A DNA stretch of 20,000 bases, from IMG/VR virus record IMGVR_UViG_3300033388_001337; one strand, given 5' to 3'. The position numbers and the translations under genes are program-made. Numbering within the stretch: the stretch's first letter is position 1; every line of letters begins with the position of its first letter. The stretch comes from an uncultured virus (IMG/VR IMGVR_UViG_3300033388_001337). Lineage: Duplodnaviria; Heunggongvirae; Uroviricota; Caudoviricetes; Crassvirales. Positions 1 to 20,000 of this stretch are shown piece after piece. The notes beneath the pieces were generated by a model that ran no database searches, was not told the DNA's origin, and worked only from the letters and a program-made list of their open reading frames with translations.

Positions 1-124
1 CTATAGTGTCGAGGATAACATCTCTGTCAGGAATATTTTCTTTTGTTAGGTTTGCTACAGGCAGAATCTCTGCATCCTGAAATTCACAATCCTGTAGCAT
101 TTTTACTAGTTCTTTTACTTTCAT
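1..124 (-). CDS. Hypothetical phage protein, 5' part only (runs off the window)
   Basis: ATG at 124, just after the MTase stop. Reads MKVKELVKMLQDCEFQDAEILPV... and stays open to the window edge. Confidence 0.6.
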   Translation of the reverse strand, partial: MKVKELVKMLQDCEFQDAEILPVANLTKENIPDRDVILDTI

Positions 125-130
125 ATAATG

Positions 131-802
131 TTATTTAAGTTCGTGTTCTATTTCTGCAGACACTAGAATTACTTCGCATAATTCTGATGGTATCTTGCTT
201 CTCTCGTGATTACCTTTCAGTCCCTGTGTCCCTGTTTGGCTTCCTCGTGGTGCTGGAGTATGACACGTGTCTCCGTTCTTACACATTGCACGTGGAGTCC
301 AGCCCATATCGTTAGTCCAAATATCTGTAGGCTTCATTCTTGAGTCGCCATATTGACAATAGGTAACTGTTTCTCTTCTATGTTCTAGTTCAGTCCAATG
401 AGGTGCTTTTCTCATTTTACCTCGTGGATTTTCTACGTACCATAAAAGGTTGGGATTCTTATCAAGATAATTAGAAATGATTTCTAATGTTTTCTCGAAG
501 ATTTTTAGCCCGATCATGTCAGGATCACGTGGTGTAAAATTCTCTCCTGAAACCCACTTTCTGCCTATACAGGCTACTGAAAAGTCAGTACAGGGTGGAG
601 ATGCCCAAAGGACATCAGGAATCCACAACTCATCTAATGTTCCTACATTGATTTCATTCATACGATAGTCCCAATCCATAATATCGCCCACCCAATTTGT
701 GTTAGGGTACGCTACATTATCAACAGAGAATACCTCGTGGCCACGCTGTTCTGCAACTTTGCCTATACTACTTGAGCCACTAAATAGTTCAAGTATTTTC
801 AT
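131..802 (-). CDS. C5-cytosine DNA methyltransferase (short phage type)
   Basis: Motif I variant LELFSGSSS, catalytic motif IV WASPPCT, motif VI YVENP, and the YCQYG..MKPTDIWTN block typical of small phage C5-MTases. Confidence 0.88.
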   Translation of the reverse strand: MKILELFSGSSSIGKVAEQRGHEVFSVDNVAYPNTNWVGDIMDWDYRMNEINVGTLDELWIPDVLWASPPCTDFSVACIGRKWVSGENFTPRDPDMIGLKIFEKTLEIISNYLDKNPNLLWYVENPRGKMRKAPHWTELEHRRETVTYCQYGDSRMKPTDIWTNDMGWTPRAMCKNGDTCHTPAPRGSQTGTQGLKGNHERSKIPSELCEVILVSAEIEHELK

Positions 803-815
803 AATTGTTTGTTTT

Positions 816-902
816 GATTAAGACACAAGAGTAATAATCTACCAACGTGGTTTGTCATTTGCACCTCTCGTGTTTCGGATATTTAATCCTCATCAGTTAA
901 TC
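816..902 (-). ncRNA. Hammerhead ribozyme, type I (HHR1)
   Basis: Minus strand reads GAUUAA CUGAUGA GGAU-UAAAU-AUCC GAAA CACGAGAG-(33 nt)-CUCUUGUG UC^UUAAUC. Complete core and three stems. Predicted cut between 822 and 821, 19 nt before the MTase ATG. Confidence 0.93.
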
Positions 903-905
903 TGT

Positions 906-1142
906 TTAAAAAATCTCATCAAGATATTTATATGACTCAGTTATTTTTTCTAACGCATATATGTATTTAAATATATGGTCACTTTTATTGAGTTCATCTT
1001 CATACTCTTGCGAAAACACTTCTTCTTCGACACTATGTCTTTCATTATAATCAGTGAATTCAGGCTCATAAATGTATTCCAAAACTTTGTTACATAAATG
1101 AATCATTTGTTCCTCTTGAAAAGGAGTCAATTTGTTTTTCAT
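906..1142 (-). CDS. Hypothetical acidic phage protein (78 aa)
   Basis: ORF with A-rich leader ending AATTATG; co-oriented in the operon. Confidence 0.7.
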   Translation of the reverse strand: MKNKLTPFQEEQMIHLCNKVLEYIYEPEFTDYNERHSVEEEVFSQEYEDELNKSDHIFKYIYALEKITESYKYLDEIF

Positions 1143-1162
1143 AATTGTTATTTGTTATAGGT

Positions 1163-1212
1163 TTCTACCACCAAAACCCCAACACGTTTTACTGTGTTGA
1201 GGTAAGGCAGAA
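1163..1212 (-). other. Intergenic stem-loop with internal loop (structured RNA, terminator or processing site)
   Basis: UUCUGCC-UUA-CCUCAACAC-AGUAAAAC-GUGUUGGGG-UUUUGGU-GGUAGAA forms two helices (7 and 9 bp, with G-U pairs on the minus strand). Confidence 0.6.
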
Positions 1213-1226
1213 TCACACACTACAAA

Positions 1227-1472
1227 TCAGGATGCGTTCAATGGCGATTCTATATTGTATTCGCCATCCATAATAATCGCATCAATAATCTCTTCTTCAT
1301 AATTGTACAGGACATCAGTGACATCATCTCCATTAAGAATCATTTTGTCTATTGTAATCTCCTCAATGGGTGGGGAATCATAACTTCCTGATTCAACGTA
1401 GTATTCGTAATGTACTTCTACTACATTATTTTCGGACAGTTCCCAATCGAATTGTAAGTTATAACTTTTCAT
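1227..1472 (-). CDS. Hypothetical highly acidic phage protein (81 aa)
   Basis: ORF rich in D/E/Y with AATTATG start context. Confidence 0.72.
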   Translation of the reverse strand: MKSYNLQFDWELSENNVVEVHYEYYVESGSYDSPPIEEITIDKMILNGDDVTDVLYNYEEEIIDAIIMDGEYNIESPLNAS

Positions 1473-1474
1473 AA

Positions 1475-1729
1475 TTATAATGTTGGTATTGTTCCGTAAC
1501 CTTTAATTGTAGTGAACAACGCACCACCATCATTACCCTCATCATCCATAGATGGATATAGCCAAAATGTCTCTCCGTGTTTGTTTTCCATTAACATACA
1601 TAAAGGAGATTTGTACCACATCATTTCATCTACTTCATCTTCTGACATATATTGTACTTTAACAATCTTACATCCGACAAGATGTTTCTTCGCTAAATCA
1701 GTCCAACGTGTTTCTGTGTTTGTTTTCAT
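1475..1729 (-). CDS. Hypothetical phage protein (84 aa)
   Basis: ORF with LVGCKIVKVQYM and SMDDEGNDGGALF motifs, which I recall from uncharacterised phage proteins. Preceded by the ACTATCAAATATG leader. Confidence 0.8.
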   Translation of the reverse strand: MKTNTETRWTDLAKKHLVGCKIVKVQYMSEDEVDEMMWYKSPLCMLMENKHGETFWLYPSMDDEGNDGGALFTTIKGYGTIPTL

Positions 1730-1752
1730 ATTTGATAGTATTTATATGGTTT

Positions 1753-1808
1753 GTAAATGACACCTACATAGGTAGGTGTTTCGGATATTTAATCCTCATC
1801 AGATTTAC
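1753..1808 (-). ncRNA. Hammerhead ribozyme, type I (HHR2)
   Basis: GUAAAU CUGAUGA GGAU-UAAAU-AUCC GAAA CACCUAC-CUAU-GUAGGUG UC^AUUUAC. Stem I sequence differs from HHR1 but still pairs. Predicted cut 1759/1758. Confidence 0.95.
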
Positions 1809-1944
1809 TTGCGTACTCCATTGCATTGCAATATACCCTGTAATAATTAGTACGAACATAGGATATGAAATCAGTGTAAAATTCCTCTTCGGACTCACGT
1901 GTATAACCCATATCTTTTTGTTTTATCAGTGGTTTGTTTTTCAT
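1789..1944 (-). CDS. Small hypothetical protein (51 aa), not in ORF track
   Basis: MKNKPLIKQKDMGYTRESEEEFYTDFISYVRTNYYRVYCNAMEYASKSDED*. ATGA overlap with the upstream stop; its stop lies in loop II of HHR2. Confidence 0.65.
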   Translation of the reverse strand: MKNKPLIKQKDMGYTRESEEEFYTDFISYVRTNYYRVYCNAMEYASKSDED

Positions 1945-2345
1945 TTCTTAAAGGTTTTAATAAATTCATCTACTGTATCATCAAATTTAATTTGATAATC
2001 GTAATCTCGCATTTGAATACGAATTTTGTTATCACTATTTACATAGACAAAATATGTATATTCTTCCCAAACATCTTTACAGTTTGGTGTATGAACATAA
2101 ATATTACCACGTGGATTCTGTTGTTTGAACTCGCATAAAGCTAAAGCTGTCAATTCTTCGATTCCGTTTGCGTATTGTGATTCAGTATTGTGGCTTACTC
2201 CGTTTGTCAACGTGTATTGTTGCAGAATCTCTGCAAGTTCTACTCCGTGTGATTCAGGATAGCCATCATACTGTCTATACATAGTTAATAATGTAGCAGA
2301 ACCTCTGCCACCATTTTCGAAATGTGTTAAACTTCTTGTTCCCAT
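1941..2345 (-). CDS. Hypothetical phage protein (134 aa)
   Basis: MGTRSLT...YRQYDGYPESHG...WEEYTYFV motif pattern, which I recall from uncharacterised phage proteins. Conserved leader. Confidence 0.82.
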   Translation of the reverse strand: MGTRSLTHFENGGRGSATLLTMYRQYDGYPESHGVELAEILQQYTLTNGVSHNTESQYANGIEELTALALCEFKQQNPRGNIYVHTPNCKDVWEEYTYFVYVNSDNKIRIQMRDYDYQIKFDDTVDEFIKTFKK

Positions 2346-2361
2346 ATTTGATAGTTTTTAT

Positions 2362-2419
2362 GATTAGGACACCACTTCATGAAGTGGTGTTTCGGATACT
2401 GAATCCTCATCAGCTAATC
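2362..2419 (-). ncRNA. Hammerhead ribozyme, type I (HHR3)
   Basis: GAUUAG CUGAUGA GGAU-UCAGU-AUCC GAAA CACCACUUC-AU-GAAGUGGUG UC^CUAAUC. Compensatory A-U to G-C change in stem I. Predicted cut 2368/2367. Confidence 0.95.
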
Positions 2420-2535
2420 TCAACATAGAATATCCACATCCCCACATAAAATATGAAGAATAAGAATAATAAAAACACTACGTTAATTATATATTCTACA
2501 GGATTTTCTTTGATGTCTTTTAATAGTTGTTTCAT
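2410..2535 (-). CDS. Small single-pass membrane protein (41 aa), not in ORF track
   Basis: MKQLLKDIKENPVEYIINVVFLLFLFFIFYVGMWIFYVEIS*. Hydrophobic helix; the stop TGA is the UGA of the HHR3 CUGAUGA core. Confidence 0.6.
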   Translation of the reverse strand: MKQLLKDIKENPVEYIINVVFLLFLFFIFYVGMWIFYVEIS

Positions 2536-2550
2536 AATGTGATTTTTAAA

Positions 2551-2904
2551 TTAATACCTCTTCCTAATAGTTTCTCTTTGGTCTTCAGTCAATACATTGT
2601 TCCAAACATACCCATAAGTTTTATCTAACTTTTGGTATTTTGATGCGTGTATGTCTAAATCTTTTTCCAATGTTTTTACCCTTTGTTCTAACTCTTCTTT
2701 GTCAAAAATGATATTAGCAATATACTCATCATTTTCAGCTAATTTTCTGTTTAGATTTTCAGTCAGAGCAGTCCATTGTAAGATTCCAAAAAGCATTTCT
2801 ATTTTGGAAGTTTTAAGTGCCTCATTTACCTCCTCTTCATTATGTTGAGGAAAATGTTTTAATAAGAGGCCTCTGTCGATTTTGCAACTAGTTTTGATTT
2901 TCAT
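2551..2904 (-). CDS. Hypothetical protein with coiled-coil segment (117 aa)
   Basis: ORF with heptad-like LEQRVKTLEKDL segment. Confidence 0.72.
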   Translation of the reverse strand: MKIKTSCKIDRGLLLKHFPQHNEEEVNEALKTSKIEMLFGILQWTALTENLNRKLAENDEYIANIIFDKEELEQRVKTLEKDLDIHASKYQKLDKTYGYVWNNVLTEDQRETIRKRY

Positions 2905-2908
2905 AATA

Positions 2909-3202
2909 TTAAATTTTATTAATTAAGTTAAGTGCTTTTTTAATTGTCTTTACAGTAAATTTTGCATTCTGGAAGTGAAAGTAATCCTCGCCAATATTAG
3001 CAAGAAACTCTAGATTCCATTTAACAACCTCTAAAGCATTTTTTGAATCTGTTCTAGTGTAACCCTTACTGCATTTAGGAACAGCCATATCTTTCATTGT
3101 GTTATGCATATTCTCTAAAATAGCAGATGGTTTTGCAGTGTGTCCGATTGTATTCTTTGATACTAAATCTTGACACATCTTAAAATACTCATTGTAATTC
3201 AT
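2909..3202 (-). CDS. Hypothetical phage protein (97 aa)
   Basis: ORF preceded by the AAAACTATCAAAATTATG leader. Confidence 0.72.
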   Translation of the reverse strand: MNYNEYFKMCQDLVSKNTIGHTAKPSAILENMHNTMKDMAVPKCSKGYTRTDSKNALEVVKWNLEFLANIGEDYFHFQNAKFTVKTIKKALNLINKI

Positions 3203-3217
3203 AATTTTGATAGTTTT

Positions 3218-3278
3218 GATTAAGACACCTCTAGATCATTTTGAGGTGTTTCGAATATTAAATTCTCATCAGTTAATC
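3218..3278 (-). ncRNA. Hammerhead ribozyme, type I (HHR4)
   Basis: GAUUAA CUGAUGA GAAU-UUAAU-AUUC GAAA CACCUC-(11 nt)-GAGGUG UC^UUAAUC. Compensatory G-C to A-U change in stem II. Predicted cut 3224/3223. Confidence 0.95.
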
Positions 3279-3662
3279 TTCATATTCTATGTTCCACGTA
3301 TCGCATAAATCTCTTTTAAGATATTCATCATCATCCCATCTGTCTGAAATCATTTCTAAAATGTCTTCATCAATGTAGATGCGATTATCTTCTTCAAAGT
3401 TATATGCGTAACTGTTTTGCATAAAAGCATCAATGACAGCTTCAACTAAATTGTCATCATAGTAATACACATCATCAAGTATATTGATTTGTCCTCCTCT
3501 TACATTGTCTGTAAAAACAAAGACATCATAAGAGTCAGCAGTTTCCTGTGAGTGAATCATATAATCTAGCCCACTGAAATCATCTGTAGTAATTTCTAAT
3601 GGAAGATACTCATCAACAAATTGTTTGAATGAGGTGTACTCTGATAAATTTAACTTTTTCAT
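3273..3662 (-). CDS. Hypothetical highly acidic protein (129 aa)
   Basis: ORF very rich in D/E and aromatic residues. Its stop codon is part of HHR4 stem I. Confidence 0.78.
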   Translation of the reverse strand: MKKLNLSEYTSFKQFVDEYLPLEITTDDFSGLDYMIHSQETADSYDVFVFTDNVRGGQINILDDVYYYDDNLVEAVIDAFMQNSYAYNFEEDNRIYIDEDILEMISDRWDDDEYLKRDLCDTWNIEYED

Positions 3663-3684
3663 AATTTGATAGTTTATTGTGATT

Positions 3685-3741
3685 ATTATAAGACACCTAA
3701 CTAGTAGGTGTTTCGGATTTTAAATCCTCATCAGTTATAAT
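3685..3741 (-). ncRNA. Hammerhead ribozyme, type I (HHR5)
   Basis: AUUAUAA CUGAUGA GGAU-UUAAA-AUCC GAAA CACCUA-CUAGU-UAGGUG UC^UUAUAAU. Predicted cut 3692/3691. Confidence 0.95.
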
Positions 3742-3743
3742 GG

Positions 3744-3944
3744 TTAAGCATTGTTAATCGTACCCTCATAAGAGGTTAGATTATTAGATTCCATCTCTAG
3801 TATTGTTAGCTTTGCAACCCTGATACACATTGAATATTCTGCTGGAGATATTGCTGTGTTATTGTCAAACATTTTATTAGCTACATTCATAGCTATTTTC
3901 ATATCGTTTTCAGGCTCAATACTAATAGTTTTTACTGTACTCAT
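3744..3944 (-). CDS. Hypothetical protein (66 aa)
   Basis: ORF exactly filling the interval between HHR6 and HHR5, with the conserved leader. Confidence 0.72.
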   Translation of the reverse strand: MSTVKTISIEPENDMKIAMNVANKMFDNNTAISPAEYSMCIRVAKLTILEMESNNLTSYEGTINNA

Positions 3945-3963
3945 AATTGATAGTTTTTATTGT

Positions 3964-4070
3964 GATTAATGACTATCACTTCTCGCACACATCCACCACT
4001 CTTTCAGGTGTTCGCAACGTATTTCGTGATAGTTTCGTAGGTGTTTAAACCTTTACTCATCAGATTAATC
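3964..4070 (-). ncRNA. Hammerhead ribozyme, type I, extended stems (HHR6)
   Basis: GAUUAAU CUGAUGA GUA(AA)GGU-UUAAAC-ACCUAC GAAA CUAUCAC-(46 nt)-GUGAUAG UC^AUUAAUC. Stems II and III differ in sequence from the other copies yet still pair. Predicted cut 3971/3970. Confidence 0.9.
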
Positions 4071-4138
4071 TTGATTAGATGAACACAACCTCGAACTCAT
4101 TCGAGATGTCTTCAAGAGCAATTTCATAGCTTTCCATA

Positions 4139-4435
4139 TTAGTAAATGTATTTGTGATTAATAATGTATTTATTTAGTTTTTCTTTATTAGCAGAATCTA
4201 GCATCATATAGAACTCATAGAAACAAGCAGTTCCAAATCTAAATGGCAGTTCTCCGTGATATTGTTTTTTGTATTTGGATACCAAGCCTTCAAACTTCCC
4301 TATCAAATGATATAAAAGTGTTGGCTCATCTCCCCATACATTTTCAAGAAAAGATGCCTCATAATTGTTAGCATAAACATTAAATTTTACAATGCAGTTA
4401 CTAGCATTTGCAGTAGCTTCATAATTAGTTTTCAT
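4139..4435 (-). CDS. Hypothetical protein (98 aa), first gene of leftward operon
   Basis: ORF track; ATTATTATG start context. Confidence 0.72.
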   Translation of the reverse strand: MKTNYEATANASNCIVKFNVYANNYEASFLENVWGDEPTLLYHLIGKFEGLVSKYKKQYHGELPFRFGTACFYEFYMMLDSANKEKLNKYIINHKYIY

Positions 4436-4448
4436 AATAATAAATTTG

Positions 4449-4466
4449 TGTGATTAATGACTATCA
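4449..4466 (-). repeat. 18-nt exact repeat of the 3' (substrate) half of HHR6
   Basis: tgtgattaatgactatca occurs at 3961-3978 and 4449-4466. No adjacent CUGAUGA/GAAA core at the second copy. Confidence 0.85.
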
Positions 4467-4572
4467 AAACAAGTATTACTAGCACTGCATTCATCTTGAG
4501 ATTATAGTGGTATGCGAGGTAGCCCACTTGTAGTTCATAACGCTACGTAATTTTTATGCAGTAATACTCGGT

Positions 4573-4584
4573 ATGTCAAAGAAC
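4573..4584 (-). promoter_or_regulatory. boxA-like antitermination element
   Basis: GTTCTTTGACAT directly downstream of the -7 promoter box; resembles rrn boxA (E. coli TGCTCTTTAACA). Confidence 0.55.
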
Positions 4585-4589
4585 AGGTG

Positions 4590-4597
4590 CAAATATA
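4590..4597 (-). promoter_or_regulatory. Bacteroidota-type -7 promoter box for leftward operon
   Basis: TATATTTG (followed by CAC) matches TAnnTTTG; lies upstream of the first leftward ORF. Confidence 0.65.
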
Positions 4598-5013
4598 GTA
4601 TATGTATAGCATAATTCTATAATAACTTACTGACAATTTGTCTACTTTCTTCTGCATATTTGTCACACATTTAACGTTTTCTTTATCAACAAGTTACGCA
4701 ACACTATTGCAATATATATTGTTTAGCAATATTAGGTATCGTACAGGCACTATCCCTTTGCTATTGATGTGCAAAGGTACTTTATAAATTAAAGTTCGTT
4801 AAACGTAAGCTATGAGAGTGTACGAGGGACAGGTATTTTGGGGTATGGCTAAAATAAAAAACCCAAAAAAATGCAGAAAAAAATTTCAGAATCTAGATTC
4901 GAGCTGAAAAAAATATGACTTTCGATTGTAGGGGGTGCAACGTGAGACGACATATAACCCTCAACCTCTAAATATCTAATATTTTTTTATTACCTTTACA
5001 AAAAAGAAAAACT

Positions 5014-5193
5014 ATGGATGGACTAATTATAAAAAACGGAAGACTAATCAATGAGAGACGACCAGGCGAATCAGGTATCGCTATGGCAGCACGATTAAAG
5101 CGTGCAGTAAAAAACGATCGTAAAATAAATCAGATAGCAGAAGCTATTGAACTTGCAGAAAATAAAAAGAACTTTAGACAACTAGAATTTTAA
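5014..5193 (+). CDS. Small hypothetical protein (59 aa), not in ORF track
   Basis: MDGLIIKNGRLINERRPGESGIAMAARLKRAVKNDRKINQIAEAIELAENKKNFRQLEF*. A-rich leader, upstream TACCTTTA promoter-like box, downstream terminator. Confidence 0.7.
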   Translation: MDGLIIKNGRLINERRPGESGIAMAARLKRAVKNDRKINQIAEAIELAENKKNFRQLEF

Positions 5194-5223
5194 GTTTCCC
5201 ATTTGTGTGTTTTGATTAGTAGT

Positions 5224-5259
5224 GAGAAGAGTATCTATTCAGGTACTCTTTTCTTTTTT
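5224..5259 (+). terminator. Rho-independent terminator
   Basis: GAGAAGAGTATCT-ATTC-AGGTACTCTTTTC hairpin followed by TTTTTT. Confidence 0.7.
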
Positions 5260-5443
5260 AACATACTATGTTGATTTTATGTTAATTTTAATTTTACTTA
5301 AGTTATTGAAAATAATATATTTAAATACTATTTATGTTAATATGTTAAAAATTATATATAAAAAAATAATTTAAAAAAAATATATAGCAAGCTCTTTTAC
5401 TAAGACTGATAAAATATTTATAAAAAATCAACATATCAACATA
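5258..5443. repeat. AT-rich tract with seven TATGTTRA octamers (possible origin or operator array)
   Basis: Forward copies at 5267, 5278, 5333 and 5341; inverted copies at 5258, 5428 and 5436. Confidence 0.6.
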
Positions 5444-5463
5444 TTAGAATTCAATAAAAGTTT

Positions 5464-5471
5464 TATATTTG
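5464..5471 (+). promoter_or_regulatory. -7 promoter box upstream of groEL
   Basis: TATATTTG, 23 nt before the ATG. Confidence 0.6.
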
Positions 5472-5494
5472 TATAAAATCAAATACATTTAAAT

Positions 5495-7105
5495 ATGCAA
5501 ACAGACTCGGGATACATTCCTAAAAACCTAGACTTCGGTCAAGACGGTAGACAAAAACTTATAAACGGAATCACTGCAATCTCTAAAGCAGTTAAGAGTA
5601 CACTAGGCCCACGAGGCAGAACAGTACTAATAGAATCACCACAACATACTAACGGAATAACGGTAACTAAAGACGGGGTTACAGTCGCAAGGTCAGTTGC
5701 TTTACTTGATCCAGTTGAAAACTTAGCAATACAAATGATGCAGGAAGCTGCGAGTCGTACTGCTACTTCGGCTGGTGATGGTACAACTACCGCTATTGTT
5801 TTAACTGAAGCTTTAGTAAAAGCTGGTCAAGAACACATAACACCTGAAAATAATATAACTGAAGTTTTAAAACATATTAATAGAATATGTAACGAAACTA
5901 TTCTTAAGTTGAAAATGAAAACCAAGAAAGTAACTAAATCTAAATTAGATGCAGTTGCTTCAATCTCTGCAAACAATGATAAAGAGTTAGGAAAGATTAT
6001 AGCTGATGCATATAAGAAAGTAGGTGCAGACGGAATAGTAACTGTAGAAAAATCTATGACAGCCGAAACATATGCTGAGGTTACTAACGGTATTAAAGTA
6101 GATAGAGGTTATACTTCACCACTCTTTATTAATAATCAAAAGAAAGATGAGTGTATATTAGAAGGAGTTAGGATTTTAGTTTGTGATCAGGAGATTACTA
6201 ATGTATTGCAAATCGAGAATATATTAAAACCAATAATTAATAAAGGCGATAAACTTTTAATTATAGCTGAGTGTAATTCAAATGTTGTAAACACACTTGC
6301 TGCCAATGTAGTTCGTAATGGTTTAAAGTTCTGTAATATCATGCCTCCATCATTTGGATATAAAACCCACGAGCTGATGCAGGATATTGCTTTATCAGTT
6401 GGTGCAAAATACTTTTCTGAAAAGACAGGTGATGATTTATCACTGATGCAGTTTTCAGATTTAGGTTATGCAGATAAAATTATTGTAGGAAAAGAAAGTA
6501 CTGTCTTAATTAAAAACCAAGATATGACTGAAGAGATTAAAGAAAGAATCAGTCAACTTAAAGTACAACAAGAAAACACTACACATTTAGGAGATAGAAA
6601 GTTTATCAATGAACGTATTGCTAGTTTAGCAGGTTCTATTGGTTGTATTTATGTAGGAGGTAACAGTGATGTAGAGCAAAAAGAAAAATTTGACCGAGTC
6701 GATGACTCGGTGTGCGCTGTGCGCAGTGCCTTACAAGAAGGCATATTACCAGGCGGAGGAATAGCTTTACGTAAATTAACTCCCCTTGTATATGCAACAG
6801 GAGATAAAGATAAGGCTACAGCTGAACTTATAATGGCTACAGCTCTTAGCGCACCATTTAATCATATACTTACTAATGCAGGAATCAATATAGAATCTAT
6901 AGCTGATAAACTTGTAAGCTCAGACTTTGCTTTTGGTTATGATGTAAAGAATGAAAAGTTTGGTGATATGTTCCAGTTAGGAGTTATTGATCCATTAAAG
7001 GTTACTAAGAATGCTTTGATTAATGCAGTATCTGTAGCAACAACTATATTAAGTACTAACGCTATTATTACACATAAAAGATTAAATGAAGAAAAGGAAG
7101 CTTAA
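5495..7105 (+). CDS. groEL: Phage-encoded chaperonin GroEL (Cpn60)
   Basis: VKSTLGPRGR, TKDGVTVA, AGDGTTTA and GVIDPLKVTKNALINAVSVA motifs. 536 aa, no GGM tail. Confidence 0.97.
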   Translation: MQTDSGYIPKNLDFGQDGRQKLINGITAISKAVKSTLGPRGRTVLIESPQHTNGITVTKDGVTVARSVALLDPVENLAIQMMQEAASRTATSAGDGTTTAIVLTEALVKAGQEHITPENNITEVLKHINRICNETILKLKMKTKKVTKSKLDAVASISANNDKELGKIIADAYKKVGADGIVTVEKSMTAETYAEVTNGIKVDRGYTSPLFINNQKKDECILEGVRILVCDQEITNVLQIENILKPIINKGDKLLIIAECNSNVVNTLAANVVRNGLKFCNIMPPSFGYKTHELMQDIALSVGAKYFSEKTGDDLSLMQFSDLGYADKIIVGKESTVLIKNQDMTEEIKERISQLKVQQENTTHLGDRKFINERIASLAGSIGCIYVGGNSDVEQKEKFDRVDDSVCAVRSALQEGILPGGGIALRKLTPLVYATGDKDKATAELIMATALSAPFNHILTNAGINIESIADKLVSSDFAFGYDVKNEKFGDMFQLGVIDPLKVTKNALINAVSVATTILSTNAIITHKRLNEEKEA

Positions 7106-7229
7106 TTCAAAGAACCCTAAATACTATCCTGTAAAAGAAGAGGAAGTAAAAGAAACTAAAAAATTAATACGCTCCATACCAATGGGCAAAAAAAGAAGCG
7201 TAAAAGTATACGCTGTATTTAAACATTAA
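7086..7229 (+). CDS. Small basic hypothetical protein (47 aa)
   Basis: MKKRKLNSKNPKYYPVKEEEVKETKKLIRSIPMGKKRSVKVYAVFKH*. Overlaps the groEL end and fills the gap to the next ORF. Confidence 0.55.
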   Translation: MKKRKLNSKNPKYYPVKEEEVKETKKLIRSIPMGKKRSVKVYAVFKH

Positions 7230-7239
7230 ATTTAATATT

Positions 7240-7443
7240 ATGCACCCAATTAACAATCAAATCTTCGATTCATATAGATTAGAAGTAAAAAAAATTCATG
7301 ACGCTATTCGTTTATTAGCAACACAAGGATATACTGTGATAGACTTAGAAGGTCAAGTTATTACAAAATGGAATATTGGAAAAGACAATTACCCTAATAT
7401 AACTTACAACAGAACCCCAAAACAATTAGAATATAACGACTAA
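7240..7443 (+). CDS. Hypothetical protein (67 aa)
   Basis: ORF with TAATG coupling to groES. Confidence 0.7.
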   Translation: MHPINNQIFDSYRLEVKKIHDAIRLLATQGYTVIDLEGQVITKWNIGKDNYPNITYNRTPKQLEYND

Positions 7444-7700
7444 TGCAACCAATAGGAAAATATATAGCAGTAAAACCTATAGAAGAAGAAATAAAAACTG
7501 ATTCAGGATTATTGTTATCTTCAAAAGAAGCGCAAGACTTTAGATATAAAAAGGGATCAGTAATAAAACCTGGCAGTGATGTGACGGTTATAAAAGCTGA
7601 TGATGTTATATACTACGACAAAAATGCTGGACACTCTATGCTTTTAGATAATGAGTCGATGACTATTATTCAAGAGAGAGATGTGGTTGTAGTCTTATAA
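7443..7700 (+). CDS. groES: Co-chaperonin GroES (Cpn10)
   Basis: MQPIGKYIAV, mobile loop KTDSGLLL, C-terminal IIQERDVVVVL; near groEL. Confidence 0.92.
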   Translation: MQPIGKYIAVKPIEEEIKTDSGLLLSSKEAQDFRYKKGSVIKPGSDVTVIKADDVIYYDKNAGHSMLLDNESMTIIQERDVVVVL

Positions 7701-7710
7701 ATAAATTTAA

Positions 7711-7718
7711 TATCTTTG
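7711..7718 (+). promoter_or_regulatory. Candidate -7 promoter box
   Basis: TATCTTTG immediately before the ATG at 7723, implying a near-leaderless transcript if real. Confidence 0.45.
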
Positions 7719-7722
7719 TAAG

Positions 7723-8250
7723 ATGCCTACAAAGAAAAAACCTAAAACTAAAGTCACCCGTGGTAAAGTAACACGTAGACAAGCTAGACGCTCTAGAGGT
7801 AAAGAGGTCGTTCTTCCAGATACCAGAACAAAAGCTCAAAAAGAAAAAGATGCTAAAAGAGTAGCCGCTAAAACTAAAGTGTCTACTACATCTACTAACT
7901 ACCGAGTTACTAGAGCTAAAAGCAAGAAAGGCAAAACTAAAGTTAGATCAGGAGCGCAGTTCAGAACTAAAAGCAATCAAGAGAATAAATACATGAGGTC
8001 TAAATCCTCGGGTACTACAACTACTACTACTAGAGGTAAACAAACATATCGTAAAAAATATTTCCGAAGAGATAAAGAAACAGGAAAAGAAATAGCAACG
8101 AGAACTAGAACAAACAAAAGAGGAACAACTAGATATACAACTGTAACAGGCCCTAAAGCTTATAAGAAGTATTCAAAGTGGGAAAACAAAGACAATAAGA
8201 AAGCAGCAAGACAAGTAAAAAGAATTAAAAGAAGAACTAGAAAGACTTAA
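7723..8250 (+). CDS. Extremely basic K/R/T-rich protein (175 aa)
   Basis: Long ORF dominated by Lys/Arg/Thr with very few acidic residues; histone- or protamine-like composition. Confidence 0.7.
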   Translation: MPTKKKPKTKVTRGKVTRRQARRSRGKEVVLPDTRTKAQKEKDAKRVAAKTKVSTTSTNYRVTRAKSKKGKTKVRSGAQFRTKSNQENKYMRSKSSGTTTTTTRGKQTYRKKYFRRDKETGKEIATRTRTNKRGTTRYTTVTGPKAYKKYSKWENKDNKKAARQVKRIKRRTRKT

Positions 8251-8683
8251 TCTCTTCGTTTAATTTTTTAATATAGTTCCTATAAACCTTATCCATATAC
8301 GAAGCATCACTCTTAAATAAAGGATTAGTTCTATGATCCTCACCAAACTCTTCACCGTTTAACTTCTTGTATATGGTATTAACTAATCGTTTACCTTTAT
8401 ACGTTAGTTCGTATAAAGTGGTCTCCTTAGCCCTACCTTTTCTCCATACATGTATCCATCCATCTCTAAGCAACTTATCAAACCTATTAACATCCCATGA
8501 CATTAATTCTTCAAACTCATTAAACTTTGTCTTATTAAAAACATCTTCACTGTAAAGAAACAGCATCATGTCAATATCAGGAGTTCCAATATTATACTTG
8601 GCTTTAACCCAGTACTTTACAACTCTCCAATATTTTAAATAATCGTGAGTAGGTACTTTTCTGTCGTAATTTGGTCTTCTCAA
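8237..8683 (-). CDS. Putative winged-helix (MarR-like) DNA-binding protein
   Basis: FDKLLRDGWIHVW...LYELTYKGKRLV resembles the wHTH wing (L..G.I....Y.LT.KG). Only convincing antisense gene in the right arm. Confidence 0.65.
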   Translation of the reverse strand: MRRPNYDRKVPTHDYLKYWRVVKYWVKAKYNIGTPDIDMMLFLYSEDVFNKTKFNEFEELMSWDVNRFDKLLRDGWIHVWRKGRAKETTLYELTYKGKRLVNTIYKKLNGEEFGEDHRTNPLFKSDASYMDKVYRNYIKKLNEEIKSF

Positions 8684-8702
8684 AAGTATTTAATTAAATT
8701 GT

Positions 8703-8710
8703 TATCTTTG
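8703..8710 (+). promoter_or_regulatory. -7 promoter box
   Basis: TATCTTTG, 24 nt upstream of the ATG at 8735. Confidence 0.6.
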
Positions 8711-8734
8711 TGTAAATATAAAAATAAAAAAGCC

Positions 8735-9229
8735 ATGCCCGTAAAAAAACTAGTAAAGAAAATAAAATCAGCTGTAGCAAGAAGAAGAAGACCTGGAGTA
8801 GTCTCTAAGGTTAAAAAAGTTGTTAAAACAAAAGACGGAGGTTCTAAACTTAAAACAACCAGATCTACAGGAGTTACAAATAGTACAAGAAGCAAATACC
8901 GTACTTCCAATATGGGAACTAGAGGTGTTGACGCAACACGTAAGCCAAAAGCAACTGTAACAAAAGATGGTAGGAGAGGAAACGTAAGAAAGAAAACTGT
9001 TTCTATGAACACCTCGAGACCAGGGTTAAAGAAAAAAGACCTTGTTGGAAAAATTACTAAAACAAAAGAAAATATAAGAACAGGTAAAAAGAAAACTACA
9101 ACTAAAAATGTTTCTTATAAAAAAGCTAGAAGAGTTCTAAAAAGAATGAATAAAAAAACCAACAGGATGATTAAGACTGCTGAAAGAAAAGGTAGAAGAC
9201 AAAAAAGAAGATTAGAACTTAAAAAGTAA
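8735..9229 (+). CDS. Extremely basic K/R/T-rich protein (164 aa)
   Basis: Start reassigned to MPVKKLVKK after the promoter and A-rich leader. Composition resembles 7723-8250. Confidence 0.7.
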   Translation: MPVKKLVKKIKSAVARRRRPGVVSKVKKVVKTKDGGSKLKTTRSTGVTNSTRSKYRTSNMGTRGVDATRKPKATVTKDGRRGNVRKKTVSMNTSRPGLKKKDLVGKITKTKENIRTGKKKTTTKNVSYKKARRVLKRMNKKTNRMIKTAERKGRRQKRRLELKK

Positions 9230-9234
9230 AAATT

Positions 9235-9399
9235 ATGCCAACAGTAAAATATAAATGTGGAGACACAGGTAAAATGAAAAAGAAGCAATTTCCTTACAAT
9301 GCAGTAGGGAAAGCTCAAGCAGCTGAATTTGCTAAGACTATGAAAGGATCAATTAAAAACAATCCAGGCTACGGCATGGAGAAAAAAATGGGATACTAA
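9235..9399 (+). CDS. Small basic protein (54 aa)
   Basis: MPTVKYKCGDTGKMKKKQFPYNAVGKAQAAEFAK...; TAATG coupling to the next gene. Confidence 0.65.
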   Translation: MPTVKYKCGDTGKMKKKQFPYNAVGKAQAAEFAKTMKGSIKNNPGYGMEKKMGY

Positions 9400-9590
9400 T
9401 GCCAGGTCATACAAAGAAGAAAAAAGCAATAGCAAGAAAGAAAAAAGCAATAGGTGTTGCTAAAGATATGTTAACGGGCAAGAGAAAAAAACCTCTTCTT
9501 GTTTCTAAAAACAAAATCAAAAGAGACATTAAAAGAAAAACTAAGGCTATTGCAAGAAAAACAAGAAAACTTAGTTCAAAAAAGAGATAA
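9399..9590 (+). CDS. Small very basic protein (63 aa)
   Basis: ORF track; K/R-rich. Confidence 0.65.
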   Translation: MPGHTKKKKAIARKKKAIGVAKDMLTGKRKKPLLVSKNKIKRDIKRKTKAIARKTRKLSSKKR

Positions 9591-9600
9591 AATAAATTTT

Positions 9601-9608
9601 TATCTTTG
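9601..9608 (+). promoter_or_regulatory. -7 promoter box
   Basis: TATCTTTG in the intergenic gap before 9641. Confidence 0.55.
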
Positions 9609-9640
9609 TTAATTAATTACTAACTAATAAATTTTTAAAA

Positions 9641-9841
9641 ATGAAAAAGCAAGGTTATAACGCTAGACTTGATGAGTCACTAGGCGGAAGACATAAAGGA
9701 AAACATTCTCAGTCTATGAAAGACAGAAGAGATGAAAGTAAAGCTATGTCTAAAAAAATGTATGGTCACTCTTACGGAGCTGACAAAGGTATGTCTTACA
9801 GACATGTAGCGTCTTGGAAAACTCACGATCACCTAAAGTAA
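9641..9841 (+). CDS. Small basic phage protein (66 aa)
   Basis: KKQGYNARLDESLG...QSMKDRRDESKAM; TAATG coupling. Confidence 0.7.
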   Translation: MKKQGYNARLDESLGGRHKGKHSQSMKDRRDESKAMSKKMYGHSYGADKGMSYRHVASWKTHDHLK

Positions 9842-10041
9842 TGGCTGGTCGTACCAAAAAGGAAAAGTTTCCTGAGATAAAAAAGTCTAGACAAGGAGCA
9901 TTTACGTCTTGGGCTAAGAAAAACGGATTCAAAGATGCGTGCAGTGCCGCTTCTGCTGTAATGAAGAACACAAAAAAGTATTCTGAAAAGGTAGTAAAGA
10001 TGGCAAACTATGCAAACAACTTTGGATGCAAAATGAAATAG
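9841..10041 (+). CDS. Small basic phage protein (66 aa)
   Basis: Start at coupled ATG 9841 (MAGRTKK); GAFTSWAKKNG...KMANYANNF. Confidence 0.7.
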   Translation: MAGRTKKEKFPEIKKSRQGAFTSWAKKNGFKDACSAASAVMKNTKKYSEKVVKMANYANNFGCKMK

Positions 10042-10058
10042 TAATTTAATATAATTTT

Positions 10059-10331
10059 ATGGCAAAAAAGAAAGTAACAACTAAGAAAAAGGCTGTTGAA
10101 TCTAAAAAATCAGTAAAAAAAGCTGTAGCCAAACCAGAAAAAGTAGCTGAGGTTAAAGTAGAAGACAAAAAAGAAATACCTACAGAGGTAGTTATAGAAA
10201 AAAAGGTTTGTTTTGTACCATACAACCCGCCAAAACGACTCTGGTCGGACACTAGAACGCATATAAACCCTGATGATTTTAGAAATACTGAAAATGACGA
10301 CAATCCTTTTCTACCAAAAGAAAAAAAATAG
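10059..10331 (+). CDS. Hypothetical protein with K/A/V-rich N-terminus (90 aa)
   Basis: ORF track; histone H1-like low-complexity start. Confidence 0.65.
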   Translation: MAKKKVTTKKKAVESKKSVKKAVAKPEKVAEVKVEDKKEIPTEVVIEKKVCFVPYNPPKRLWSDTRTHINPDDFRNTENDDNPFLPKEKK

Positions 10332-10334
10332 AAC

Positions 10335-10472
10335 ATGGGGAAATTATTAGTAAAATTAGGACTGAAATTACAGGAATTATGGTGCAAATTCCAATGCGCA
10401 TGGAACTGGCTGTTAAGTAAAGCGTTGTTCAGCGTAGCAAAATGTCCTAATAAAGCATGCACCTGTAAATAA
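10335..10472 (+). CDS. Small Cys-rich protein (45 aa)
   Basis: MGKLLVKLGLKLQELWCKFQCAWNWLLSKALFSVAKCPNKACTCK*; fills the gap between neighbours. Confidence 0.55.
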   Translation: MGKLLVKLGLKLQELWCKFQCAWNWLLSKALFSVAKCPNKACTCK

Positions 10473-10476
10473 TAAA

Positions 10477-10647
10477 ATGAAAAGAACTAAAGTAAAATCA
10501 ATAGGCTTAGGTGATACAGTAGAAAAGGTTGCAAAAGCAATCGGTGCTGATAAAGTTGCTAAAGTTTATGAAAAAGTCACAGGTAATGACTGTGGTTGTG
10601 GAAAAAGACGTGATACATTAAACCGAGTTTTTCCATATGATAGATAA
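10477..10647 (+). CDS. Small phage protein with GLGDT...DCGC..R motif (56 aa)
   Basis: MKRTKVKSIGLGDTVEKVAKAIG...GNDCGCGKRRDTLNRVFPYDR*. Confidence 0.7.
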   Translation: MKRTKVKSIGLGDTVEKVAKAIGADKVAKVYEKVTGNDCGCGKRRDTLNRVFPYDR

Positions 10648-10679
10648 AAGAGAATTTTTAACCCTCTAAAAATAAAAAA

Positions 10680-11213
10680 ATGGCATATCCAAAAATAACC
10701 GTTAACACGGGCAAAGCATTATCACTTATCGCTAGTGATTCAATTCCAATTCCTTACGTAGACGCAATACAATTAGTCGGAACAACTTCAGCTAGTACTC
10801 AAAACAAGTTAGTTGCTGTAGGATCTGATTTTAGTAATGTTACTGTAGGTGATATTGTATATAATACTACAGATAACACCTCAACTACCGTAACTGCAGT
10901 AGATAGTTCTACAATACTTTCTGTTGCAGCCGATATATTTACTTCACCTGAAGATTTTATAGTATTTCAAGCAGGGCCTGTCTTTGAAAGAAGAACAGAC
11001 TCTTCTTCTGGTTGTTTATTATATGTAGGAAGTAGCGAAGCATCTATGGATGTAGCAAAATCATTCGTAGATGTAAAAGTAAAAACAGTAGCTGGAAGTA
11101 TTGTTACATTTAGTAACTTTCCTGTAGGAGAATATCTACCCGTACAAGTAGTACAGTTATATGCTACAGGTACTGACGCAGCTGCAGATAATAATTGTTT
11201 AGCAATCTGGTAA
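10680..11213 (+). CDS. Putative virion structural protein (177 aa)
   Basis: T/S/V/G-rich, beta-type composition; CLLYVG...G.YLPVQV.....TGT C-terminal pattern. Confidence 0.65.
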   Translation: MAYPKITVNTGKALSLIASDSIPIPYVDAIQLVGTTSASTQNKLVAVGSDFSNVTVGDIVYNTTDNTSTTVTAVDSSTILSVAADIFTSPEDFIVFQAGPVFERRTDSSSGCLLYVGSSEASMDVAKSFVDVKVKTVAGSIVTFSNFPVGEYLPVQVVQLYATGTDAAADNNCLAIW

Positions 11214-11214
11214 T

Positions 11215-11424
11215 ATGAACGGAAAAAAGACTAGAAAGGACGCAAAAAAAAGCAACATGATTTGCAAAAAAATGCGTGTCAATGGCAGAATGCAAAGAGT
11301 TTGCAAACCAGTGGGTAAAGCAAAAAACAAAGCGGAAGCTATGAGACGTAGAATGCCTAAAAAAACAATGACAGCTCAAGAAGGTAAAAAGCAAGTAAAA
11401 CCTAACCGTATAATAATAAATTAA
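11215..11424 (+). CDS. Small basic protein (69 aa)
   Basis: ORF track; tightly packed with neighbours. Confidence 0.6.
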   Translation: MNGKKTRKDAKKSNMICKKMRVNGRMQRVCKPVGKAKNKAEAMRRRMPKKTMTAQEGKKQVKPNRIIIN

Positions 11425-11425
11425 G

Positions 11426-11710
11426 ATGGCGCAGCAAATAGGAGAAGATACAAAGGTTACACTTGATTTAAAAACTATATCCATGATTATTGGATTTACA
11501 GTTTCTTTATGCAGTATGTATTTTGTTCTTCAGGCAGATATAGCAAAAGCAATGGAATTGCCAGCGCCAGAAGTAACTAAAACAGAATTTACTTATAAGG
11601 ATCAAATAATACGAGACGCTATTATGACAACTCAAGAAGATGTAAAAGAAATGAAAGCTACTCTTGAAAAACTAGATGAACGTATATTTGAGTTAACAAA
11701 TGAAAGATGA
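11426..11710 (+). CDS. Single-TM membrane protein with C-terminal coiled coil (94 aa)
   Basis: Hydrophobic TISMIIGFTVSLCSMYFVL followed by VKEMKATLEKLDERI. Confidence 0.72.
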   Translation: MAQQIGEDTKVTLDLKTISMIIGFTVSLCSMYFVLQADIAKAMELPAPEVTKTEFTYKDQIIRDAIMTTQEDVKEMKATLEKLDERIFELTNER

Positions 11711-12045
11711 GATTATGTATACTAATATTATTTTTAATCCCAACCTTAACTTTTGCTCAATCTTATAAAGACGGTATAGTTGTAGTTCAGTATTCAGCTG
11801 ACTTTGTAAAAGCCAACGAAATAGATATTAGCAAGTTAGAAGGCGCAGACCTTTTACGTTTAGCTATGTCTGAACATCCCAAAATTTTCGAAAAAGAAGA
11901 AATAAAATTTCTACCCACAGTTTGTTTATATCATAATCGTAAACTAATATTGAAAGTAGAAAGCGATATATCATTAAAGCTACCTGAAGGTTCTTTAGAT
12001 AAAATACAAAAACATATAAATAAAATAGTTAAAAGTAAATTTTAG
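11707..12045 (+). CDS. Secreted protein, possible thioredoxin-like fold without CxxC (112 aa)
   Basis: Signal peptide ending TFA|Q. VVVQYSADF and IKFLPTVCLY (cis-Pro-like) segments. Confidence 0.6.
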   Translation: MRLCILILFLIPTLTFAQSYKDGIVVVQYSADFVKANEIDISKLEGADLLRLAMSEHPKIFEKEEIKFLPTVCLYHNRKLILKVESDISLKLPEGSLDKIQKHINKIVKSKF

Positions 12046-12047
12046 AT

Positions 12048-13328
12048 ATGAATAGAAAACAGAAGACAGAGAAGTTCGCATTAAACGCTATGCTATATAT
12101 TGTAATATTATTTTTATTAGCATGTTTTACATTTAGTGCGCAGGCTCAAGTAATACAAGAGCCTAGTAAAAAAGAAATTAAAAAACTTAAAAAAGGATTT
12201 AGTAAAGAAAATATTTTTACCAAAACCTATAAAGACTTTTTAAAATACGGTACACTTTATATAGCGGGAGACATAAGTAATCCTTACCAAAAACAATCTA
12301 TTGATTATGTTGTAAGAACTAATCCTAATGGAAACTTATATAGTGTGCCTATTGTAGAAGACGCAACTGAATATCATGAGTTTGATTATAGATACGGTTT
12401 TGGAATCAGACGTATTGCACGATTTGATTATGAGAATAAAGAGAAAGCATATTATGATGGAACAGAAAAAAACGTAGCACTGTCTTCTCCAACAGCTGCA
12501 TTTAATGGATTTGAATATTTATTCCATTGGGAGAAAGAAAGGGAGAGAGGTGAGGTGTTTACTAATCACCGTTACTTTCTTAGGCATACAGGTAAAAATC
12601 ACATTGTTAAACTCGAGTCTAGAGAAGAAGGTAATGTAGGTTTTAAATATCAAAGCGCTGAAGTAAGAGGTCGTTTACCTATAGGAAAGAAGTTTAGTAT
12701 TTCAGCTGGAGTTATTGCCCGAACACACGAGCAAGCATTTGGATATAATCCTGTTGAAATATGGTTAAATGAAACCGATGATGAAGGGTTTGCATTAAAC
12801 CCGTGGTGGACTTTAGGGTTTGAATATGGTTATGACGATATCTATTATACACAAGAAGATCAGTTTGGTAATGAAGTAACAGACTGGTACTGGATTGACC
12901 AAGATGGAACAATCGTAGCCCATACAGATTTAGAGTTTCGTGAGACAGTATTTGCTGACTTGATGAACAGGTATAATAGAGAGCAGTGGGATTTGCTAGA
13001 TGATTTTGCAGAAGTTGCTCCTATAGTTGGAGCTGATTGGTATAGCTATACTGATAAAGCTTGGATTCACGCTTATGCTAATTACATATTACCGTATCAT
13101 AAATATTTTAAAGGAGACGAAGACTTCAGTTATTTAAATAGAAACAACTGGGGGTTAGGAGGATTAAGACAAGATTCAGAATTAGAACAGTGGGATGACT
13201 ATCAGTTCGGTTTAATATTAGGCTGGAACATTACTTCAAAATTAGGTATATTTGTAGAGGGAGAATACACGAAGTTTTGGGACACAGAAATATTTAAATC
13301 AACTGTAGGACTGAATATTGAATTATGA
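12048..13328 (+). CDS. Signal-peptide protein, probable outer-membrane beta-barrel (426 aa)
   Basis: Signal peptide ending AQA|Q, aromatic-rich, with amphipathic C-terminal strands (QFGLILGWNI, LGIFVEGEY, STVGLNIEL). Confidence 0.6.
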   Translation: MNRKQKTEKFALNAMLYIVILFLLACFTFSAQAQVIQEPSKKEIKKLKKGFSKENIFTKTYKDFLKYGTLYIAGDISNPYQKQSIDYVVRTNPNGNLYSVPIVEDATEYHEFDYRYGFGIRRIARFDYENKEKAYYDGTEKNVALSSPTAAFNGFEYLFHWEKERERGEVFTNHRYFLRHTGKNHIVKLESREEGNVGFKYQSAEVRGRLPIGKKFSISAGVIARTHEQAFGYNPVEIWLNETDDEGFALNPWWTLGFEYGYDDIYYTQEDQFGNEVTDWYWIDQDGTIVAHTDLEFRETVFADLMNRYNREQWDLLDDFAEVAPIVGADWYSYTDKAWIHAYANYILPYHKYFKGDEDFSYLNRNNWGLGGLRQDSELEQWDDYQFGLILGWNITSKLGIFVEGEYTKFWDTEIFKSTVGLNIEL

Positions 13329-13783
13329 AAATAAGCGATCATATAACTTACGCTGAAGCTATACATTCAAACACTGCGAAGCGAAAAAGAATTGACAACA
13401 CGCCTAACCCTACACAAGTAGAGGCTATGAAGGAGACAGCGCTAAAAGTATTTGAACCTTTAAGAGCTTGGGTTGGTGGCCCTATAAAAGTAAATTCATT
13501 CTTCAGGTCACCTGTTTTGAATGAGGCAATTGGCGGGGTAGCTTCCTCACAACATTGCAAAGGTCAAGCGATTGATATTGATGATGTATATGGATATAAA
13601 ACAAATGCAGAAATGTTTATGTATATCCGAGAGAACTTAGATTTTGACCAATTAATTTGGGAGTTTGGAACTGACATGAATCCTAACTGGCTACATGTTT
13701 CATACGTTTCAAAAGAAGATAACAGAGGTAGATGCCTGAAAGCCTACAAAGAAGATGGCAAAACAAAATATAAAGTTATATAA
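13325..13783 (+). CDS. Peptidase M15 (L-Ala-D-Glu/D-Ala-D-Ala type) endolysin
   Basis: NSFFRS..LN.AIGG...SQHCKGQAIDI and W.HVS zinc-binding motifs. Confidence 0.88.
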   Translation: MKISDHITYAEAIHSNTAKRKRIDNTPNPTQVEAMKETALKVFEPLRAWVGGPIKVNSFFRSPVLNEAIGGVASSQHCKGQAIDIDDVYGYKTNAEMFMYIRENLDFDQLIWEFGTDMNPNWLHVSYVSKEDNRGRCLKAYKEDGKTKYKVI

Positions 13784-13941
13784 TGGCAAAGAAAGGAAGA
13801 ACAAAAAAGAAAGGTAGCAAAATATGTGCAGCTGGTATAGCGTGGGCTAAAAGAACATTTGACACTTATCCTGGTGCTTATGCTAATATGGCCGCAAGTA
13901 AATATTGTAAAGACCCTAATTACGCAAAAAAAAGTAAATAA
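13783..13941 (+). CDS. Small basic phage protein (52 aa)
   Basis: MAKKGRTKKKGSKICAAGIAWAKRTFDTYPGAYANMAASKYCKDPNYAKKSK*; TAATG coupled on both sides. Confidence 0.7.
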   Translation: MAKKGRTKKKGSKICAAGIAWAKRTFDTYPGAYANMAASKYCKDPNYAKKSK

Positions 13942-14069
13942 TGAAAAGAAAATTAAAACCAAAACAAAAGAAAATAGCTAGAGCTGCAAAGCCTTATAAC
14001 AGAATTACTGGAGCTGACTTTAAAGCTTTAAGAGGAAAAAGAACTGTAAAAAAAAGAGGCGGTAGATAA
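13941..14069 (+). CDS. Small basic phage protein (42 aa)
   Basis: MKRKLKPKQKKIARAAKPYNRITGADFKALRGKRTVKKRGGR*; TAATG coupled on both sides. Confidence 0.65.
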   Translation: MKRKLKPKQKKIARAAKPYNRITGADFKALRGKRTVKKRGGR

Positions 14070-14311
14070 TGGCAGGTGCATTAAAAAAGTGGCGGGATCA
14101 AGACTGGGTTCGTATTGGAAGTGATGGTAAAATCAAAGGAAAATGCGGTACTTCAAAAGATAAAAAAAATCCTGATAGATGTTTGCCAAGATCAAAAGCA
14201 AACAGTTTGTCAAGAAGACAATTAGCTGCCACTGCACGTAAAAAGAAAAAAGCTGGAGCTAAAGGTAAAACCGTAGTTAGTAACACAAGGGCTGCAAAAG
14301 TAAAATCATAA
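14069..14311 (+). CDS. Basic phage protein (80 aa)
   Basis: LKKW..QDWV.I......CG.......CLP..KA..LS motif pattern; coupled start and stop. Confidence 0.72.
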   Translation: MAGALKKWRDQDWVRIGSDGKIKGKCGTSKDKKNPDRCLPRSKANSLSRRQLAATARKKKKAGAKGKTVVSNTRAAKVKS

Positions 14312-14589
14312 TGGCGATAAGAAGAACAACAGGAAAAGGAGGAAATTACAGACCAACTAAGTCAGGCGCAGGCATGACTAAAAAAGGTGTGGCTGCATAT
14401 AGAAGAGCTAATCCAGGATCAAAACTTAAGACAGCTGTAACTGGTAAAGTAAAACCTGGAAGTAAAAGAGCTAAAAGAAGAAAGTCATATTGCGCAAGAA
14501 GTTTAGGTCAGTTAAAAAGAAGTAGTGCTAAAACAAGAAATAACCCTAATTCTAGAATCAGACAAGCTAGAAGAAGATGGAAATGTTAA
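14311..14589 (+). CDS. Basic phage protein (92 aa)
   Basis: GMTKKGVAAYRRANPGSKLKTAVTG...RRKSYCARS...ARRRWKC, a pattern I recall from marine phages. Confidence 0.75.
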   Translation: MAIRRTTGKGGNYRPTKSGAGMTKKGVAAYRRANPGSKLKTAVTGKVKPGSKRAKRRKSYCARSLGQLKRSSAKTRNNPNSRIRQARRRWKC

Positions 14590-14590
14590 T

Positions 14591-14995
14591 ATGAAAGATA
14601 TATTATTAAAAATATTTGGAGGTTCAGCTGGAGAAGTCACTAATAGGATTTCAAATGTTGTAGATAAATTCGTTAGAACAAAAGACGAAAAAGCAGCTTT
14701 TGAAAAAGAAATGACTCAAATATTAATTGAAGCTGAAGCTGCTATGCAAAAAAATGTAACTGAGCGATGGAAAGCTGATATGGCTAGTGATAACAAACTA
14801 TCTAAATCAGTAAGACCTTTAGTTTTAATCTTTGTTATAGTATGCACTATGTTGCTAATTTTTATTGACTCAGGATTTATTAACTTTGCAGTTGAAGATA
14901 AATGGGCAGACTTACTTCAGATGCTTCTCATTACAATTGTGGCTGCATACTTCGGAGGAAGGTCTTACGAAAAAGGTAAATCGATTAAAAAGTAA
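14591..14995 (+). CDS. Holin (GTA 3TM-holin-like)
   Basis: RWKADMASDNKLSKSVRPLVL, two TM helices, and AYFGGRSYEK; near the endolysin. Confidence 0.8.
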   Translation: MKDILLKIFGGSAGEVTNRISNVVDKFVRTKDEKAAFEKEMTQILIEAEAAMQKNVTERWKADMASDNKLSKSVRPLVLIFVIVCTMLLIFIDSGFINFAVEDKWADLLQMLLITIVAAYFGGRSYEKGKSIKK

Positions 14996-15000
14996 ATTAA

Positions 15001-15741
15001 ATGGCAAGAATAAGTACCTATGAGAAAGATTTAAATATTAATCCAGATGATAAATGGATTGGTACGGATGCCGACTTTTTAGACGCTACCAAAAACTTTA
15101 CAGCGGGAGCTGTTGCTACATGGATTGCGCAATTTAATTATGTAGACAATCCTTTTCCAAGATACACATATAAAGACATGACAATACCAGCGAACATAGC
15201 GGCTGGTAGAGAATGCGGAACAATATCTCAAGACCCAGCTGTAGCTGGAGTTATTCCGTTTTCAACTCTTACTAACTTCATGTTAAGTATCTATCAAAAA
15301 AATAGATGTACTGTAGATATATCAGGTTATTATACTGCACCCTTAGTAGGATCAACAGTTATAATAACTAAGTGTACAGATATGTCAACATGGGGTATTT
15401 TCACATGGGTGTCGGCTCAGGTTGACCCTATAGAAACAAGTTTTTTCGATATTCAAGTTACTTATATTGCAGGTAATGGAGGCTTCGAAAATGATCAAGA
15501 TTATTTTATATCTTTGTTGGACTATGGAACTAATGTTCCTGGCGATAAAAATCACGTTGCAACTTTAACGCCTGCAGCGTCAACTTTTAACGTAAATCAC
15601 GGTCTTAATAAATTTTCTTCTGTCACAATAGTTGACCCAAATGAAGAGATAGTTGAGGCTCACGTAGATTACACTAGCGCTAACTCTGTAACCATAACGT
15701 TTTCAGAAGTAGTAAACAATTATAAGGCGTTTTTTAATTAA
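15001..15741 (+). CDS. Putative tail/structural protein (246 aa)
   Basis: MARISTY..D......DKWIGTD N-terminus. C-terminal VNHGLNKFSSVTIVD domain resembles the C-terminus of the next gene (ISHGFNTKDV). Confidence 0.7.
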   Translation: MARISTYEKDLNINPDDKWIGTDADFLDATKNFTAGAVATWIAQFNYVDNPFPRYTYKDMTIPANIAAGRECGTISQDPAVAGVIPFSTLTNFMLSIYQKNRCTVDISGYYTAPLVGSTVIITKCTDMSTWGIFTWVSAQVDPIETSFFDIQVTYIAGNGGFENDQDYFISLLDYGTNVPGDKNHVATLTPAASTFNVNHGLNKFSSVTIVDPNEEIVEAHVDYTSANSVTITFSEVVNNYKAFFN

Positions 15742-15759
15742 TAAAAGAAAAAAAATATT

Positions 15760-18327
15760 ATGGCAGAAATTAATTATTATGCAGATATTGACTTAAATAA
15801 TGGTCAGGTAAAGAATTTTAAAGTAGACAACTCTACTTCTTTTCCGAGTATAGCTGGTGTAGGTCAACTACGATACGATACAGGTAACTCAGTATTAAAG
15901 TATCACACAGGTGGTGGAACATGGGTAACTATTGGAACAAGTACAGGTGGAGTAACAACTTTTACAAATACAAACGGTGGAACATTCGTAGCTTACGGAA
16001 CTGCAAACTCCGCAGCTTCAGGAGCTATAAATATTGGAGATGTAGACTTAACAGCAGGTGGTACTCCAAGTGCAACTACATTCCTTAGAGGTGATAACGT
16101 GTGGGCAACACCAGCGGGTGCGTATACGTCTTGGACGTTAGCAGGTGACTCTGGTTCGAGTCAGGCAATCGCAGATGGTAATACAGCTACTTTTGCTGGA
16201 GGCACAGGTATATCAACCGCAGCTTCAGCAACCGATACGTTAACAATTACTAACTCACTTCCTTTTAACAGCATTACGTTAGCTGCAACTTCAGGAAGTA
16301 GTTCTACAATTTCAAACAACGGAACAATTACTATAGCCGCAGGTTCTAATATTTCAACTACTGGAAACGGTAGTGGAACTGTAACTATAGCATATACAGG
16401 AGGAACAGGAAGCATGTCTTCTTGGACTTTATCAGGAGACAGCGGTTCTTCACAAAGTATAACAGACGGTAACACAGTTGATATTGCAGGAGGTACTGGG
16501 GTAAATACAGTTGCTTCAGCTACAGACACACTTACTGTTAATATTGATATGGTTGGAACTGACAACTATATAGAAGTAAATTCAGCGGATTCAATAGCTG
16601 CTGGTGACTTCTTAGCGTTTAGTGATATCAGTGACTCTAACACAGTAAAGAAAATTACATATACTAATTTATTTGCTGGTTACATGCAAGGCTTCTTTAT
16701 AGATGCTGACACAAACGGTGGTGCGGTAACAGCAACTAACAACTATATGGATATTGCAGGAGGTACTGCAATCAGCACTGCTTGGACAGGTGTAGGTTCA
16801 AACCCTCAAATCCAAACAGTAACTGTAAACCACAATAATTTTGGTACTGCAGGTACTTACGCTTATCCTTCAGCAATTCAGACAAATGCTCAAGGTCACG
16901 TTATTTCTGTAACTGCAGGTTCAGCTCCTGGTACAATGTCAAGCTGGACATTGGCTGGAGATAGTGGGTCTCAATCAATAACAAACGGTAACACTGCTAC
17001 ATTTATTGGCGGTACAGGTATTACAACAGCTGCATCTGCAACTGATGATTTAACAATTACCAACTCATTACCATTTAACAGTATAACTTTAGCTGCATCA
17101 TCTGGTTCGAACTCAACAATTGCCAACTCAGGAACTATAACTATAGCTGCTGGTTCAAACATATCTACTACAAACAATGGTAGTGGAACTGTTACAATTG
17201 CTTACACTGGTGGAACAGGTACTATGTCATCATTTACTTTAGCTGCGGACTCAGGTTCTTCGCAAACTATTAGTAATGGAAATACAATGACAATAGCTGG
17301 ATCAGGTTCGGGAGTCAACGCAGGTATTGATACAGTAGCGAGTGCGACAGACACCGTAACAGTATTACTTGATTTAAATGAACTTACTACAGCTACCTCT
17401 ATTAGTAAAGATGCAGACTTCTTAGTAGGTGTTGATGGAGGTACGAGTGGAAATGAAAAAATATTATATAAAGACGTACATCTTAACGACTGGGGTGATG
17501 CAGAAGCAGATATAGACTTCGGTGGTAATAAATTATTAGATGTAGCTACGGGTACTGCAGGAACAGACGGTGTAAACTTAGCACAAGTTCAAGCATTAGT
17601 TGCAGGTACAGGAATATTCCAAGGAGGATATGACGCAATAAACAACTCGCCAGCATTAACTGGAGCTAGTAACGTTGCGATGGATACAGGAGATTTTTAT
17701 GCTGTAACAGATTCTAACAACACTTCGTTCTTAGGAACAGTTGTCGAAGTTGGAGATTTAATATTTGCTAACAATACAATTGCAGCAAACTCATCTCCAT
17801 CAGCTTCAGATTATACAATAGTACAATCAGGACAAAGTATTGCAGAAGCAGGAGCTACTGACGGTGCAACAACAAAAGGTATTACAGGATTTGACAGTGC
17901 TAACTTCCAAGTTACTGGTAACGGTTGGACACAATTAAAGAACACAGGTGTTAGTGCTGGTTCTTATGGTGGAGCAACTAAATCTTTATCAGCAACAGTT
18001 ACTGCAAAAGGTTTATTAACTTCGTTAAGTGAGCAAGCAATTTCGATTCCTTCGAGTCAGGTTCAAAACTTCTGTACAGATGTTGAAACTTGTGTAAACT
18101 CAGCGTTCTTCTATCAAGTTACTTTTGGTAATGCATCGGATACTGATTATGCTATATCTCATGGATTTAACACAAAAGATGTTATGTGTCAAATATATGA
18201 TGTTGCTTCTGGAGACACTATTTATGCAGAAGTAGAAAGAACATCAACCTCAGTTGTTACAGTAAGATCAAACTCTGCGCCTGGAACAAACGCATGGAGA
18301 ATTTTAGTAACTAATGTTTCTGGATAA
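15760..18327 (+). CDS. Tail fibre-like structural protein with internal repeats (855 aa)
   Basis: G/T/S/A-rich; repeated SWTLAGDSGSSQ.I.DGNT..IAGGTGI.T units. Confidence 0.78.
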   Translation: MAEINYYADIDLNNGQVKNFKVDNSTSFPSIAGVGQLRYDTGNSVLKYHTGGGTWVTIGTSTGGVTTFTNTNGGTFVAYGTANSAASGAINIGDVDLTAGGTPSATTFLRGDNVWATPAGAYTSWTLAGDSGSSQAIADGNTATFAGGTGISTAASATDTLTITNSLPFNSITLAATSGSSSTISNNGTITIAAGSNISTTGNGSGTVTIAYTGGTGSMSSWTLSGDSGSSQSITDGNTVDIAGGTGVNTVASATDTLTVNIDMVGTDNYIEVNSADSIAAGDFLAFSDISDSNTVKKITYTNLFAGYMQGFFIDADTNGGAVTATNNYMDIAGGTAISTAWTGVGSNPQIQTVTVNHNNFGTAGTYAYPSAIQTNAQGHVISVTAGSAPGTMSSWTLAGDSGSQSITNGNTATFIGGTGITTAASATDDLTITNSLPFNSITLAASSGSNSTIANSGTITIAAGSNISTTNNGSGTVTIAYTGGTGTMSSFTLAADSGSSQTISNGNTMTIAGSGSGVNAGIDTVASATDTVTVLLDLNELTTATSISKDADFLVGVDGGTSGNEKILYKDVHLNDWGDAEADIDFGGNKLLDVATGTAGTDGVNLAQVQALVAGTGIFQGGYDAINNSPALTGASNVAMDTGDFYAVTDSNNTSFLGTVVEVGDLIFANNTIAANSSPSASDYTIVQSGQSIAEAGATDGATTKGITGFDSANFQVTGNGWTQLKNTGVSAGSYGGATKSLSATVTAKGLLTSLSEQAISIPSSQVQNFCTDVETCVNSAFFYQVTFGNASDTDYAISHGFNTKDVMCQIYDVASGDTIYAEVERTSTSVVTVRSNSAPGTNAWRILVTNVSG

Positions 18328-18339
18328 GAAATATTAAAT

Positions 18340-18347
18340 TATATTTG
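18340..18347 (+). promoter_or_regulatory. Candidate -7 promoter box
   Basis: TATATTTG just before the ATG at 18354. Confidence 0.4.
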
Positions 18348-18353
18348 TAACAT

Positions 18354-20000
18354 ATGGCAACTACCAATTATTATAATGATTTAGTTGTTACAGGAGGAGC
18401 GACATTTTCGAACACTGTAACATTGTCTAATGGTAGTCTCATACTAAGCGGAACAGGTAGAATCCAAGGTGTTGATACAGTTTCAGCTAACACAGATGCT
18501 GCAAATAAATTATATGTTGATAATGCAATTTCTGGAGTTCCTCAAGGTACTGTAACAGGTACAGGTACAACTAACGATATAGTTAAATTTACTAATGGAG
18601 GTAGTGGTATTATAGGAGATTCTTCTATTGCAGATAACGGAACTACAGTTTCTACTCCAAGCTATTTAAATCTTTCTAAAGATGTTTCTACAGCTTCTTT
18701 CCCAACCGCTGCTTCTGACTATGTTTTACAATTTGATTTAGCTAGTACAGCTGAATATAATGGAGGAATATCTTGGAGTGATGGTGCAGACACTAAAGCA
18801 AGTATAGGGGTTTTAGACACAACAGGAAGTGGTGCAGTGCTGTGGCTTGGAACACAAGGAACATCAGGAAATGTGCAACTAAGAATGGCTATTTTAAGCA
18901 CGGGAGATGCGCAGTTCTATGAATCCGTAGATATAAACCAACAATTGACAGTTGATGGGGTTTGTGATTTAAACAACATTCCTGAAATATTATCTGATAC
19001 AGATAAGTTTTTAATGTCTGATGGAGGAAGAGTTAAATATGTTACAGGAGCTAATCTTAGAAGTTATATTGGCGCAGGAACTGGTAGTGGTAGTGTAACA
19101 TCTGTAACTGGGACTGGTAATGTAAATGGAATTACATTAAGCGACTCTGGTACTAACGCAGTTACGCTTACATTAGGAGGAACTTTATCTATAAGTAATG
19201 ATGATTGGTCAGGAGCTGACTTAGCTATTGTTAATGGTGGAACGGGTGCATCAAACGCTGCTGATGCAAGAAGTAATTTAGGTGTAATAAATGACACAGG
19301 AACACCAGCTATTTTATCTGATGGAACAAGTCCTACACTAAACACAGGAATTACAGCAGCTGAAGTAAGAACATTAATTGGCGCTGGTACAGGAAGTGGC
19401 TCAATGACATCTTGGACTATTGCTGGAGATTCTGGCTCAAGTGCAGTCTCAAATGGAGATACAGTTACAATAGCAGGGGGAACAAATATAACAACTGCAG
19501 AAAGTGGCGGCACTGTTACAATTACTAATGGCATAACAAATAATAACCAGTTAACTAATGGAGCTGGTTATACAACAAACACTGGTACAGTAACAGGCAC
19601 AGGAGTTAATAACAGGTTGGCTCTTTGGAGTGGTACAAGCTCTATTGATTCTGATTCAGACTTTTATGTAGATGCTGATACACTTTTTACAACAAATTTA
19701 GAAGCAAGTGGTAAAGTAGTAACCACTGAAATAGAATCTTCAGGAATTATTGTTTTAGATGCAGCTGGAGATATTACTTTAGATGCTGATGGTAATGATA
19801 TTATATTTAAAAATGGTGGAACAGAATTTGGTAGATTTACAGATTCTTCAAGTGATTTTGTAATAAAATCCGCTGTTAATAACAAGGATATTATATTTAA
19901 AGGAGTTGATAATAATTCTACTATTACCTCTTTAACCTTAGATATGTCAAATGCTGGAGCAGCTACTTTTGCTGACAGCATTTCAGTTCAAGGTGACGCA
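18354..20000 (+). CDS. Tail fibre-like protein, 5' part (runs off the window)
   Basis: MATTNYYNDLVVTGGATFSNTV...DAANKLYVD. Contains LAIVNGGTGASNAADARSNLG and MTSWTIAGDSGSS repeats; appears open to the edge. Confidence 0.75.
   Translation, partial: MATTNYYNDLVVTGGATFSNTVTLSNGSLILSGTGRIQGVDTVSANTDAANKLYVDNAISGVPQGTVTGTGTTNDIVKFTNGGSGIIGDSSIADNGTTVSTPSYLNLSKDVSTASFPTAASDYVLQFDLASTAEYNGGISWSDGADTKASIGVLDTTGSGAVLWLGTQGTSGNVQLRMAILSTGDAQFYESVDINQQLTVDGVCDLNNIPEILSDTDKFLMSDGGRVKYVTGANLRSYIGAGTGSGSVTSVTGTGNVNGITLSDSGTNAVTLTLGGTLSISNDDWSGADLAIVNGGTGASNAADARSNLGVINDTGTPAILSDGTSPTLNTGITAAEVRTLIGAGTGSGSMTSWTIAGDSGSSAVSNGDTVTIAGGTNITTAESGGTVTITNGITNNNQLTNGAGYTTNTGTVTGTGVNNRLALWSGTSSIDSDSDFYVDADTLFTTNLEASGKVVTTEIESSGIIVLDAAGDITLDADGNDIIFKNGGTEFGRFTDSSSDFVIKSAVNNKDIIFKGVDNNSTITSLTLDMSNAGAATFADSISVQGDA

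What the first reader, a model, noticed from the sequence alone, without database searches (positions are those of the whole stretch)
816..4070. Array of six hammerhead ribozymes punctuating a phage early operon
Seen in sequence: six intergenic elements on the coding (minus) strand each carry the complete hammerhead core CUGAUGA / GAAA / GUC with stems I-III. Stems covary between copies. Stem I reads GAUUAA, GUAAAU, GAUUAG, AUUAUAA or GAUUAAU, each with its exact complement. Stem II reads GGAU/AUCC, GAAU/AUUC or GUA..UAC. This indicates selection on RNA structure rather than a plain DNA repeat. Predicted cuts lie 19, 29, 22, 21, 29 and 26 nt upstream of the next ATG. Established: hammerheads self-cleave after NUH to give 5'-OH and 2',3'-cyclic phosphate ends, and are known from phage-like environmental DNA. 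Inference: the phage uses serial self-cleavage to cut one polycistronic transcript into 1-3-gene mRNAs with standardised 5'-OH leaders, a protein-free analogue of RNase III processing of T7 early mRNA. This could tune mRNA stability and translation.
Basis: partly seen in the sequence, partly recalled or inferred. Interest (0 to 1): 0.93.

Follow-up and report, generated by a model that had tools for sequence, protein, structure and literature searches.

The report
Hammerhead ribozyme array in phage operon
Six self-cutting hammerhead RNA motifs really do sit between the small early genes of this uncultured phage, probably chopping one long message into short ones, but this layout has been known in phages since 2011 and is common.

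Summary
Six complete type I hammerhead motifs lie on the minus strand at 816-902, 1753-1808, 2362-2419, 3218-3278, 3685-3741 and 3964-4070. Chance gives about 0.025 such motifs per window. Stems covary. Related phage contigs carry orthologous arrays, and one complete 64.7-kb relative has nine copies. Rfam 15 misses them at its thresholds.

The window is a phage with GroEL/GroES, endolysin and holin, and has no Shine-Dalgarno leaders. The array fills the gaps between small genes of unknown function at the head of the minus-strand arm.

Serial self-cleavage into 1-3-gene mRNAs is the best reading. It is the hypothesis already published for clustered phage hammerheads (Perreault 2011, PMC3088659), and it is untested here because no RNA data cover the locus. 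This scan has noted such arrays before on other DNA, in 218 notes.

Local details:
- Upstream stop codons lie inside the ribozyme in three of six copies.
- Five of six leaders share ACUAUCAA.
- Whole leader-gene-ribozyme units are gained or lost between relatives.

Verdict: real, a new member of a known kind, of modest interest.

The parts
3964..4070 (-). HH6. Type I hammerhead, stem I GAUUAAU/AUUAAUC. Stem II is 3 bp, an AA bulge, 3 bp and a hexaloop. Stem III carries a long insert. Cut after C3971.
   Evidence: Descriptor hit. MFE fold gives the three-way junction. Orthologues in G001 (74 nt) and G002 (100 nt) have different stem III inserts. R1 scores it only 8.5 bits.
3685..3741 (-). HH5. 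Type I hammerhead, stem I AUUAUAA/UUAUAAU. Cut after C3692.
   Evidence: R1 68.5 bits. RF03152 25.8 bits, sub-threshold. Absent together with the 66-aa gene in G001 and in a contig of DNA run X1.
3218..3278 (-). HH4. Type I hammerhead, stem I GAUUAA/UUAAUC, stem II GAAU/AUUC. Cut after C3224. The TAA stop of the upstream 129-aa ORF is part of stem I.
   Evidence: R1 70.5 bits. Stop position.
2362..2419 (-). HH3. Type I hammerhead, stem I GAUUAG/CUAAUC. Cut after C2368. The upstream 41-aa ORF stops at the first UGA of the CUGAUGA core.
   Evidence: R1 70.2 bits. Stop position. The G002 orthologue has a fully re-paired distal stem III.
1753..1808 (-). HH2. Type I hammerhead, stem I GUAAAU/AUUUAC. 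Cut after C1759. The upstream 51-aa ORF reads through stem I and the core and stops at UAA in loop II.
   Evidence: R1 68.3 bits. Stop position.
816..902 (-). HH1. Type I hammerhead, stem I GAUUAA/UUAAUC, with a long branched stem III. Cut after C822. Lies in front of the DNA methyltransferase gene.
   Evidence: R1 46.4 bits. MFE fold. Methyltransferase match phrog_757, 1.7e-30.
803..821 (-). Predicted 5'-OH leader after HH1 (19 nt). Lacks ACUAUCAA.
1730..1758 (-). Predicted leader after HH2 (29 nt), with ACUAUCAA 2 nt before the ATG.
2346..2367 (-). Predicted leader after HH3 (22 nt), with ACUAUCAA.
3203..3223 (-). Predicted leader after HH4 (21 nt), with ACUAUCAA.
3663..3691 (-). Predicted leader after HH5 (29 nt), with ACUAUCAA.
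3945..3970 (-). Predicted leader after HH6 (26 nt), with ACUAUCAA.
131..4435 (-). Run of 12 minus-strand ORFs of 41-223 aa, plus a 20-codon ORF that I read by eye at 4075-4137. The ribozymes cut this run into units of 1-3 genes. Only the last ORF has a family match (131-802, DNA methyltransferase).
   Evidence: ORF list. 0 Pfam hits for 12 of 12 ORFs. 11 of 12 have no PHROG hit. NCBIfam gave one negligible hit among the 12 ORFs plus window:5014-5193 (+).
4449..4465 (-). 17-nt copy of the HH6 3' end (stem III 3' strand, GUC, stem I 3' strand) in front of the first gene, with no CUGAUGA or GAAA upstream. Read as a decayed hammerhead or a retained leader.
   Evidence: Sequence. Conserved in G001 and G002.
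1143..1226 (-). Conserved structured gap without a hammerhead: a 9-10-bp G+C-rich hairpin followed by UUUU.
   Evidence: Nearly invariant in 4 relatives. MFE -28.1 kcal/mol, z -3.38. No Rfam match.
4436..5494 (.). Divergent control region between the minus-strand arm and the plus-strand GroEL arm. TAnnTTTG words lie at 4590-4597 (-), 4772-4779 (-) and 5464-5471 (+).
   Evidence: The word is not enriched overall (37 found, 29.8 expected), so any promoter assignment is inference.

Best explanation
The six elements are functional type I hammerhead ribozymes. They are transcribed as part of the minus-strand message that starts in the divergent control region (4436-5494) and runs through the small accessory genes at the head of the phage's replication arm.

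Each ribozyme folds as soon as it is made and cuts after C17. Because the ribozymes are type I, almost the whole ribozyme stays on the upstream piece: stem I 5' strand, core, stem II and stem III. This gives the upstream piece a structured 3' end with a 2',3'-cyclic phosphate, downstream of its stop codon. The downstream piece starts with only the 6-7 nt of the stem I 3' strand plus an A/U-rich leader that lacks a Shine-Dalgarno sequence. Its 5'-OH lies 19-29 nt before the ATG.

Stem I is weak, so the products separate and the cut is effectively irreversible. The result is 1-3-gene mRNAs whose stability and translation can differ from gene to gene.

What is shown: motif completeness, non-chance occurrence, covariation, orientation, position, and conservation in relatives. 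What is inferred: cleavage in vivo, one precursor transcript, the consequences for stability and translation, and early timing.
For: - Core and helices are complete in 6 of 6 copies, all in the gene orientation.
- Chance expectation is 0.025 per window.
- On 21 short copies (4 from the window, 17 from related and unrelated phage contigs), 14 of 18 pairs show changes on both sides and 99.4% of cells are paired. The covariation score is 0.650, against 0.146 shuffled and at most 0.119 for slid partners.
- Orthologues in G001 and G002 keep the 5' half and re-pair a divergent distal stem III.
- MFE folds give the three-way junction for 4 of 6 copies alone and for HH2 with flanks.
- The elements occur only in the small-gene head of the minus arm. 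There are none on the plus strand of the window (filters off). All 8 R1 hits in complete G002, and the HH6 orthologue found by descriptor, lie within about 5 kb.
- Each element runs from the upstream stop codon to a short leader. Cut-to-ATG is 13-32 nt in 32 of 33 descriptor rows of the 9 sources examined; one row had no ATG within 45 nt.
- Stem I duplex energies are only -1.6 to -3.7 kcal/mol. The predicted unpaired probability of positions -20 to +12 rises from 0.57-0.72 in the precursor to 0.68-0.77 in the product.
- Published precedent: three-ribozyme prophage arrays cleave in vitro, and one cleaves in vivo after cloning (PMC3088659, passages read).
Against: - No RNA evidence. No RNA run holds the stretch, and three metatranscriptome runs laid on it gave only ~35-nt spurious pieces. 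These blanks say nothing either way.
- Rfam's hammerhead models do not reach threshold.
- No tertiary stem I / loop II contact could be identified, and stem I is short and A/U-rich. HH5 alone and HH2 alone do not form stem I in the MFE fold. Fast cleavage at physiological Mg2+ is therefore not assured.
- In 3 of 6 copies the upstream ORF ends inside the ribozyme, so terminating ribosomes must transiently unfold it.
- A conserved terminator-like hairpin at 1143-1226 may break the transcript independently.
- The rows used for covariation were selected by a descriptor that demands pairing, which inflates the percentage paired.
- The predicted gain in leader accessibility after the cut is small.
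Confidence: 0.7

Rival explanations
1. A portable punctuation cassette. The unit that evolves is [leader - accessory gene - hammerhead]. The repeated hammerhead 3' end and leader act as homology for recombination, so accessory genes are gained, lost and swapped as whole units. RNA cutting makes each newcomer independent of its neighbours. This adds to the processing reading rather than excluding it.
For: - G001 lacks exactly window 3686-3946, which is the 66-aa gene plus HH5. The junction lies in the repeated AAUCACAAUAAA..CUAUCAA leader.
- A contig of DNA run X1 shows the same skip (3662 to 3954, with 10 leader letters between). Another replaces gene 1 (4138 to 4444) with 425 other letters.
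- G002 has 9 units against 6 here, with extra gene-plus-ribozyme modules.
- The ribozyme 5' half carries stop codons in at least 2 frames in 30 of 30 distinct copies and in all 3 frames in 9 of 30, against 2% of random 26-nt windows.
- A 17-nt hammerhead 3' remnant precedes gene 1.
Against: - Only a few indels were seen, among close relatives.
- Repeats of any kind promote such deletions.
- The three-frame stop is present in a minority of copies.
- No direction of transfer was shown.
Confidence: 0.3
2. Conditional cleavage. Cutting is modulated by ribosomes terminating inside the ribozyme, by ionic conditions, or by the large variable stem III inserts. The array would then be a regulatory device rather than a constitutive processor.
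For: - Stop codons lie in stem I (HH4), in the core (HH3) and in loop II (HH2).
- HH1 and HH6 have long stem III inserts.
- Stem I is weak.
- Perreault 2011 raises regulated cleavage for phage hammerheads.
Against: - The stem III inserts are hypervariable between close relatives, which argues against a conserved sensor.
- HH1 and HH5 have stops 6 and 5 nt before stem I, so overlap is not a rule.
- No ligand-binding motif was found.
Confidence: 0.12
3. Excised segments are ligated. The 5'-OH and 2',3'-cyclic-phosphate ends are joined by a host RtcB-type ligase or by the ribozyme itself, giving circular or spliced RNAs.
For: The ends produced are the substrates of RtcB (established knowledge). 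Perreault 2011 considered this possibility.
Against: - Perreault 2011 looked for such products and found none.
- Stem I duplexes of -1.6 to -3.7 kcal/mol disfavour religation.
- No RNA ligase or kinase was found among the 30 G002 proteins scanned, out of 81 ORFs called.
Confidence: 0.04
4. Plain DNA repeats or decayed relics with no RNA function.
For: - One decayed copy exists at 4449-4465.
- Rfam thresholds are not met.
Against: - The 11 core positions are invariant, while the stems change by compensated pairs.
- Strand and position relative to the genes are strict.
Confidence: 0.02

Closest known systems
Clustered hammerhead ribozymes flanking genes in prophages (Perreault et al. 2011, PLoS Comput Biol, PMC3088659; passages read)
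   Same: Several complete hammerheads in one orientation flank single genes or short gene blocks of phage origin. [quoted passage not shown] An anti-restriction-type gene lies next to the array in both cases (ardA there, a DNA methyltransferase here).
   Different: - The arrays tested there had three ribozymes. I recall, from no call, that they were largely type II. Here there are six type I copies, and nine in a relative.
- The type I topology leaves the ribozyme on the upstream fragment and a nearly bare leader on the downstream gene.
- The leaders lack a Shine-Dalgarno sequence and share ACUAUCAA.
- Nothing here has been tested at the bench.
RAGATH-1 hammerhead (Rfam RF03152)
   Same: It is the best Rfam match. 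It is a type I hammerhead with the same core, a GAAAC-led stem III and a GUC site.
   Different: The scores are 25.8 and 25.1 bits against a gathering score of 56.3. The model's upstream hairpin is not matched convincingly, since that region is coding sequence here.
RNase III processing of phage T7 early mRNA (recalled textbook knowledge, not from a call)
   Same: A polycistronic early phage transcript is cut at intercistronic structured sites into smaller mRNAs. The retained hairpins stabilise the 3' ends.
   Different: That process is catalysed by a protein, the host RNase III, and gives 5'-phosphate and 3'-OH ends. Here the RNA cuts itself and gives 5'-OH and 2',3'-cyclic phosphate. The two work alike but are not the same family.
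Type I hammerheads in intergenic and 5' UTRs of fungal RNA viruses (NAR 2026, PMC13725137; passages read)
   Same: These are type I hammerheads with a long helix III that fill an intergenic UTR and cut a few nucleotides upstream of the next ORF (7 nt in PtFV1). They are linked there to translation of the downstream ORF. Some have a long helix II with a bulged adenosine, as HH6 has.
   Different: The hosts are eukaryotic, the genomes are RNA, and the role is cap-independent translation. Here the setting is a DNA phage of a bacterium.

Membership tests
Hammerhead ribozyme | Core C3 U4 G5 A6 N7 G8 A9 (CUGANGA) | tested here: met
   CUGAUGA in 6 of 6 copies.
Hammerhead ribozyme | G12 A13 A14, then the A15.1-U16.1 pair closing stem III | tested here: met
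   GAAA followed by a helix closed by A-U in 6 of 6. AU in 21 of 21 rows of A1.
Hammerhead ribozyme | Cleavage-site nucleotide H17 (not G) after U16.1 | tested here: met
   GUC in 6 of 6.
Hammerhead ribozyme | Three helices around the core, with standard pairs directly adjacent to the core (1.1-2.1, 10.1-11.1, 15.1-16.1) | tested here: met
   Stem I has 6-7 bp, stem II 3-5 contiguous bp and stem III 7-10 bp in 6 of 6. G10.1-C11.1 in 21 of 21 rows.
Hammerhead ribozyme | Helices supported by compensatory change | tested here: met
   14 of 18 pairs show changes on both sides. The covariation score is 0.650, with 0 of 500 shuffles as high. Caveat: the rows were chosen by a pairing descriptor.
Hammerhead ribozyme | Tertiary contact between stem I and stem II or loop II, needed for fast cleavage at low Mg2+ | tested here: inconclusive
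   Loop II keeps an invariant U and A (U-N-A-R-U/A) in 21 of 21 rows, which suggests a contact. No partner was identified. The 4-bp extensions of stem I that I looked for by eye are not consistent between copies.
Hammerhead ribozyme | Self-cleavage giving 5'-OH and 2',3'-cyclic phosphate | not testable with these tools
   No RNA data cover the locus.
Hammerhead ribozyme, type I topology | Stem I open, stems II and III closed by loops | tested here: met
   The order is stem I 5' strand, core, stem II hairpin, GAAA, stem III hairpin, C17, stem I 3' strand, in 6 of 6.
Rfam hammerhead families (RF00163, RF00008, RF02276, RF02275, RF02277, RF03152) | Score at or above the family's gathering threshold | tested here: not met
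   0 hits at gathering thresholds. The only hits are to RF03152 at 25.8 and 25.1 bits against 56.3. None were found in G002's array at E up to 1. The accessions other than RF03152 are recalled. This is a gap in the catalogue's models, not a failed defining feature of the ribozyme.
Clustered phage hammerheads (Perreault 2011) | Several hammerheads close together, in the same orientation as the genes, flanking single genes or short gene blocks in phage DNA | tested here: met
   Six copies in 3.3 kb separate units of 1-3 ORFs. The phage context comes from GroEL/GroES, endolysin and holin. Relatives carry 5 and 9 copies.

The most novel reading that the evidence does not exclude
The hammerhead and its leader form one portable 'stop, cut, restart' cassette.
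- The 5' half terminates translation of whatever lies upstream, with stops in stem I, in the core UGA-UGA and in loop II.
- The ribozyme severs the message.
- The bare ACUAUCAA leader restarts translation in a host that does not use Shine-Dalgarno sequences.

Accessory genes then travel between phages as [leader - gene - ribozyme] units, by recombination in the repeated ribozyme and leader sequence. Termination inside the ribozyme would couple upstream translation to the timing of the cut.
Probability: 0.3. Interest if true: 0.55.

Novelty: new member of a known kind. Interest (0 to 1): 0.3.

Why it matters
The biological role of genomic hammerheads in phages is still called undefined in the 2019 review I read in passages (PMC6765202). 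A compact six-copy type I array offers a clean construct for asking whether self-cleavage changes mRNA stability or translation. It has clear stop-codon overlaps, a shared leader, and natural variants that lack single units. It also shows that Rfam 15 does not recognise this common marine and freshwater phage subfamily, so such arrays are under-annotated. It does not change the known picture.

Tried and rejected
- **Rfam.** Nothing was found at gathering thresholds. E-value mode gave only sub-threshold RF03152 hits and junk. Nothing was found in G002, L014 or L022.
- **Named phages.** Megablast of the whole window found no match. The closest named phage by GroEL is MW202828.1 at 56.6% identity. 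It has a similar two-arm layout but no hammerhead by descriptor or by R1; the best R1 hit was 13.4 bits.
- **Own assembly.** It is not held.
- **RNA evidence.** No RNA holder is listed. Laying three metatranscriptome runs gave no cover of the array.
- **Gene function.** Pfam, PHROGs and NCBIfam gave nothing for the small genes apart from the methyltransferase.
- **RNA repair genes.** I looked for RNA ligase or kinase genes in 30 of the 81 ORFs called on G002 and found none. The other 51 ORFs were not scanned.
- **Sigma-70 promoter and terminator scan.** It was not above shuffles.
- **Bacteroidota-type TAnnTTTG word.** It is not enriched, with 37 found against 29.8 expected, so no transcription start can be assigned.
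- **ACTATCAA with one mismatch.** It is not enriched, with 32 found against 33 expected. Only the exact word is concentrated in the leaders.
- **Three-frame stop idea.** It holds for only 9 of 30 distinct copies.
- **Gap at 1143-1226 as a variant hammerhead.** I considered this and rejected it. CUGAUUU replaces the core and there is no stem III.
- **Trans-cleavage of the 17-nt remnant at 4449-4465 by HH6.** I rejected this because HH6's stem III is a closed hairpin.
- **Host from the genome-contig scan.** The matches are spread over many phyla, with 6 of 16 in Bacteroidota, so the scan is not diagnostic.

Full report
**Observation.** The minus strand of 816-4070 carries six elements with the full hammerhead consensus. 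My descriptor demanded CUGANGA, a stem II hairpin, GAAA, a stem III hairpin closed by A15.1-U16.1, a non-G residue at position 17, and at least 4 bp of stem I. It returned exactly six hits in the 20-kb window, all on the minus strand: 816-902, 1753-1808, 2362-2419, 3218-3278, 3685-3741 and 3964-4070. Mononucleotide shuffles gave 0.025 hits per window. The simpler pattern CTGATGA-N(4-30)-GAAAC has 6 matches against 0.06 expected, with 0 of 200 shuffles reaching 6. All six are type I, meaning stem I is open. Unconstrained folding gives the three-way junction for four copies alone and for HH2 with flanks. In HH5 only stems II and III form, because stem I is A/U-rich.

**The Rfam check fails, but for a cataloguing reason.** No family reaches its gathering score. 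In E-value mode only RAGATH-1-hammerhead RF03152 appears, at 25.8 and 25.1 bits against a threshold of 56.3. The nine-copy array of a relative gives no hammerhead hit at E up to 1. I built a covariance model (R1) from 21 short copies, 4 from the window and 17 from other phage contigs. It scores five window copies at 46-70 bits. HH6 has a bulged 20-nt stem II and a long stem III and scores only 8.5 bits. Nothing convincing appears on the plus strand.

**Covariation.** On the 21-row alignment, 14 of 18 pairs change on both sides. 99.4% of cells are paired, against 72.8% in shuffles. The covariation score is 0.650, against 0.146 in shuffles (0 of 500 as high) and at most 0.119 when partners are slid. 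The rows were picked by a descriptor that requires pairing, so the percentage paired is partly built in. The many pair types, and the invariant core beside variable stems, are still what a selected RNA structure gives.

**Context.** The window is phage DNA with 34% G+C. The plus strand carries GroEL (5495-7105), GroES (7443-7700), an M15 endolysin (13325-13783) and a holin (14525-14995). The minus strand carries a DNA methyltransferase (131-802). The own assembly is not held. Three relatives are informative:
- Contig G006 is 99.86% identical over window 1-4252.
- G001 is 94-97% identical.
- G002 is a complete 64,683-bp relative of about 80-90% identity. It shows the genome plan: a long plus-strand arm, and a minus-strand arm that starts at the divergent control region. 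The minus arm runs first through about 5 kb of small unknown genes with the ribozymes. It then runs through replication genes: a BT4734-like primase, an SNF2 helicase, VRR-NUC and a PDDEXK nuclease.

'Early operon' is thus a reasonable inference, not a result. Leaders lack Shine-Dalgarno sequences at all 37 starts that I listed, and GroEL's nearest cultured relatives are Flavobacterium, Vibrio and Cellulophaga phages at 38% identity. A Bacteroidota-type host is plausible but unproven.

**Relatives.** G001 has five orthologous copies. G002 has nine, all in the same 5-kb stretch. Other phage contigs have 2-4 copies with their own leader motifs. Three metagenome-bin contigs have 5-7 R1 hits in under 4 kb. 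The closest named phage, MW202828.1, has none. Between orthologues the 5' half is kept, while the distal stem III is re-paired or carries different inserts.

**Anatomy that bears on mechanism.**
- The ribozyme fills the gap between stop codon and leader. In HH4 the stop is the UAA of stem I. In HH3 it is the first UGA of CUGAUGA. In HH2 the ORF reads into loop II. In HH1 and HH5 the stops lie 6 and 5 nt before stem I.
- Type I topology leaves the stop codon and nearly the whole ribozyme on the upstream product, and only 6-7 nt of stem I plus the leader on the downstream product.
- Stem I duplexes are worth only -1.6 to -3.7 kcal/mol, so the products should part. Predicted accessibility of positions -20 to +12 rises modestly, from 0.57-0.72 to 0.68-0.77.
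- Five of six leaders carry ACUAUCAA 2-4 nt before the ATG. These are all five exact minus-strand matches in the window.
- Unit-level variation occurs. G001 and a contig of DNA run X1 lack exactly the 66-aa gene plus HH5. X1 also replaces gene 1 with other sequence. G002 has extra gene-plus-ribozyme units.

**Best explanation.** The elements are self-cleaving hammerheads that cut the minus-strand message into 1-3-gene mRNAs. The upstream products end in a structured ribozyme with a cyclic phosphate. The downstream products begin with a short, bare 5'-OH leader. My confidence is 0.7. That they are hammerhead motifs is near certain, that they cleave in vivo is likely, and the consequences for stability and translation are inferred.

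**Rivals.** The rivals are a portable cassette role (additive to processing), conditional cleavage coupled to upstream translation, ligation or circularisation of the excised pieces, and inert repeats.

**Evidence against the processing reading, or missing.**
- There is no RNA evidence.
- No tertiary contact was identified, although loop II keeps an invariant U and A.
- Stem I is weak.
- A conserved terminator-like hairpin lies inside the gene run.

**What is known.** I read passages of Perreault et al. 2011 (PMC3088659). They state that multiple hammerheads often flank individual genes or short gene blocks in prophages. [quoted passage not shown] They also report that three-ribozyme arrays cleaved in vitro and that one cleaved in vivo after cloning. 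I read passages of a 2019 review (PMC6765202), which says additional work is needed to define the purpose of these ribozymes. Searches of the held library turned up no later functional study of phage arrays. Subscription journals are not covered. This scan's own notebook holds 218 notes on such arrays in at least 181 genomes.

**Verdict.** The finding is real and cleanly built. It is a new member of a known kind, not a new kind.

Noticed in passing
window 4449-4465 (-): A 17-nt exact copy of the 3' end of HH6 (3961-3977) sits 14 nt before the first gene's ATG. It comprises the stem III 3' strand, GUC and the stem I 3' strand. There is no CUGAUGA or GAAA upstream. It is identical in G001 and G002. 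It looks like a decayed hammerhead whose leader part is retained.
   Followed up: partly
window 1143-1226 (-): An 84-nt gap without a hammerhead holds a 9-10-bp G+C-rich hairpin followed by UUUU. It is nearly invariant in four relatives, although the flanking genes differ by 9-18%. The fold z-score is -3.38 and there is no Rfam match. The upstream ORF stops at the UGA of a CUGAUUU word that resembles a broken core.
   Followed up: partly
L014 4865-4961 (-) and L022 249-347 (-): The same ~45-nt insert sits in loop III of two non-orthologous hammerheads in two related phages: the HH2 orthologue in L014 and the HH5 orthologue in L022. It may be a small mobile or converted insert.
   Followed up: no
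window 5495-7105 (+) and 7443-7700 (+): The phage encodes its own GroEL and GroES pair. Matches are PF00118 at 3.6e-61, phrog_5725 at 1.1e-138 and phrog_3188 at 5.3e-14.
   Followed up: partly
window 4075-4137 (-): A 20-codon ORF, found by eye, lies between gene 1 and HH6. It starts 1 nt after gene 1's stop codon.
   Followed up: no
window 4468-4567 (-): The 5' UTR of gene 1 can form a 10-bp long-range helix, GAGUAUUACU with AGUAAUACUU. One compensated pair is seen in G001 and one mismatch in G002. G001 also has a 21-nt deletion inside the enclosed loop.
   Followed up: partly
window 1883-1931 (-): These 49 nt inside the 51-aa ORF upstream of HH2 are absent in G001, where the corresponding ORF is 36 aa. 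A contig of DNA run X1 also skips 1810-1939. The small ORF that reads into HH2 is therefore poorly conserved.
   Followed up: partly
L033, L036, L040 (genome contigs): Short contigs binned with Aliivibrio and Gammaproteobacteria metagenome bins carry 5-7 R1 hammerhead hits within 2.7-5 kb. These arrays are denser than the one here, and the contigs are probably phage DNA.
   Followed up: no
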